Shown here: positions 1 through 64,000 of the stretch, in pieces | Layout of the letters: each line of letters opens with the position of its first letter | How positions within the stretch are numbered: position 1 is the stretch's first letter | From: an uncultured Clostridia bacterium | GTDB taxonomy: Bacteria; Bacillota; Clostridia; Oscillospirales; Acutalibacteraceae | Direction of reading: 5' to 3' | DNA: 64,000 nt | Assembly: GCA_947589365.1 (NCBI GenBank) | Contig: CANQAJ010000001.1 | Location: 11,605-75,604, forward strand | Made by a program: the position numbers and the translations under genes | Notes under the pieces: generated by a model | Database searches by the model: none | What the model was told of the DNA's origin: nothing | What the model saw: the letters and a program-made list of their open reading frames with translations, nothing else

Positions 1-77
1 AAATCAAGGAAAGAGTTCTTCACCTCTCAAATTCCGTTCTTGCCGATAAACAAACGGTATCCTCGGAAGTAGTATAA
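1..77 (+). CDS. nrdD: 3' end of anaerobic ribonucleoside-triphosphate reductase (partial, start lies outside the window)
   Basis: Frame 3 reads IKERVLHLSNSVLADKQTVSSEVV and stops at TAA 75-77. The IKERVLHL stretch resembles the conserved NrdD C-terminal tail, and the activase gene follows directly. Only 24 codons are visible. Confidence 0.45.
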   Translation, partial: IKERVLHLSNSVLADKQTVSSEVV

Positions 78-94
78 AAATCCGTAAAATCCGA

Positions 95-120
95 CCCCCG
101 ATGCTGAACTGTATCGGGGG
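95..120 (+). other. Intercistronic hairpin between nrdD and nrdG
   Basis: An 8 bp GC-rich stem (cccccgat / atcggggg) closes a 10 nt loop. No T-run follows, so it is not a classic terminator. It may be a processing or stability element, or it may sequester the GGGGG just upstream of the ATG at 124. Confidence 0.4.
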
Positions 121-168
121 TGAATGCTGCGGATACAAGACACAAAGACCGGAGGCTGCGGTAATACT

Positions 169-696
169 ATGTATATAGGAGAAATAATTACAACGGATTG
201 TGCAAACGGCACGGGTATCAGGGTGAGTATATTTGTTTCCGGATGTACTAACCACTGCAAGGGTTGCTTCCAACCTCAGACATGGAATTTTGAATACGGA
301 GAACAATATACCCGTGAGCATGAGAATTATATTATAAAAGAATTATCCAAAGAATATTATGACGGTCTGACCATATTGGGCGGGGAACCGTTTGAACCTT
401 CCAATCAGCGGGGGATCATAGGGCTTATCCGAAGAGTCAGAACCGAATTGCCGGAGAGAAATATATGGATGTATACCGGCTTTACATACGAAAAGGACTT
501 AATTCCCGGCGGATGCCGTTATATCGAGTGTACGGATGAAATACTTGACAGCATAGATATACTTGTTGACGGACGGTTTGTTGAGGAGCTTCGTAATATT
601 TCCCTTAATTTCAGAGGCTCGGAAAATCAGAGGATAATTGATATGAATAAAACAAGAACAAGCGGAAATATTGTTTTATCCCCGCTTAATGACTGA
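169..696 (+). CDS. nrdG: Anaerobic ribonucleoside-triphosphate reductase activating protein (radical SAM)
   Basis: The N-terminus NGTGIRVSIFVSGCTNHCKGCFQPQTW carries the CxxxCxxC radical-SAM cluster motif typical of NrdG, and the gene follows nrdD. I prefer the start at ATG 169 because it gives a homolog-like N-terminal length and GGAGG lies at 151-155. The ORF-track start at 124 remains possible. Confidence 0.85.
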   Translation: MYIGEIITTDCANGTGIRVSIFVSGCTNHCKGCFQPQTWNFEYGEQYTREHENYIIKELSKEYYDGLTILGGEPFEPSNQRGIIGLIRRVRTELPERNIWMYTGFTYEKDLIPGGCRYIECTDEILDSIDILVDGRFVEELRNISLNFRGSENQRIIDMNKTRTSGNIVLSPLND

Positions 697-704
697 CAGA
701 AGAA

Positions 705-1589
705 TTATTTTTTTGAAGATTTTCTGTAAGTAAGCGGTGTGCAGCCGTACTTACGCTTGAACATACGATTATAATAGCTTTGCTCGGAAAATCCGCAGCA
801 TTGAGCTATCTGTGATAAAGAGTTGCCTGTTTCGGACAGCATATAACAGCTTTCTTTCAGTCTGTAATCGGTCAAGAAGCTTACAGGCGATTGAGAAAGG
901 TACTGCAAAAACATTTTACAGCATTTGCTTCTGCTTATATGTCCCGAGGCGGCAATTTGTTCCAAGGTTATTTTTTCGGAAAAATGCTCATATATGAATG
1001 TTATCATCTCCCTTTGAATCTCCAGATCCGAATCGGACAGTGATACGGTCACGGAATCCGGGATATTATAGTTATTGCATATCTTTCTGAAAAGCCTGCA
1101 TACCAATGACAATACATCAAGCTCATAAAATTCCTGTCTTTCTTTATACTCATATACGAGCAAGTCTATAAGCTCGGAAATTTCCCTGTTTTCCTCACTG
1201 CCATTAAAATAAACATAAAAACGTATGCTTATATCCTTCAAAAACCGTTCGACTGCACTGTTCTTAGGCATTGCAGACAGAAATATTCTCGGGTTTATCT
1301 GAACCGTTCGATAATGACAACCGTTATTTACGGTATGATTAAAATGAATTTGACGGGAGTTTATGTAAATTATATCACCACTTCCGAGTTCGGTATCACA
1401 TCCGTTTACTCTGCTTATCATCCTGCCGTCAAGCACCTGTAAAATTTCAATATCATCATGCCAATGAGCAAGCATTTTATCGCCCGGATATGGTGAAAAT
1501 ATGCCCTCTGCGATATACACGGGAAAACCATAGACGTTATAATCGGTATGGTATTTTTCTGAATCATCATTCTGTAATGATCTTTCCAT
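705..1589 (-). CDS. AraC family transcriptional regulator (N-terminal cupin, C-terminal double HTH)
   Basis: The C-terminus LEQIAASGHISRSKCCKMF...LSQIAQCCGFSEQSYYNRMFKRKYGCTPLTYRK is a typical AraC/XylS HTH pair. The N-terminal region HWHDDIEILQVLDG is cupin-like. Confidence 0.85.
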   Translation of the reverse strand: MERSLQNDDSEKYHTDYNVYGFPVYIAEGIFSPYPGDKMLAHWHDDIEILQVLDGRMISRVNGCDTELGSGDIIYINSRQIHFNHTVNNGCHYRTVQINPRIFLSAMPKNSAVERFLKDISIRFYVYFNGSEENREISELIDLLVYEYKERQEFYELDVLSLVCRLFRKICNNYNIPDSVTVSLSDSDLEIQREMITFIYEHFSEKITLEQIAASGHISRSKCCKMFLQYLSQSPVSFLTDYRLKESCYMLSETGNSLSQIAQCCGFSEQSYYNRMFKRKYGCTPLTYRKSSKK

Positions 1590-1699
1590 ATTGCACCTCT
1601 GAAATACGATAATACAAAATTTTCGCTAATATTATACTATATTTTCATAAAAAAATCTACTATAATACCAATAAAATTATACTATTGGAGGAAACAATT

Positions 1700-2347
1700 A
1701 TGAAATTTGTATGTCAGATCTGCGGTTTTGTGTATGAGGGTGCAGAGCCGGCTGAACAATGTCCGCAGTGTAAACAAACAGGGACATTCAAGGCAGTTGA
1801 GGAGAAAAAGACGAATCCCTATGCCGGAACACAAACCGAGAAAAACCTTGAGGCGGCTTTTGCCGGAGAATCACAGGCAAGAAATAAGTATACCTATTTT
1901 GCTTCGGTTGCTAAAAAAGAGGGTTACGAGCAGATTTCCGCCCTTTTCCTTAAAACTGCCGATAACGAAAAGGAACACGCTAAGATGTGGTTCAAAGAAC
2001 TCAAAGGAATCGGTAATACGGCGGAAAATCTTGAAGCTGCCGCTGACGGCGAAAATTACGAATGGACAGATATGTACGAGGGTTTTGCTGTAACGGCTGA
2101 AAAGGAAGGCTTTCCCGAGCTTGCGGCAAAATTCCGTGCTGTCGGGGAAATAGAAAAGCACCATGAGGAGCGTTATCGTGCATTGCTGAAAAATGTTGAA
2201 ATGCAGCAGGTATTTGAAAAGAGCGAAGTCAAGGTATGGGAGTGCCGTAATTGCGGTCATATAGTAGTGGGAACGAAAGCTCCCGAGGTATGTCCGGTTT
2301 GTGCACATCCGCAGAGTTATTTTGAAGTTCATGCGGAAAACTATTGA
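1700..2347 (+). CDS. rbr: Rubrerythrin with Cys4 rubredoxin-like modules at both termini
   Basis: The ferritin-like core contains [22 protein letters not shown] and NEKEHAKMW. CxxC...CxxC modules occur at the N-terminus (CQICG..CPQC) and the C-terminus (CRNCG..CPVC). A GGAGG RBS at 1687-1691 precedes ATG 1700. Confidence 0.9.
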
Positions 2348-2386
2348 TAGTACCGCACATATGAAAAGAGAATCGTGAATATCAAG

Positions 2387-2426
2387 ATGCGGCATTCCCA
2401 TAAAAAGGGCTGCCGCATTTTTTTAT
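2387..2426 (+). terminator. Rho-independent terminator after rubrerythrin
   Basis: The stem gatgcggca / tgccgcat is followed by ttttttta. Confidence 0.6.
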
Positions 2427-2437
2427 TTGATATATTT

Positions 2438-3643
2438 TTACTCCGATGTATTTTCAGTGTTACTGTCTGTATCAGCTGCTTCATTATCCGTAATCACTCT
2501 CTGAGGCAGCTGTTCGCCGTCAAAATGAATACCTATGCCGTTTACCTCTACTCCCTCATCTGCCCGTATCATTATATACTTTACTCCGTCAACTACCTTT
2601 GCATCTACCATAAAGCTGAATTTCGGATCAACCTTAATTGAAACATATGAATTTTTAAGCTCAAATTGCTTGGGATCGATTATATTCTGCGGCGGAATTT
2701 CAATCTTTTCTCCGAATCCGTTTATAAAATTTTCATCAAACGATGCCATTTCCTCATCCTTTGCACCACAGGTTGTAAGAACACGCTTGACATCATTTTT
2801 ATCAAGCATAAGCGGCTCCGGATCTTTGCTCTCCTTATGCTCTGTTATCATATCGGATATCATACTATGTACAGACTGAACAAATCCCAAATTTCTGCTT
2901 TCCGAGGTGGAATCTGATACGACATTCCTGAACGCCTGTTTTTGCTCGGCAGCAGGCATCTGTGCCTTTGCACCGAAAAGTGCTTCAACAACCTCGGCGT
3001 AATTTTCCTTTGTGCTTCGTGTGTAAAATACCGCATTGTATATATTGGTTTTACGATCATCAAAACATGGATACATAAATCCGATTTCAGGGGCGGAAAC
3101 AGCTGATTCGGCTCCTATATTCCGGAAATTATTTTCGCCGGTGGAGAATCCGAGTGCTGCTCTTGTAATTTTTATCGGACATACGCTGCATATAAAATAG
3201 CGGAACATCTCTGTTGAATCCATAAGATCTTCATCGTTCTTTGAAAATGAAGGTACATCATAACGGTCGTAAGCAAGCAGTATCAGATAATTACCGTCCG
3301 TTACAAAGGATGATACTATCTTCTCATATAAAGCATCGAGCAGCTCCTCGTTATCAAGCTCGCTTTCTCTTATCTCTGAAAGGAGCTTATATTCTTCCCC
3401 GCTCTCAACCTGATCGGTTGTAAATTCGATATTCATAAGATTTCTTCCCATTGCTCCGGAAATACTTTTTTTCATCAGTTTAAGCACCCAATCCTGCTGT
3501 TCATCATTCAGCATATTAACAGGTACCTTGAAACGGGAAATAATTTCCTTTGCGGCACTTACATAGCATCCCCGTATATAGGCAATATTACCTTTATCAG
3601 ACTTGAAACGTTTTTTAATTTCGGCAAATTCTTTATCGGTCAT
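2438..3643 (-). CDS. Conserved uncharacterized protein (DUF4317-like, from memory)
   Basis: A clean 401 aa ORF with globular-looking composition. The N-terminus MTDKEFAEIKKRFKSDKGNI...IRGCYV matches my recollection of the Firmicutes DUF4317 family. This is not verified. Confidence 0.55.
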   Translation of the reverse strand: MTDKEFAEIKKRFKSDKGNIAYIRGCYVSAAKEIISRFKVPVNMLNDEQQDWVLKLMKKSISGAMGRNLMNIEFTTDQVESGEEYKLLSEIRESELDNEELLDALYEKIVSSFVTDGNYLILLAYDRYDVPSFSKNDEDLMDSTEMFRYFICSVCPIKITRAALGFSTGENNFRNIGAESAVSAPEIGFMYPCFDDRKTNIYNAVFYTRSTKENYAEVVEALFGAKAQMPAAEQKQAFRNVVSDSTSESRNLGFVQSVHSMISDMITEHKESKDPEPLMLDKNDVKRVLTTCGAKDEEMASFDENFINGFGEKIEIPPQNIIDPKQFELKNSYVSIKVDPKFSFMVDAKVVDGVKYIMIRADEGVEVNGIGIHFDGEQLPQRVITDNEAADTDSNTENTSE

Positions 3644-3849
3644 AATTTTTATTCTCCTTAGCTGCTTAAAATTGGTTTAAAGGGATAGCACAAACTCCCA
3701 CGAATATTAATTATATCAGGAAAATGTTTATAAAACAATAATCATTTATATAATTTGTCATTTTTCTTATATTTATATCCTTTTCAACTGTTGCTTTTTA
3801 TACTTTTTCGTGCTATTATTATAATGAGAAAATATGAAGGTGGTGCAAT

Positions 3850-4347
3850 GTGAATACCGTCAAGCATTTTGAAATAATAAAAAAGTATGCACAGGATATA
3901 CTTGAGTCAAAAGGTATGGAAATAGAAAGGATCTGTGTCCAGCATGGTACATTCAGCGTGTTTGACCATTCTCTGTTTGTAACGTCAATGTGTATAAGAA
4001 TTTCAAAAAAATTCAAAATAAAGGTGGATGAGAGAGCATTGATCCGTGGTGCTATGCTGCATGACTATTTTCTTTATGATTGGCATGAGCCTTTGAAGAA
4101 AAACAGACTGCATGGCTTCAAGCATCCGAAAATTGCACTGGAGAATGCAATGAGGGAATATACTCTTGGCAGAATAGAGCAGAATATGATTTTGCGTCAT
4201 ATGTTCCCGCTTACATTGAAACCCCCGAAATATCGTGAGGCGGTTATTTTATGCATTTCAGATAAGCTGTGTGCAACGTATGAAACTGTCGGAGGATTGA
4301 AAAACAGAATTGTCAGAAAATTTAGGAGAGTTGATACAAATGCCTGA
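3850..4347 (+). CDS. HD-domain phosphohydrolase
   Basis: An H...HD signature is present (HSLFVTSMC ... GAMLHDYFLYDWH). The start is GTG, preceded by GAAGGTGG. Confidence 0.7.
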   Translation: MNTVKHFEIIKKYAQDILESKGMEIERICVQHGTFSVFDHSLFVTSMCIRISKKFKIKVDERALIRGAMLHDYFLYDWHEPLKKNRLHGFKHPKIALENAMREYTLGRIEQNMILRHMFPLTLKPPKYREAVILCISDKLCATYETVGGLKNRIVRKFRRVDTNA

Positions 4348-5146
4348 TTCGGCACTAATGTTGGAAAAATATTTTTTTTGGCTCGTCGTTTACAGTGTTA
4401 TCGGATGGGTATATGAATCCGCCCTTGAATCTTTCAGACAGAAAAAGCTTGTAAACCGCGGATTTCTTAACGGACCGTATTGTCCTATCTACGGCTTTGG
4501 TTCCCTCCTTGATGTTATAATACTGGGGAACTTGAGATATAATGCGTTTCTGTTGTTCGTATCAAGTGCGGTTCTTACGTGCATACTTGAATACATGACC
4601 TCTGTCGTTATGGAAAAGATATTCAATGTGCGTTGGTGGGATTATAATGACTTTAAATTTACGGTATTCGGAAAGGAAATATTTGTTGGAAAATTTAATA
4701 TAAACGGCAGAATATGCCTTGTCGGTGCCCTCGCATTCGGTACACTTTCTATATTGCTTGTGTATTTCATTCATCCCTTTATAGAGTCCGTGACCAATAG
4801 GTTTTCCTATCCCCTGTTTCACTATGTCTGCGGCGGTTTGTTTATTTTGATCCTTATAGACTGTCTGCATACGATATTGGGTTTTTCAAGCTTCAACGAG
4901 AAGCTTAAGGGACTTTCTGCAAATATAAGCCATATTAGGGGTAATATTAATGATAAGGTTCAATCAACTGCCGCTTATGAGAAAATAAATTCTGCATATG
5001 AAAAGTTTGTCAAAAGTCTGAATAACCAGCAAATAAGGCTTATTCATTCGTTTTCTCACCTCAGATCCATAAAATACAGAAAAATTTCCGAGGAGGTAAG
5101 AAAATTCGTTTTTAGAAAAGACAGAAATAAGGGCAAGAAAAAATAA
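4340..5146 (+). CDS. Polytopic membrane protein, putative ABC-transporter type IV family (PF06541/DUF1113-like)
   Basis: The N-terminus LVVYSVIGWVYESALESFRQKKLVNRGFLNGPYCPIYGFG is typical of that family, and several TM helices are present. AGGAG at 4324-4328 supports ATG 4340 over the ORF-track start at 4310. Confidence 0.7.
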   Translation: MPDSALMLEKYFFWLVVYSVIGWVYESALESFRQKKLVNRGFLNGPYCPIYGFGSLLDVIILGNLRYNAFLLFVSSAVLTCILEYMTSVVMEKIFNVRWWDYNDFKFTVFGKEIFVGKFNINGRICLVGALAFGTLSILLVYFIHPFIESVTNRFSYPLFHYVCGGLFILILIDCLHTILGFSSFNEKLKGLSANISHIRGNINDKVQSTAAYEKINSAYEKFVKSLNNQQIRLIHSFSHLRSIKYRKISEEVRKFVFRKDRNKGKKK

Positions 5147-5253
5147 AAAGAGGAAATTTCCGCAGTATCTTTCGGGAATTTCCTTTTTATTATTGTACTT
5201 TTCTTATACTGTATGCTGCTGTGTATAATAAATACAAATAATGGGGTGCTATT

Positions 5254-5557
5254 GTGAGTAAAAAAATTCTGATTATTGAAGACGACAACGAAATAAACCG
5301 TATGCTGAAAATTCTTCTTGAAAGCAGCGGCTATACAACGGCAAGTGCATATTCCGGCACTATGAGTGCAATACATGATATAGAAAAAGCTCAATCTTAT
5401 TGCAATTCTTGAGGAATCAACGGATATTTCAAGAACAAGCGGAAGTACCGGTCTTGGTCTTGCGATAGCAAAACAATTTACGGAAATTCTCGGCGGAAAG
5501 ATATATGCCGGATACAAGGACGGGATTTTCTCAATAACCTTAAAATTCAATAAATAA
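5254..5557 (+). pseudogene. Relic of a two-component system: response-regulator N-terminus joined to a histidine-kinase C-terminus
   Basis: Frame 1 from GTG 5254 reads VSKKILIIEDDNEINRMLKILLESSGYTTASAYSG..., a receiver-domain start, and stops at TGA 5410. Frame 2 from about 5389 reads ...DISRTSGSTGLGLAIAKQFTEILGGKIYAGYKDGIFSITLKFNK*, an HK G2 box plus the ATPase-lid end, and stops at 5555-5557. Everything between the two parts is missing. Confidence 0.65.
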
Positions 5558-5607
5558 AAAAAGCAAAAGCCGGAGTTATTCTAAAACGAAGGCTTTTGCT
5601 TTTTTGA
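5557..5607. terminator. Bidirectional rho-independent terminator
   Basis: The stem aaaagcaaaagcc / ggcttttgctttt has A-runs and T-runs on both sides. It sits between the convergent two-component relic and yaaT. Confidence 0.7.
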
Positions 5608-5623
5608 ATAATGATGTACAAAA

Positions 5624-6493
5624 TCAATCCTTTTCAAGCTTCTTCAGCTTTTCTATTTCGGCTCTGTCAAGACGTATCTGTCCGTCCTTGATTATTCTGA
5701 CCTCAGATACATTATAAGTATGTGGTGCGGCACCCGGTGCCTTATTTAGCGATACGGTAAGTGTACCCGTAATAAGATTTAAATCAATGACATTTCCGTT
5801 TCCGTCCGGAGTTTCAACTATAGCCCCTATTTTCGGAGTTGTTTTCAGCAGACTTGTATATACATCCTGCTCATATTTAAGACAACACATGAGTCTGCCG
5901 CACGTTCCGGATATTTTTACAGGATTAAGCGACATTCCTTGTTCTTTCGCCATTTTTATCGAAACAGGCTGAAATTCCCCCAAAAAGGTATTACAGCAAA
6001 ACGGTCTTCCGCATATGCCGAGTCCGCCGAGCATCTTAGCTTCATCACGCACACCTATCTGTCTCAGTTCTATCCTTGTTCTGAATACGTAAGCGAGATC
6101 CTTTACAAGCTCACGGAAGTCTACCCTGCCGTCTGCTGTGAAATAAAAAAGTATCTTATTATTGTCAAAGGTATATTCCACGTCAACCAGTTTCATCTGT
6201 AAATTATGCTTTGCAATTTTTTCTTCACAGATTCTAAAAGCTTCAACTTCCTTTTTTCTGTTCTCCTTAACAATTTTCATATCATCCGAGGTAGCTTTTC
6301 TGATAATCTTTTTTAGCGGTTTGCTTATTTTATCATCGGTTATCTCCTTGTTTGCCATTGCAACCCTGCCGCACTCTACCCCTCTGCTTGTTTCAACTAT
6401 AACATTATCGCCTACACGAAGCTCTGAGCCGTCCGGATCGAAATAATAAATTTTTCCCACATCTTTAAATCTTACACCTATTACACTAATCAT
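5624..6493 (-). CDS. yaaT: PSP1-domain stage 0 sporulation protein YaaT/RicT
   Basis: The N-terminus VIGVRFKDVGKIYYFDP and the Cys cluster GTCGRLMCCLKYE are typical. The gene lies immediately downstream of holB, as in Bacillus. Confidence 0.9.
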   Translation of the reverse strand: MISVIGVRFKDVGKIYYFDPDGSELRVGDNVIVETSRGVECGRVAMANKEITDDKISKPLKKIIRKATSDDMKIVKENRKKEVEAFRICEEKIAKHNLQMKLVDVEYTFDNNKILFYFTADGRVDFRELVKDLAYVFRTRIELRQIGVRDEAKMLGGLGICGRPFCCNTFLGEFQPVSIKMAKEQGMSLNPVKISGTCGRLMCCLKYEQDVYTSLLKTTPKIGAIVETPDGNGNVIDLNLITGTLTVSLNKAPGAAPHTYNVSEVRIIKDGQIRLDRAEIEKLKKLEKD

Positions 6494-6509
6494 ATTTTCC
6501 TCCGAATAT

Positions 6510-7466
6510 TTACACTCTCAGCACAGATGAAAGCCATGTGCCGAAAAAATTAAGATTAACATTTATTTCCAGAACCTGCTTTGCTCTCTCTATATTTTCC
6601 GCAAGTCTGAATATTCTGTTTTTGGTCATTCGCTTTGCAGCATCCGAGGCAATCGCAGAATTGGTTTTGGCACCGACAGATGCCTTGACACATTCAGCGG
6701 CGTTCTCGGTCAGAAAATCAAGAACACTCACCGCAAAAACACGGCTTTGTGACATTTTGCTTGTCAAGGTGAGTACATTATATTCGTTTCCCTTTATAAC
6801 TGCACCGAATATTTCATCGGCAAGCTTTTTCGCTTCTTCCCCACCGCTTTCAAGCATTTCGATGGTCTTGCCTATGTTTCCGTCACACAGCTGTGCCGCA
6901 TGGAGAATATCTCCGTGGTCCCTTTCGGGAAAAAGCCGTAAAACATATTCAGCCGCCGCTTCGGGTGTTGCAGGATAAAGCGTATATAAACGGGAACGGG
7001 AACGAACAGTCTGCAAAAGCATATTTGCGGATGTTACCGTAATAATAAAAGCAACATTTGCCGGCGGCTCCTCCAGAACCTTAAGAAAAGCATTCTGAGC
7101 CGGAGCAAGCATTTTATCGCAGTTTAAAAGAAGATATACCTTGGTCGGTGCTTCATTGGGCATGATATATGAATCGGCACGGATATTTCTTATAGCATCA
7201 ACATTAAGCTCTCCCGTATTATTTCCGTTTGCTGTGAATATATCGGGATGTGATGAATGCATAGCCTTGATACAAGCGGGACATTTTCCGCAGGGTCGGT
7301 TATCGGATGAGCATACAAAGCTTTGTGCAATTATTTTTGCGAGAGTTTGTTTTCCCGTACCCTTTGCACCGTCCAATATTATAGCATGAGGCAGTGTATT
7401 GGTTTTCACTGCTTCGGTTATTTCTTCAATTAATTTATCATTAGCAACAAATTCATTAAACTGCAT
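6510..7466 (-). CDS. holB: DNA polymerase III subunit delta prime
   Basis: An AAA+ clamp-loader P-loop-like motif (GAKGTGKQTLAKIIA) and a zinc module (CGKCPACIK) are present, and the synteny with yaaT is conserved. Confidence 0.9.
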   Translation of the reverse strand: MQFNEFVANDKLIEEITEAVKTNTLPHAIILDGAKGTGKQTLAKIIAQSFVCSSDNRPCGKCPACIKAMHSSHPDIFTANGNNTGELNVDAIRNIRADSYIMPNEAPTKVYLLLNCDKMLAPAQNAFLKVLEEPPANVAFIITVTSANMLLQTVRSRSRLYTLYPATPEAAAEYVLRLFPERDHGDILHAAQLCDGNIGKTIEMLESGGEEAKKLADEIFGAVIKGNEYNVLTLTSKMSQSRVFAVSVLDFLTENAAECVKASVGAKTNSAIASDAAKRMTKNRIFRLAENIERAKQVLEINVNLNFFGTWLSSVLRV

Positions 7467-7563
7467 AACACAAACCGCTTTCCGTAAAGTTTTACGAACA
7501 TACCGCCTATGCTATTATAAACTATTTTTATATAATTTACAAGTTTTTAATTTTTCCTTTTAT

Positions 7564-8907
7564 TCATTTTCCAAGTAAATTTTTATCGGCTTTATAATTT
7601 ACCTGTTTTGATAAAAGAATAAGTGCCGCAAGATTAGGTATAGCCATAAGTCCGTTAAGCGTATCGGAAATTTCCCATACAAGAGATATGCTCATTATAC
7701 TTCCTATATATGCTGTCAGTGCATAAACAAAACGATATACACCTATATATTTTCCTCCCGTAAGGTATTCAAGACTTTTTTCACCATAGTAGCACCATGA
7801 TACCAAAGTTGCAAATGCAAACAGAATTATAGAAAGCGAAATAAAAATTTTGCCTGTAATTCCGAGGGTTCCCTCAAATGCAGCTGTGCTTAAAGCTATT
7901 CCGTCAAGCGGAGATTTATCAAAACCGGATGTAATTATACAAAGAGCCATAAGTGTACATAGGACGATAGTATCCATAAATACTTGAAACATTCCCCACA
8001 TTCCCTGTTTATACGGATCGTCCGTATCGGCTGCCGCATGAACTATCGGAGAGCTTCCAAGACCTGCCTCATTAGAAAATACGCCTCTTGATATTCCGTA
8101 TTTTATTGCCCTTGCCATACCGTATCCCATAAAGCCACCGGCAACACAATGTAAATCAAAAGCTTCCGTAAAAATCTTAACAAAGGCAGCCGGTATCTCA
8201 CGGAAATTTATACCTATAACTATGACAGCGGCAAGAATATACAAAACTGCCATAGTAGGAACAAGCTTTTCGGTAAGTGCGGCTATGCGGTCTATGCCGC
8301 CCATAATTATAAGACCTACAGCAACCGCTATAATAATTCCGCTTATTTGCTGAGGAACACCGAATCCCTCACTTAAAGCACCTGCAACCGAATTTGCCTG
8401 CGTCATATTTCCCATACCGAGTGCAGCAACAGTACATATAACGGCAAAAACCACAGCCGCCCACTTACAATGAAGACCCTTTTCAATGTAATACATAGGT
8501 CCTCCAACATATTTACCGTTTCTTTTTTCTCTGTATTTCACTCCAAGCACATTTTCTGCAAATATAGTAGCCATACCAAAGACAGCGGCAACCCACATCC
8601 AGAATATTGCACCTGCTCCGCCAAGGCTTATCGCTCCGGCAACACCGACAATATTTCCTGTTCCTATCGCACCTGCAAGTGCCGTAGCCATTGCCTGAAA
8701 CGATGAAATTTTCCCTTTTCCCCTTTCCCCCTCATTTTTTTTGAAAATAGACATAAAGGTTTCTTTCCACCAGTATCCGAAATGCCTTATCTGAAAAAAT
8801 TTAAGTTTAAATGTATAGAATATACCGATACCTAAAAGTATACATAACATGAACGGTCCCCAGACAATACCATTGATAAATGAATTGATTTTTTCAACAG
8901 TTCCCAT
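7564..8907 (-). CDS. Alanine/glycine:cation symporter (AGCS family)
   Basis: The polytopic membrane protein carries the AGCS signature SSFQAMATALAGAIGTGNIVGVAGAI. Confidence 0.9.
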   Translation of the reverse strand: MGTVEKINSFINGIVWGPFMLCILLGIGIFYTFKLKFFQIRHFGYWWKETFMSIFKKNEGERGKGKISSFQAMATALAGAIGTGNIVGVAGAISLGGAGAIFWMWVAAVFGMATIFAENVLGVKYREKRNGKYVGGPMYYIEKGLHCKWAAVVFAVICTVAALGMGNMTQANSVAGALSEGFGVPQQISGIIIAVAVGLIIMGGIDRIAALTEKLVPTMAVLYILAAVIVIGINFREIPAAFVKIFTEAFDLHCVAGGFMGYGMARAIKYGISRGVFSNEAGLGSSPIVHAAADTDDPYKQGMWGMFQVFMDTIVLCTLMALCIITSGFDKSPLDGIALSTAAFEGTLGITGKIFISLSIILFAFATLVSWCYYGEKSLEYLTGGKYIGVYRFVYALTAYIGSIMSISLVWEISDTLNGLMAIPNLAALILLSKQVNYKADKNLLGK

Positions 8908-8958
8908 TTTAACACTTCACCCCATACATATATATAATTATTTAGGAATTAATATGAT

Positions 8959-8988
8959 TTGCAAACATATAAGCCTGTATGGTATAAT
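8959..8988 (+). promoter_or_regulatory. Sigma-A-type promoter for the Rsm22-like gene
   Basis: TTGCAA (8959-8964), an 18 nt spacer, then an extended -10 TGGTATAAT (TATAAT at 8983-8988). Confidence 0.5.
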
Positions 8989-9036
8989 TGATATACAGTT
9001 TATTACAATGTAATTATCAATGACGAGGTATAAAAA

Positions 9037-10005
9037 ATGGAATTTCCGTCCGAACTTAAGAACCAAATTGAATTAAATACATCACAATGGTCAATATCCG
9101 AATTGAAAAAGGCTTCGGATAACATAACAAAGAAATATAAAAATGAAAGCGGCAAGGGCAAAAGACTTATTACAGATAAACTTGAAGCGGCCGTTTATTC
9201 CGTGGTACGTATGCCTGCAACCTTTGCCGCCGTATCGGATGCAATTTTTCATACGCTTGAAATTGTCGGAGATAAATACGATATAAAAACACTTCTTGAT
9301 GTCGGAGCAGGTACGGGTGCCGCCGCATGGGCGGCGGATTGTCAGCTTGAGCTTGACGGGATAACCTGCTTAGAACGTGAAAAGGAAATGTCTGCCCTCG
9401 GCAGAGAATTTATGAAGTCGGGCAGTACAGTACTTAAAAATGCCGAATGGATAACCTATGATATTTCACGACCCGAGCTTCCCTGCAATGCCGACCTTGT
9501 AACAGCGGCATATGTCCTGAATGAATTGTCGGATTCGCAGCGTATTGATACAATAAAAAAGCTTTGGAAAGCTGCTAAAAAAGTACTTATTATCATAGAA
9601 CCCGGCACCCCGGACGGTTTTACCGGGCTTAGTACGGCAAGAGATATCCTGCTGAAGGACAATGCACATATTGCCGCTCCCTGTCCGCATGAAAATAAGT
9701 GCAGAATATCTTCCGGTGACTGGTGCCATTTTACTTCAAGGGTACAAAGAAGCAAACTGCATAAAATACTTAAGGGCGGCGATGCACCTTTTGAGGATGA
9801 AAAATATTCATATATGGCATTTGCCCGTACAAATACGGAAACAAACGGCTCAAGAATACTTCGTCACCCATATATAGGCAAGGGTAAAATATCAATGGAA
9901 TTATGCTCGGAAAATGAGAATACTACTGCGATTATAACAAAAAAGCAAGGAGAGCTTTTTAAAATTGCCAAAAAACTAAAATGCGGTGATATATTGCCAA
10001 AATAA
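9037..10005 (+). CDS. Rsm22-family SAM-dependent methyltransferase
   Basis: SAM motif I LLDVGAGTGAAAWAA and the C-terminal Cys cluster CPHENKCRISSGDWCHF match bacterial Rsm22 homologs. Confidence 0.7.
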   Translation: MEFPSELKNQIELNTSQWSISELKKASDNITKKYKNESGKGKRLITDKLEAAVYSVVRMPATFAAVSDAIFHTLEIVGDKYDIKTLLDVGAGTGAAAWAADCQLELDGITCLEREKEMSALGREFMKSGSTVLKNAEWITYDISRPELPCNADLVTAAYVLNELSDSQRIDTIKKLWKAAKKVLIIIEPGTPDGFTGLSTARDILLKDNAHIAAPCPHENKCRISSGDWCHFTSRVQRSKLHKILKGGDAPFEDEKYSYMAFARTNTETNGSRILRHPYIGKGKISMELCSENENTTAIITKKQGELFKIAKKLKCGDILPK

Positions 10006-10045
10006 AAATTAATTATTTATCCATAATTATTTTACGAATTTTTTG

Positions 10046-10074
10046 TTGACTTTTAACAAAGAATACGGTATCAT
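10046..10074 (+). promoter_or_regulatory. Sigma-A-type promoter for the alarmone synthetase gene
   Basis: TTGACT (10046-10051), a 17 nt spacer, then TATCAT (10069-10074). The ORF-track TTG start at 10043 falls inside this promoter. Confidence 0.55.
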
Positions 10075-10090
10075 TGTAAGAAACAAGGGG

Positions 10091-10837
10091 ATGATGAAAA
10101 TGAAAGAACAACAATTTTTACAGACGGCAGATAAGGTTGCAAAAGAATTGGTAGAATTTACACGTCAGGCTGATGTAAACGAGGAATACTTTCTTGATAT
10201 AATTGAAGAAAAGGTATTGCCCGTCGAGCAGTTCTTCGCAAATTACGCTTGTGCCATAATGGAGGTTGAAACAAAGTTCAAGGTGCTGAATGAGCAATTC
10301 TCACTAAAATATGACAGTAACCCCATTGAATCAATTCACTCCCGCATAAAGGACTATGACAGTATTATACGCAAGATTATAAGAAAAAATCTCCCGAGAA
10401 CACTTGAATCTATAGAGGAAAATATAAATGATATAGCCGGTGTGCGTGTTATATGCTCGTTTGTTGATGATATATACCGACTTGCTGCGTGTCTTTTACA
10501 GCAGGATGATATAACACTTATCAGAAAAAAGGATTACATAAAAAATCCGAAGCCTTCCGGTTATAGGAGTCTGCACCTTATTGTACAAGTTCCTATTTTT
10601 GTGGAAAACGAAAAAAGACCGGTTAAGGTAGAGGTTCAGCTTCGCACAATAGCTATGGATTTCTGGGCAAGTCTTGAACATAAGCTAAGATATAAGAAAA
10701 ATATTTCATCGGAAATGATGGATAAACTTTCACATGAGCTGACAGATTGTGCGGAAATAAGTGCTTCGCTTGACAGCCGGATGCAAAATGTAAAAAATCT
10801 GATTTTTTCGGAAAATAATAAGCAAAATGTACAATAA
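10091..10837 (+). CDS. Small alarmone synthetase, RelA/SpoT-domain GTP pyrophosphokinase (RelQ/RelP type)
   Basis: The synthetase motifs DIAGVRVICSFVDDIY, SGYRSLHLIV and EVQLRTIAMDFWASLEHKLRYK are present. AAGGGG precedes ATGATGAAAATG, so the start is 10091, 10094 or 10100. Confidence 0.85.
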   Translation: MMKMKEQQFLQTADKVAKELVEFTRQADVNEEYFLDIIEEKVLPVEQFFANYACAIMEVETKFKVLNEQFSLKYDSNPIESIHSRIKDYDSIIRKIIRKNLPRTLESIEENINDIAGVRVICSFVDDIYRLAACLLQQDDITLIRKKDYIKNPKPSGYRSLHLIVQVPIFVENEKRPVKVEVQLRTIAMDFWASLEHKLRYKKNISSEMMDKLSHELTDCAEISASLDSRMQNVKNLIFSENNKQNVQ

Positions 10838-10884
10838 TGAAAATATTACATAACAGCTTGTTTTTATAAAATGGAGGATAACAT

Positions 10885-11598
10885 ATGGAAAACTATAATG
10901 AATTTCTTGACAGAATAAACTCATTTGAAAAAGAAGAACTTATGATGGATGACAGTGCATTCGTACCAAACAAATCCGTACCGCGTAAGGTAAGACCGGA
11001 CAACAGTTATTCGGATTTTTATGGAGATACTGTTGTATTTGAGCTTGACGAAAATATAAAGGAACGTATTGATAAACTTACGGAAAAACTATTTGAAGAA
11101 GCACCCGAATGTTTCAGTGAAAGACTTCCAAAAAGTACTTACCACATCACATTGCATGATTTATATAATTCCCCTGATATAGATAAAATAGCGAATAAAA
11201 TGTTTTTTGCCGAGGTAAATCTGATAAAGCTTCTTAAAGAAAATCCAATCGGTGTGCAAAAAATAAAAATGAAAGCCACTTATGTTATCAATATGATAAA
11301 TACTTCAGTCGTTCTCGGATTTATTCCCTGTGATGAAGCGGAGTTCAACAAGCTTTCCGGTTTGTATGAGCTTATGCATAAAATAAGGATGCTTGACAGA
11401 CCTCTTACTCCCCATGTTACGCTCGGATATTATAATATCAACGGTTTTTCTGAGGACAGTGTAAAAAGCCTTAAAGCAGCAGTAAGAAATCTCAACAGGG
11501 AGCTTTCCGACTTTGAAATTGAGCTTTCAACGGAAAAGCTGTACTATCAGAAATTTATCAGCATGAAGGAATATATAAATATATTTTCTCTCGGCTGA
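10885..11598 (+). CDS. 2H phosphoesterase superfamily protein (LigT / cyclic phosphodiesterase-like)
   Basis: Two HxTx motifs occur at the expected spacing: TYHITLHDL and TPHVTLGYY. Confidence 0.6.
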   Translation: MENYNEFLDRINSFEKEELMMDDSAFVPNKSVPRKVRPDNSYSDFYGDTVVFELDENIKERIDKLTEKLFEEAPECFSERLPKSTYHITLHDLYNSPDIDKIANKMFFAEVNLIKLLKENPIGVQKIKMKATYVINMINTSVVLGFIPCDEAEFNKLSGLYELMHKIRMLDRPLTPHVTLGYYNINGFSEDSVKSLKAAVRNLNRELSDFEIELSTEKLYYQKFISMKEYINIFSLG

Positions 11599-11612
11599 TT
11601 TAAAAAAAGGTC

Positions 11613-11640
11613 TTGACATCGGGAAAAAATGAGTTATAAT
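11613..11640 (+). promoter_or_regulatory. Sigma-A-type promoter of the alaS leader
   Basis: TTGACA (11613-11618), a 16 nt spacer, then TATAAT (11635-11640). Confidence 0.65.
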
Positions 11641-11647
11641 ATTGTAG

Positions 11648-11877
11648 TAAATATATAACGGCTGTGAAGAGAAAAAGAGCGGAAGCTGCACCAAAGAGAG
11701 GGGAGCAACGGTGTGATATCCCTGTGTAAGAACGCTCGGGCTAACTCGGAGTTCTGCTAAAAATGCAGCGTCCGACCGCGTTAAGGTTTTTGAGCGGCAT
11801 ATGGCTTTCCGTATGCAATTTGGGTGGTAACACGGATTCTTTCGTCCCATAACGAAAGGATTCGTGTTTATTTTTGG
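11648..11877 (+). promoter_or_regulatory. T-box riboswitch leader (probable Ala specifier GCU) with terminator/antiterminator
   Basis: The conserved T-box sequence aatttgggtggtaacacgg lies at 11816-11836. It overlaps the 5' arm of the terminator cacggattctttcgt / acgaaaggattcgtg, which is followed by tttattttt. Stem I AGAGA/GA motifs are present. A GCU followed by A at 11740-11743 sits in a loop-like context. The leader lies directly upstream of alaS. Confidence 0.85.
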
Positions 11878-11929
11878 AATTAATATCCTTTATTGAACAG
11901 CCGAAAAATTAATAAAAAGGTGATAAAAA

Positions 11930-14557
11930 ATGAAATGGACAGGACTTAATGAGCTGAGGGAAAAATATCTTTCCTTCTTTGAATCAAAGGGACATCTGAG
12001 GCTTCCGAGCTTCCCCCTTATCCCCCGTGATGATAAGAGCCTTCTGCTTATAAATTCGGGTATGGCTCCTATGAAAAAGTATTTTACAGGCGAGGTAACT
12101 CCCCCGAGAAAGAGAGTTACCACCTGTCAGAAATGTATCCGTACTCCGGATATTGAAAGAGTAGGTATTACTGCACGTCACGGAACATTTTTTGAAATGC
12201 TCGGTAATTTCTCTTTCGGGGATTATTTCAAACATGAGGCTACAAAATGGGCATGGGAATTTTGTACTGAAGTATTGGATCTCCCCGTTGATAAGATATG
12301 GGTATCAATATATGAAAATGATGATGAAGCATTTAAGATATGGACAGAAGAAGTCGGAGTTTCTCCCGAGCGTATAGTACGCCTTGGAAAAGAGGATAAT
12401 TTCTGGGAGCATGGCGAGGGTCCCTGCGGTCCGTGTTCAGAGCTTTATTTTGACAGGGGAGAAAAATACGGCTGCGGCAAACCAACCTGCGGGGTCGGCT
12501 GTGACTGTGACAGATATGTTGAATTTTGGAATAACGTATTTACTCAGTTCGACAATGACGGCAAGGGAAATTATACACCGCTCGACCATCCGAATATTGA
12601 TACGGGAATGGGTCTTGAACGTCTTGCCTGCATTATGCAGGGTGTTGACAATCTTTTCCTTGTTGATACCGTGCAGAATATAATGAAGAAGATAACCGAG
12701 CTTGTAGGTGCAAAATACGGTGATGACGAAAAAACGGATATTTCACTGCGTGTTATAACCGACCATATAAGAAGTGTTACATTTATGATCGGTGACGGAG
12801 TTATGCCCTCAAATGAAGGCAGAGGCTATGTACTCCGCAGACTTCTCAGGAGAGCGGCACGTCACGGCAGGCTTCTCGGTGTGAGCGAACCCTTCCTCTA
12901 TAAAGTTGTTGATACGGTGATTGCGGAAAATCCCGCATACCCCGAGCTTTCGGAAAAGCGTGAAATTATCGTTAAGGTAATAAAAACCGAGGAAGAAGCT
13001 TTCTGCCGTACTCTCAATCAGGGTTCCGCACTTCTCAATGATATAATAGAAAAATCCGAGGTAAACAGAATTTCGGGCGAGGATGCATTCAAGCTTAACG
13101 ATACATTCGGCTTCCCCATAGATCTGATTAAGGAAATTGCGGCAGAAAAAGGAATGATAGTTGATCTTGAGGGGTATGAAAAACTTCTTAAGGAACAGAA
13201 AGCACGTGCAAAGGCAGCAAGGAAAAATGCGGGAGCAGAGGCATGGCTCAGTGATGCCGTTGATTTCGGCAATATAGGAAAAACAGAATTTCTCGGTTAT
13301 ACGCAGCTTAACTCAGAGGCAAAGATCCTTGCCATTGTCAAGGACGGCGAAAAGGTTGAATTTGGCGGCACGGGTGATGATGTTGTAATTGTCCTTGATA
13401 AAACTCCGTTCTATGCGGAAAGCGGCGGACAGGTCGGAGATACAGGTATGCTTACCACCGACAATTCGGTTATTAAGGTTGCAGATACCGTTAAGGACAA
13501 TAACGGAATATATATGCATCGCTGTGAAATTTCCGAGGGTACTATTGAGGTTGGCGATATTGTAAACGCACAAGTCGATGAAGATACAAGGTATAGCATT
13601 ATGCGTAACCACACAGCGGCACATCTTCTTCAGGCTGCACTCCGTCAGGTTCTCGGAACTCATGTCGAGCAGGCAGGTCAGCTTGTTACTGCCGATAAGC
13701 TTCGTTTTGACTTCACTCATTTTTCGGCTGTAACTCCCGAAGAGCTTAAGAAGGTTGAAAATCTTGTAAATGAGCAGATTTTCAAGGGAATTGATGTAGT
13801 AACAAAGGAAATGCCCGTAGACGAGGCAAAGAAGCTTGGAGCAATGGCACTGTTCGGAGAAAAATACGGTGATATTGTACGTGTTGTTATGGTTGACGAA
13901 TTTTCAAAGGAATTCTGCGGCGGTACACATATAGAGAACACCTCAAAAATCGGACTTTTCCGCATAATCGGAGAAAACTCCGTGGCAGCCGGTGTAAGGA
14001 GAATTGAGGCTGTGACAGGCAGAGGCGTACTTTTGGTTCTTGATGAAATTACGGATATACTGACAAAATCCATGAAGCTGTTCAAGTCAACCGCCATGTC
14101 GGGATTTGTTGCGGCAAGCGAAAAGGTAATAGAGGAAATGAAAGCAAAAGACAGAGAAATAGCTGTTTTGACGTCCAAGCTTTCCGCACAGGGTGTGGAG
14201 AATATGCTTTCTTCCGCATCCGTGAAAAACGGTGTGCGTATAGCAGCCGCAAAATTCCTTAATACTAATACGGCGACACTTAAGACAATGACAGACAGTC
14301 TGCTTGACACTGCCCCGGATTGCGTTGCAGTAATGTTCGGAGTAGACAACGGAAAAGCAAATATCTCTGTTGCAGTCGGCAAGGAGGCTCAGGCAAAGGG
14401 CGGTCATGCGGGTAAAATCGTCAAGGCTGTAGCCGGGCTTGTCGGCGGTAAGGGCGGCGGAAAGCCCGAACGTGCTATGGCAGGTGTCGGGGATATTTCC
14501 AAAATTGACTCCGCCCTCGGAAAAATCGAGGAAATTGTCGCTGAGTATATAAAATAA
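11930..14557 (+). CDS. alaS: Alanine--tRNA ligase
   Basis: The protein is 875 aa. It has the class II core (WNNVFTQF), the editing-domain motifs HTAAHLL and CGGTH, and a C-terminal DHHA1-like domain. Confidence 0.97.
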   Translation: MKWTGLNELREKYLSFFESKGHLRLPSFPLIPRDDKSLLLINSGMAPMKKYFTGEVTPPRKRVTTCQKCIRTPDIERVGITARHGTFFEMLGNFSFGDYFKHEATKWAWEFCTEVLDLPVDKIWVSIYENDDEAFKIWTEEVGVSPERIVRLGKEDNFWEHGEGPCGPCSELYFDRGEKYGCGKPTCGVGCDCDRYVEFWNNVFTQFDNDGKGNYTPLDHPNIDTGMGLERLACIMQGVDNLFLVDTVQNIMKKITELVGAKYGDDEKTDISLRVITDHIRSVTFMIGDGVMPSNEGRGYVLRRLLRRAARHGRLLGVSEPFLYKVVDTVIAENPAYPELSEKREIIVKVIKTEEEAFCRTLNQGSALLNDIIEKSEVNRISGEDAFKLNDTFGFPIDLIKEIAAEKGMIVDLEGYEKLLKEQKARAKAARKNAGAEAWLSDAVDFGNIGKTEFLGYTQLNSEAKILAIVKDGEKVEFGGTGDDVVIVLDKTPFYAESGGQVGDTGMLTTDNSVIKVADTVKDNNGIYMHRCEISEGTIEVGDIVNAQVDEDTRYSIMRNHTAAHLLQAALRQVLGTHVEQAGQLVTADKLRFDFTHFSAVTPEELKKVENLVNEQIFKGIDVVTKEMPVDEAKKLGAMALFGEKYGDIVRVVMVDEFSKEFCGGTHIENTSKIGLFRIIGENSVAAGVRRIEAVTGRGVLLVLDEITDILTKSMKLFKSTAMSGFVAASEKVIEEMKAKDREIAVLTSKLSAQGVENMLSSASVKNGVRIAAAKFLNTNTATLKTMTDSLLDTAPDCVAVMFGVDNGKANISVAVGKEAQAKGGHAGKIVKAVAGLVGGKGGGKPERAMAGVGDISKIDSALGKIEEIVAEYIK

Positions 14558-14565
14558 TAAATTTT

Positions 14566-14613
14566 AACGGACTTAGTCTTAATTTCGGATGATAAAGACT
14601 AAGTCCGTTTTTA
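14566..14613 (+). terminator. Rho-independent terminator after alaS
   Basis: A 15 bp stem (aacggacttagtctt / aagactaagtccgtt) is followed by a T-run. Confidence 0.8.
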
Positions 14614-14697
14614 TATAAATTTTAAAACAGGACTGCCGCATAACATGGCAGCCCTGCTGAGCTTTTAGCTATTTAGTTAATGACCGTTAATACCGAT

Positions 14698-16506
14698 TTA
14701 CACATCAGAGATACCAACGGCAGCATAATCGGAATCATCGTAATAATTGTAATCATCATAATAATCGGAATCATAGTAATCATCATAACCATCATATGAA
14801 TACGGAATATCATATGAGGGTGCCAGATCCTCATATTCCTCTTTGGTCATATCAAACAGATTCTTTTCGGCATTGATCGTATTCATCTCAGGCACAGAGG
14901 AAATCTCTATTTTCATTGAAACAGTCTGATTTTCCGACGTATCGTATGATGAACCGGAGGGTACTTCAAAACTAAAGGACGCCTTGTTGTCCTCTACAAC
15001 AGCATCACAGGTATAAGATTGCCCGCCGGCTGTCAGCGTGAGCTTATTGTTATTATCATCATAGTCAATTCTTGCAATCTCCTGACCTGATGCAGAACCG
15101 TCCGTATCGGAACCGGCTGTCAGAACGTATGACACAACTCCGCCGTTCACTTCCTTGTACAATGATACACTTGTACTAAACATTACATTTGAAACGGTAA
15201 ATTTTATATTCATATAAGGCTCATGTGAAAACTCCAAAGAAATTTTTATATTTGAGGATACATCTTCCGCAGCCTTAAGGTTAAGCTCAAGCTTTGCAAT
15301 TTCCTTATTGTCTTTTCTTGTGTAGTTCGTTAGTGTAATTAAAATGCTCTTAGCCTGTTCGGATTCGCTGAATGATGAAATAAGATTATCAAAGGTTTCA
15401 TTTATGCTGTCGATAAGCTCGGCTTTATTTCCGATATCATCCTTATTGTTATTCTGATAGTTTACAATCTCTGTTTTTGTATCATTTAGTATCGCAAGAA
15501 TAGCATTATAATCCAAGGTATATGTAACTATATCAACGGATACATCTTTACCGTTTACGGTTGCTGTGCCGTCCCCAACTGTAACCTTGCAGTCCTGCTC
15601 GATCTTTTTGAGAAGTCCGTCATAAAATTCCTCCATATCCTCTTTCTTGCTGTCAATGTTCTGAAGATTATGATACATACTCTCGAACTGACTGATAAAC
15701 TGATTAAACTCTTCCTCGTCAATATTCAGAACGTTATCCTTATCGGGCGAGAAAATGGAATTGCCTGCCTGCTCTCTTAACTTTCCGGATTCAACATAGT
15801 ACTTACCTTGTTTGCCGTTCATATCAAAATTAAAATCAATACGGTTTACATCGGTGTAAATCTCAAAGAGAGTATTTTCTGTACCGGCGGCACTACCGAT
15901 AAACACATTCGGCACATTTGTTGCGTTGGATTTCATATAATACTTTTTTCCCGAATTATCATATGAGAACACCATATCCATGGAGCTGCCCTGCTCATCG
16001 TTTTTCGGTGCGGCAGACACCTTCACGGTTCCCTGTTCATTACAGCTTTTAAGTACAGCGAAAAGATTATTCTCCTCCGAACCGGAATTGTCAAAATATG
16101 TCTGATATGAACTTAAAACATACCTTGTCGGATTGTTTACCAGATATTCCCTTTCCATTCTGTTTCTTATAAAAAGGAAAGAAAAAACCCCCAACAATGC
16201 CACCAAAAGTGCAACCACGGCAATTATAATTACTCTTTTTGCACCACCGGACGATCTCTTATTATCAATAACACCCGCTGTTGAATCATATGACATAAAA
16301 GACTGTCCCGCCGGCTCAAGAGGTCTGACAGGCTCCGGTACAGCATTATTCGGAGTCTGAACATTGTTCGGAGTCTGAAAGTCCTGTGAGTATAAATTAT
16401 TATTCTCAGTACTCTGACCCACAGCACCCGCATCCAGCTTACAGCCGCAGGATAAACAAAATCCGTACCCCTCGCCACATTCTTTTCCGCATTGCGGACA
16501 AAACAT
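14698..16506 (-). CDS. Zinc-ribbon membrane-anchored protein with a large extracytoplasmic domain and an Asp/Tyr-rich tail
   Basis: The N-terminus MFCPQCGKECGEGYGFCLSCGC is a zinc ribbon. One TM helix follows (IIIAVVALLVALLGVFSFLFI). The C-terminus is YDGYDDYYDSDYYDDYNYYDDSDY. AAGGAG lies 8 nt upstream of ATG 16506. Confidence 0.7.
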   Translation of the reverse strand: MFCPQCGKECGEGYGFCLSCGCKLDAGAVGQSTENNNLYSQDFQTPNNVQTPNNAVPEPVRPLEPAGQSFMSYDSTAGVIDNKRSSGGAKRVIIIAVVALLVALLGVFSFLFIRNRMEREYLVNNPTRYVLSSYQTYFDNSGSEENNLFAVLKSCNEQGTVKVSAAPKNDEQGSSMDMVFSYDNSGKKYYMKSNATNVPNVFIGSAAGTENTLFEIYTDVNRIDFNFDMNGKQGKYYVESGKLREQAGNSIFSPDKDNVLNIDEEEFNQFISQFESMYHNLQNIDSKKEDMEEFYDGLLKKIEQDCKVTVGDGTATVNGKDVSVDIVTYTLDYNAILAILNDTKTEIVNYQNNNKDDIGNKAELIDSINETFDNLISSFSESEQAKSILITLTNYTRKDNKEIAKLELNLKAAEDVSSNIKISLEFSHEPYMNIKFTVSNVMFSTSVSLYKEVNGGVVSYVLTAGSDTDGSASGQEIARIDYDDNNNKLTLTAGGQSYTCDAVVEDNKASFSFEVPSGSSYDTSENQTVSMKIEISSVPEMNTINAEKNLFDMTKEEYEDLAPSYDIPYSYDGYDDYYDSDYYDDYNYYDDSDYAAVGISDV

Positions 16507-16687
16507 AAAAATCACTCCTTTGTCTGAGATAGGACATATAATATACGTTCAAGTTAATTATAAAACAAAAACAATACAATTTGTTAAAAAAATCAAAAAT
16601 TTTTCAATTTTGTATAAACTCACAAATTTTAGAACGTATTTTTATAAATTTGAACAATAATGATACAAACCTGTGGCAGATAAAAAT

Positions 16688-17665
16688 TTATCGGGAATTC
16701 TCTTTGAATATTGAGATGTTCTTCCCATCGGATGCCGCTATCACACTCCCGTCAAGGTCTGTTCTGTAAATTTCCGCACCCGAATCCTCAAGTCTTTTAA
16801 CCGTATCCTTATCGGGCAGATATTTATTTTTCGTTCCCACGGATATAACGGCATATTTCGGAGAAACGGCACCGAGAAATTCCTCTGTTGTTGCTGTTTT
16901 ACTTCCGTGGTGGGAAACTTTGAGTATATCGGCCGCTACATCCGCATTTTCTTCGAGTAAATTCTTTTCCGCAGCCTTACCCGCATCACCTGTGAAAAGT
17001 ATCGAAATCTCTTTATACGAAATTTTAACAACAATTGAATTATCATTATCGTTACCGTATTCTTTATCGGGTGATAATACATCAACTGTCATATCGCCGA
17101 CTTCATACCTTCCTGTTTCGGGACATTTGATTTTTATTTTTTTATCCCCGGCAATCCTATATAAAATATTTTCATCCTCGGTACGGCTATTATTTGTTTC
17201 AGGAGGATATTTTCCTGTCCATAACTCCCCTATTTCATATTTCTCCGATATATGTGAAAAATCTCCTATATGGTCGCTGTCATTATGTGTTGCTATAAAT
17301 AAATCTATACCGTCAATGTCAAAATGACTCAGATATTCGGCAGCTGTGCCGTTTAATGTATATTCGCCGCAATCTATCATTATGTTTGCATCATCCGTAT
17401 GCACAAGAATTGCATCGCCGTTTCCTACATCAATGAAATGTACCGACATAGGATAATCGTCTGCCTTTGATGAAAACTCGGATATACCTAAAAAATTGTA
17501 TATCCCTTTGCTTATGCTATCATATGCACCCGACAGATACAACAGATATAATGCTATTATTAAAAATACAGACATCACGGATATCAAATATACCGTGACC
17601 TGTCTGTATCTTTTGCGAACCTTAAATTGCTCCCAAGGAGTCATATATCTAAATTTTCTTTTCAT
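16688..17665 (-). CDS. ComEC/Rec2-related metallo-beta-lactamase fold hydrolase with an N-terminal TM anchor
   Basis: The MBL motifs HFIDVGNGDAILVH, ATHNDSDHIGD and VSHHGSK are present. Confidence 0.8.
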   Translation of the reverse strand: MKRKFRYMTPWEQFKVRKRYRQVTVYLISVMSVFLIIALYLLYLSGAYDSISKGIYNFLGISEFSSKADDYPMSVHFIDVGNGDAILVHTDDANIMIDCGEYTLNGTAAEYLSHFDIDGIDLFIATHNDSDHIGDFSHISEKYEIGELWTGKYPPETNNSRTEDENILYRIAGDKKIKIKCPETGRYEVGDMTVDVLSPDKEYGNDNDNSIVVKISYKEISILFTGDAGKAAEKNLLEENADVAADILKVSHHGSKTATTEEFLGAVSPKYAVISVGTKNKYLPDKDTVKRLEDSGAEIYRTDLDGSVIAASDGKNISIFKENSR

Positions 17666-18935
17666 TTTTATCCGGTGTGTAAATCATAAGTATGGTATTG
17701 ATACGCTGATCCTCAATTTCCGTAACTGTGATCTTCAGTTCCTTATATTGAAATGCTGAATTAACTTCGGGTATATCGCCGATTTGCTCAATTACCCAGC
17801 CTCCCACGGATTTGCTGTCGGATTCAATATATCTGTCATCCTTGTCAATCAGTTCAAGCATATCATCAATATTCATATCTCCGCTTATCTCAAACTCGTT
17901 TTCGCCAAGCTTTTTAAACTTATGTTCTATCTCCTCGTCCTCATCCCATATATCACCGACAAGCTGCTCGAGAAGATCCTCCATTGTTGCTATTCCGAGA
18001 GTTCCGCCGTAATCATCTGTGACAATGGCAATATGAACCTTTTTGTATTTGAAATCCGCAAGCAGAGAGGATAGCTTCTTGCTCCTGTATACAAAATATG
18101 CCGGCTGTATCAAAGTTACTATATCAGGCTCAACACTTCCGAGGAGGGCTTCAAGATAATCACGTGTATGCAGTATCCCCACTATATTGTCAATATTATT
18201 CTTATATACCGGTATCCTGGTATAACGCTCCGAAAGAATAATTTCCTTGATTTTTTCCTTATCCTCATCAATATCTATCGCCGTCATATCTACCCTTGGA
18301 GTGAGTATATCATATGCGGTCTTTTCGTCAAAATCAAGTGCGGACTGAACAAGCTCGCTTTCCTGTTCCTCAAGCACACCTTCCTCTTCAATACTTTCAA
18401 CAATATACTTAAGTTCATCCTCGGTAACACTCGGTTCTTTTTCCTTATCCTTATTCTTTCCCGCAACCTTTGCAAATGCATTTTTTATCTTGAGCAGAAC
18501 AAAGCTGAACGGCGTAAAGACCGCCATCATAAATAATAATACCGAAGCCGTTGATATACAGATTTTTTCATTATTTTCAATAGCAAAATTTTTGGGAAGT
18601 ACCTCACCGCATATAAGTACCACAACGGTTATAACAACCGTACTCACGATAGTTCCTACAGCATCCCCGAAAAACGACACAAACATCAGAGTTGCCAAGG
18701 AAGATGATGCTATATTGACAATATTATTTCCTACCAATATGGTGGAAAGTGCCTTGTCGTAATTTTCCGTAATATAAAGTGCTTTGGATGCCTTCTTATC
18801 TCCGTTATCTGCTTTATTTCTGAGTCGGATTTTACTAACGGATGAAAAAGCTGTTTCAGTTGCCGAAAAAAACGCTGAACACATTATCAAAACCGCTATT
18901 ACAGCTGTCATCAGCCATAGATTCAAAAAAATCAC
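17649..18935 (-). CDS. CNNM/HlyC-CorC family transporter (DUF21, CBS pair, CorC_HlyC)
   Basis: The protein has an N-terminal 4-TM DUF21 domain, a central CBS region and a C-terminal CorC-type domain. The start is ambiguous: GTG 18935 overlaps the upstream stop, or TTG 18926 lies 7 nt after AGGAG. Confidence 0.85.
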   Translation of the reverse strand: MIFLNLWLMTAVIAVLIMCSAFFSATETAFSSVSKIRLRNKADNGDKKASKALYITENYDKALSTILVGNNIVNIASSSLATLMFVSFFGDAVGTIVSTVVITVVVLICGEVLPKNFAIENNEKICISTASVLLFMMAVFTPFSFVLLKIKNAFAKVAGKNKDKEKEPSVTEDELKYIVESIEEEGVLEEQESELVQSALDFDEKTAYDILTPRVDMTAIDIDEDKEKIKEIILSERYTRIPVYKNNIDNIVGILHTRDYLEALLGSVEPDIVTLIQPAYFVYRSKKLSSLLADFKYKKVHIAIVTDDYGGTLGIATMEDLLEQLVGDIWDEDEEIEHKFKKLGENEFEISGDMNIDDMLELIDKDDRYIESDSKSVGGWVIEQIGDIPEVNSAFQYKELKITVTEIEDQRINTILMIYTPDKNEKKI

Positions 18936-19399
18936 TCCTGTGTTTTATTATCTTCATCATGTCTTATTCTTATAAGACAATCCTCGAAGTTTCCGTTCAC
19001 AATCACTGTCGGTACGGATATCATCAGATTAAGCGGAAAACCGAAATCTTCAACAGACAATCCTTTGTCATCCTTTTCACCGATTTTATCCCTTAAGGTG
19101 CGTGTATCGGAAAGATAACAATACAATCTCTTGCCGAGGGAATATGCGTATCCGAGTTCAAAGGCCGTACCGCTGTCCGGTTCAACTCCTCGGAAGCTAT
19201 TCATATTTGCGGCTACAATATCGCAGCTTTGTATCATACCGATATTTGCGGAAAAAATATCATCTGCACTGCCGCACTCGTTATCCGAAGGAAAAAGCCC
19301 TTTAAATCCGTACTTTCTACAAATTCCTTTAAGCTTATTGCCTATATTAACCGCATCAGGATAAAAAACATCAAATCCTGCAATATAAATTTTTTTCAT
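18932..19399 (-). CDS. Nucleoside 2-deoxyribosyltransferase family protein
   Basis: KKIYIAGFDVF and the catalytic-region motif EPDSGTAFELGYAY are present. Confidence 0.8.
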   Translation of the reverse strand: MKKIYIAGFDVFYPDAVNIGNKLKGICRKYGFKGLFPSDNECGSADDIFSANIGMIQSCDIVAANMNSFRGVEPDSGTAFELGYAYSLGKRLYCYLSDTRTLRDKIGEKDDKGLSVEDFGFPLNLMISVPTVIVNGNFEDCLIRIRHDEDNKTQE

Positions 19400-19442
19400 G
19401 GGATTATATCACTCCGCAGTTCAAAACAAATAGTACATTCAG

Positions 19443-19471
19443 ATTATAATGCTTTGCACTGATATTGTCAA
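19443..19471 (-). promoter_or_regulatory. Consensus sigma-A promoter for the deoxyribosyltransferase / CNNM / MBL operon
   Basis: On the minus strand there is a perfect TTGACA, a 17 nt spacer, and a perfect TATAAT. Confidence 0.65.
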
Positions 19472-19504
19472 GAAGTCGATTAGCAGCAGAATGTTTGTCG
19501 CCGT

Positions 19505-19550
19505 AAAAGATATTCGGCCGGCTTGTCCGTAAAGTATAATTCCGGCCGAT
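19505..19550 (-). terminator. Probable terminator after rnr
   Basis: On the minus strand the stem tcggccgg / ccggccga is followed by atatctttt. The loop is long, about 20 nt. Confidence 0.45.
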
Positions 19551-19582
19551 ACAAAATAAATTAATCCGGTATTTTTTAACGA

Positions 19583-21694
19583 TCATTCATTTTCAGCCAA
19601 AACAAAATCAATCATACCCAATGCAACATTTGAATTAACTGCCTCAATATTCACTTCATCTCCGATAGAATAAGCAGTCCCGCTTATTCTGTCTTTAATT
19701 GAAGTCAATCCGTCAAATTCAAAATCACTTTCCTCAATATCGGTAAGCTTTACGAAACCCTCTATTCCGTTAGGGAGCATAACAAAAATTCCGTTATTGG
19801 CGGCACCCGATACAACTCCTTTGTATCTTTCTCCGATATGAGAACACATATACTCCGCAGCATAGCATTTTTCCGCATCACGCTCGGCTCTTACTGCCCT
19901 TATTTCAAAATCGGAGGACAATGCCGCCGATTCGTCGGCAAATTCACTGTAGTGCTTTTTAATTTTATCTATCGGTACTCCGCTTATGAAATCACTCAAT
20001 ATACGATGTATTGATGTATCGGGGTAACGTCTTATAGGCGATGTAAAATGACAATAATCCGTGAGTGATAAGCCGAAATGACCGAGCGGACGACTGCTAT
20101 ATCTTGCCTTCGCCATAGAACGCAGTACCTGAGTTGAAATAAGCCTTGAATACTTTGTTTCCTTTGCGGCGTTTATAAGAGCGGCAAGATCAGTCTGACG
20201 TACACCTTCTCTCAGCCTGCGTGTCTGAAATCCGCATGATGCCGCAAGTTCGGCAAGAGAATAAAGCTTATCGGGGTCGGGGGCTTCATGTACACGATAA
20301 ACAAAGGGTATACCGACACTTTTAGCATAAAGAGCTGCCGCCCCGTTTGCCATTATCATAAACTGTTCGATAATTCCCTCTGCTTCCCCCATCTCTCTTT
20401 CCGAAACATCAATACATACACCGTTTTTATCAAGAACAAAACGAAGCTCCGAGCTTTCTATTTCCAACCCCCCGCGTCTTACGGCTTTTTCCTTAAGAAT
20501 ATCCGCAAGCTTTTTTGCTTCCGCGATAACATCGGATACAGGAGAATATTTTTCTTTTATGCTCTCATTCGCACTTCCGTCAAGTATGGAATTGACTTCC
20601 GAATATACACCCCTGACCTTTGATATTATAAAGCTTTTTTCAAAGCGGTAATCTATAAGCTCGGCTTTTTCATTGAGCGTCATTATAGCAGAAAACGTCA
20701 GCTTTTTTGTGCCGGGATTAAGAGAACAGCAGCCGTTTGAAATTTCCTCCGGCAGCATAGGTATAACCCTGTCGGCAAAATATACGGATGTTCCCCTGCG
20801 TCGGGCTTCCTCATCAAGCTTGCTTCCCTCCGTAACATAATGGGAAACATCCGCTATGTGCACCTGCAATTCCCAGCCTTTTTCAAGCTTCTTTACGCAA
20901 ATCGCATCGTCAAGATCCTTTGCATCCGCTCCGTCAATGGTAAAAACAGGGTCAGCCGTGAAATCGGTGCGTTTCTCCGTTTCCTCCTCGGTTATACGCT
21001 GAGCAGCCATCATTGCCGCCTCGTGCTTGACCGGAACAGGAAATTTTGTAGGAATACCGTAGCTGTCAATAATGGCATCAGAGCATACCTTAGCTGAATT
21101 TCCGCTTCCGTATATCTTGATAATCCTTGCAAATACTCCCTTTTTATTATTGTCATAAAATACGCTTGCCTTAACCTTATCACCGTTTTTACTTTTAAGC
21201 TCTCCGCCCTGCACAATCTTAAGAGCTTGTGCAAATCCGTTGTCCGCTATGAGATAGGCTGTTCCTGTATTATGCATTCTCTCTATTGTTCCCGTTATTA
21301 CTCTTTTGCCCTTTTCGAGTATTTTATCAACTTCACCCGACAATCCCCTTGAGCTTTCGGTAATATTCTTCAAAAGAACCGTATCTCCGGGCATAGATCC
21401 CTTTGTTGACGAAGCATGGATATAAACATCTTCCATATCCGGATCATGCGGCTCGGCAAAGGAAAAGCTTTTAGCCTGTCTCACTATTGTTGCGGTAACA
21501 TACCCCATCACCCGTGGTAAACCTACCTTTTTTCTGTTTATAACTATTTTCCCTTTGCTTTCAAGGTATGACAGGGCATTATTAAATTCCTCAATCTCCG
21601 AAATACCGCTTATAATCTGAAGGTCACATCTTGCTATCGGCTCAGTTTGCTCCTCAAGAGCAGATAAGACCATTTCATTGACTTCCGTATTCAT
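19583..21694 (-). CDS. rnr: Ribonuclease R
   Basis: The RNB catalytic motif HFTSPIRRYPD, cold-shock-like N-terminal domains and a C-terminal S1 domain (GVVSGAANNGIFVMLPNGIEGFV) are present. Confidence 0.95.
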   Translation of the reverse strand: MNTEVNEMVLSALEEQTEPIARCDLQIISGISEIEEFNNALSYLESKGKIVINRKKVGLPRVMGYVTATIVRQAKSFSFAEPHDPDMEDVYIHASSTKGSMPGDTVLLKNITESSRGLSGEVDKILEKGKRVITGTIERMHNTGTAYLIADNGFAQALKIVQGGELKSKNGDKVKASVFYDNNKKGVFARIIKIYGSGNSAKVCSDAIIDSYGIPTKFPVPVKHEAAMMAAQRITEEETEKRTDFTADPVFTIDGADAKDLDDAICVKKLEKGWELQVHIADVSHYVTEGSKLDEEARRRGTSVYFADRVIPMLPEEISNGCCSLNPGTKKLTFSAIMTLNEKAELIDYRFEKSFIISKVRGVYSEVNSILDGSANESIKEKYSPVSDVIAEAKKLADILKEKAVRRGGLEIESSELRFVLDKNGVCIDVSEREMGEAEGIIEQFMIMANGAAALYAKSVGIPFVYRVHEAPDPDKLYSLAELAASCGFQTRRLREGVRQTDLAALINAAKETKYSRLISTQVLRSMAKARYSSRPLGHFGLSLTDYCHFTSPIRRYPDTSIHRILSDFISGVPIDKIKKHYSEFADESAALSSDFEIRAVRAERDAEKCYAAEYMCSHIGERYKGVVSGAANNGIFVMLPNGIEGFVKLTDIEESDFEFDGLTSIKDRISGTAYSIGDEVNIEAVNSNVALGMIDFVLAENE

Positions 21695-21751
21695 ATTATA
21701 CCTCCTTTGCTGTCGGTTATATCATTCCCTTTATCAAAACAAATATCACAC

Positions 21752-22606
21752 TCACTGCGTCATAAACAGAATACCGAGGGTTCCGGGTCCGCAATGTGAG
21801 GAAATTGTACAGCTCGCCGTCGTAACATATATATTTTCAAACATATTTTTATTCTTTATATAATTATATACCACTTGAACATGGTCTTCCCCGATTCCCG
21901 CATGAGTTATGAAAATTTTGTCATAACGTATATTATCATATTCGGAAAGCTTTTCGTCAACATACTGCAAAAGCACATTATCGAGTTTTCCTCTGTATTT
22001 TTTTCCGACTGTCATTGAGCCGTCCTTATTATCAACTTCAATACACGGTTTAAGCTGCAAAAGATTTGCACCAAGCATTGCAAGCGTCGAGCATCTGCCT
22101 CCCGCACGCAGATAATTAAGCTTATTTATTATAAAGCTTGAATGGACTTTTTCTGTAAGCTTCTTTAGGTTTTCGGCTATTTCTTTTGCATCAAGTCCAC
22201 GCTTTATCATTTCGGCAGCTTCGAGTACTATATGACCCGTACCGGTAGAAAGGTTGCATGAATCAATCGGAAATACATTTCCGACCTCCTCTGCTGCGGT
22301 GCAGGCATTCTGATATGATGAGGAAAGTGCCGAACCTATATTTATATGGATAACAGTATCCCCTTTTTCAACAAACGATTTGAAGAAGTCAACATACTCT
22401 CCTACATTTACAGCGGCGGTTTTAGGAAGTGTACCTGTTGCATCAAACTGCTTATAAATTTCCTGAGGAGTTATATTTACACCGTCATCATAGCTTTTTT
22501 TTGCAATGATTATGTGAAGCGGGGTGTAAGCCCTGACATTATATTTTTCCTTAAGCTCCGTTGTAAGGTCGCAGGTACTGTCCGCCGTTAAAATAATTTT
22601 TGACAT
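21752..22606 (-). CDS. DegV family fatty-acid-binding protein
   Basis: The N-terminus KIILTADSTCDL and the overall length are typical of DegV. Confidence 0.9.
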   Translation of the reverse strand: MSKIILTADSTCDLTTELKEKYNVRAYTPLHIIIAKKSYDDGVNITPQEIYKQFDATGTLPKTAAVNVGEYVDFFKSFVEKGDTVIHINIGSALSSSYQNACTAAEEVGNVFPIDSCNLSTGTGHIVLEAAEMIKRGLDAKEIAENLKKLTEKVHSSFIINKLNYLRAGGRCSTLAMLGANLLQLKPCIEVDNKDGSMTVGKKYRGKLDNVLLQYVDEKLSEYDNIRYDKIFITHAGIGEDHVQVVYNYIKNKNMFENIYVTTASCTISSHCGPGTLGILFMTQ

Positions 22607-22620
22607 AAAGAAACCCCCTT

Positions 22621-23619
22621 TTATTTTTTACGCTCTCTGCGTTTTATCTGCCTTATATCATTTCCCGTAAACTCAATTCTATCAAGCATACCGATTATCC
22701 TCGACATCATTCTTGTTCCGTACATTTCCTGAATTTCCTTGCCTGACAGGTTTGTGCTGATTATTGTGGGATGGTTGGTCATCAGTCTTGTGTTAAGCGT
22801 ATTGTATATGACCGATAAGCCGAATTTACTCTGATATTCCGTTCCCATATCGTCAAGTATTAACAAATCACATTCATTAATAAGCCGTTCCGTTTCACCC
22901 TTACGCTCCGAATAGCTGCCGAAATGCTCATTTTCAAGTCGTGAAACAATATTCGGGGCGGATACATAAATTACCCCATAACCTTTGTTTATAACCTCCT
23001 GTGCAATGGAAAGCGACAAATGGGTTTTTCCGAGACCGGAGCCTCCCTGAAAAATAAGACTGTGTGAATCGGGCGAAAATTCACTTGCGTATTTTTTGCA
23101 GAACCTGAGGACGGACTGCATATAATTATAAGGTATTTTCCCCGATTTTTCATCCTTTATTTTAGAATAATATTCGAGTGAAAAAGATTCAAAGCTGCAA
23201 AGTGATAAAGGAGAAATTTTATTCAGTTCCTCATAGGCTGTCTTTTTAAGAAGGCTTTTCATGCAGGTACACATTTTCCCGTCAATATTGCCCGTATCAT
23301 TGCATTTATCACACATATACCACTCGTCAAGGTAATTCCCGGGCAAATTATGCGATACAAGCAGTTCGTCAAGCTCCTTCTGCAAAGCAAGACTTTTGTT
23401 TTTAAGATTTTCCAGTTCTTTACGCACATCGGCTCCCATTATTACCCGCTTTCCCGCAGACACGGAAATACTGACAAGCTCACGCTCAATCTCACGGGCA
23501 CGGGGACATATCAAATACAGTTTATCTCTTCTTTTCCCGAGTTCCTGCTCGGCATAAAGTCTTCTGTTTTCCATCTCCCGACGAGCAAGCTCATAAACCT
23601 CGCTGCTGTATCCCATCAT
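22621..23619 (-). CDS. dnaI: Helicase loader, DnaI/DnaC-family AAA+ ATPase
   Basis: An N-terminal Cys-rich zinc module (CDKCNDTG..CTC), Walker A (GGSGLGKTHL) and Walker B (LLILDDMG) are present. The gene overlaps the upstream DnaD-domain gene by 4 nt. Confidence 0.8.
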   Translation of the reverse strand: MMGYSSEVYELARREMENRRLYAEQELGKRRDKLYLICPRAREIERELVSISVSAGKRVIMGADVRKELENLKNKSLALQKELDELLVSHNLPGNYLDEWYMCDKCNDTGNIDGKMCTCMKSLLKKTAYEELNKISPLSLCSFESFSLEYYSKIKDEKSGKIPYNYMQSVLRFCKKYASEFSPDSHSLIFQGGSGLGKTHLSLSIAQEVINKGYGVIYVSAPNIVSRLENEHFGSYSERKGETERLINECDLLILDDMGTEYQSKFGLSVIYNTLNTRLMTNHPTIISTNLSGKEIQEMYGTRMMSRIIGMLDRIEFTGNDIRQIKRRERKK

Positions 23620-24647
23620 TGTTCCTCCTCGTCTATTATACTTGTGCTTTCATACTCTGAAATATCATAAGTAGCCCCATACATTTTTTTCTCTTTATTC
23701 TTATTTCCGCTGTTTTTCTCCGCATCGACCTGCTCGGGTGTGGAAATTCCGCTGTTGAACCACCTGTTAAGAATAGAGTCCACATATTTCGGTATGTACT
23801 TATTCTTTGTATCAACGCATATTTCATATGCCTTCCGTATCATATCACCGGAAAATTTCCATATATTCATCCACCTGTCCGCAAATTCCGTTTCCTTCTC
23901 GGTCGGAGAATGTTCCTCCAGACCCAATATCTTTTGTATTGTCATGGCGGCATTTCTTCCGCTTGTAAGCTGCTGAATTTTCTTTTCCGCCTGTTCAAGC
24001 GTTGTAATATCATTATCCGACCATGATATTGCCATCTTTTCTATATATCTGATATTACATTTCTGTATGCTTGCCGCATATTGCATAAGCATGATAATTA
24101 CTTCAACCGGCAGACCGTCGGATTCATGTATCATAAGCAGAGTCGCCTTATCATTATTATTTGTCGGTCTGCCGAAAATTTCATCCGCCGACTGCATAAG
24201 ATATACTATTTCCGGACTTTCGGACATACGCTCGCTCAGATATTTCATATCGGGTTTTTCCGGACGTGAAATAATCCTTGATGCTTTTGTTGTCATTTCT
24301 TCATTTGGTTGTTTTTCGTGATTAATCTCTACTTTCTCTTCGACGTTCTGTTCGTTTTGAACAGATGAAATGATATTCTTATTTTCGTCCGGCGGTGCAA
24401 TTATGCCGTCGCTGACCTTTATAATACCACTTTCTTCCCAATAGAGCATACTGTCCCTGACATCGGCCGCCTGCACAGACAATGATTTTGAAATATCATC
24501 AACCGTAAAGTTTTCTCCGGCATGACGCAAAACCCACAGTATTACCTTCAGTTGTACGCTGCCCGCAAGCTTCAGGTGCAAATCTACCAAATCACTCGGC
24601 ACGGCAAAAACACTTCCCCACGAACCGAGATTTAACTTATATTCCAT
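23616..24647 (-). CDS. DnaD-domain replication initiation / primosome protein
   Basis: The N-terminal region is winged-helix-like. The C-terminal DnaD/DnaB_2-type repeat contains KAYEICVDTKNKYIPKYVDSILNRW. The gene is paired with the loader gene. Confidence 0.7.
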   Translation of the reverse strand: MEYKLNLGSWGSVFAVPSDLVDLHLKLAGSVQLKVILWVLRHAGENFTVDDISKSLSVQAADVRDSMLYWEESGIIKVSDGIIAPPDENKNIISSVQNEQNVEEKVEINHEKQPNEEMTTKASRIISRPEKPDMKYLSERMSESPEIVYLMQSADEIFGRPTNNNDKATLLMIHESDGLPVEVIIMLMQYAASIQKCNIRYIEKMAISWSDNDITTLEQAEKKIQQLTSGRNAAMTIQKILGLEEHSPTEKETEFADRWMNIWKFSGDMIRKAYEICVDTKNKYIPKYVDSILNRWFNSGISTPEQVDAEKNSGNKNKEKKMYGATYDISEYESTSIIDEEEQ

Positions 24648-24728
24648 TTCTTTCCCTCAATTCATCATATTTCATTAATCAGTATAACATAAATCCGATT
24701 ACAAGTACATACAGTAAATACATGAAAA

Positions 24729-26075
24729 TCAGTTTTTTTCTTCGGCTATATATAACTCTGCTTCACTCTTAAGCTCCCCGTATTCATTTTTAAATTTTCC
24801 GTCTATAACACCTTCAAGCAAATACTTTAGTATTTTTCCTATGGTTTTCCCCTCTGTTATTCCCATAGCTATAAGGTCATTTCCCTTTATCGCAAGTGTT
24901 TTTAAGTTAAATTCCTGACCATCTGCTGTTTGCTCTTCAAATATTTCCGTAAGCTTTTTTATATCCTCAAGCTTTCCGTTCAGCAGTTCCGGATTCTGTC
25001 CCATTGCATCCGCTTCTTTCAGCTGCATAAGCTCATGAAAATTTTCCACTCCGACCTTTGAGATAAGTATGCGGACATTCCGCGGATTTATCTTTGGTCT
25101 GACATCATGATATTTTATAAGCATACATACTTTATCTATGGTTTTATTATCAAGCCTCAGTCTTTTCATTATATCGTGTGCCTTTACCGCACCTTTTTCC
25201 GGGTGACCGTGAAAATGACCTGTCCCGGTTTCGTCCGGAGAATAACATTCGGGTTTTGCTATATCATGGAAAAGAGCGGCAAGCCGAGAAATTTTACCGT
25301 GAGGAGAGTGAGAGATGACCTTAACCGTATGTGTCCATATATCATATATATGATGCGGATTATGCTGTTCAAATCCAATCATTTTTTCAATTTCCGGTAT
25401 AAACACACACAACACATCAACATATTCTGTCAATACCTTTTCTGCATATTCCCCGTCAATTATACCCAGAAGTTCACTAACTGTCCTTTCGGCTGATATA
25501 TTTTTAAGAAGAAATGCATTTTCATGTATGGCGGCGGAGGTTTTTTCCTCAATTTTAAAACCGAGCCTTGAGGAAAAACGCAAAGCACGGAGTATTCTCA
25601 GACCGTCCTCCCGGAATCTTTTTACCGGGTTTCCGACACAGCGGATAATTTTGTTCTTAATATCCTCCTCGCCGCCGAAGAAATCACACAGACCCTTATT
25701 ATAATTATATGCCAATGCATTAATCGTAAAATCACGTCTTGCAAGATCCTCTCTGAGCGAACGCACAAAGGTTACGCTTTCGGGACGTCGGTTATCGCTG
25801 TATACCCCATCAATACGGAAGGTTGTTATTTCATACAGTTCTTTGTCGAATTTAACGGTAACGGTGCCGTGCTTTAATCCGTTAGTTATTATATTTGTTT
25901 TTCCGAGAATATCAAGTGTTTCCTCGGGGAGTGCCGATGTACATATATCCCAGTCATGCGGCACAAGTCCCATGATACTGTCACGTATACAGCCGCCTAC
26001 GGCATAGGCTTCAAATCCCGAGTTCTGTATTTTTTCTATTATTTTATCTGCATTATGCGGAATTTCAATTTTCAT
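24729..26075 (-). CDS. cca: CCA tRNA nucleotidyltransferase with a C-terminal HD domain
   Basis: The Pol-beta NTase motifs GGCIRD and RDFTINA are present, along with the HD motif LFHDIAKP. Confidence 0.9.
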   Translation of the reverse strand: MKIEIPHNADKIIEKIQNSGFEAYAVGGCIRDSIMGLVPHDWDICTSALPEETLDILGKTNIITNGLKHGTVTVKFDKELYEITTFRIDGVYSDNRRPESVTFVRSLREDLARRDFTINALAYNYNKGLCDFFGGEEDIKNKIIRCVGNPVKRFREDGLRILRALRFSSRLGFKIEEKTSAAIHENAFLLKNISAERTVSELLGIIDGEYAEKVLTEYVDVLCVFIPEIEKMIGFEQHNPHHIYDIWTHTVKVISHSPHGKISRLAALFHDIAKPECYSPDETGTGHFHGHPEKGAVKAHDIMKRLRLDNKTIDKVCMLIKYHDVRPKINPRNVRILISKVGVENFHELMQLKEADAMGQNPELLNGKLEDIKKLTEIFEEQTADGQEFNLKTLAIKGNDLIAMGITEGKTIGKILKYLLEGVIDGKFKNEYGELKSEAELYIAEEKN

Positions 26076-26153
26076 ATTTACCTCTTAAAAAATCGGCATC
26101 CTCAACGCTGTACATTGAAGATGCCGTTCGCAAATAATTCAATATTGCCGTTA

Positions 26154-26744
26154 TCACTCAGCAGCCGATGAAGTCGCCTCACTGCTTACACTGTTCTGTG
26201 AAGCTTCCGTATCACTTGCATCCGTACCTGACGCACTGCTTTCCGTTGTACTTGCTGCACTGCTTTCAGTCGTGCTTGCAACGCTGCTTTCCGCTGTACT
26301 TGCCGCCGCACTGCTTTCTGTTTTGGAACCTTCCTCGGACGAAGTGACTGTCGAGGATTCATCCTTTCCGGAGTCCTCTGTCTCACCGCCATTTTCGGAA
26401 GTCTCGGAATCTTCTTCTGACTTGCTGCTTTCATCGCTTGTTTCGCTTACGACCGAGCTTTCGGAAGCTTCTGCATTATTATCTATACTGTCGCCTGTTA
26501 TACCGAAGAAAGAAAGTGCATTCAAAAGAACAACCAACACAAAGAACGTAATAGCACAATATTTCGTTATCCTTGCAAATATGGCATCGGCAGTACGAGC
26601 CTTACCCTTGGAGAGGAAAGAATCAGCCCCGCCCGTTACGGTTCCGAGTCCTGCCTGATGTCCCTCTTGCAGTATAATAACAATAACCATGATTATTGAC
26701 AATAAAAGCACCAGTATACCTACTATCATTTCCCATATGCCCAT
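26154..26744 (-). CDS. secG: Preprotein translocase subunit SecG with a roughly 115 aa Ser/Glu/Thr-rich C-terminal extension
   Basis: The first ~80 aa form two TM helices flanking ILQEGHQAGLGTVTGGADSF, which is the SecG signature. The remainder is low complexity, with repeated ESSAASTT/ESSVASTT units. Confidence 0.75.
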   Translation of the reverse strand: MGIWEMIVGILVLLLSIIMVIVIILQEGHQAGLGTVTGGADSFLSKGKARTADAIFARITKYCAITFFVLVVLLNALSFFGITGDSIDNNAEASESSVVSETSDESSKSEEDSETSENGGETEDSGKDESSTVTSSEEGSKTESSAAASTAESSVASTTESSAASTTESSASGTDASDTEASQNSVSSEATSSAAE

Positions 26745-27058
26745 TATGTAAAATCCTCCATTCGTTTATGCTCAACATACCTGTTTATAATAACACATAA
26801 TTTAAATAAAATCAAGTGATTTATGCCTTAAAATTGTATTTTTTTCATAGAAATTTCCATTTATATTTTTATGTAATCTGCATATAATACTATCGTCGGG
26901 AAAAACACAATAAAGTCCGTGCAAATGCCCGGATAGAAATCCTGATTATCCCGACAAATCAATAAGCTGAAAAGCTATAATGCTATAAAGGCAGAAAAAA
27001 GAAAATAATTCTGTCAGTTTCCGCTGCTTCTTATTATTGAGGCAGCGGAAAAATTTTT

Positions 27059-29293
27059 TCAGAATGACATTTGCTCAGCTTCACTCGATTTTGGCAGCTG
27101 ACCTGCTGACGGGAGAGTTTTTGCCCTGTATCGCTCCGGATCACTTATTATCCCCTCGCTGAGGAGTCTTGCCGATACAACCCTGTGTCCCTTTCTCTGC
27201 TTCATTACCGCAACACCCTGAGTTGATCTTGTGGATTTCGTAAGAATATCGCCTGCCTTGAATATCAGTGCCCTGCCGGAGGTTGAAAGTAAAACTATAT
27301 CGCTTTCATCATCAGGCACATAGCAAATAGCGGCAAGTCTTTCCTTTTCGGAATATGCACCCGTAAGCTTCTTGCGGTTCGTCTTTGTTGCATAGGCTTC
27401 GAGAGCTACCTTTGCAACCTTTCCGCTTTCAAATACGAAAAATACATAACCCTTGTAATCCTTTGTAGGTATCATATATATTGCATTTTCGCCCTCGTCA
27501 AATGACAGTTTTGTCGGTATATAATCACCGAGAACGCTTGTTTTTGTATCGCTGAAATCACAGCCCTTTGCCTTATATGCCTTTGCCATATCGGAAAAGA
27601 ATATTATATCCGTATTGTTAGTTGTTTCTATATGCTCGATTATCTCATCGCCCTCCTTCAGCTTATGCTCGCCGCTCATACGCAGTGACTGAGGCGTAAT
27701 CTTCTTGAAATAGCCTTCCTTGGAAAAGAACAGATTTACCGCATAATCCGGTACTTCCTCGACTGTTTCATCGTCCGCTATATCATCGGCATAAATTATC
27801 ATACTGCGGCGTGGCTGTCCGTATTTTTCGGCAATTTCCGAAAGCTCTTTTATTATAATATTCTTGATTTTCGTTTTACTGTTGAGTATTGCTTCAAGCT
27901 CGGAAATTTCTTTTTCAAGCTTTGATATATCCTCCGTTCGTTTCAGTATATATTCACGATTGAGATGCCGCAGCTTTATTTCCGCAACATATTCGGCCTG
28001 TATTTCATCTATTCCGAAACCCTCCATAAGGTTAGGAACGACCATCACCTCTTCCTCTGTATTTCTTATGATACTTATTGCCTTGTCAATATCAAGAAGT
28101 ATTCTTTCAAGACCACGGAGAAGATGCAGTCTGTCCTGCTTTTTATGAAGGTCAAAATATGTCCTGCGTCTTACACATTCAATTCTGAATGCTGACCATT
28201 CGTTAAGCATCTCCCTCACGCCAAGCACCCTCGGCGTACCTGCAATAAGCACATTGAAATTGCAGGCAAAGCTGTCCTCAAGCGGTGTCATCTTATATAA
28301 TTTTGACATAAGCTTATCGGGATTTACTCCTCTTTTCAGGTCAATGGTTATCTTAAAACCGTCTATACCCGTTTCATCACGGATATCGGATATATCCTTT
28401 AACTTTCCCTGCTTTACAAGGTCAATTACCTTTTCAATTATAGCTTCCGAGGTTGTCGTCTGCGGAATAGACAGTACATCTATACAGTTTGCGTATTTAT
28501 CATATACATATCTTGCCCTCAGCCTTATACTTCCTCTGCCTGTTTCATATACAGTTTTCATTGTCTGTTCGTCATAAACTATCTGTGCTCCGCCTGTAAA
28601 ATCAGGGGCAACCAGTGTTGACATAATATCAAAATCAGGGTCACGCAAAAGACCTATTGTCGTATGGCAGACCTCCGCTAAATTAAAAGAACAAATCGAG
28701 CTTGCCATTCCCACGGCTATACCAGTATTCGCATTTACGAGAACAGACGGAAAAGCCGCCGGCAAAAGAGTCGGTTCTTTCAATGTATTGTCATAGTTAT
28801 CAACAAAATCAACCGTATCCTTATCTATATCACGGAAAAGCTCATTACATATCGGGTCAAGCTTTGCTTCGGTATATCGGGAGGCTGCCCACGCCATATC
28901 TCTGCTGTAAAACTTACCGAAATTTCCTTTTGAATCAACAAACGGGTGCAGAAGTGCCTCATACCCCCTGCTGAGTCTTACCATTGTATCATATATTGCC
29001 GCATCTCCGTGCGGATTCAGTTTCATTGTCTGTCCCACAATATTTGCCGACTTTGTTCTTGTCGCACCTAAAAGTCCCATTTTATACATAGTATATAAGA
29101 GTTTCCTGTGGGACGGCTTAAAGCCGTCTATCTCGGGAATAGCACGGCTGAGTATTATACTCATAGCATAGGGCATGAAATTTTCCTCAAGTGTGGATAC
29201 GATTTTTTCCTCCACAACCTCTCCCGCACCTTCTATATAACCCTGTATTTTTTGTGCAGACGGAGTATTTTTTGTTGTTTTCCTTTTTGCCAT
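27059..29293 (-). CDS. parC: Type IIA topoisomerase subunit A (ParC / topoisomerase IV-like)
   Basis: The active-site tyrosine motif AASRYTEAKL is present. At 744 aa the protein is shorter than typical GyrA. It is paired with a GyrB/ParE-type gene upstream. The ParC versus GyrA assignment is an inference. Confidence 0.85.
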   Translation of the reverse strand: MAKRKTTKNTPSAQKIQGYIEGAGEVVEEKIVSTLEENFMPYAMSIILSRAIPEIDGFKPSHRKLLYTMYKMGLLGATRTKSANIVGQTMKLNPHGDAAIYDTMVRLSRGYEALLHPFVDSKGNFGKFYSRDMAWAASRYTEAKLDPICNELFRDIDKDTVDFVDNYDNTLKEPTLLPAAFPSVLVNANTGIAVGMASSICSFNLAEVCHTTIGLLRDPDFDIMSTLVAPDFTGGAQIVYDEQTMKTVYETGRGSIRLRARYVYDKYANCIDVLSIPQTTTSEAIIEKVIDLVKQGKLKDISDIRDETGIDGFKITIDLKRGVNPDKLMSKLYKMTPLEDSFACNFNVLIAGTPRVLGVREMLNEWSAFRIECVRRRTYFDLHKKQDRLHLLRGLERILLDIDKAISIIRNTEEEVMVVPNLMEGFGIDEIQAEYVAEIKLRHLNREYILKRTEDISKLEKEISELEAILNSKTKIKNIIIKELSEIAEKYGQPRRSMIIYADDIADDETVEEVPDYAVNLFFSKEGYFKKITPQSLRMSGEHKLKEGDEIIEHIETTNNTDIIFFSDMAKAYKAKGCDFSDTKTSVLGDYIPTKLSFDEGENAIYMIPTKDYKGYVFFVFESGKVAKVALEAYATKTNRKKLTGAYSEKERLAAICYVPDDESDIVLLSTSGRALIFKAGDILTKSTRSTQGVAVMKQRKGHRVVSARLLSEGIISDPERYRAKTLPSAGQLPKSSEAEQMSF

Positions 29294-29378
29294 AATTATT
29301 TTTCTCCTACCCGGTTAATAATTCCAAAAATCTGTTTTTCTCTGTATTCGTTCACTGATTGTATATTCGTCATGATTC

Positions 29379-29801
29379 CTATATAAAAAAATCTGATATG
29401 ATATAGGCAAGCATCGGAAAACCGAATATGATACCGAATATGATATAGTATACTATCGGTACGATGAGCAATCCTCCTGCTGCACTAATACAAGATCCGA
29501 TTTTTTTATATTTAGTTTTTTTATTTATGATTGTTCCTGCAACAATCGAAAGTATTCCCAATAATATCGATAATGCCGGTAAAAACAATCCTTGCGAAGT
29601 ATACAGCCATTTATAAAATAGAAATGCGACAAAAATTAATATCGGAGCAGCCATCAAGCCTCCAAACAAACTTATACAAAATCCGGTTTTTTTATATTTT
29701 GTTTTTCCGTTTATAATTTTTCCCGCAACAACCATGAGTATTCCGAATAATGTCAATAAAAACCATCCGACCGGAACAATCATCAAATCTCTAAAAACCA
29801 C
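29379..29801 (-). CDS. Small 4-TM membrane protein, internally duplicated (paralog 2)
   Basis: The protein is 140 aa with two repeats of a hydrophobic hairpin around INxKTKYKK(T/I)G. The GTG start lies 6 nt after GGGAGG, which is homologous to the start context of paralog 1. Confidence 0.6.
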   Translation of the reverse strand: MVFRDLMIVPVGWFLLTLFGILMVVAGKIINGKTKYKKTGFCISLFGGLMAAPILIFVAFLFYKWLYTSQGLFLPALSILLGILSIVAGTIINKKTKYKKIGSCISAAGGLLIVPIVYYIIFGIIFGFPMLAYIISDFFI

Positions 29802-29804
29802 AAC

Positions 29805-29849
29805 TTACCTCCCTGTGTTATGAAACGTTGATGTTTTCCTTTTTGACAT
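29805..29849 (-). pseudogene. Duplication-junction relic: parC start fused to the parE 3' end
   Basis: The minus strand reads ATGTCAAAAAGGAAAACATCAACGTTTCATAACACAGGGAGGTAA. The first 6 codons, MSKRKT, copy the parC start MAKRKT together with its upstream RBS region. The last 22 nt, GTTTCATAACACAGGGAGGTAA, copy the parE stop region. Confidence 0.75.
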
Positions 29850-29915
29850 AATTATTTTTCTCCAACCCGGTTAATAATTCCAAAAATCCGTTTTTCTCAG
29901 TATTCGTCATAATGC

Positions 29916-30287
29916 CTATGTAAAAAAATCGAATATGGCAGCGATTAACATCGGTACGGCAATCAAGCCTCCTAATGCACCTGTAAAAGATCCGATTTTT
30001 TTATATTTTGTTTTTTTATTTATGATTATTCCTGCAACAGCCAAAAGTATTCCCGATAATATCGGTAAAAACCAGCCTGCCGTATTATACAGCCGGATAT
30101 AAAATTGAACTGCGACAAAGACTAACATCGGAGCGGCCATCAAGCCTCCCAAAACACTTATACAAAATCCGGTTTTTTTATATTTTGTTTTTTTGTTTAT
30201 GATTTTTCCTGCAACAACCAAAAGTATGCCGAATAATGTCAATAAAAACCATCCGATTATAATAATCAGTAAACCTATAAAAGCCAT
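29916..30287 (-). CDS. Small 4-TM membrane protein, internally duplicated (paralog 1)
   Basis: The protein is 123 aa. Its two halves are GWFLLTLFGILLVVAGKIINKKTKYKKTGFCISVLGGLMAAPML and GWFLPILSGILLAVAGIIINKKTKYKKIGSFTGALGGLIAVPML. GGGAGG lies 6 nt upstream of the ATG. Confidence 0.6.
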   Translation of the reverse strand: MAFIGLLIIIIGWFLLTLFGILLVVAGKIINKKTKYKKTGFCISVLGGLMAAPMLVFVAVQFYIRLYNTAGWFLPILSGILLAVAGIIINKKTKYKKIGSFTGALGGLIAVPMLIAAIFDFFT

Positions 30288-30303
30288 AATTTACCTCCCT
30301 GTG

Positions 30304-32292
30304 TTATGAAACATCAAGGTCGTCAATATACTTAGCTCCGTTTTCAATTATATAATCCCTTCTCACGGCAAGATTATCACCTAAAAGTATATCGAACATT
30401 TCAGATGTCATCGCCGCATCATCGGGCATAACCTTGATAAGTCGGCGTGTATCGGGGTTCATTGTTGTAAGGCTCATCATATCGGGTTCATTTTCACCGA
30501 GTCCCTTTGAACGCTGTATCGTAAATTTTTCTTTTCCTATTTCCTTTATAAATTTCTCCTTTTCCGCTTCGGTATAAGCAAAATATACCTTATCCTTTGA
30601 GGTTATCTCATAAAGCGGTGATTCGGCAATAAATACCTTGCCCTCTCTTATAAGTGTCGGTGCAAGACGGTATATCATTGTAAGCAGAAGTGTACGTATA
30701 TGAAAGCCGTCAACGTCGGCATCCGTGCAAAGTATTATCTTATTCCACCTTAAAAGCTCCATATCAAATGATGCAAGATCCTTGTTCGCCTTGGATTTTA
30801 CCTCTACTCCGCAGCCGAGTACTTTCAGCAAATCAGTTATGATTTCACTTTTGAATATTTTATTGTAATCAGCTTTAAGGCAGTTCAGTATCTTACCTCT
30901 TATCGGCATTATAGCCTGAAAATCAGGATTTCTCGCCTGCTTACAGGCACCGAGAGCGGAGTCACCCTCAACTATGAACAGCTCACGCTCACTTTTATCC
31001 TTGCTGCGGCAATCGACAAATTTTGCCACTCTGCCTGTCATATCCATATTTCCGGCAAGTGTTTTCTTTATGTTGAGCCTTGTCTTTTCCGCACTTTCAC
31101 GGCTTCTTTTATTTATAAGCACCTGAGCGGCAATCTTGTCCGCATCAAGCTTATTCTCTATAAAATATACCTCAAGCTGATGACGCAGATACTCCGTCAT
31201 AGCATCCTGTATACCCTTGTTTGTTATCGCCTTTTTAGTCTGATTTTCATATGATGTAACGCTTGAAAAAGACGAAATTACTATAACAAGACAGTCCTTT
31301 ACATCCTCTATATTTATCTTTGCTTCATTTTTTGAATATTTTCCGTTTGCCTTGAGATATGAATCTATCGCATATACAAATGCATTTTTCACCGCCTTTT
31401 CGGGTGCGCCGCCGTATTCGAGCCATGACGAATTGTGATAGTATTCCGCTGTACTTATCTTATTCGAGAATGCAAGTGCAATATTTATTTTTGTTTTATA
31501 TTCGGGCTTATCCTCACGGTCACGAACCATTCTTTCGGTCTGCCAATACTGCACCGAGGATATACCGTCCTCACCGATAAGCTCTTTTACATGATCCTCG
31601 ATACCGTTTTCATATATAAATTCCTGCTCTTCAAAGCCGCCCTCCGTTTTCTCCGAGCGGTACAGGAAGAGAATACCGGCATTCACTATCGCCTGCCGCT
31701 TTATTGTATCAATAAAGTATTCATCAGTGATATTTATATCGGTAAATACCTCGATATCGGGCTTCCACTTAATTTTTGTTCCCGTTTTCTTACCGGTATA
31801 TTTTTCCTTTTTAAGCCCTCCGACATTCTCCCCATGCTCAAATTCAAGTTTGAAAAGAGTTCCGTCGCGGCGTATTTCAACATTCATATATTCCGAAGAA
31901 TACTGTGTTGAGCAAAGTCCCAGACCGTTAAGACCGAGGGAAAACTCATAGCTTTCGGCTTCGCTGTTATTATACTTACCGCCTGCATAAAGCTCACAGA
32001 AAACAAGCTCCCAGTTATACCTTTCCTCATTTTTATTGTAATCAACGGGTATTCCCCTGCCGAAATCCTCAATTTCAATCGAATGGTCGGCATATTTTGT
32101 AATTATAATTTTTTTGCCGTAACCCTCTCTTGCCTCGTCAATGGAATTTGAAAGTATCTCAAATGCGGAATGCTGACATCCCTCTATTCCGTCCGAACCG
32201 AATATAACTGCCGGACGCTTTCTTACTCTGTCGGCACCCTTGAGGGAGCTTATACTTTCATTTCCGTATTCCTGTGTACCTTTCTTTGCCAA
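30304..32292 (-). CDS. parE: Type IIA topoisomerase subunit B (ParE / topoisomerase IV-like)
   Basis: A GHKL ATPase N-terminus, the Toprim motif LFIVEGDSALG, PIRGKILN and DADVDGFHI are present. Confidence 0.88.
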   Translation of the reverse strand: MAKKGTQEYGNESISSLKGADRVRKRPAVIFGSDGIEGCQHSAFEILSNSIDEAREGYGKKIIITKYADHSIEIEDFGRGIPVDYNKNEERYNWELVFCELYAGGKYNNSEAESYEFSLGLNGLGLCSTQYSSEYMNVEIRRDGTLFKLEFEHGENVGGLKKEKYTGKKTGTKIKWKPDIEVFTDINITDEYFIDTIKRQAIVNAGILFLYRSEKTEGGFEEQEFIYENGIEDHVKELIGEDGISSVQYWQTERMVRDREDKPEYKTKINIALAFSNKISTAEYYHNSSWLEYGGAPEKAVKNAFVYAIDSYLKANGKYSKNEAKINIEDVKDCLVIVISSFSSVTSYENQTKKAITNKGIQDAMTEYLRHQLEVYFIENKLDADKIAAQVLINKRSRESAEKTRLNIKKTLAGNMDMTGRVAKFVDCRSKDKSERELFIVEGDSALGACKQARNPDFQAIMPIRGKILNCLKADYNKIFKSEIITDLLKVLGCGVEVKSKANKDLASFDMELLRWNKIILCTDADVDGFHIRTLLLTMIYRLAPTLIREGKVFIAESPLYEITSKDKVYFAYTEAEKEKFIKEIGKEKFTIQRSKGLGENEPDMMSLTTMNPDTRRLIKVMPDDAAMTSEMFDILLGDNLAVRRDYIIENGAKYIDDLDVS

Positions 32293-32327
32293 TGTTTTTT
32301 CCCCTTTTCATATATGTAAATTGTAAT

Positions 32328-33308
32328 TCAATACTTTTCTATAATGCTTTTGAAATAATTAAGCATCCAGTTTTCAAAGGTCATATTGTATAGATGTACT
32401 CTGTCATCAATACTGAATGTAAATGCGGCAACCTGTCCCTTATATTTTCCTGAGCAAATAAGATAAACGGAATTTTTGCCGTCCTCTGAGGAGCATATTT
32501 CAATAAGTCCGTTATACAGTTCTGTTGAAATTCGGCTGTAATCCCCTCCGCTTGCATATGCCTGTCCTAAATTTTCATACCACTCAAACCATTTTTCCTC
32601 ATCCTCGGCAAAATCTATAACAGGGGAAATTCCTTCAATAGTATAGGTTATTTCATGGTAATCCTGCCTTGTCCTTATCATGGCATAGCTGCATTTTATC
32701 GGAGAATGACACAGGTAATTATTCAGCTCAACCTCGTCAAGCGAATAAAGACCGCCCTCCGGACCTGCTCCGCCGTTTCCTACCTGTGTAAGATAATTGA
32801 CATAACCCACGGGAAGCTCTATTTTATGCTTTTCCTCAAAGCTCTTAATCATTGATATCGGTGCAACGGGAGAAAATCTGTATTTATGCTTATGTGCACC
32901 GTATTCATTCAACTTATTATCATGCTCCCTTGCTTTGTTTGCAAGTCCGATAAGCTGTAATGAAAATGAAGAAAGCTTTGGCAGCTCAGGCTCAGCAATA
33001 CGCTTTATACTGTCAAGTCCTGTAATGCTGTGCTGTTCAACCGATATATTAATATTCTCAAAGGTAAGCTCCTCTTTTTCCGCACGCTTAATTTCTTCCT
33101 CCTCGGAAACATCTTCCCTGATATCATCCTCATCCTCGACAGGCCGTATCATATCAAGACCCTCGATATCAACCTTATTATTTTCCTCTATCTTTTTAAT
33201 TTTGTCAAGACCTGTAATATCGGATTTTTCAATATTTTTATTTTTTTCATGCATTTCATTATCACTCCCGAATTTTAAAAAACTTTCCCGTAATTTTCCT
33301 GTTGTCAC
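32328..33308 (-). CDS. SMI1/KNR4 (SUKH-1) family protein with an acidic repeat-containing N-terminal extension
   Basis: The C-terminal ~200 aa carry the SUKH signature FEEKHKIELPVGYVNYLTQVGNGGAG. The N-terminal ~120 aa contain three GLDxI(K/R) motifs: ITGLDKIKKI, IEGLDMIRPV and ITGLDSIKRI. Confidence 0.65.
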   Translation of the reverse strand: MTTGKLRESFLKFGSDNEMHEKNKNIEKSDITGLDKIKKIEENNKVDIEGLDMIRPVEDEDDIREDVSEEEEIKRAEKEELTFENINISVEQHSITGLDSIKRIAEPELPKLSSFSLQLIGLANKAREHDNKLNEYGAHKHKYRFSPVAPISMIKSFEEKHKIELPVGYVNYLTQVGNGGAGPEGGLYSLDEVELNNYLCHSPIKCSYAMIRTRQDYHEITYTIEGISPVIDFAEDEEKWFEWYENLGQAYASGGDYSRISTELYNGLIEICSSEDGKNSVYLICSGKYKGQVAAFTFSIDDRVHLYNMTFENWMLNYFKSIIEKY

Positions 33309-33321
33309 TTTTATTTCATAA

Positions 33322-35280
33322 TTAATTCCCCTGAAGCTCCTTTATTTTATCACGGAGATATGCTGCGTGTTCAAATTCAAGCAGCTTTGCCGCAGCTTTC
33401 ATTTCCTTTGTCAGCTGTGCAATAAGCTTTTCCCTCTCTGCCTTGCTAAGCTTTGTCTTACCCCTGAGCTTTTTATCACTCCTTGTGGATATCTCTATGA
33501 TATCGCTTACCTTTTTCGTTATTGTTTTCGGAGTAATACCATGCTCTTCGTTATATTTCATCTGTATTGCACGGCGGCGTTCCGTTTCGGTTATGGCTTT
33601 TTCCATAGATTCCGTAACCTCATCGGCATACATAATCACCGTACCCTCGGCATTTCTTGCAGCTCTGCCTATCGTCTGTATAAGCGAGCGTTCACTTCGG
33701 AGAAATCCTTCCTTATCGGCATCAAGTATCGCAACAAGAGAAACTTCGGGAATATCAAGACCCTCACGCAAAAGGTTTATTCCGACAAGAACATCAAATT
33801 CTCCGAGCCGCAAATCTCTTATTATCTCCATTCTCTCAACTGTATCTATATCATGGTGCATATATCTTATCTTTATACCCATGGTTGTAAGGTAATCCGT
33901 AAGATCCTCCGCCATTTTCTTTGTAAGAGTCGTTACAAGCACCTTCTGCTTTTTTTCCGTGCGTATATTTATCTCCGATATAAGGTCGTCCATCTGTCCC
34001 TCAACGGGTCGGACGCTTATCTCGGGGTCAAGAAGTCCTGTCGGTCTTATAACCTGCTCCGTTACTTTTCCGCTTTTTTCAAGCTCAAAATCTCCGGGAG
34101 TTGCACTTACAAAAATAACCTGATTTATTCTTTTATAAAATTCATCAAAATTGAGCGGTCTGTTGTCATATGCGGACGGCAGTCTGAAACCGTATTCCAC
34201 AAGATTTTCCTTTCTCCCTCTGTCGCCGCCGTACATTCCCCTTACCTGCGGCAGCATTACATGGGATTCGTCAACAAACAGCAGATAATCCTCGGGAAAA
34301 TAATCAAGAAGCGTATACGGAACACTTCCCGGCTTTCTTCCCGAAAGCACACGGGAATAATTTTCAATTCCGCTGCAAAAGCCTATTTCCCTGAGCATTT
34401 CTATATCATATCTTGTACGCTGCTCTATTCTTTGTGCTTCAAGAAGCTTTCCCCTGTCCTTAAAGAATTTTATTCTTTCCTCAAGCTCCTTTTCTATCTC
34501 CTTTATGGCAATTTCTATTTTTTCCTTTGGTACAATATAGTGTGACGCCGGATATATTGCCGCATGACGAAGGTCTGCCCTGCGTTCTCCCGTCATGGGG
34601 TTTATTTCGCTTATCCTGTCTATTTCATCTCCGAAAAACTCTACTCTTATTACGGAATCGGCAGAAGCTGCGGGGAAAATCTCCACAACATCACCCCGTA
34701 CACGGAATTTATTTCTTGTGAAATCGACATCATTTCTTTCGTACTGGAGTTCTATAAGCTTTTTGAGAAGTTCATTTCTCGGTTTTTCCATGCCCGGACG
34801 GAGGGAAATTACCATATTACGATAATCAATAGGGTTACCGAGAGAATATATACAGGATACGCTTGCAACTATTATTACATCACGTCTTTCGGACAGAGCA
34901 AGTGTTGCGGAGTGTCGGAGCTTATCTATTTCGTCATTTATCGCACTGTCTTTTTCTATATAGGTATCCGTCGTAGGTACATATGCCTCGGGCTGGTAAT
35001 AATCATAATAGGAAACAAAATATTCAACCGCATTGTCAGGGAAAAACTCACGAAATTCGGAGCAAAGCTGTGCCGCAAGGGTTTTGTTGTGTGCAAGAAC
35101 CAGTGTGGGTCGGTTAAGCTGTGCAATAACATTCGCCATTGTAAAGGTTTTTCCCGAGCCTGTAACACCGAGCAGTGTCTGTTCCCTGTTTCCTGCCCTC
35201 ACACCCTCGACAAGCTCCGCTATAGCATTTGGCTGATCTCCCGTAGGTTTATAATCCGACACAAGCTTAAACTTATCCAT
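33322..35280 (-). CDS. uvrB: Excinuclease ABC subunit B
   Basis: Walker A ([10 protein letters not shown]), helicase motifs and a C-terminal UVR domain ([20 protein letters not shown]) are present. Confidence 0.97.
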
Positions 35281-35303
35281 AACTGCACCCCATTTCGTTT
35301 TTA

Positions 35304-35780
35304 CTACTTTTCTTTAATACGCTTACCTGTGATATGCTCTATGGTAAGCTCCAGACATTGTACATTATTTCCGTGTTTTTTTATTTCATTCTCCGTATAT
35401 TCATTATCATCAATAAATTTGTACATAATTCTGCGGCAGATATCAAGAGCCCTGTCATGCTCATCAATAATTTTTATCCTGCCGAAAACTATAATGCTTC
35501 TGAAATTGAGGTACCATTCTCCGTCATTCCTGTATCCGTCATCATATACACAGAACGATGCCTTATCACAATATTTTATCGCATCCGTCTTATGCCCTTC
35601 CTTACTGCCATGAAAGCAGATGGTTCCGCTTTCCTCGCAATAAACATAATTAATCGGAAGTCCGTATGGGTAACCGTCTTCACCCAAAAGGGAAAGTACC
35701 CCTCTTTTCTGTTTTTTCAGTACTTCAATACACTCTTCGTTCGTAAGCTGCTGTTTGAATCTCCTCATTTTTTTGAACAT
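35304..35780 (-). CDS. Pyridoxamine 5'-phosphate oxidase family (flavin-binding split-barrel, NimA-like) protein
   Basis: The N-terminus [43 protein letters not shown] is typical of this family. Confidence 0.75.
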
Positions 35781-35796
35781 ATTATAACCTCATTAA

Positions 35797-37020
35797 TTAT
35801 TTATTTTCTTCCCTCTTTTTTCTGAGAACGGAACCGGCCGGTATCTCGGTAATGCCCGGAAAAATTACTTTCTGCATTGCATGGGGAGCAACCTCTATCT
35901 TTTCTCCCCTGTCATTCTCCATACAGTCAACCGTCACCTCAAACGGCATTCCGCTCGGAGGAAGAACATCGAGTGTGTCACCTGCAAAAAATCTGTTTCT
36001 CTGTGTCAGATATGCGGTATTATCCTTATATTCATCGCACACCGCCACAACATCATAATGACGTATATATCCGCCGTTATCGGTTACCTGTCCCGGTTCC
36101 CCGCCAAAGAAAAAGCCTGTGCTGTATTCCCTGTGACTTACCTTTTCAAGTTCTTCCCTTATCCACGGTGACAGCGGCTTTTTCCCGTCATATTCTATAC
36201 ATTCGTCTATCGCATGACGGTATGCGTTCGTAATAACGGAAACATAATACGCCGATTTAGCCCTGCCCTCGATTTTCAGGCTGTTTACTCCCGCCTTTAT
36301 AAGCTCGGGAATATGCTCAATCATACACAAATCACGGGAATTATACAGAAATGTGCCGTTTTCGTTTTCCTCAACCGGAAAATACTGTCCCTCCCTATGT
36401 TCCTCATAAAGATGATATTTCCAGCGGCACGGCTGGGCACAATCGCCCCTGTTTGCATCTCTGCCTGTCATATAGCTTGAAATAAGACATCTCCCGGAAA
36501 ACGAAACGCACATCGAACCGTGAACAAAGGCTTCTATCTCGAGAGAGTCCGGAATTTTTGCACGGATATCCGCTATCTCATCAAGGCTCAGTTCTCTTGC
36601 AAGCACCACCCTTGTTGCACCGGATTCATACAGAAACCGTGCCGTTTGATAATTTACTATACCGGATTGTGTTGAAACATGACGTTCTACCCCCGGGGCA
36701 TATTTTGCAGCCATTGACATTACCCCGAGGTCAGCGATAATAAATGCATCCGCACCTGCCTCCTGCACAGCCTTCAGAAATTCGGGTAATCTTTCTATCT
36801 CATCATTTCTCGGAAGCGTGTTGCAGGTGACATATACCTTTACATTTCTTTGATGTGCTTTTTCTACCGCCGTCTTAAGCTCAGCCGGATCGAAATTTTT
36901 TGATGCCGTACGCATACCGAATTCCGTACCGGCAAGATATACGGCATCTGCTCCGAAATTAACAGCACCGTCAAGACATTCCGGATCTCCGGCAGGAGCA
37001 AGAAGCTCAGGTTTATACAT
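35797..37020 (-). CDS. Peptidase U32 family protein
   Basis: The U32 signature EAFVHGSMCVSFSGRCLISS is present, and the N-terminus MYKPELLAPAG is typical. Confidence 0.9.
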   Translation of the reverse strand: MYKPELLAPAGDPECLDGAVNFGADAVYLAGTEFGMRTASKNFDPAELKTAVEKAHQRNVKVYVTCNTLPRNDEIERLPEFLKAVQEAGADAFIIADLGVMSMAAKYAPGVERHVSTQSGIVNYQTARFLYESGATRVVLARELSLDEIADIRAKIPDSLEIEAFVHGSMCVSFSGRCLISSYMTGRDANRGDCAQPCRWKYHLYEEHREGQYFPVEENENGTFLYNSRDLCMIEHIPELIKAGVNSLKIEGRAKSAYYVSVITNAYRHAIDECIEYDGKKPLSPWIREELEKVSHREYSTGFFFGGEPGQVTDNGGYIRHYDVVAVCDEYKDNTAYLTQRNRFFAGDTLDVLPPSGMPFEVTVDCMENDRGEKIEVAPHAMQKVIFPGITEIPAGSVLRKKREENK

Positions 37021-37360
37021 ATATTATCCCTCCGCCATTTTATCTGAATTTCTTACTTTTCTCTGTATTATATCATTAATGCAGATGAATTGCAATGAAA
37101 AATAGCATTATTCAATATTTCGGGTTTATATATACAATAAATTGCATACTCGTATATTTATAGTCAAAATCACATTAAGCCATGTTAAAAACTCATATAT
37201 GTAAAATATAATTTCCCGTATATTAATTTCTAACCAAAAAAGTAAGTACTTTTTATCGGATTATGGGTTATTTTTTGTATCAAAAATTTATAGAAAAAAG
37301 GCGTTTCCGTTAAGTTTCATAATTTTTTATATAGAAAATAATAAAAATTTAATAAAACAG

Positions 37361-37389
37361 TTGCATTTTCAATCTGTTTTGTGTAAAAT
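37361..37389 (+). promoter_or_regulatory. Candidate promoter for the PucR-like regulator gene
   Basis: TTGCAT (37361-37366), a 17 nt spacer, then TAAAAT (37384-37389). This would leave a leader of about 100 nt containing a hairpin (gtgtgcc / ggtacac). Confidence 0.45.
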
Positions 37390-37497
37390 GTATATAGGGA
37401 CTTTGTGTGCCTGTGTTTTCGGTTGATTTCCGTATTCTCGGTACACAGACATTTTATAAAATCTTAATATTTCTATTACAAAGTGAGGGAACAGAAT

Positions 37498-38583
37498 ATG
37501 TCCAACAGATTATTTCAAGGTGTTATACACCAGATGAGAGATACCATAGACAGAACAATAGGCGTAATTGATGAAACCTCTGTGGTTATCGCGTGCAGTG
37601 AACTCGGGAAGATCGGTGAGGTTAATGAGCATATAACCTCGGAAATGCTGACATCTGCGGCTCCTTTCGTTCTTAACGGGTATACATATAAGTCTTTCGG
37701 AAACAACCCGAGAAATGAGTATGCCGTTTTTGTTGCGGGAAATGATTATGCCGCACAGAAGTATGCCGCTATACTTGCCATTTCTCTCGGAAGCATCAAG
37801 CAGTATTACGATGAAAAATACGACAGAGGAAATTTTATCAAGAATGTAATTCTTGATAATATTCTCCCCGGGGATATCTACCTGAAATCAAGAGAGCTTA
37901 AATTCAATTCCGATGTAACGAGAGTGTGTATGCTTATAAAAATATCCTCAAAAACGGATATTTCCGCCTATGATGTAATTCAGAACCTCTTCCCCGATAA
38001 GGCAAAGGATTTTGTTATTAATATCAATGAAACAGATATAGCACTTGTCAAGGAAATAAAGCAGGATATAGATTCAAAGGATCTCGAAAAGCTTGCAAGC
38101 TCTATTGTCGATACGCTTTCGGGAGAATTTTATACGCACTGTGTAATCGGTATAGGTACACCTGTAACAGGTATCAAGGATCTTGCACGTTCCTTTAAGG
38201 AGGCTCAGGTTGCTCTTGAGGTGGGTAAGGTATTCGATACGGAACGTTCTATTGTGAATTATGATAAGCTCGGAATAGCAAGACTTATTTATCAGCTCCC
38301 GACAACTCTTTGTGATATGTTCCTTAAGGAAGTGTTTAAGAGGGGTTCTATCGAATCGCTTGATCAGGAAACTTTGTTTACGATACAGCGTTTCTTTGAA
38401 AATAATCTTAATGTTTCGGAAACCTCAAGAAAGCTCTTTGTACACAGAAATACGCTTGTATACAGACTTGAAAAGATTAAAAAGCTTACCGGTCTTGATC
38501 TGAGAGAATTTGAGGATGCAATAATTTTCAAGGTAGCACTTATGGTTAAAAAATATCTTTCTTCCAATCCGATAAAATATTGA
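37498..38583 (+). CDS. PucR/CdaR-family transcriptional regulator
   Basis: The C-terminal PucR-type HTH is SETSRKLFVHRNTLVYRLEKIKKLTGLDLREFEDA. ATG 37498 is preceded by GTGAGGGA. Confidence 0.8.
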   Translation: MSNRLFQGVIHQMRDTIDRTIGVIDETSVVIACSELGKIGEVNEHITSEMLTSAAPFVLNGYTYKSFGNNPRNEYAVFVAGNDYAAQKYAAILAISLGSIKQYYDEKYDRGNFIKNVILDNILPGDIYLKSRELKFNSDVTRVCMLIKISSKTDISAYDVIQNLFPDKAKDFVININETDIALVKEIKQDIDSKDLEKLASSIVDTLSGEFYTHCVIGIGTPVTGIKDLARSFKEAQVALEVGKVFDTERSIVNYDKLGIARLIYQLPTTLCDMFLKEVFKRGSIESLDQETLFTIQRFFENNLNVSETSRKLFVHRNTLVYRLEKIKKLTGLDLREFEDAIIFKVALMVKKYLSSNPIKY

Positions 38584-38652
38584 GAACTCGGGGAGCCTGT
38601 CACGGCTCTCCTTTGCTTTGAACCTGTTTTTTATAAATTGATACATTTATGT

Positions 38653-38681
38653 TTGACGTCACGGACAATATATTGTATAAT
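38653..38681 (+). promoter_or_regulatory. Sigma-A-type promoter for ftsEX
   Basis: TTGACG (38653-38658), a 17 nt spacer, then TATAAT (38676-38681). Confidence 0.6.
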
Positions 38682-38707
38682 GGACTATAGAAAGGTTTGC
38701 GATATAA

Positions 38708-39436
38708 ATGATACATCTTGAAAATGTTTCTAAGGTATACCCTAACGGTACTGAAGCTCTTAAGAATATAAGCCTCGATATCGAACAGGGAGAATTTGTT
38801 TTTATTGTAGGTCCGTCCGGTGCGGGAAAAAGTACCTTTTTGAAACTGCTTATACATGAGGAAACCGCTACCTTCGGTAAAATAAGGGTTAACGGTTATG
38901 ATTTAACAAATATAAAGCAGCGTAAGGTTCCGTATCTCAGAAGAACAATGGGAATCGTTTTTCAGGACTTCCGACTTATAGAAAAAATGAACGTTTATGA
39001 TAATATTGCATTTGCAATGAGGGCTATCGGTGCTCATGAAAGGGATATAAAAAAGCGTGTCAGATTTGTTATAGATATGGTCGGACTTAACGGAAAGGAA
39101 AAATGCCGTCCGAATGAACTTTCGGGCGGCGAACAGCAAAGGGTGAGTCTTGCAAGAGCTCTTGTCAATAATCCCGAAATGCTCATTGCTGATGAACCGA
39201 CAGGTAATATTGACCCGAAAATGTCCTTTGATATTATGAAAAAACTCGTGGAAATCAATAACAGGGGTACTACTATTATCGTTGTTACACACGAGCATGA
39301 ACTTGTTAAGGAATTCGGCGGCAGGGTCGTCATAATCAAAGGCGGAGAAATAGAACTCGACAAAAAGCTTCCTACAAAATATCACCCGTCAGACGAGACA
39401 GACGTTTCGGAGGAAGACAGCGAGGAGGCAGAATGA
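38708..39436 (+). CDS. ftsE: Cell division ATP-binding protein FtsE
   Basis: Walker A (GPSGAGKST), the signature motif (LSGGEQQR) and Walker B (LIADEPTGNID) are present. The gene overlaps ftsX by 4 nt. Confidence 0.95.
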   Translation: MIHLENVSKVYPNGTEALKNISLDIEQGEFVFIVGPSGAGKSTFLKLLIHEETATFGKIRVNGYDLTNIKQRKVPYLRRTMGIVFQDFRLIEKMNVYDNIAFAMRAIGAHERDIKKRVRFVIDMVGLNGKEKCRPNELSGGEQQRVSLARALVNNPEMLIADEPTGNIDPKMSFDIMKKLVEINNRGTTIIVVTHEHELVKEFGGRVVIIKGGEIELDKKLPTKYHPSDETDVSEEDSEEAE

Positions 39437-40350
39437 TGAAATTCACAAGCAGCAGGTATCTGGTCAAGGAGGGACTTAAGAATATATGGAATAACAGGAT
39501 GATGTCTTTGGCGTCAGTCGTTGTTCTTGTTTCGTGCCTTGTTATAACAGGTGCTGCGGTTCTTATATCGGCTAATGTCAACAACCTTATTTCAACCATA
39601 GGTGATGATAATCAGATAAATGTATATCTGGATTATCAGATGTCCGATATTGAAGCCATAAGGTTAGGAACCGAGATAAAAACGATACCCAATGTTGATG
39701 AGTGTAAGTTTTTTTCAAAAGACGAGGGTATCAAGGAATTTAAGGATAAAATCGGTAATGACCTATACCAGAGTATGCAGGGGGATGATAATCCTCTCGG
39801 TCATGTATACAAGGTAAGGCTGAAGGATCTTTCCGAATACAGCAGCACAATTGATGAGATAAAGAAAATTGACGGTGTTGTCAGTGTGAGCGACAGAGCA
39901 GCCATTGCCCGGACACTTACTAAATTAAATTACTTTGTCGCCATAGCAGGTTTCTGGGTTGTTCTTATACTCGGAATAGTTACTCTTTTCATTATATCAA
40001 ATACAATAAAAATGACAATGTATTCAAGACGGTTTGAGATAAGTATAATGAAATCCGTGGGTGCAACAAATACATTTGTGCGGATACCTTTCATAATCGA
40101 GGCTATGAGTATAGGTCTTTTGGCAGGACTTCTTTCATCCGCAGCACTTATCGGTATTTATGACCCTGTCAGAGAATCTGCCGGCAGTATGCTGTCTATG
40201 CTGGCTACAGCCACTATACCCCTCAGTGATGTATGGCTCAGGATATTGTTGGCATTGTCCGGTGCGGGCATTCTTATCGGTGCATTGGGAGGATTTATTT
40301 CTATAACGAAATATCTCCGCAAGGAAGGAGGAGAGATCCTTGGTTGGTAA
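39433..40350 (+). CDS. ftsX: Cell division permease-like protein FtsX
   Basis: The FtsX topology is present: TM1, a large extracytoplasmic loop, then three C-terminal TMs. The gene follows ftsE. Confidence 0.9.
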   Translation: MMKFTSSRYLVKEGLKNIWNNRMMSLASVVVLVSCLVITGAAVLISANVNNLISTIGDDNQINVYLDYQMSDIEAIRLGTEIKTIPNVDECKFFSKDEGIKEFKDKIGNDLYQSMQGDDNPLGHVYKVRLKDLSEYSSTIDEIKKIDGVVSVSDRAAIARTLTKLNYFVAIAGFWVVLILGIVTLFIISNTIKMTMYSRRFEISIMKSVGATNTFVRIPFIIEAMSIGLLAGLLSSAALIGIYDPVRESAGSMLSMLATATIPLSDVWLRILLALSGAGILIGALGGFISITKYLRKEGGEILGW

Positions 40351-41620
40351 AAATAAATTTATTAAGCTCTTTATAAGTATTCTTTCGTTTACGCTTTCCG
40401 CTGCTGTTTTCACTATGTCTAATGTATGTGCATTTGACAAGGAAGAAAATTCCCGTCAGCATGAGCAGCTTGAACAGGAAAACTCCCAATATATGGAGGA
40501 ACTCGAGGAAGCTCAAAAAACACTCGATGAAAAAGAAGAGTACAGCAAGAAGCTTCAAAAACAGATATCCGAGCTTACCGTCAAAATACGGAACAGTAAC
40601 GACCGAATAAAAAAGCTTAATTCCGGGATAAAGGAAAAGCAGGCACAGATTGACGAAAGGGTCGATGCTATTGATGACAGGCTTGAGCTGCTGCGGTCAA
40701 GACTGCGTTCTCTTTATATGGCGGGCGATATATCAACGCTTGAAGTAATATTACAGGCAAAGGATTTTTCCGATTTTGTCGATACGATGGAGCTTGCACA
40801 AAGTATTTCCGCATATGACAATAATCTTATCAACGGTCTTAAGAAAGAAATGGCAGGTATCGGAGAGGAGCAGGAAAAGCTTCGCAGCGACAAAGCGGCT
40901 GTTGAAGAAGAGAAAAAGAATCTTGAAGATAATAAGAAGCGGATAAACAAGCTTTCCGCCGAAAACGAGGAGATCATTCTTGAGCTTACGCAGCAGAAGG
41001 AGAATACCGAGCAGGCCATAGAGGAAAATCAGCAAAAGATGAAGGAGCTTGAGGATGCACTTAACCAATACAATAAGGAGCTTGCCGAGCAGGTAAGAAA
41101 ACGCAGGCTTGAGCTATTGCAGCAACAGCAGGCCAATAAGAATGACAATAAAAATGATAATAACACATTAACGAATGATGAACCTTTTGTGGATACAAGC
41201 GGGAATTTTGTCTGGCCGTGTCCGGGACACACATATCTGACATCAACATTTGAAGAATGGAGAGGTGCAGACAATCATGGTGCCCTTGATATAGCAGATG
41301 GAGATATATACGGTTCGTCTGTTGTAGCTTGCTATTACGGTACGGTTATAGCTACCTATGATGGCTGTCCGCATGATTACGGAAAATCTTCAAGCTGCGG
41401 CTGCGGCGGCGGTTACGGAAATTACGTTATGATCGACCACGGCGGCGGAAAGGTTTCCATATACGGACATCTTTCGGGTGTAGCAATTTCCGAGGGAGCT
41501 GAGGTAGTTCCCGGGCAGCTTATCGGTTATGTCGGCTCAACGGGATATTCCACAGGACCGCATCTTCATTTTGAAATGCAGTATTACGGAGTACGCTACA
41601 ATCCTCTTGATGAATATTAA
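40340..41620 (+). CDS. Coiled-coil M23 peptidoglycan metalloendopeptidase (EnvC/PcsB-like FtsEX partner)
   Basis: A signal/anchor sequence and a long coiled coil precede a C-terminal M23 domain. That domain has intact metal ligands (HGALDIA, GSTGYSTGPHLHFE). The start is TTG and overlaps the ftsX end. Confidence 0.85.
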   Translation: MVGKNKFIKLFISILSFTLSAAVFTMSNVCAFDKEENSRQHEQLEQENSQYMEELEEAQKTLDEKEEYSKKLQKQISELTVKIRNSNDRIKKLNSGIKEKQAQIDERVDAIDDRLELLRSRLRSLYMAGDISTLEVILQAKDFSDFVDTMELAQSISAYDNNLINGLKKEMAGIGEEQEKLRSDKAAVEEEKKNLEDNKKRINKLSAENEEIILELTQQKENTEQAIEENQQKMKELEDALNQYNKELAEQVRKRRLELLQQQQANKNDNKNDNNTLTNDEPFVDTSGNFVWPCPGHTYLTSTFEEWRGADNHGALDIADGDIYGSSVVACYYGTVIATYDGCPHDYGKSSSCGCGGGYGNYVMIDHGGGKVSIYGHLSGVAISEGAEVVPGQLIGYVGSTGYSTGPHLHFEMQYYGVRYNPLDEY

Positions 41621-41624
41621 TAAA

Positions 41625-41661
41625 ACACTCCTGACCAATGCGGTTCAGGAGTGTCTTTTTG
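41625..41661. terminator. Terminator between the convergent M23 gene and sbcC
   Basis: The stem acactcctgacc / ggttcaggagtgt is followed by ctttttg on the plus strand. Confidence 0.75.
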
Positions 41662-44451
41662 TCATATTTCTACCTTTGCGGTTGTTATATTATTTTCATT
41701 TGATACAATAATTCTTTTGTTTATCATCTCTTTAAGCCGTCCGACATGAGATATAATTCCTATAAGACATTCGCCTGTGCTTAATTCTTTAAGTGTTTGT
41801 ATTGCTTTCACTAATGATTTGTCATCAAGTGAGCCAAAGCCCTCATCTATAAACATTGTATCAAGATGTATTCCTCCCGACACGGACTGTATCTCATCAG
41901 ATAACCCGAGTGAAAGTGCAAGTGCTGCCATGAATTTTTCTCCGCCCGAAAGTGTATTCACACTCCTCATTTTACCGTTTGCATTATCCGCAACGTTTAT
42001 ATCAAGTCCGAAAGTCCTTCTTTTATCGTCCGAACTGTCACTGCGTACAAGCTTATACCTGCCGTCTGTCATTTTATACATACGGTTGTTTGCCCTGAGA
42101 AGTATTCTGTCAAAATACGCTGCTACAACATATGTATCAAACTTGATTTTTCCGTTTGCAGTATCCGAAAGCTCCCTGCAATTGTTGTAATATTCTATTG
42201 CCTTACGGCAGTTTTCACGCCCGCCTTTAAGTATTCCGACAGCATTTTCATTACCTCTGATCCTTGCTGAAATTTTTGTCCTTTCCTCATCCATTAATTT
42301 AAATTCCGATTCAAGATTCGAGTGGATTATATTCAGTGATTCAATATCTTGCTTCTCACTTTCCGATATCTGCTTTTTCAGCAATTCCTCATTTGCGGCA
42401 ATTTCCCCTATCTTTCTTATATGCTGTTCCAAGTCTGTTCTTATATTCTCATATTCCGACCTTAAATTCTCAGCCTGTCTTAAAAGCTCATTGATTTTAT
42501 TCTGTGCCTCTGATTTTGACTTATATTCAAGTGTAATTTTAAGCTCGGATTTTTGCCTTAAGGCAGCATCTGCCTTTTCTGACTGCACATTTGCTTCCCC
42601 GGTAAGTATAACTATTTGTTTATTTATATCATCACACTCTGTCCTCTTATCCGCAACCGATTTTTTTAACTTGTCCTTTTCTTCAATCATTCCGGAAAAT
42701 TTATCAATCTCCCTTTTAACGCTTAAGACATTTTTCCGGAGGTCTGAGAGAGTTTTTTCAATATAGCAGCCCAGCGATTCGTCCTCAATATGTTCGCCGA
42801 ATAACTCATCTGCTTTTTTTCTCATGTTAAGATATGAACTTTCCGACTTTGCCCTGCTCTCGGCACATTTATTGCTGTCTTTTTCCCTCTGTTCGTTAAG
42901 TCTTGCGGTTTCTATTCTTGCTTTTTCAACTTCCTCCTTTGACGTGGCACCCTGTTTTTGTTTTGCCGGAGCAGGATGGTTAGTCGAACCGCATACAGGA
43001 CATGGTTTGCCGTCCTCAAGCTGCTGTGAAAGCAAGCCTGCTTGGTCGTCAAGAAATGCCGTATGCATCTGTTCATATAATTCGTTTTGCCGGGTATATC
43101 TGTTTCTTGACTCCTCATATGCCTTTTTATCCTGCTCAGCAATTATTTTCAGATTATTGCTTTCCTTATATTCTTCGGACAACGCACTGAGAGCCTTTCC
43201 CGTTACAACTATTTTTTCGTACTCTGCTTTTTTTGCTTCGCACTTAGCTTCAACACCCTCAAGCTCCTCAAGACGATTATCGGAAGCTATAATATCATTA
43301 TTAAGTGCCTTAAACCTTTCATTCAAAGAACCCAGCTCGGCATTACATTTATTTTCGCACTTTTTTGCCCTCTCATATTCATTCGACAACTCATCAAGCT
43401 TATCATAATCTTTAATTCTTGACAGGATAATATTCGCTTTCCCCTCAAATTCCGATGCACGACCGGGATTATCTTTGGCTTTATTATACCTATCCTCTAA
43501 CATAGGCTTTTCAGCTTCCAGCCTTTTTCGTTTTTCGGTATTTTCGTTAAGCTCATTTTCGTAACCAATCACTATCGAGGCAGTATGCAGCTTTTTCTTT
43601 ATTTCCTCATCCTTGCCCCTGTTATCATCAATCCGTTTTTGCAGTCTATCGCATTTTTCTTTATCCTCCCGAATTACTTCCCCCAGCAGCTTAATTATTC
43701 TGTCGGCATCCTCCGCTGATGTAATTCCGAGAGAAATTTTGGCGTTTACTTCTGTATAATATTCACTTTCATTATCACACGAAATAAGCATCAATGCAGC
43801 CGAAAGTTCACTCAAAAGTTCATCCTTTCTTTTTTCCGCATCAGCTTTATACTGCCTGAGCTTGTCCCTTAATTCTTCATATATAACCGTGCCGAATACA
43901 TCATTCAGAATTTCTTTGCGATTTTCCGTGCTTTCGCAAATAACATCCATAAATTCGCCCTGTGCAATCATGCAGATTTTTTTGAAATTCTTTTTTTCAA
44001 TACCGATAATTTCTTCAATCTTTGCAGTTCCTTCCCTTTCCTTTGTATAGGTCTCGCCTTCGCTTATACACCTTAATTCAAGCTTGCTGCCATGATTAAC
44101 GCTTTGAATTTCGTCCGCACCGATTTTGCTTGTTTTTTTTCTTTTATTAACCTGATACTTAGGCGACCTGTATATGACATACTCCTGTCCTTTTTCCATA
44201 AAATGAAGTTCTACAAAGGTTTCCGTGGAAGAATCCGCACCTTTATTTCTCAGCATTGATGCACTTCTGTCGCTTCCGCTTACGGTTTCGCCGTACAGTG
44301 CATAGCTTATTGCCTCAAAAATCGTGGTTTTTCCTGCTCCGGTATCGCCTGTAATCAGATATATCCCGCTGTCCCCTATCCGTGAAAAATCAATTTCTGT
44401 CCTGTTAAGATACGGACCGAATGCAGATAATACAAGCTTTATAGGTTTCAT
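41662..44451 (-). CDS. sbcC: Exonuclease SbcC (Rad50-like SMC ATPase)
   Basis: Walker A (GDTGAGKTT), a long coiled coil with the zinc hook CPVCGS, the signature LSGGEKF and Walker B (FIDEGFGSLD) are present. The start is ATG 44451 (MKPIK), preceded by GGGGGGA. Confidence 0.9.
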   Translation of the reverse strand: MKPIKLVLSAFGPYLNRTEIDFSRIGDSGIYLITGDTGAGKTTIFEAISYALYGETVSGSDRSASMLRNKGADSSTETFVELHFMEKGQEYVIYRSPKYQVNKRKKTSKIGADEIQSVNHGSKLELRCISEGETYTKEREGTAKIEEIIGIEKKNFKKICMIAQGEFMDVICESTENRKEILNDVFGTVIYEELRDKLRQYKADAEKRKDELLSELSAALMLISCDNESEYYTEVNAKISLGITSAEDADRIIKLLGEVIREDKEKCDRLQKRIDDNRGKDEEIKKKLHTASIVIGYENELNENTEKRKRLEAEKPMLEDRYNKAKDNPGRASEFEGKANIILSRIKDYDKLDELSNEYERAKKCENKCNAELGSLNERFKALNNDIIASDNRLEELEGVEAKCEAKKAEYEKIVVTGKALSALSEEYKESNNLKIIAEQDKKAYEESRNRYTRQNELYEQMHTAFLDDQAGLLSQQLEDGKPCPVCGSTNHPAPAKQKQGATSKEEVEKARIETARLNEQREKDSNKCAESRAKSESSYLNMRKKADELFGEHIEDESLGCYIEKTLSDLRKNVLSVKREIDKFSGMIEEKDKLKKSVADKRTECDDINKQIVILTGEANVQSEKADAALRQKSELKITLEYKSKSEAQNKINELLRQAENLRSEYENIRTDLEQHIRKIGEIAANEELLKKQISESEKQDIESLNIIHSNLESEFKLMDEERTKISARIRGNENAVGILKGGRENCRKAIEYYNNCRELSDTANGKIKFDTYVVAAYFDRILLRANNRMYKMTDGRYKLVRSDSSDDKRRTFGLDINVADNANGKMRSVNTLSGGEKFMAALALSLGLSDEIQSVSGGIHLDTMFIDEGFGSLDDKSLVKAIQTLKELSTGECLIGIISHVGRLKEMINKRIIVSNENNITTAKVEI

Positions 44452-44453
44452 TA

Positions 44454-45608
44454 TTATTCCCCCCATACTTCCTTGATTGCCTTATTTAAAATATCCATCT
44501 GAGAATCATTCATTCCCTCACCGTTATTGACGGTAGTGAAAAAATCCGAAAACATCTCAAACGGTGAACGCTGACTTGTTGTTTCTCCCGAATCGGACAT
44601 ATTTATATTCCAATTCTGTTCACTTATTTTATAGTCTACGCTCATAAGCCGCGGGTAAAGCTTTCTCAGCTTAATTGCCGCATCATCAATATAATCCTTG
44701 TTCGTGAGAGTTATATAAGCATAATCATCGGATATTATACCGTTTTCATTGAGTTTTGCCGAAATAATATCCTCAAAACTTCCCTCTATGCTTATCATAT
44801 CATGCTTGGGTATGAGAGGAACGGTTCTTATATCAATATCACAAAGATTTTCGCCGTGCTTTTCTCCGAGTGTTATAACGGTATATGATTTATTCTGATT
44901 TACTTCATTGACAGAATATTTAAGCTGTGTACCGCAATACCTTATTCTGTTGTTATTAAACCCCTGTGACCTGTGTATATGACCGAGGGCGACATAATCG
45001 AACGGTTCGTATACAATTTTCGATATGCAGTCAAGTCCGCCCACGGAAGACGCCTCCTCCGATTCCGAAAATGATGCTCCAGCAACAAATTGGTGCGATA
45101 ACAGAACATTGCGTTCCGACCTGTTCAAATTCATATTTTTTACAACAAGCCCGAAAGCTTCGGTATAATCGGTTATATCCGTATCATAAGCATTATTTAC
45201 ATCGGTTATCCTTATGAACGGAACGGTATAGAAATTTATATTCCCGTATTCATCGGAAAGCACAATCGGTTTCTGATACCCGTTAAAAACACTATGAATA
45301 TATACTCTGCTTTTTTTGATAAGCTCCGAGCAAAACGACAGACGACCCGATGAATCATGATTTCCGCTTATCAATATAACATCAAGATCATTTTCCGCAA
45401 GATATGTAAGGAAGCTACCGAGAAGCCTTACCGCTTCAATTGAAGGATTACTCCTGTCATAGACATCACCTGAAATAAGCACAGCTTCGGGTTTTTCCCT
45501 TTTTATATCCTCCAGTATTTTTCCGAGGATATATTCCTGTTCATCAATCATTGAAAAATTGTTGACTGTCTTTCCGATATGTAAATCGGACAAATGAAAT
45601 AATTTCAT
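44454..45608 (-). CDS. sbcD: Exonuclease SbcD (Mre11-like phosphoesterase)
   Basis: The phosphoesterase motifs HLSDLHIGK, GDVYDR, GNHD and GHIH are present. Confidence 0.92.
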   Translation of the reverse strand: MKLFHLSDLHIGKTVNNFSMIDEQEYILGKILEDIKREKPEAVLISGDVYDRSNPSIEAVRLLGSFLTYLAENDLDVILISGNHDSSGRLSFCSELIKKSRVYIHSVFNGYQKPIVLSDEYGNINFYTVPFIRITDVNNAYDTDITDYTEAFGLVVKNMNLNRSERNVLLSHQFVAGASFSESEEASSVGGLDCISKIVYEPFDYVALGHIHRSQGFNNNRIRYCGTQLKYSVNEVNQNKSYTVITLGEKHGENLCDIDIRTVPLIPKHDMISIEGSFEDIISAKLNENGIISDDYAYITLTNKDYIDDAAIKLRKLYPRLMSVDYKISEQNWNINMSDSGETTSQRSPFEMFSDFFTTVNNGEGMNDSQMDILNKAIKEVWGE

Positions 45609-45746
45609 TTATATCACCGCCTATGGATTATGTAATATTATTATAGCATATTCCTATAGATGAAAAAATATTTTTTTTAAATGTGTACAATAAAAGGGAC
45701 TATGTATTCAGTCTTAATAAACCGAATAAAAGTCCCCTGTGCATAT

Positions 45747-46634
45747 TTAATTTTTCTTTTTTTGGGATTTTACGGTTTTCTTGCTTTCAATGAACTCGGC
45801 AAGCTTCTTACTTCCGAAAAGTATTGAAATACCAAAACCTGCAAGAAGAACGGCTATTGAGATATATCCCTCAATATTAAATTCAAAACCCGAATTTCTG
45901 TACAGGGATATAAGCGAGCCTGCCATAAGTCCCATAATCCCGTAAAATGTCAGTTGAGGAAATTTTTTTATACAAAGATCAATAATTTTTGCTCCGCCGA
46001 GTATGCCTGCTATTACCCCGAGTCCCACCGGAATAAGAGTTACTATAGAATTTATAGGCGATTTTGTAAGGTGTGATATTGATAACAATACAGTCGGATA
46101 AAGACCTATCATCATAAGTATCATTGAGCCGCTTACACCCGGGATAATCATGCACATTGCGGCAAGTATCGAACCGAAAAACAGATAAAACCAATTGAAC
46201 ACATTCATTTCAAGCATGGTATTTCCTACCTCTGCTTCATCTGTATTTACAAATGCCAATACTGCCATAATAACAAAGAAAATTACAAAAGGAATAATTG
46301 AAACCGGTTTGAATTTTGTTTCGGATGCTTTTCTGAAAACAAGCGGAAGGCTTCCTGCTATAAGTCCGATAAAAAAGAAGAACGTGGGCATCGGATGAGA
46401 GTCAAGAAGATATTCAAGCAGCTTTGAAAAGGCAACTATTCCTATTCCCGCACCGACAACAATGGGAATAAGGAATAATACACTTTTTTTAAAATTCTTC
46501 CTGAGTTCCGTTACCGAAGAAATAAGCTTATCGTAAATATTGAGCATAACCGCCATAGTACCGCCGCTTACACCGGGAATTATATTGGCAATTCCTATTA
46601 TTGCCCCGCAAATCATATTGATAATAAAAGACAT
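45747..46634 (-). CDS. DUF368 family polytopic membrane protein
   Basis: The duplicated signatures PGVSGGTMAV and PGVSGSMILM are typical of DUF368. Confidence 0.85.
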   Translation of the reverse strand: MSFIINMICGAIIGIANIIPGVSGGTMAVMLNIYDKLISSVTELRKNFKKSVLFLIPIVVGAGIGIVAFSKLLEYLLDSHPMPTFFFFIGLIAGSLPLVFRKASETKFKPVSIIPFVIFFVIMAVLAFVNTDEAEVGNTMLEMNVFNWFYLFFGSILAAMCMIIPGVSGSMILMMIGLYPTVLLSISHLTKSPINSIVTLIPVGLGVIAGILGGAKIIDLCIKKFPQLTFYGIMGLMAGSLISLYRNSGFEFNIEGYISIAVLLAGFGISILFGSKKLAEFIESKKTVKSQKKKN

Positions 46635-46647
46635 AAAAAAACTTCCT

Positions 46648-46830
46648 TTACATTTGTTTTCTAACTATACCGTATTCATCATCATTGCGAAAATAGGGAC
46701 AACTCCTGTAATTTCCGCTGACAAGTGCATAATATTCGTCCTCATCAAGCGTAACAAGACAACAGTATTCTTCCGAATCCTCGTCATAGGTGTAGTAGGT
46801 ACAGCTTTCACATTCATTAAACCCTGCCAA
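46648..46830 (-). CDS. Small acidic Cys-rich protein (60 aa)
   Basis: The sequence is MAGFNECESCTYYTYDEDSEEYCCLVTLDEDEYYALVSGNYRSCPYF. Its stop codon overlaps the RBS (TAAAGGAAG) of the DUF368 gene 13 nt downstream. It resembles a small clostridial DUF family from memory only. Confidence 0.5.
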   Translation of the reverse strand: MAGFNECESCTYYTYDEDSEEYCCLVTLDEDEYYALVSGNYRSCPYFRNDDEYGIVRKQM

Positions 46831-46984
46831 GTAAACTCCCCCTCTTCCGCAAACAAAATATTAACACAAAAAGAAGGAAAATTCAACCCGTTGCTATGAT
46901 TTTATAAAAAGACTTGTAATATGTATAAAAATATGTTATTTTAGATAAGAAAAACCATAAATATTAATGAAAGAGGAAGCTTTT

Positions 46985-47578
46985 ATGGAAAAATATCATT
47001 TTTTTGCAATCATGTCAAGAATGAAATATATAAACCGTTGGTCGCTTATGAATAATACGCGTTCCGAGAATATAAGTGAGCATAGTCTGACTGTCGCAAT
47101 GATTGCACACGCATTATGTATAATCAATAATAAAAAACTCGGCGGAAATACCGATCCCGAACGTGCGGCAGCTGTAGCACTTTTTCATGACTGCACGGAA
47201 ATTATTACCGGCGACCTGCCTACTCCGATAAAATATTCAAGCAAAACCCTCAGAAAAGCATATGCGGATATTGAATTGGAAGCTTCAAGGCAGCTTTTGT
47301 CAACATTGCCCGATTATATGAAAGAGGAATACGAAAAGCTTATCATACATGAAAATGAAGATGAACATCTCATTGCACTTGTCAAGGCGGCAGATAAGAT
47401 TTCCGCATTGGTAAAATGTATTGAGGAAGAACAGATGGGAAATAACGAATTTGCTAAGGCAAAGGAACAGATACTTGAGTATATACGCAGTCTTGATATG
47501 GAGGAGGTCAATATTTTTATGCGTGATTTTATTCCTTCATACAGTCTTTCCCTTGACGAACAGCATATATCACTGTAA
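46985..47578 (+). CDS. YfbR-like HD-domain 5'-deoxynucleotidase
   Basis: RWSLMNNTRSENISEHSL and ALFHDCTEIITGDLPTP are present. AAGAGGAAG precedes ATG 46985. Confidence 0.85.
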   Translation: MEKYHFFAIMSRMKYINRWSLMNNTRSENISEHSLTVAMIAHALCIINNKKLGGNTDPERAAAVALFHDCTEIITGDLPTPIKYSSKTLRKAYADIELEASRQLLSTLPDYMKEEYEKLIIHENEDEHLIALVKAADKISALVKCIEEEQMGNNEFAKAKEQILEYIRSLDMEEVNIFMRDFIPSYSLSLDEQHISL

Positions 47579-47712
47579 AAATATACAAGCAAATGTCCGA
47601 TTTGTTATAAAATATATAAATCCTGACGTTTTTTTGAATTTTATTTGAATATTTGAGAAAACTATTTTATAATATTCCTATCAGTTGAAACAGAATTTAA
47701 GGAGATTTGATT

Positions 47713-49104
47713 ATGTCTGACGAAAGAGATAAGGTTAATTCCCCGCAAAATCCAAAGAGTAATAATTCCTCTGATGATGAGGTTGTTTTTTATGATAACA
47801 AAAAGAAATACGAACCCGCACGTCTGTCGGGCATTCAGAAACCGAGGCAGACAGCAAAGACCGTAAATCATACTGTCAACAAAAAATCTCATAACAAACC
47901 TGCAAATAACAGACCTGCGAATAACAGACCTGCGAATAACAGACCTGCAAAATCTGCAAAGCCTGCCAAAAAAAATACTGATGATGAAAAAAGCATGATT
48001 TCTAAAAAACGTATGATTATAAGTATAACATCCGTTGTTCTCTCCACCCTGTTTATAATTTCCGGTATTGTACTTCTTGTTGTTTATTATATCTTTACGG
48101 CAAGGATAAATTATTTGTCAATAGACGGCAGTATGCCGGAATCGTCTGTAAATTCCGATGCATCTTCCACAGTATCGGAAGCAAAAGAGCAGAGTCTTAA
48201 TACCTATGACGGAGAGCTGCTCAATGACAGACAGGTCCTCAATGTCCTCCTTATCGGTGCTGACACAAGGTATAATCAGGACAGAGGTAATTCCGACACC
48301 ATGATTCTTATTTCCATTGATACCAAGCATAAAAAGCTTAAGCTCCTGTCGTTTATGCGTGATACCTATGTCAGTATTCCGGGATATGAAAGTACAAAGC
48401 TTACTCATTCCTTTTCCTACGGAGGTGCAGAGCTTACGGTTCGTACCGTTCAGCTCAATTACGGTATTCAGATTGACCGTTATGCAATAGTGGACTTCAA
48501 CAGCTTCAAGGGCATAATAGATAAGCTCGGCGGAATTGACATAGAGCTTACTCAGGAAGAGGTTGACTATATTGACTGGCAGACATGGAAAAACCATCAG
48601 GCTGACACAAGACACGAGCTTGATGCAAGCAGCTATACCTATACTCCGAACAGTGAGGGCGTTGAGATGACTAAAGTCCACCTTAACGGCAGACAGGCGT
48701 TATGGCACGCACGTAACAGAGGTGAAGATGGTATATGCAGCGGTGATGACTATGTCAGGACAGAAAGACAGAGAGATGTTATCACACTTATGATAAACGA
48801 TCTTAAAAATTCCGATTTTGCTACCATTATGAATGTTGTATATGAGATAGGTCCCATGATTACAACAAACCTTAAGGCTTCGGAACTGACGACACTTGCG
48901 ACAAATATAACAAAATATCTTAAATATGATATCGTTTCCCAGTCGGCACCGGATTTGTCCATGATAGGACAGGATTTTGTATATGAGGATTATTATCCTA
49001 ACGGAGAAAGACTTAATGTTATTGATATAATTGATTGGGATGCCTTTAGAAAAAAGATAGCAACATATGTTTTCGAGGACGAAAATCCGTTGAAAGCAGC
49101 ATAG
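47713..49104 (+). CDS. LytR-CpsA-Psr (LCP) family protein with a basic, repeat-containing cytoplasmic N-terminus
   Basis: The LCP motifs LLIGADTR..GNSDTMILISID and GRQALWHARNR are present with a single TM helix. AAGGAG lies 8 nt upstream of ATG 47713. Confidence 0.85.
   Translation: MSDERDKVNSPQNPKSNNSSDDEVVFYDNKKKYEPARLSGIQKPRQTAKTVNHTVNKKSHNKPANNRPANNRPANNRPAKSAKPAKKNTDDEKSMISKKRMIISITSVVLSTLFIISGIVLLVVYYIFTARINYLSIDGSMPESSVNSDASSTVSEAKEQSLNTYDGELLNDRQVLNVLLIGADTRYNQDRGNSDTMILISIDTKHKKLKLLSFMRDTYVSIPGYESTKLTHSFSYGGAELTVRTVQLNYGIQIDRYAIVDFNSFKGIIDKLGGIDIELTQEEVDYIDWQTWKNHQADTRHELDASSYTYTPNSEGVEMTKVHLNGRQALWHARNRGEDGICSGDDYVRTERQRDVITLMINDLKNSDFATIMNVVYEIGPMITTNLKASELTTLATNITKYLKYDIVSQSAPDLSMIGQDFVYEDYYPNGERLNVIDIIDWDAFRKKIATYVFEDENPLKAA
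47891..47950 (+). repeat. In-frame 15 bp tandem repeat (3 full units plus partial flanks) encoding (NNRPA)n
   Basis: cctgcaaataacaga / cctgcgaataacaga / cctgcgaataacaga lie at 47899-47943, with partial units on both sides. Confidence 0.85.
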
Positions 49105-49118
49105 TAATTCAAAAGATT

Positions 49119-49166
49119 GGGACACAGTACCGGACAGCTGCCAAGCCCGGCACTGTGTCCGATTTT
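49119..49166 (+). terminator. Rho-independent terminator between the two LCP genes
   Basis: The stem ggacacagtaccgg / ccggcactgtgtcc is followed by gatttt. Confidence 0.65.
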
Positions 49167-49182
49167 ACAGGAGGTATAAATT

Positions 49183-50346
49183 ATGTCGGACAGAGATATA
49201 TACAGTAACAGTACGGATGATTACGGCGACGGTTATTATGCCGATGATACGGAAAAATACGATTCCTATATTACGGATGGTGAATATAATACAAACGGAT
49301 ATTATAATCAGAGCAGACAGCCTGTCGGAAACCGTAGAAGCAGGAAAAAGAAAGGAAAATTTAAAAAAATTGTAAAAATAATTCTTATCATATTGGCTGT
49401 TCTTATCCTTTTTACCGCAGTGTTTATGACGATTGTACTTGCGAGGGTTAATTATTCCTCTGAAAATCCCGATCATTCGCTCTCGGAAAATGACGGTATC
49501 AGCCTGAGAAGTGAAAGCGGCATTGAAAATATCTTTCTTTTCGGTGAAGACAACCACAGCGACGGGGAACACGGACGTGCCGACACAATGATACTTCTTA
49601 CATTGGATAAGAACCGTAATTTACTGAAACAGACATCATTTATGCGTGATATATATATTTATATCCCGGGTCATTATTACGCAAAGCTGAATGAAGCCTA
49701 TGCCATAGGCGGAGCAAAGCTTGCCGTTGAAACGATAGAGTATAATTTCGGCATTAAAGCAGACAAATATATGGTGGTGGATTTCAACAGTTTTACCGAT
49801 ATAGTGGATTCCCTCGGCGGAATTGACCTTGAGCTTACCTATGATGAAATTGAGTATATCAATTGGCAGAGTTACAGGAATAAGCAGGTTGACACGGAAA
49901 CGGAGATCGATCCCGACAGCTTTGAGTATGATTACAATGAAAATGATGAATATGTAGCAAACGTGCATCTGAACGGCAGACAGGCACTTTGGTATGCCCG
50001 TGACAGGGACAGTGCCGGGTCTGATTTCGACAGAACACAACGTCAGAGAATTGTTATTGACACCATTCTGTCAAAATTCAAAAATTCCGATCCGATCAGG
50101 CTGATGGCCGCATTATATTCCTCATCGGAGTATCTGACTACAAATATGGATGCATTCACGCTTTTAGGGGAAGGATTTGATCTTTTATCAGCCCTCAGAT
50201 ATGAACGCAGTGAGCATCGTGTTCCAACCGGTGATAATTATTATGATGTCTGGAATGAAACCGGAGAGGCTCTGCAAATAGATGATCAGGAGCTTGAAAA
50301 AGAAAGGCTTCATAATTTTATTTTCGATAATGTCACAGACCAATAG
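49183..50346 (+). CDS. LytR-CpsA-Psr (LCP) family protein (paralog)
   Basis: GRADTMILLTLD and GRQALWYARDR are present with a single TM helix. An AGGAGG RBS precedes the start. Confidence 0.85.
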   Translation: MSDRDIYSNSTDDYGDGYYADDTEKYDSYITDGEYNTNGYYNQSRQPVGNRRSRKKKGKFKKIVKIILIILAVLILFTAVFMTIVLARVNYSSENPDHSLSENDGISLRSESGIENIFLFGEDNHSDGEHGRADTMILLTLDKNRNLLKQTSFMRDIYIYIPGHYYAKLNEAYAIGGAKLAVETIEYNFGIKADKYMVVDFNSFTDIVDSLGGIDLELTYDEIEYINWQSYRNKQVDTETEIDPDSFEYDYNENDEYVANVHLNGRQALWYARDRDSAGSDFDRTQRQRIVIDTILSKFKNSDPIRLMAALYSSSEYLTTNMDAFTLLGEGFDLLSALRYERSEHRVPTGDNYYDVWNETGEALQIDDQELEKERLHNFIFDNVTDQ

Positions 50347-50384
50347 GCGGTGGGTTGACGAACAGTACTGTCGGCGGCAATCTG

Positions 50385-52949
50385 CTAAAGTCTCGGATCA
50401 ACAGGCTCACTTTCAAAGGCAAGAACACCGAAAACACATTCATGCACCCTGTAAAGAGGTTCATGCCTTACAAAACGCTCAAGTGCTTCCATACCGAGTG
50501 CAAATTCCTTAAGTGCAAGCGAACGCTTTCTCGTAAGAGAACGCCTTTTCAGCCTCTTAAGATTTTCCGACATAAGATATTCCGGACCGTATATTATGCG
50601 GAGATACTCCCTTCCACGGCATTTTACGGCGGGCTGTATTATCTCGTTATTATGCTTTGAAGTGAAAATCTCAGGCTTTACGACCATGCCCTCTCCGCCG
50701 CTTGATGTCAGTTCAAGCCACCGGTTGACACCTCTGTCAATACTGCTTTGGTCAAATACGTCAACGCATATATAATCCGTTGCAATAAATATAGGATCTA
50801 TATCCGTGCAGTACTTTTTTATTGTTTCCATATGCCATGTATGCGATCTGTCGGAAAATACATTATTTTTCGTTGCGAGTATATGGAAAGGAGCTATCTT
50901 AAGATCATTTACATCATTGACCTTCCAGCAATATTCACGATATGCATCAACATATTTTTCCAAGGCATCCTTCCTTTCGCTGAATCTGTCAAGAAGCTCC
51001 GGTATGCTGAAATTCTGCCCCGATGTATGCGGAGATACTTCAGATGTTTCTACGGTTATCATATTTGCCGTTTCAAGTGCTTCGACCGCTGCACTTAATG
51101 CATTTCTTCCGGCTCTTCCTACCGGTGCATACTGATGTGATAAAAGCTCCTGTGCCTTTTCCGACCACGGCATAAGCTCTGTATCAAGACATACCCAATC
51201 GGTTTCAAAATCATTCCAAAAACCGGATTTTGTCAGAACCTTGTCAAGCCTTACAAGTACCTGTTCTTCTACACCGTAATCATTAAAGAAATGTCTTCCT
51301 GTTCTTGTATAAATAATTCCCCTGCTTCCGTCCGTAACCCCGAAATTTTTTTTGGCAGACTCCGCAGTTTTGCATAATACCATAACCGCCCTTGAACCCA
51401 TATGTTTCTTTTCACACACTACATTCTGTATTCCCATGCTGCGGTAATATTCAAAAGCTTCAAGAGGATGTTCAAGATATCCGTCAAGACCGCTTGTTTT
51501 GCAGGGGGACATCGTGGGAGGAAGATATATCAGCCAATGAGGATCCGCTGCGTAACGTGACATAACCTCCAGTGCGGCTGCTGAATTATTTTCTTCTACC
51601 GCTATTGTGGGGATAAGTGAGGTATTAATATACATTTTTCCGCCGACATCTCCAAGCATCAGCATATCTCCTATATCCTCATTATTTTCTTTGAGCGGTA
51701 CGGGGGGTTCATAATACTGCTTAAGTGCTGACACACTTACTGTTTCTCTTTCCGGATAACGAAATGCGGTAAGCTTTCCGCCGAATACGCAGCCTGTATC
51801 AATACAATAGGTATTATTAAGTGCCTGTACCTCCGCCCGGGGAACATGACCGTATATTACTGTAGCTTTACCACGATAATCTGCTGCCCAGTTCAGTCGG
51901 ACAGGTAAACCGGATTCGTCCTTTTCTCCTGTGATATCTCCATAAAGGCAGAAGTTTCTTACACGTGACGAACCTCGTCCGATAAGCTTTTCATTTATTC
52001 CCGCATGAGCGATAACAAGCTTTCCGTCATCAAGCACATAATGACTCACCATATTATCAATAAATTTCCGTACTCTTTCCTTAAATTCGCTCCCCTCTGC
52101 TTCAAGCTGCTCTATGGTTTTCTCGCGTCCGTGCGTCAGTTGAACCTTTTTTCCGTTTAAATATTTAAGGAGCTTGATATCATGGTTTCCGGGTACCGCT
52201 ATGGCATTTCCCGCATCTGTCATATCCATTACAAGACGAAGTACATCCGTGTTTTTCGGTCCCCTGTCGCATAAATCGCCGAGGAAAGCCGCCTTTCTTC
52301 CGTCAGGGTGAAAGAATACTCCCTGTTCGTTTCTTATATACCCTGATTTTTCAAGGAGCATAACAAGCTCGTCATAACAGCCGTGTACATCCCCTATTAT
52401 ATCAAAAGGACCATGCTCATCCTTTCTGTTATTCCAAAGACCGGTGCGGACAATTTCAACATTATCAATGTCCTCCTGAGAATCAAGGACATATATAAAT
52501 CTGAATCCCTCACGCTTTAGGTGCTTTATGCTTCTGCGTAAATCCGAACAATGCTTTCTTATTACTCTTTCCGGGTAATTTTTTTTCGGATTAGCCGCAT
52601 TTCTTTTCAGGATCTCACTTTCGGGAAGATTGAGCACTATTGCAACAGAATGTACGTTTTGCTCATGTGCAAGCTCAATAACCTGTTTTCTTGCACTTTC
52701 TTGTAAATTTGTTGCGTCAATAACCGTTGTCTTCATAAGACCGAGTCTTTTATTTGCCGCATAGTACAGAAGGTCAAACGCCTCTGATGAAACCGATTGG
52801 TCGTTTTCATCATCGGATATCATAGCCCTGAAAAAATCCGAAGACAAAACCTCTGTCGGTAAAAAATATTTATTTGCAAAGGTTGTTTTTCCGCTTGAGG
52901 TTGCACCTATCATTGCTACAAGTGCAAATTCCGGTATTTCTATTCGCAT
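50385..52949 (-). CDS. pnkp: Polynucleotide kinase-phosphatase (kinase, metallophosphatase, ligase/adenylyltransferase) RNA repair enzyme
   Basis: The N-terminal P-loop is MIGATSSGKTTF, with SSDFFRAMISDDENDQS. The calcineurin-type phosphatase motifs GDVHGC, GDLCDRG and GNHD follow. The C-terminal nucleotidyltransferase domain carries the lysine motif EKKHMGSR. The domain order matches Clostridium thermocellum Pnkp. Confidence 0.9.
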   Translation of the reverse strand: MRIEIPEFALVAMIGATSSGKTTFANKYFLPTEVLSSDFFRAMISDDENDQSVSSEAFDLLYYAANKRLGLMKTTVIDATNLQESARKQVIELAHEQNVHSVAIVLNLPESEILKRNAANPKKNYPERVIRKHCSDLRRSIKHLKREGFRFIYVLDSQEDIDNVEIVRTGLWNNRKDEHGPFDIIGDVHGCYDELVMLLEKSGYIRNEQGVFFHPDGRKAAFLGDLCDRGPKNTDVLRLVMDMTDAGNAIAVPGNHDIKLLKYLNGKKVQLTHGREKTIEQLEAEGSEFKERVRKFIDNMVSHYVLDDGKLVIAHAGINEKLIGRGSSRVRNFCLYGDITGEKDESGLPVRLNWAADYRGKATVIYGHVPRAEVQALNNTYCIDTGCVFGGKLTAFRYPERETVSVSALKQYYEPPVPLKENNEDIGDMLMLGDVGGKMYINTSLIPTIAVEENNSAAALEVMSRYAADPHWLIYLPPTMSPCKTSGLDGYLEHPLEAFEYYRSMGIQNVVCEKKHMGSRAVMVLCKTAESAKKNFGVTDGSRGIIYTRTGRHFFNDYGVEEQVLVRLDKVLTKSGFWNDFETDWVCLDTELMPWSEKAQELLSHQYAPVGRAGRNALSAAVEALETANMITVETSEVSPHTSGQNFSIPELLDRFSERKDALEKYVDAYREYCWKVNDVNDLKIAPFHILATKNNVFSDRSHTWHMETIKKYCTDIDPIFIATDYICVDVFDQSSIDRGVNRWLELTSSGGEGMVVKPEIFTSKHNNEIIQPAVKCRGREYLRIIYGPEYLMSENLKRLKRRSLTRKRSLALKEFALGMEALERFVRHEPLYRVHECVFGVLAFESEPVDPRL

Positions 52950-54346
52950 TTTGTAAACACTCCCATCTGTGTCGGAGAACCGTATTTCTCGTCAACATCT
53001 CCGATATTGCTTATTTCAACACTATATCCGAATTTTTCGCATACCTGCTCACACCAAATTTTAAACTCCTCCCTTGTCCATTCAAAGCGGTGGTCGGTAT
53101 GTCTTAATTCTCCGTTTTCCATTGCCGCATAATTAACATTGTATTCCTTATTCGGTGTTGTAAGTATGACTGTGTGCGGCACCGCATATTCAAAGAGTAC
53201 CTTCTCTAAAGCCGGTATTCTTTGTATATCAATATGCTCTATGACCTCAATAACACACGCAGCATCAAATCCCCTGAATCTCTTGTCCCTGTATAGAAGT
53301 GATGCCTGCATTAATGTAAGCTTATTCTTTCTGTACGGCAACATTCTGTCATAATTAAGTCTTTCCTTTGCCCTTTCAAGCACCCTCACGCAGACATCCG
53401 CCGCTGTTATATTTTTTATCTGCTTTTCGGGCAGTAACATAGATGTCAGCTTACATTCACCGCAGCCTATGTCTATAACACTTTCTGCTCCGCTGTTCAG
53501 TACGGCATTTTTTACTGCCTCAAGCCTTAAGGTATTAAGAGGTATTTTTTTATTTGTATCATTTGCATTCCCTGTCGTTTCCTCATTTTCGGACATTAAT
53601 TCTTCCGAAGCACTTTCATCATCAGGGAGTCTGTTTATAAGCCTGTTTGCATAGCTTTTTCTCATGTCAAAATATCGTCTTATTATTTTATTCTTTGCCG
53701 GATGTGAATTAAGCCAGCCCTCACCATGCTTTATAAGCTTATCAATTTCATCCTCACTTATATAATAGTGCTTCTGTTTGTCCATAACGGGTATGAGTGT
53801 ATAAAGATGATTAAGCAGCTCGCAAACCCTCACCCTGCCTTTTATTGTGAGGTCAATATAACAGCTCTCTCCCCATTCGGGGAATTTTTCATCAAGCACT
53901 GATTTTTCAGTGCTTACCTCATATCCGAGCGGCTCGAATATTTCATAGACAAGCGATTCTTCCCCTCTTATCGGCAGCATATGTACAACAGCCTCCAAAT
54001 CAAGCGGCGTATCCGCAAGCTCCTGCCTTTTTGTACATTTACCCGACATCGCTGTTGAAAAAACCTTTGCTATCGCACTGCTCATAAAAGAAGATGCAAC
54101 GTAAGGTCTGTCGTTTACATAATCGAAAAGTCCCCCATCCCTCGAACCTTGCTTTCCTCTTGCAAGGTCAATAGGGTTGATATCAAGCAAAAGTGCCGCT
54201 GTTGTTCGGTTATCACTGATTTCCGTGTAAAACACATAGGCTTTTCCGAAATTAAGCTCGAAACATTGCGGACGATATGGATTTTTATGTAAAAGATATC
54301 CGAGATCCTGAGTATTCTTTCCCTTCATTGTTATTGTAAGAAGCAC
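52940..54346 (-). CDS. hen1: 3'-terminal RNA ribose 2'-O-methyltransferase Hen1
   Basis: The N-terminus MLLTITMKGKNTQDLGYLLHKNP is typical of bacterial Hen1. The C-terminal SAM methyltransferase motif is VIDIGCGECKL. The gene overlaps pnkp by 10 nt. Confidence 0.9.
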   Translation of the reverse strand: MLLTITMKGKNTQDLGYLLHKNPYRPQCFELNFGKAYVFYTEISDNRTTAALLLDINPIDLARGKQGSRDGGLFDYVNDRPYVASSFMSSAIAKVFSTAMSGKCTKRQELADTPLDLEAVVHMLPIRGEESLVYEIFEPLGYEVSTEKSVLDEKFPEWGESCYIDLTIKGRVRVCELLNHLYTLIPVMDKQKHYYISEDEIDKLIKHGEGWLNSHPAKNKIIRRYFDMRKSYANRLINRLPDDESASEELMSENEETTGNANDTNKKIPLNTLRLEAVKNAVLNSGAESVIDIGCGECKLTSMLLPEKQIKNITAADVCVRVLERAKERLNYDRMLPYRKNKLTLMQASLLYRDKRFRGFDAACVIEVIEHIDIQRIPALEKVLFEYAVPHTVILTTPNKEYNVNYAAMENGELRHTDHRFEWTREEFKIWCEQVCEKFGYSVEISNIGDVDEKYGSPTQMGVFTKCE

Positions 54347-54472
54347 ATATATTCCTCCTTATTTTCCGTTTTTGATTTTATGAATATATAATATCATATC
54401 GGATTATGAATATCATGGAAAAAATATTGCGAACGGTTTTTTAATATAATTATATAAAAGAAAATACGCACC

Positions 54473-55381
54473 CTAAAGTACGTACTTTTTCTGACTTATA
54501 AGTCTTTTCTTTATATAATTTACAAAGCTTCTCGGTTTTGTCACCTTTATAAGCGGTCCGAAAGACAAAACCCTTATTATAATTTCCGTTTCATCATTCT
54601 TGTCATAATATATTTTAACTCTGTAGTTATTATCATCAATCTTTTCAGTATATTTTTCATAGTGGGAAAAGTGCAGCATTACCCTTTCAAGGGAATTTCT
54701 TTCGTCCTTAAGCTCCAAGGTTACGGAAAACTTTTTGCTTTGATAATTTTCAGACGTTTTATTTTTGAACTCACCCTGATATATTTCACATGACCTTATC
54801 CTGCCGAGATTAACAACAGATCCGTTTCTGCTTCCTGTCACGATAAGTCGGAATTTATCATCCTTTTCCGAATATTCAAGATATTCCGGAATTGCAATTA
54901 TTTCTATATCATTGGATTTTTTGTTCAGCATATGTATATCAAGCGGCTCTGATCTTTCCAAGGCTTTTAGAATTATCTGAAAATTTTTTATATATTCCCC
55001 GTCATCATACGGATCACCGTCAGAATATTTATCAAACACATAATAATCATCAGGTGTAAAAAGCGGCTCAACTTCATCAAGTTGTATATCGCAGTTAAAA
55101 AGCTTTATTCTCGGGTCAAGTGAAACAGCTTTGAGCCACCGCTTTTCAAGCAGGTCTACAGGGATATCGGGTATGTTTTTTACAGGTGTACTTCCGTTTG
55201 ACATGAGTAATTGCCATTTCTGAGTTCTGAACGCATCTTCAATATTTATTATACTTTCCGAAAAAGCGTATTTCGCTACGATTTCACGAATTTTACCTTT
55301 ATCAACAGGATTTTTTACAGCCTCTGCAAGAATATGCGACACGGCATTAAAATATGTACTGTATATTTCATTAAAAATCAT
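54473..55381 (-). CDS. WYL-domain protein B (regulator-like, with a WCX-like C-terminus)
   Basis: The WYL-like core is PEYLEYSEKDDKFRLIVTGSRNGSVVNLGRIRSCEI. The family-typical N-terminus MIFNEIYSTYFNAVSHIL supports ATG 55381, which lies 4 nt after the upstream stop, over the ORF-track TTG at 55432. Confidence 0.65.
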   Translation of the reverse strand: MIFNEIYSTYFNAVSHILAEAVKNPVDKGKIREIVAKYAFSESIINIEDAFRTQKWQLLMSNGSTPVKNIPDIPVDLLEKRWLKAVSLDPRIKLFNCDIQLDEVEPLFTPDDYYVFDKYSDGDPYDDGEYIKNFQIILKALERSEPLDIHMLNKKSNDIEIIAIPEYLEYSEKDDKFRLIVTGSRNGSVVNLGRIRSCEIYQGEFKNKTSENYQSKKFSVTLELKDERNSLERVMLHFSHYEKYTEKIDDNNYRVKIYYDKNDETEIIIRVLSFGPLIKVTKPRSFVNYIKKRLISQKKYVL

Positions 55382-55385
55382 ATTC

Positions 55386-56618
55386 TTATAATTCAACTCC
55401 GTATATTTCATACATTCTGTTAAGATCATCAATGAATGTTTTTTCGATATCCTTATTGGAAAAATTTATATGTGTTATCCTACAGATAAATGTGCGTATC
55501 CATGTAAGCATCTCATTTGTATCATATACCTCTGCTCTGAATACCGCGTTGTTTTTATCAATTCTTTCAACTGTTCCGCACCGTTTTTCACGGACAAGAC
55601 GGTTATATATGTATTCTTCATCATCGGCAAAATTTATCGTAAATTCAACGGTTTCCGTCCTTCCTCCTTTACCCTGTGTGCTGACTCCCCACATATATTT
55701 ACGCATACCGCATAATAAATCTCTCAGCTTATCAAAATCCTCCGCCTCCGCAAAGCTCTTGATTTTCAGAATATAATCAAGCCGGATTGACGTTATTCTC
55801 TTTTTTGACCTTACATAGGCCATAAGATATTGTCTTCCGCTTTGCACACTGATAAATATTCTGAGGGGTACCACACGGATGCTTGTACTTTTTTCATTTT
55901 TTCTGCTGAACTTTTCTATTTCGATCTCTTTCTTTTCGTGCATAGCAGAAAAAAGCTCACACATAATTTCACTGTCAAGTGTGGAATTGATATAATGATG
56001 CTTGAAGGCAAAATTATCTTTTCCGTTTTCATATTTATCGAGCAAAAATGAGCCAATCACACCGCAGGGCAAAACCTCGGAAAAGTAATTGAGAACATCT
56101 CTGTTATTAAAGCAATAGTCGGGTGATTTTCCGTAATAAAGAGTTTTTCCGATTTTCCCGGTTACAAGAAGTCCGTTTTTAACATATTCATTAAGCTTTT
56201 TTCTTATTGTGGAACCGTCAAAGACCTTGGGATTATCAAAAAACGACAGATATTCCATATCAATCTTTTCCACTATTTCTATATTTGACATAGTTATATC
56301 AGGCGAATGAAGTATATCAAAAATTATAAAAAACAGAGTGATATCCCCATCTGTAAAGCTTTTTGCCTTCCATGCTTTGTACAGCGGATTATGACGTGAT
56401 ATACGGCTGTCAACGGATATAAAAAAGGTCTTCCCCTCGGTAGTTTTGTGATATCCCATATATTCCCCTATCCAGCTTTCAAGTCGGCGGCGTTCGTCAT
56501 CATAGGAACGAAGACTTTTCTTATTGTACTGTTCCCTGCTTTTAAATCCGTAGACATAAAATTCACGCATATAATCACGAATCTTATCAAAGCTTTTAAT
56601 CAATTCATTATATGACAT
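55386..56618 (-). CDS. WYL-domain protein A (wHTH, WYL, WCX-like)
   Basis: The N-terminus is YVYGFKSREQYNKKSLRSYDDERRRLESW. A wHTH-like segment follows (TIRKKLNEYVKNGLLV). The WYL core is VVPLRIFISVQSGRQYLMAYVRSKKRITSIRLDYI. Confidence 0.7.
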   Translation of the reverse strand: MSYNELIKSFDKIRDYMREFYVYGFKSREQYNKKSLRSYDDERRRLESWIGEYMGYHKTTEGKTFFISVDSRISRHNPLYKAWKAKSFTDGDITLFFIIFDILHSPDITMSNIEIVEKIDMEYLSFFDNPKVFDGSTIRKKLNEYVKNGLLVTGKIGKTLYYGKSPDYCFNNRDVLNYFSEVLPCGVIGSFLLDKYENGKDNFAFKHHYINSTLDSEIMCELFSAMHEKKEIEIEKFSRKNEKSTSIRVVPLRIFISVQSGRQYLMAYVRSKKRITSIRLDYILKIKSFAEAEDFDKLRDLLCGMRKYMWGVSTQGKGGRTETVEFTINFADDEEYIYNRLVREKRCGTVERIDKNNAVFRAEVYDTNEMLTWIRTFICRITHINFSNKDIEKTFIDDLNRMYEIYGVEL

Positions 56619-56651
56619 ATCACCATTCCTTTTAAATTAATCCGCAGTTTT

Positions 56652-56680
56652 ATTTTAATATAAATAATTTCTTATGTCAA
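56652..56680 (-). promoter_or_regulatory. Sigma-A-type promoter for the WYL-A gene
   Basis: On the minus strand: TTGACA, a 17 nt spacer, then TAAAAT. Confidence 0.55.
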
Positions 56681-56691
56681 CTTGATAAATA

Positions 56692-56738
56692 CCGAAAAGC
56701 CGCCGCACAAACGCAATAATCTGTAAGGTGCGGCGGCT
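56692..56738 (-). terminator. Rho-independent terminator after the lipoprotein gene
   Basis: On the minus strand an 11 bp GC-rich stem (agccgccgcac / gtgcggcggct) is followed by ttttcgg. Confidence 0.75.
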
Positions 56739-56769
56739 CATTCGATCAAATGAATAATTTATTTTAATT

Positions 56770-57618
56770 TTACGCTACATCATAGGTGTAGTAAATCTCC
56801 ATTACTTTTCCCGATTCCATTATAAAATCAAGATGTGTCTTGCTGTCTGCATTATAGGAGTACATAAAGTCGCTGTGTTCCGTTGCGGCAGAAAGACCAT
56901 AAGCTTTTTCTATATCGGCGGCTGTGCTTCCTACGGTTATTCCTTTTGTTGTAGAAGCAGCTGTTCCGGTTATCTGTATCATATAAACCTTCTCCGCTTC
57001 ATTATCCGTATAGGTCTGGATCATAAATCCGTTGTAATAATACATCTTATCATCTGCAACATTTATTGCAAGACAGCTCGGTGCCGTTTCAACAGAGCTT
57101 GCATTTCCTATTGAGGCAATTACATTCTGCATATTATCATGCAGGCTGATGGTATAATTATTATATGTGAAACTCATATCATCGGCAGAAAACTGTCCCA
57201 TAACAGGCTGTTCAACGGCGACAGAAGACTCGGGCTGCACCGATTCCGTCACGACAGGCTCGGCGGATGATTCCGTTACCACTGATTCTACAGACGATTC
57301 CGCAACCGATGATTCCTGCTTTGAGCTTTCCTCAACTGATGGTTCCGGCTTGGAGCTTTCTTCTTCCTTGCTGCTTTCCTCAACAGAGGATTCCGGTGCG
57401 GAGCTTTCCTTTTTATCGTCCTTCTTATCGTCCTTCTTATCGGATTCCTCTTTACTTGATTCTTCTTTACTGCTCTCCTGCACTGAGGATTCACTGCTCG
57501 TTTCGCTGCTTTCTATGGAAATCTTTCCCGAGCTTTCCTCCTCGGCATTGTTATCCGTGCAGGCAGCACAGAATAATGTCATGCAAGCCAGCAAAGCAAC
57601 TGCTATCATTCTTTTCAT
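56770..57618 (-). CDS. Secreted protein / probable lipoprotein with a Ser/Glu/Lys-rich linker and a C-terminal globular domain
   Basis: The signal peptide MKRMIAVALLACMTLFCAAC has Cys at positions 17 and 20. The low-complexity linker contains ESSKEESSKEESDKKDDKKDDKKESS. A C-terminal domain of about 140 aa has unknown function. Confidence 0.7.
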   Translation of the reverse strand: MKRMIAVALLACMTLFCAACTDNNAEEESSGKISIESSETSSESSVQESSKEESSKEESDKKDDKKDDKKESSAPESSVEESSKEEESSKPEPSVEESSKQESSVAESSVESVVTESSAEPVVTESVQPESSVAVEQPVMGQFSADDMSFTYNNYTISLHDNMQNVIASIGNASSVETAPSCLAINVADDKMYYYNGFMIQTYTDNEAEKVYMIQITGTAASTTKGITVGSTAADIEKAYGLSAATEHSDFMYSYNADSKTHLDFIMESGKVMEIYYTYDVA

Positions 57619-57636
57619 ATTTTTTCCCCTTTTCTT

Positions 57637-59055
57637 TTATTTTATAATAACCGAAATATCCTCGGTTTTTACTGATGTCGGTACATTTTCGATAAGAGCC
57701 GAAAAGCCGTAATCCGATTTTTCGGAAAGACCTAAAAGTTCTGTTTCACATATCGGAAATGCTTCATAAAAGCTTTCGTTTCCTTTGTCTTTTATGGAAA
57801 TATATATTCTTGATTTATCACCAATCAGGGATTCATCAAGTAATCCGTATATTCTGATACCGTTTCCTTCTTTTTTCGATTCAATTATATTTTTTTCATC
57901 GGATTTTATAGTATTGCCACTCACCTGCTCAACCTCGGGTGCATATATCATCGGAGCGTTATCCGTTACGGTTGTCAGGTTTCTTTCAACAACTTCATAT
58001 ATTACATCATCATAATGCTTTACATCAATATCCGTGAGGTTAAAGCTCCTGTACCTTGTTATATAGGCAGATCTGTAATTTGAGGTGAGAAACGGCAGCA
58101 TTGCCCTGCCAAAGGAATCACGGCTTATATAGAGTGAACCTTTACCCTTTGCATTCATTGTGCGGATAACGGTATCCTGCTGTTCCTTGTCACTCATAAG
58201 CTCTTCCATAAGCTCATCATTGGCAAGCTGTGAACGCGGCTGTAAAAATCTTATACCCGTCAGATCTACGTCAAAATAATACTGCATACAGCTTTTCGGA
58301 GCAGACGGATACAGCATTTTGGATATATCGCCGTACCAATCGTTCCTTGTGCTGTAATCTGTTCCCGAAAATGTTTCATGCTCATTCCCAAGGGAACTCA
58401 TTATGGCATTGTATCCGTAAAGTGCCCCTAAATTATTCCAATGTGTATCACATTTCAGATATACCTGCTGCCCTTTTTCTTTCTGCTTCTCAAGCTCGTT
58501 TTTCAGACTTACATAATTTACACCATACTCTTCAAGATATCCCTCAAGTTTTGTAAGGGTATTTTCGTCCGAGCGTGTATATCCGTTCGGCATATATTCG
58601 GGGTATATACTGTTCTTATCGGGAGCTGCCGCAAAAACGAACTTCGCATTATGTCCGCTTACATAATCCTGCATTATACGCAAGGTTTCGGCAATATTGT
58701 ATATTGCTCTTTTTGACGGCATTACACCGATATAATCATCAACGGTCTCTTCCGAAAAAAGCCATCCGTCAAGACCGGATATTACGCCGTTTGCGGATTT
58801 ACCGAGCATATCCGAAGATAACATATTATTTGCTGTTATTATCTCCCTGCGGAACGGCATCTGCTGCGTAAACCATGTATCAAATTCATTTCCGAAGTTT
58901 TCGTTTACTTTACCGTTTTCCGTAAGTGACGGCATTTCAGCCGCATCTTCCTTTCCGACAGCACCGGAGGAGCTGACAAAGGGCATAATCAGAAGCGGAA
59001 CACAACACAGCACTATAAAGACTGAAATATAAATAATTCTTATTGTTTTATTCAT
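57637..59055 (-). CDS. AlgX/AlgJ-like (SGNH-like) extracytoplasmic O-acyltransferase partner
   Basis: An N-terminal TM anchor is present. The motif KCDTHWNNLGALYGY is a DxHW motif characteristic of AlgJ/AlgX/DltD-like proteins. The gene lies 11 nt downstream of the MBOAT gene. Confidence 0.65.
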   Translation of the reverse strand: MNKTIRIIYISVFIVLCCVPLLIMPFVSSSGAVGKEDAAEMPSLTENGKVNENFGNEFDTWFTQQMPFRREIITANNMLSSDMLGKSANGVISGLDGWLFSEETVDDYIGVMPSKRAIYNIAETLRIMQDYVSGHNAKFVFAAAPDKNSIYPEYMPNGYTRSDENTLTKLEGYLEEYGVNYVSLKNELEKQKEKGQQVYLKCDTHWNNLGALYGYNAIMSSLGNEHETFSGTDYSTRNDWYGDISKMLYPSAPKSCMQYYFDVDLTGIRFLQPRSQLANDELMEELMSDKEQQDTVIRTMNAKGKGSLYISRDSFGRAMLPFLTSNYRSAYITRYRSFNLTDIDVKHYDDVIYEVVERNLTTVTDNAPMIYAPEVEQVSGNTIKSDEKNIIESKKEGNGIRIYGLLDESLIGDKSRIYISIKDKGNESFYEAFPICETELLGLSEKSDYGFSALIENVPTSVKTEDISVIIK

Positions 59056-59066
59056 ACTTCCACTCC

Positions 59067-60482
59067 TCAGAATCTGAAATAAATGAACGGGTTATATGTT
59101 GATGAATACAGATTCATAACACACAATAAAAACAACACCAATGTTATTGCACTTCCTATATATTCACCTGTTGCCGTTTTGCCTTTCTTTTTAAGTATTA
59201 CGGTAAGCCGGGGAATAACGGGCAGTGAAAAAATAACGGCAAAAACCGCAATAAGCAACATATACGGCGTAAATGCCAAAGAATAAACTCTGCTGCTGAG
59301 TATTCCGGCAGACGAGAAATTCGTAAACATTCCGATTATGTACGACACCGCATTTCCAAGACTGTCGGCACGGAAAAAAATGAACGCAAACATAGTAACA
59401 AGAAGTACATAAATATGTGAAACTATCTTTGCCGCAAGTTGTTTCTTTTTAACAAAGAATATAACACCATATTGCTCAAGCAGGAGAAACAATCCGTGTA
59501 TAAGTCCCCATACAATAAAGGTGAGGTTTGCTCCGTGCCAAAGACCTGTCAGAAAGAATACTATACACTTATTAATACTTGTACGGATTTTGCCCTTCCT
59601 GTTTCCTCCAAGCGGAATATATACATATTCCTTGAACCAGGTTGAAACCGATATATTCCATTTCCTCCAGAAATCCTGCATAGAATCGGCTCCGAACGGG
59701 TAATTGAAATTTTCCCTTAATTCAAATCCGAACATTTTGCCGAGACCTATTGCCATATCGCTGTATCCGCTGAAATCAAAGAATATTTGCAGCATATATG
59801 CGGCAGCTCCGAGCCATAGTGCGGGAGATGACATATCCCCTGTAGGGTTATCAAACGCAGCATCCGCAATTTGTGCTGCTGCGTTTGCTATAAGAACCTT
59901 TTTTGAAAGTCCGCATATAAACCTGCGGATACCTGAAGCTGTTTTTTCTGCTGTAATACTTCGTTCGTTTATTTGTTCTGCAATATCGGAAAATTTTACT
60001 ATAGGACCCGCAATAAGCTGTGGGAACAAAGATATATACAGGAATATATTAAGAATATTTTTTTCCTTTAATTCGGGCTGTTTATATACATCAATCACAT
60101 AGGACATTGCCTGAAATGTAAAAAAGGAAATACCGACCGGTAAATCAATAACCGGGACAGGAACATTCAGTCCCGTTATATCATCAAAAAGGCTTATGCT
60201 GAAGCTCAGATATTTAAAAACATAAAGCATGGCAATGTTAAAAATAACCGATGCTGTCAGCAATAATTTTTTATATTTCCCTGCCATTCCAAGACCGAAA
60301 AAATAATTTGCTATTATGGATATAATCATCAGAAATACAGCCACAGGTTCACCGTAGGCATAAAATACAAGACTTGCAATAATGAGAAGTATGTTTCTGA
60401 CGGTTATTTTTTTACAAACAAGGTAGAGAATATATGTTACCGGTAAAAATATAAACAAAAAAACAGTTGAACTGAATACCAT
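59067..60482 (-). CDS. MBOAT family membrane-bound O-acyltransferase (AlgI/DltB-like)
   Basis: The polytopic protein carries the conserved His region FFLTGLWHGANLTFIVWG. Confidence 0.9.
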   Translation of the reverse strand: MVFSSTVFLFIFLPVTYILYLVCKKITVRNILLIIASLVFYAYGEPVAVFLMIISIIANYFFGLGMAGKYKKLLLTASVIFNIAMLYVFKYLSFSISLFDDITGLNVPVPVIDLPVGISFFTFQAMSYVIDVYKQPELKEKNILNIFLYISLFPQLIAGPIVKFSDIAEQINERSITAEKTASGIRRFICGLSKKVLIANAAAQIADAAFDNPTGDMSSPALWLGAAAYMLQIFFDFSGYSDMAIGLGKMFGFELRENFNYPFGADSMQDFWRKWNISVSTWFKEYVYIPLGGNRKGKIRTSINKCIVFFLTGLWHGANLTFIVWGLIHGLFLLLEQYGVIFFVKKKQLAAKIVSHIYVLLVTMFAFIFFRADSLGNAVSYIIGMFTNFSSAGILSSRVYSLAFTPYMLLIAVFAVIFSLPVIPRLTVILKKKGKTATGEYIGSAITLVLFLLCVMNLYSSTYNPFIYFRF

Positions 60483-60568
60483 TCAAACCTCCGGAAATTA
60501 TATTTACGGACAGCAGTCAGTCTGAAGTAAAACGATAAATAATCTCCGGACTGACTGTGTTATTAATT

Positions 60569-62704
60569 TTACTGTGCCTTCGGGTATTTGCTTCTGTCCC
60601 ATTTCAGGCATATTGCCATACGTGCATCTGTTGTAAGATATGAAAATCCTATTTCCTGCACGGAAGTCGGGTCGATATGCCGCCAACCTTCATCCGTCTT
60701 TACAATTACCCAGTTATGCGGACCCCTTGGTGTTTTTCCGTCGGTAACACGCACGGTTTCATAACCTATACGGTTAAGGAGATAATTCAGAAGACTTGCT
60801 CGCTGATAGCAGGCTCCGCGTCTGTATTTCATAATATATACAATATTATCCTCGTAGCTGTAATTTGCACAATGAACATATCCTAACTGCTGAACATAAA
60901 TATAAAGTGAATACATGGACTTTCCTTGCCGGAATATTATATCGTCTGCAACATCATCAATTGTTGATTTTGTAATTGCGGAATAATTCTTATAATTCCC
61001 GAGGGCAAGATTATATATGTACCCGGAATAATTTTTATATCTTACCATAAACCAATGCCCGGAGGTCTTAATAACATTTATGCCTGCATTTTTCGGAATA
61101 TTTGTTACGGTTTTTGATTTCCAATTCGGAGATGACTGAAGAAGTGTTTTCGCCCTGACATACTTTGAAGTACTGCTGTATACCGATATTTTAAAACTTT
61201 TGGAAAGAATTTTGCCCGTTCCGTCCTTGACCTGAACACGGACATAATATACCCCGTTGCCATTAAATTTAAAATTATGGGTTGATGCGGTTGTATAACC
61301 TCCGCTGTATGTCCAGCTCTTTCCTTCCTTGTGATAAGAATAACGATATTTTGCCGTTCCCGAAGCATATGATGTTTTTGCGGTCAGCTTTGTTTTTGAA
61401 CCTGCCTTAAGAAGGCTGCTGCTAACCTTTGAACCGCTTATATTCAATTGTTTTACAGTTATTTTAAACTGCTTTGATATAACCTTACCTGCTGAATCCT
61501 TTGCTTGAACACGCACATAGTATGTTCCGGCTGCCGAAAATTTAAAGCTATGCTTACTGCTGCTTGTATAAGAGCCTGCATATGTCCAGCTTTTCCCTGA
61601 CTTATGGTAGGAATAGCGATACTGTACTTTTCCGTAATTATATTGTGTTTTTGCTGTCAGCGTGACATTCTGTTTTATTTTAGCCGTGGTTATATTCGTC
61701 TTTGTATTATTCAGACTTAATGTTTTTACATTAACCGTAAAAGTTTTTCCTATATATTTTCCCGTATAATCCTTAACACCTATCCTTACCGTATATTTTC
61801 CCGCTTTTTTCGGCATATTGAAGATAGTTGTATTTTCATATTTGTAATGTTCATCAGCTTTTATCCAATCGCCCGTACCGCTTCTGTATGATACATAATA
61901 CTTATATGGTGCCGTACCTCCCGTTACTGCGGCAGTTGTTTTTATGCTTCCTCCAAGTGCTACATTTGTCGCACTGATTTTACTTTTACCCTGACTTAAG
62001 GATTTCCCTGTGGGATTTGTTACGGCAGCATTTATATTTTTAGAAAGCGTATTTCCCCTCGCATCCTTTACGGTTACACGAATAGTATAATATGCCGCAG
62101 CTTTTGGAAATGCATATGTATAGCTGTCGTGTTCTGAAAAATCGGAGGCAACAACCCACGCCCCGTTTTCCTTTTTATATGAATATCTGTATGTATATGG
62201 CTCTACTCCGCCTTTGAATGAGGATTTGGCAATTATTTTGCCGCCGATTTTAACAGCAGTGTTGTTAAGTTTTGTCCCGTTGTCCGAAAGCTTATCATAC
62301 ACATTGACCTTTTCCGATACCTGCGTATATGCTCCATCGGAATCCGTAACATTGACAACTATCAAATATGTTCCTGCCGTATCGAATTTATAGGTGTATG
62401 TATTTTTGTCAACATCCCGAGCAACGCTCACCAACGATCCGTAATTCCGCATATACATATAGGTATATTTATATTCACCTGTGCCTCCGACTGCATTAAC
62501 GGTTACAGCAAAATCCTTTTTTGTTTGTACATACTCGCCCTGTTTATCTATTTCAGCAGACAAAGGCTCATCGGTTACTTCACTGCTCTGACCGGTAGAT
62601 GTTCCTCCGACTTCCGCAGCATTTGCTGTAAACGTGAAAACCGAAAACATCACAGCCATAAATGAAAGCAGTATCATAATTCTCCCGGATATTCTACTTT
62701 TCAT
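60569..62704 (-). CDS. Secreted multidomain protein: five Y_Y_Y-type Ig-like repeats, SH3b, and a transglutaminase-like cysteine protease core
   Basis: The signal peptide is MKSRISGRIMILLSFMAVMFSVFTFTANA, with AGGAGG upstream of ATG 62704. Five repeats of about 90 aa carry motifs such as KYRYSYHKEGKSWTY...YYVRVQVKD. An SH3b-like segment (GHWFMVRYKNYSGYIYN) follows. The C/H/D core is YRRGACYQ, PHNW, HIDPT. Confidence 0.8.
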   Translation of the reverse strand: MKSRISGRIMILLSFMAVMFSVFTFTANAAEVGGTSTGQSSEVTDEPLSAEIDKQGEYVQTKKDFAVTVNAVGGTGEYKYTYMYMRNYGSLVSVARDVDKNTYTYKFDTAGTYLIVVNVTDSDGAYTQVSEKVNVYDKLSDNGTKLNNTAVKIGGKIIAKSSFKGGVEPYTYRYSYKKENGAWVVASDFSEHDSYTYAFPKAAAYYTIRVTVKDARGNTLSKNINAAVTNPTGKSLSQGKSKISATNVALGGSIKTTAAVTGGTAPYKYYVSYRSGTGDWIKADEHYKYENTTIFNMPKKAGKYTVRIGVKDYTGKYIGKTFTVNVKTLSLNNTKTNITTAKIKQNVTLTAKTQYNYGKVQYRYSYHKSGKSWTYAGSYTSSSKHSFKFSAAGTYYVRVQAKDSAGKVISKQFKITVKQLNISGSKVSSSLLKAGSKTKLTAKTSYASGTAKYRYSYHKEGKSWTYSGGYTTASTHNFKFNGNGVYYVRVQVKDGTGKILSKSFKISVYSSTSKYVRAKTLLQSSPNWKSKTVTNIPKNAGINVIKTSGHWFMVRYKNYSGYIYNLALGNYKNYSAITKSTIDDVADDIIFRQGKSMYSLYIYVQQLGYVHCANYSYEDNIVYIMKYRRGACYQRASLLNYLLNRIGYETVRVTDGKTPRGPHNWVIVKTDEGWRHIDPTSVQEIGFSYLTTDARMAICLKWDRSKYPKAQ
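61212..61706. repeat. Near-identical 495 bp direct repeat, copy 1 (inside the 60569-62704 gene)
   Basis: The copy aligns with 63506-64000 at a constant offset of 2294. I saw no differences across 61212 to about 61590, and 5 substitutions in the last ~115 bp. The repeat is truncated by the window edge. Confidence 0.9.
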
Positions 62705-62770
62705 GTAAATTCCTCCTAAACAAACTATATCTATTATACACAAAAATAAAATATATTTCAATAATTAAAA

Positions 62771-62815
62771 TAAAAAAGGGAAATTTCCACAAAATAGTTT
62801 TTGTTGAAATCTCCC
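62771..62815 (-). terminator. Rho-independent terminator after the upstream transglutaminase-like paralog
   Basis: On the minus strand the stem gggagatttc / gaaatttccc (one G-U pair) is followed by tttttta. Confidence 0.6.
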
Positions 62816-62853
62816 TGTTTATTAATTATTTCATAGGATGAAATTTACATATA

Positions 62854-64000
62854 TCACGGTGCTTTCGGATATTTGTTTCTGTTCCATGAAAAGTACGGTG
62901 CTATACGTGCATCATTTACAAGGTACATTTTACCCAATCCTATGACGGGTGTGGGATCTATATGCTTCCAACCTGACGATGTTTTTACCATACACCAGTT
63001 ATGAGGACTGCCTCCTGTATATTTATCAATACCGTCATTAATTCTGACTGTTTGGAAACCTGCCCGATCCAGTAAATAATATAAAAGTGCGGCTCTCTGA
63101 TAGCAGGCACCTCGTCTGTATTTCAAAATATATACACATAAATCCTCAAGCGAACCGTTGCTTGCATTGGAATATGACATACTGTTGACATAATTATACA
63201 GATTGGGTATAGATTTACCGTATGTGAATATAATATCATCCGCAATGGTCGGAAGTGTGGATTTTGATATTACACTGTAATTCAATCCTCCGCCGAATAC
63301 ACGATTATAAATATATCCTACGGTTTTTTTATATCTTACCATATACCAATTTCCGCTTTGTTTTATTACATTGACCTTTGTGTTTTTCGGTATGCCCGAA
63401 ACGGATGCATACTTCCAGCCTGCACTTTTTTGAAGTGTTGTATATATGCGTGTGGTCGATGTTTTTTTATTATAGACATTTATCTTGAACTGTTTTGCTA
63501 AAACCTTGCCCGTTCCGTCCTTGACCTGAACACGGACATAATATACCCCGTTGCCATTAAATTTAAAATTATGGGTTGATGCGGTTGTATAACCTCCGCT
63601 GTATGTCCAGCTCTTTCCTTCCTTGTGATAAGAATAACGATATTTTGCCGTTCCCGAAGCATATGATGTTTTTGCGGTCAGCTTTGTTTTTGAACCTGCC
63701 TTAAGAAGGCTGCTGCTAACCTTTGAACCGCTTATATTCAATTGTTTTACAGTTATTTTAAACTGCTTTGATATAACCTTACCTGCTGAATCCTTTGCTT
63801 GAACACGCACATAGTATGTTCCGGCTGCCGAAAATTTAAAGCTATGCTTACTGCTGCTTGTATAAGAGCCTGCATATGTCCAGCTTTTTCCCGACTTATG
63901 GTAGGAGTAGCGGTACTGTACTTTTCCGTAATTATATTGTGTTTTTGCTGTCAGCGTGACATTTTGTTTTATTTTAGCCGTGGTTATATTCGTCTTTGTA
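62854..64000 (-). CDS. Paralogous secreted Y_Y_Y-repeat / SH3b / transglutaminase-like protein (partial, 5' end outside the window)
   Basis: The reading frame stays open to the window edge, and the ORF-track M at 63810 is an internal GTG Val codon. The C-terminal architecture is the same: GNWYMVRYKKTVGYIYN, YRRGACYQ, PHNW, HIDPT. Confidence 0.8.
   Translation of the reverse strand, partial: TKTNITTAKIKQNVTLTAKTQYNYGKVQYRYSYHKSGKSWTYAGSYTSSSKHSFKFSAAGTYYVRVQAKDSAGKVISKQFKITVKQLNISGSKVSSSLLKAGSKTKLTAKTSYASGTAKYRYSYHKEGKSWTYSGGYTTASTHNFKFNGNGVYYVRVQVKDGTGKVLAKQFKINVYNKKTSTTRIYTTLQKSAGWKYASVSGIPKNTKVNVIKQSGNWYMVRYKKTVGYIYNRVFGGGLNYSVISKSTLPTIADDIIFTYGKSIPNLYNYVNSMSYSNASNGSLEDLCVYILKYRRGACYQRAALLYYLLDRAGFQTVRINDGIDKYTGGSPHNWCMVKTSSGWKHIDPTPVIGLGKMYLVNDARIAPYFSWNRNKYPKAP
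63506..64000. repeat. Near-identical 495 bp direct repeat, copy 2 (inside the partial paralog)
   Basis: See copy 1. Immediately 3' of the block (below 61212 / 63506) the two genes drop to clearly diverged sequence. Confidence 0.9.

Follow-up and report, generated by a model that had tools for sequence, protein, structure and literature searches.

We found that WYL-A and WYL-B, two WYL-domain genes lying upstream of a Hen1-Pnkp cassette, form what their sequences indicate is a conserved two-part regulator module of gut and rumen Clostridia. We propose, with a probability of about 0.72, that their products make up a heteromeric WYL transcription factor resembling PafBC and DriD, which binds a 23-nt DNA box and turns RNA repair on upon nucleic-acid damage. 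RNA repair in these bacteria probably has its missing switch in this pair. The healing, sealing and 2′-O-methylation of broken RNA by Hen1-Pnkp are established biochemistry. The initial annotation, made from the DNA alone, knew of no dedicated regulator for this system. This has to be revised, since Aravind-lab papers already predict that WYL transcription factors control RNA-repair pathways. The module described here is new in being uncharacterised, though WYL control of RNA repair was anticipated.

The window, i.e. the whole 64-kb stretch of DNA that we analysed, carries four minus-strand genes in one block, whose order and spacing were annotated correctly at the outset, as judged from the ORF list and the sequence. 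WYL-A (55386-56618, 410 aa) has an ATG start, and its stop codon is followed after 4 nt by the ATG of WYL-B at 55381 (54473-55381, 302 aa; the listed ORF spans 54473-55432). After an AT-rich spacer of 126 nt (54347-54472) comes the gene for the 3′-terminal RNA ribose 2′-O-methyltransferase Hen1 (52940-54346, 468 aa), with a GTG start and the ribosome-binding site AAGGAGG at 54354-54360 of the same strand. It overlaps by 10 nt the gene for the polynucleotide kinase-phosphatase-ligase Pnkp (50385-52949, 854 aa). Hen1 matches TIGR04074 (1e-199) and Pfam Hen1_L (7e-101), and Pnkp matches TIGR04075 (E = 0, 1319 bits) and Pfam AAA_33, Metallophos and PNKP_ligase. The boundaries of the block also stand as first described. 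A near-consensus minus-strand promoter precedes WYL-A at 56652-56680 (TTGACA-17-TAAAAT, 11/12 matches); it is the top site within 50000-57000, and strong sigma-A-like sites also lie 5′ of WYL-A in orthologous loci. Further upstream, on the same strand, the intrinsic terminator (56692-56738) of the gene at 56770-57618 insulates the four-gene block. It consists of a 10-bp GC-rich stem, GCCGCCGCAC/GTGCGGCGGC, followed by TTTT, and it was read from the sequence because its loop of more than 8 nt removed it from the hairpin scan. Downstream, the block meets a convergent LCP-family gene on the plus strand (49183-50346). The neighbours of the block in the window are cell-envelope genes, with no defence island.

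The two WYL genes occur as one unit. WYL-B was present in all 14 loci found via WYL-A, and the loci found via WYL-B with enough upstream DNA all had WYL-A, except for the chimeric L036. In 32 loci the two genes overlap by 4 nt (gap −4), in another 32 they are separated by 0 to 5 nt, and in 6 the gap is −11 or −14 nt. One subclade encodes A-B fusions in a single chain (L004, L006/L008, L009 and L014). This strict co-occurrence, the overlapping or abutting codons, the fusions and the non-palindromic box described below all strengthen the PafBC-like heteromer suggested in the initial annotation.

The WYL identity of both proteins was upheld by profile and fold searches. WYL-A, which has more than 6800 homologues, passes the Pfam WYL cutoff (25.5 bits against 21.8, 1.3e-5, residues 221-287) and matches the PADLOC WYL model at 6e-13. 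Its predicted layout comprises a conserved N-terminal extension (aa 1-90), a wHTH (~91-165), a WYL domain (~216-291) and a WCX domain (~295-405). The AF2 model has a pLDDT of 69, with residues 1-90 below 50. In Foldseek it matches DriD (1e-10), PafBC (1.8e-10), BrxR and CapW (~2e-8) and WYL1 (1.7e-5), as well as the wHTH regulators HlyU and MecI. WYL-B is more divergent. It had no Pfam match at E ≤ 10, matches the PADLOC WYL model at 3.2e-5, and its homologue P0135 passes the Pfam WCX profile PF25583 (1.2e-5). The model (pLDDT 78) predicts a helical N-domain (aa 1 to ~95), a divergent WYL domain (~128-200, with an EYSEKDDKFRL motif) and a WCX domain (~218-299), and it matches PafBC (7e-7), the DriD C-domain (2.6e-6) and WYL1 (6oaw, 4e-4). 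The HTH expected in both proteins was found in WYL-A; in WYL-B, neither the AF2 model nor Foldseek gave a recognisable wHTH. PafBC, DriD, BrxR and CapW are the best matches to both models, at Foldseek E-values of 1e-10 to 1e-6. By sequence, WYL factors of known structure are matched only marginally (E = 0.72), PADLOC assigns both proteins to generic WYL or Cas3c-type models only, and the profile alignment between WYL-A and WYL-B is weak (probability 7.6%).

We then counted the cargo in the 40 informative clusters obtained by dereplication at 90% identity. An RNA-repair cassette lies directly after WYL-B in 39 of them: Hen1-Pnkp in 12, RtcB(-RlaP) in 9, SPFH-RtcB in 5 and DUF2828(-RtcB) in 13. 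These types are interspersed in the WYL-B tree. No DNA-repair or abortive-infection effector was seen under the box among the 40 clusters, and no cas gene was found among the annotated neighbours in the window or in related loci. Judging from gene content, the pair fronts at least four kinds of RNA-repair cassettes, among which those based on RtcB are commoner. Hence, the idea that it is dedicated to Hen1-Pnkp had to be dropped. The linkage to hen1-pnkp itself was retrieved in 12 dereplicated lineages. When sampled via Hen1, most cassettes lack the pair: it is missing from five out of six in Clostridia, four of which also lack the box, and plasmid-borne cassettes from other phyla have neither (5/5). 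Together with the fused pair of L004, which has no repair genes downstream, these absences could suggest that the WYL genes regulate something else and neighbour hen1-pnkp by accident. We consider this extremely improbable. The association holds in nearly all dereplicated lineages, and the box is ~100-fold above expectation and found, apart from the copies before WYL-A described below, only at the WYL-B/cargo junction or before displaced cargo. The proteins of related loci are 45-60% identical and their flanks differ, which opposes adjacency caused by one recently spread mobile element. None of the computed results named beforehand as contrary to the proposal (failed WYL/HTH profile searches, or a linkage absent from other hen1-pnkp genomes) was found. 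Some loci have defence genes nearby, namely AbiE and Schlafen-like genes in L017-19 and SMODS-SLATT in L110.

The spacer between WYL-B and Hen1 is AT-rich as first described, but it does contain signals, namely a weak hairpin, a conserved box and a promoter of its own. The box (54412-54434, minus strand, GTTCGCAATATTTTTTCCATGAT) is 23 nt long and spans approximately −53 to −31 of the Hen1-Pnkp promoter. We call this candidate WYL-A/B operator the RNA-repair box. It shows three mismatches to the consensus GTTCGCA[AG]CTTTTTTTCC[AG]TGAT and is the sole copy in the window at up to 5 mismatches. Related loci, totalling 1.06 Mb, contain 96 copies, compared with ~1 in shuffled sequences; 92 lie directly after WYL-B, two before displaced cargo and two before WYL-A. 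The box is non-palindromic, and it is near-invariant over 46 dereplicated copies and every cargo type. Its distance to a TAnAAT −10 hexamer is fixed at 18 nt for all cargo types, which places the hexamer at +42 to +47 from the box start (T 0.96, A 1.00, T 0.98; 46 dereplicated loci). The box also stays with the cargo. It remains in front of the cargo when genes are inserted between this and the regulator (L012, L024), it is a perfect match in L108 where the cargo is divergent, and in L114 it precedes genes that have no WYL pair upstream. In L004, where there is no cargo, the box is missing too. A second box lies 5′ of WYL-A in L043, L099 and L109 only; otherwise none is common to the regions upstream of WYL-A.

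The Hen1-Pnkp promoter (54388-54416, minus strand) has the −35 hexamer ATGATA (54411-54416), which overlaps box positions 19-23, then a 17-nt spacer and an extended −10, TGnTATTAT, with its hexamer at 54388-54393. Cargo promoters show 4/6 matches at −35 and 5-6/6 at −10, with a 17-nt spacer. Since the spacer holds its own box and promoter, Hen1-Pnkp is probably a separately controlled transcription unit and not simply co-transcribed with the WYL genes.

At the WYL-B stop, a weak hairpin precedes a T-rich run (54461-54488, minus strand; 12 pairs, 3 of them GC; fold z-score −1.9), and it may be a leaky terminator. Most orthologous loci have a strong terminator at this place (−16 to −18 kcal/mol, z −4 to −5), whose 3′ arm is shared with the box. 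The single co-directional unit of the initial annotation does not appear to be the general design, given this terminator after WYL-B in most lineages and the cargo's own promoter and box. In 36 of the 46 copies, box positions 1-16 make up the 3′ arm and U-tract of a G·U-paired terminator hairpin, with one covarying position; the other ten keep the box without a complementary arm. Selection on RNA structure, and on the C-terminal codons of WYL-B that the box overlaps, could therefore account for part of its conservation. An alternative reading is that the box is conserved as RNA, and that the WYL proteins are RNA-binding accessory or scaffold proteins similar to WYL1, or antiterminators acting at the WYL-B hairpin. 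The stable hairpin in 36 of the 46 copies, the matches of both models to WYL1 and the lack of a recognisable DNA-binding domain in WYL-B are consistent with it. Yet the wHTH of WYL-A is confident and matches DNA-binding regulators, and the pair is found with four cassettes that have no mechanism in common, which points to a regulatory role and not to a physical part of the repair machinery. Moreover, the box persists without a hairpin arm, in the divergent intergenic region of L108 and, in L114, before genes with no WYL pair upstream, always 18 nt from the −10. This makes such a role very unlikely.

Under the preferred reading of a transcription factor, the pair is made from its own sigma-A promoter with coupled translation, as the sequence shows. 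WYL-A and WYL-B would associate through WCX contacts, and WYL-A, which has the only clear wHTH, would use it to bind the non-palindromic box. We infer this binding from the strict co-occurrence of box and pair and from the fixed promoter geometry. The factor would then turn the cargo promoter on. The 5′ half of the box and the T-run would, in most lineages, double as 3′ arm and U-tract of the regulator's terminator and shield the cargo from read-through. In the window the output would be the repair of broken RNA by Hen1-Pnkp; in relatives, it would be RtcB-RlaP, SPFH-RtcB, or a Ro-like DUF2828 protein with tRNA-like RNAs and RtcB.

The sign of the regulation is less certain. Activation in the style of DriD and PafBC is favoured, since the sites of these factors likewise overlap the −35 with a constant spacing to the −10, with derepression of the CapW/BrxR type nearly as likely. 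In the latter case, WYL-A/B would occlude the −35 of an intrinsically active promoter until released by the damage signal, a model that differs from ours only in sign. The cargo promoter has a reasonable −35, covered by the box, a near-consensus −10 (extended in the window) and a 17-nt spacer, and could be self-sufficient. The regulator has a strong promoter of its own, and the boxes 5′ of WYL-A in three loci would let it repress its own genes, as repressors typically do. CapW is an ssDNA-sensing wHTH-WYL-WCX repressor (PMC11662680), and PMC11888443 describes WYL proteins as repressors of defence pathways. However, in its exact coupling to the −10 and its extension to about −53, the box resembles the sites of two activators, DriD and PafBC, which are also nearest to the pair in fold and subunit organisation. 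The terminator directly upstream further suggests that cargo expression depends wholly on switching on this promoter. We regard repression as plausible, though less probable than activation.

The signal would be bound by the WYL domains, most likely as RNA fragments with 2′,3′-cyclic-phosphate or 5′-OH ends, e.g. tRNA halves. This follows from the analogy with RtcR and with WYL proteins that bind ssDNA or ssRNA. An unlikely alternative is that a sensor of ssDNA, DNA damage or phage acts at the box and that RNA repair is one output of such a response, not a response to broken RNA. In the abstracts available, the biochemically defined ligands of WYL transcription factors are ssDNA (DriD, CapW) and, in one case, c-di-GMP. 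Salmonella rtcBA is expressed in the SOS response via prophage genes (PMC9879122), and the defence genes adjoining L017-19 and L110 would fit as well. Against this, the cargo consists solely of RNA repair or RNA quality control in 39/40 clusters, the block in the window has cell-envelope genes and not a defence island around it, and WYL domains can bind ssRNA, as in WYL1.

Among known systems, the functional analogue of the pair acting as an RNA-damage switch is RtcR, the CARF-AAA+ sigma-54 activator of rtcBA or rsr-yrlBA-rtcBA. It is likewise a ligand-sensing regulator beside an RNA-repair operon, in which a Ro-like protein and tRNA-like Y RNAs can accompany RtcB. The families are unrelated, as the pair has no CARF, AAA+ or sigma-54 promoter. 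WYL1, the Cas13d accessory protein of gut Clostridia, resembles both proteins in structure (6oaw). Its N-domain is of the RHH type, it binds ssRNA, and its effect on Cas13d is post-transcriptional, whereas WYL-A is a wHTH protein associated with a box in a promoter. CapW and BrxR are wHTH-WYL-WCX repressors of CBASS, BREX and other defence islands and belong to the same fold class. They too lie directly 5′ of swappable stress or conflict cargo and recur before diverse systems. They are, however, single-gene homodimers over anti-phage effectors, while here a two-gene or fused hetero-pair precedes RNA repair. DriD, the best Foldseek match of WYL-A, is a wHTH-3HB-WYL-WCX activator of Caulobacter that senses ssDNA. 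It is a homodimer acting on promoters without a −35 element, its site being reportedly palindromic, in contrast with the asymmetric box found here, which includes a 4/6 −35-like hexamer. The geometry relative to the −10 is the same: the DriD site extends over the −35 position and keeps a constant spacing to the −10, and the closest structural relative of DriD is PafBC (PMC13004042). Sensing of ssDNA is described for CapW and DriD, and modulation of Cas13d for WYL1.

PafBC, the heterodimeric WYL activator of the LexA-independent DNA-damage regulon of Actinobacteria, is the closest analogue of WYL-A/B. It differs in several respects. The sequence likeness is marginal and limited to the WYL domain, both PafB and PafC have an HTH, whereas here only WYL-A does, and WYL-A has the extra conserved 90-residue N-terminal extension. 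The DNA-repair genes under PafBC control are dispersed, and PafBC has a link to proteasome genes, while the clostridial pair precedes adjacent RNA-repair cassettes. Nevertheless, both systems consist of two adjacent paralogous WYL and WCX genes whose products act together, PafBC is the top or near-top structural match of each protein, and the PafBC heterodimer is naturally fused in Arthrobacter (PMC6789036), as WYL-A and WYL-B are in L004, L008 and L014. The target motif of PafBC, RecA-NDp, is non-palindromic (PMC6789036), just like the RNA-repair box.

The ORF list agrees exactly with the initial annotation on the four minus-strand genes of the locus: the WYL-domain regulator genes WYL-A (55386-56618, 410 aa) and WYL-B (54473-55381, 302 aa), hereafter the pair, then Hen1 (52940-54346) and Pnkp (50385-52949). 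Reading the sequence gave the same fine structure as that annotation. The WYL-A stop and the WYL-B ATG (55381) are separated by a 4-nt gap, the spacer at 54347-54472 is 126 nt long and AT-rich, Hen1 and Pnkp overlap by 10 nt, and a GC-rich hairpin followed by a T-run makes up the terminator at 56692-56738. The promoter assigned to the block, TTGACA-17-TAAAAT at 56680-56652, is the top sigma-70-like site of the region, with 11/12 matches. Profile searches, in which Pfam was also run, identified Hen1 (GTG start codon at 54346) as a full-length equivalog of TIGR04074 (1e-199) and Pnkp as a full-length equivalog of TIGR04075 (E = 0). A Hen1 with Hen1_L and methyltransferase domains and a trifunctional Pnkp (kinase-phosphatase-ligase) are thus encoded together, as in the bacterial Pnkp/Hen1 system. 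The flanking genes have cell-envelope functions (AlgX/DHHW, MBOAT and two LytR-CpsA-Psr genes, by Pfam), and the neighbourhood is not a defence island. Near-identical copies of the locus occur in a Clostridia MAG from rabbit gut (L001, 98%) and in an assembly from hare gut (L023). Overall, the arrangement first described is real and its reading was largely right.

The two regulators behave as a single unit. Their families are large (more than 6800 database matches for WYL-A, more than 6100 for WYL-B), and WYL-B is present in all 14 GTDB loci that were found with WYL-A. Conversely, all metagenome loci found with WYL-B and having enough upstream DNA encode WYL-A, except L036, which was set aside as a case of WYL-B without WYL-A because it appears to be an assembly chimera. 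The junction between the genes is a 4-nt overlap (ATGA) in 32 loci, a gap of 0-5 nt in another 32, and an overlap of 11 or 14 nt in six. One subclade encodes single-chain A-B fusions with a linker of 25-65 residues (L004, L006/L008, L009 and L014). The two genes are adjacent and strictly co-occur, their start and stop codons overlap or abut, and natural fusions exist. These are the features of a PafBC-type unit, and we infer that WYL-A and WYL-B hetero-oligomerise. One of the fused genes (L009 3459-4700) carries an in-frame stop at codon 39 of its WYL-A part, reflecting either decay or an assembly error, and there is no box (the conserved element described below) in the 246 nt available downstream.

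We then asked what lies after WYL-B in related loci. The census covered 100 loci (46 clusters at 90% identity), and 40 of the clusters had enough downstream DNA. An RNA-repair cassette, which we call the cargo, follows WYL-B in 39 of these 40 clusters: Hen1-Pnkp in 12, RtcB, usually with the RlaP nucleotidyltransferase, in nine, SPFH/Band-7 with RtcB (and RlaP) in five, and DUF2828/DUF7788 (with RtcB) in 13. The sole exception is L004, where dockerin proteins follow a fused pair. Cargo types are intermixed on a neighbour-joining tree of WYL-B, which implies that the cassette was repeatedly exchanged behind a conserved regulator. By the reasoning of the initial annotation, the linkage should recur in other hen1-pnkp genomes. 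This holds when starting from the WYL side (the 12 clusters); starting from Hen1 gives a different picture. Among six Clostridial Hen1-Pnkp contigs (Hen1 identity 64-68%), one has both pair and box (L110), one has the box and no pair within 4 kb (L114), and four have neither; in five plasmids with Hen1-Pnkp (Alphaproteobacteria, Deinococcus, Nostoc, Leptospira and Rhodococcus) there is no relative of WYL-A or WYL-B within 5 kb. Hence, the pair is a lineage-restricted regulator module that captured Hen1-Pnkp in some Clostridia.

Some of these loci have other peculiarities. In L017-L019 the pair and DUF2828 lie between an AbiEi/AbiEii toxin-antitoxin and two SLFN_AlbA_2/HATPase_c_4 genes (e.g. 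L017 4520-5945 and 11543-14868, from a Saccharofermentanales genome), a context that is defence-island-like, in contrast to that of the window. Directly upstream of the pair in L110 (1-1720), a third WYL-domain gene precedes SMODS and SLATT_4 genes, forming with them a CBASS-like module whose regulator is of CapW type, so that two different WYL-controlled systems lie side by side. About 3.6 kb of unrelated genes (an Rrf2 regulator, ferredoxin/PNPOx, a Macro domain and SIR2) separate WYL-B from the box and DUF2828 in L012 (5805-10333). This insertion may not be functionally neutral, because Macro and SIR2 are NAD/ADP-ribose enzymes. We also considered that RlaP might be a conserved split gene and rejected the idea: the gene calls of L015 were misleading, and this locus has an in-frame stop. 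The stop (L015 10258-11013; L016 1209-2464) reads KTL*LLYKSNP where relatives have KTLRLLHKSNP, and could result from pseudogenisation, recoding or sequencing error. The lineage is very common in the gut (its WYL-B protein, P0184, occurs in 257 collection blocks), and in one of its assemblies RtcB is also split.

Profile searches supported part of the initial view of both proteins as WYL-domain regulators. The WYL domain was recovered in WYL-A, above the cutoff of Pfam WYL (PF13280), and in WYL-B by the PADLOC WYL model (3.2e-5), but neither protein had a Pfam HTH match. WYL-B gave no Pfam match at all at E <= 10, and NCBIfam returned only noise for both. Against PDB sequences, the family-profile HMM of WYL-A had a single marginal match, to PafBC (E = 0.72, WYL domain only), that of WYL-B had none, and hhalign related the two families with a probability of just 7.6%. 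Since sequence profiles barely reach solved structures, we predicted both monomers from alignments of database homologues and compared the models by Foldseek.

The WYL-A model (overall pLDDT 69) comprises an N-terminal extension (residues 1-90), strongly conserved and poorly modelled, a predicted winged helix-turn-helix (wHTH; about 91-165), a WYL barrel (about 216-291) and a WCX domain (about 295-405). The wHTH, for which the Pfam scan of WYL-A had no match, has an H-S-H-H-wing topology at pLDDT 78-90, and its Foldseek matches include HlyU, MecI and wHTH regulators of ArsR type. The best matches of WYL-A are DriD (1e-10) and PafBC (1.8e-10), followed by BrxR and CapW (about 2e-8) and WYL1 (1.7e-5). 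In the WYL-B model (pLDDT 78), the N-domain is helical and the WYL barrel, which carries the invariant motif EYSEKDDKFRL, is divergent; a WCX domain follows. WYL-B matches PafBC (7e-7) and the C-domain of DriD. Neither its model nor its Foldseek matches include a recognisable wHTH. The WYL beta-barrel is present in both models, and the whole-chain matches are WYL proteins. Both also end in a beta-alpha-beta-beta-alpha-beta-alpha domain of the WCX kind, and the DriD C-domain (WYL and WCX) aligns over about 200 columns. The window proteins fall below the Pfam WCX threshold (PF25583), which a WYL-B homologue with 56% identity, P0135, passes. Residues 1-90 of WYL-A are among its best-conserved stretches (e.g. 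RSYDDERRRxESWL), yet their pLDDT is below 50. They are modelled as helix-helix-helix-strand-strand and might represent either another winged helix, in degenerate form, or a docking site for WYL-B.

Aligning the spacers between WYL-B and cargo revealed a 23-nt element common to the four cargo types, the box, with consensus GTTCGCA[AG]CTTTTTTTCC[AG]TGAT. An exhaustive Hamming scan (up to 5 mismatches, both strands) of 1.06 Mb of related loci found 96 copies, against about one in shuffled sequence. Ninety-two lie directly after WYL-B, two precede cargo split from the pair by inserted genes (L012 and L024), and two are upstream of WYL-A (L043 and L099). Fifteen of the 23 positions never vary among 46 dereplicated copies, and a TAnAAT hexamer occurs at a fixed +42 to +47 from the box (T 0.96, A 1.00, T 0.98). 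This fixed position places the box at about -53 to -31; its end supplies a 4-of-6 -35 hexamer, [GA]TGATA, separated from the -10 by 17 nt, and the promoter of the cargo is of sigma-70 type. The window has a single copy at 54412-54434, GTTCGCAATATTTTTTCCATGAT, with 3 mismatches to the consensus, followed in order by an ATGATA-17-TGnTATTAT promoter, an RBS and the Hen1 GTG. L108, an IMG/VR contig, has regulator and cargo in divergent orientation, with a perfect box directed towards the cargo, and L109 has two boxes, the second of them upstream of WYL-A. Given its co-occurrence with the pair and its fixed distance from the -10, the box is a candidate operator that WYL-A/B would bind.

One alternative was that the box is conserved as an arm of a terminator and nothing else. 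In 36 of the 46 dereplicated copies a complementary arm of 7-9 nt, formed by the final WYL-B codons (...KSCGL*), lies 5-11 nt upstream of the box, and box positions 1-9 with a T-run complete the terminator. The hairpins reach -16 to -18 kcal/mol (z-scores -4 to -5), 31 of the 36 include G.U pairs, and the A or G at box position 8 covaries with the T or C that it pairs with. Hence, in most lineages the transcript of the regulator genes ends at the very point where the cargo promoter begins. The other ten copies lack the arm (among them the window clade, displaced and divergent cases, and copies upstream of WYL-A), and the box is equally conserved there, so a sequence-specific constraint at the DNA level must also act. 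We rejected the terminator-only explanation on these armless, divergent and trans copies. The window has only a weak hairpin at the WYL-B stop (z = -1.9), and some read-through into hen1-pnkp is plausible.

L110 (8038-8060, gene 8142-9293) and L114 (3906-3928 and 8905-8927) have additional boxes, again with the -10 at its usual distance; the genes behind them lie downstream of Pnkp and are uncharacterised. The L110 gene (383 aa) has no Pfam, NCBIfam or PDB match, and no family was detectable for the gene behind the second L114 box. The boxes of L114, which has no pair within 4 kb, hint at a regulon served in trans.

Some spacers between box promoter and cargo may encode RNAs. Those before DUF2828/DUF7788 contain one to five repeats of AAAGGCRC..ACAGCAA ... 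GGYGCCTTGT (L049 9505-9575 and 9714-9785; L074 9045-9118 and 9227-9299; L020 8049-8124; L075 2806-2878; L099 3080-3142; L108 5880-6500, minus strand), and several of the modules embed a tRNA-like element called as tRNA by ARAGORN or Rfam. DUF2828/DUF7788 may be Ro/TROVE-vWA-like. The modules look like YrlA-type, tRNA-mimicking Y RNAs expressed from the box promoter, ahead of a Ro-like protein and RtcB, a layout that resembles rsr-yrlBA-rtcBA of Salmonella. Rfam and ARAGORN found no named family in the SPFH-type and other spacers, and tRNA-like elements only in the DUF2828 type. The spacers between box and SPFH/Band-7 with RtcB (L096 8913-9387; L061 8914-9366; L067 4064-4617; L011 2077-2548) are about 420-610 nt long and partly conserved between loci, without Rfam or ARAGORN matches. 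Burroughs and Aravind reportedly associated a 'novel tRNA-like molecule' with SPFH systems, and these spacers may correspond to it.

In the best-supported model, WYL-A and WYL-B would form a two-subunit WYL transcription factor that binds the asymmetric box through the wHTH of WYL-A and switches the cargo promoter when its WYL domains bind a ligand. By analogy, we lean towards activation, because the geometry of the box relative to -35 and -10 matches that of the DriD site, which overlaps the -35 position and keeps a constant distance to the -10 (PMC13004042), and because the PafBC motif is, like the box, non-palindromic (PMC6789036). Repression of the cargo promoter in the manner of CapW or BrxR is nearly as likely, since the promoter hexamers are good enough for it. 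The ligand would be a product of RNA breakage. The Aravind laboratory has proposed that CARF and WYL transcription factors are targets of RNAs ending in a cyclic phosphate, and that some of these factors control pathways of RNA repair (PMC9503650; PMC7824862). Single-stranded DNA, the known ligand of DriD and CapW, may instead be what the pair binds. A bolder reading, tentative at a probability of roughly 0.4, is that the pair is a Firmicute counterpart of RtcR: a dedicated RNA-damage receptor whose two non-equivalent WYL domains would read broken RNA ends and activate, via one 23-bp operator, whichever repair machinery is present (Hen1-Pnkp, RtcB-RlaP, SPFH-RtcB or Ro-like/Y-RNA-RtcB), and maybe further box genes in trans. 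If this is true, RNA sensing by a WYL transcription factor would be seen here for the first time, and Pnkp/Hen1 would have its first known regulator.

The biochemistry of Pnkp/Hen1 has been worked out in detail. Among the papers searched, we found no WYL link to Hen1 or Pnkp and no description of a regulator, regulation or inducer of Pnkp/Hen1, nor of RtcB systems outside the RtcR/sigma-54 paradigm, nor of the box. For WYL factors in the setting of RNA repair, later papers of the Aravind laboratory (PMC9503650; PMC7824862) refer to Burroughs & Aravind 2016, so the genomic association has probably been noticed already. Four things appear to be new: an A/B hetero-pair in which one protein alone has a wHTH, together with its fused versions; the exchange of cargo behind the pair; the 23-bp box and the promoter and terminator arranged around it; and the hint of a trans-acting regulon. 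For no fewer than four RNA-repair systems of Clostridia that abound in gut and rumen, the module provides a testable regulator, a promoter and a defined sequence as candidate operator. The RNA-repair and WYL fields should find it of solid interest, since the control of Pnkp/Hen1 and RtcB in Firmicutes becomes directly testable. The WYL sensor family would extend from the control of DNA damage and phage defence to that of RNA damage, the natural hetero-pair and its fusions are material for studying how two non-identical WYL domains cooperate, and the box can be used for regulon mining and RNA-damage reporters.

Among known systems, RtcR is the functional analogue of the pair. It is a sigma-54 activator with CARF, AAA+ and HTH domains, whereas the cargo promoter is of another type here and WYL-A and WYL-B have no Pfam or NCBIfam match to CARF, AAA+ or Sigma54_activat. 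PafBC, the closest structural relative of DriD (PMC13004042), is a heterodimer that is naturally fused in Arthrobacter (PMC6789036), and WYL-A/B resembles it as a two-protein WYL unit with natural fusions. It is important to highlight that this likeness, in line with the PafBC-like sensor proposed in the initial annotation, does not extend to orthology: the profile match is marginal and confined to the WYL domain, and WYL-B has no wHTH. PafB and PafC are both HTH-WYL-WCX proteins of the actinobacterial proteasome locus that recognise the RecA-NDp motif, and the pair differs from them in taxon, neighbours and motif. By analogy, the pair would work like PafBC or DriD while standing outside those families, as an uncharacterised WYL transcription factor.
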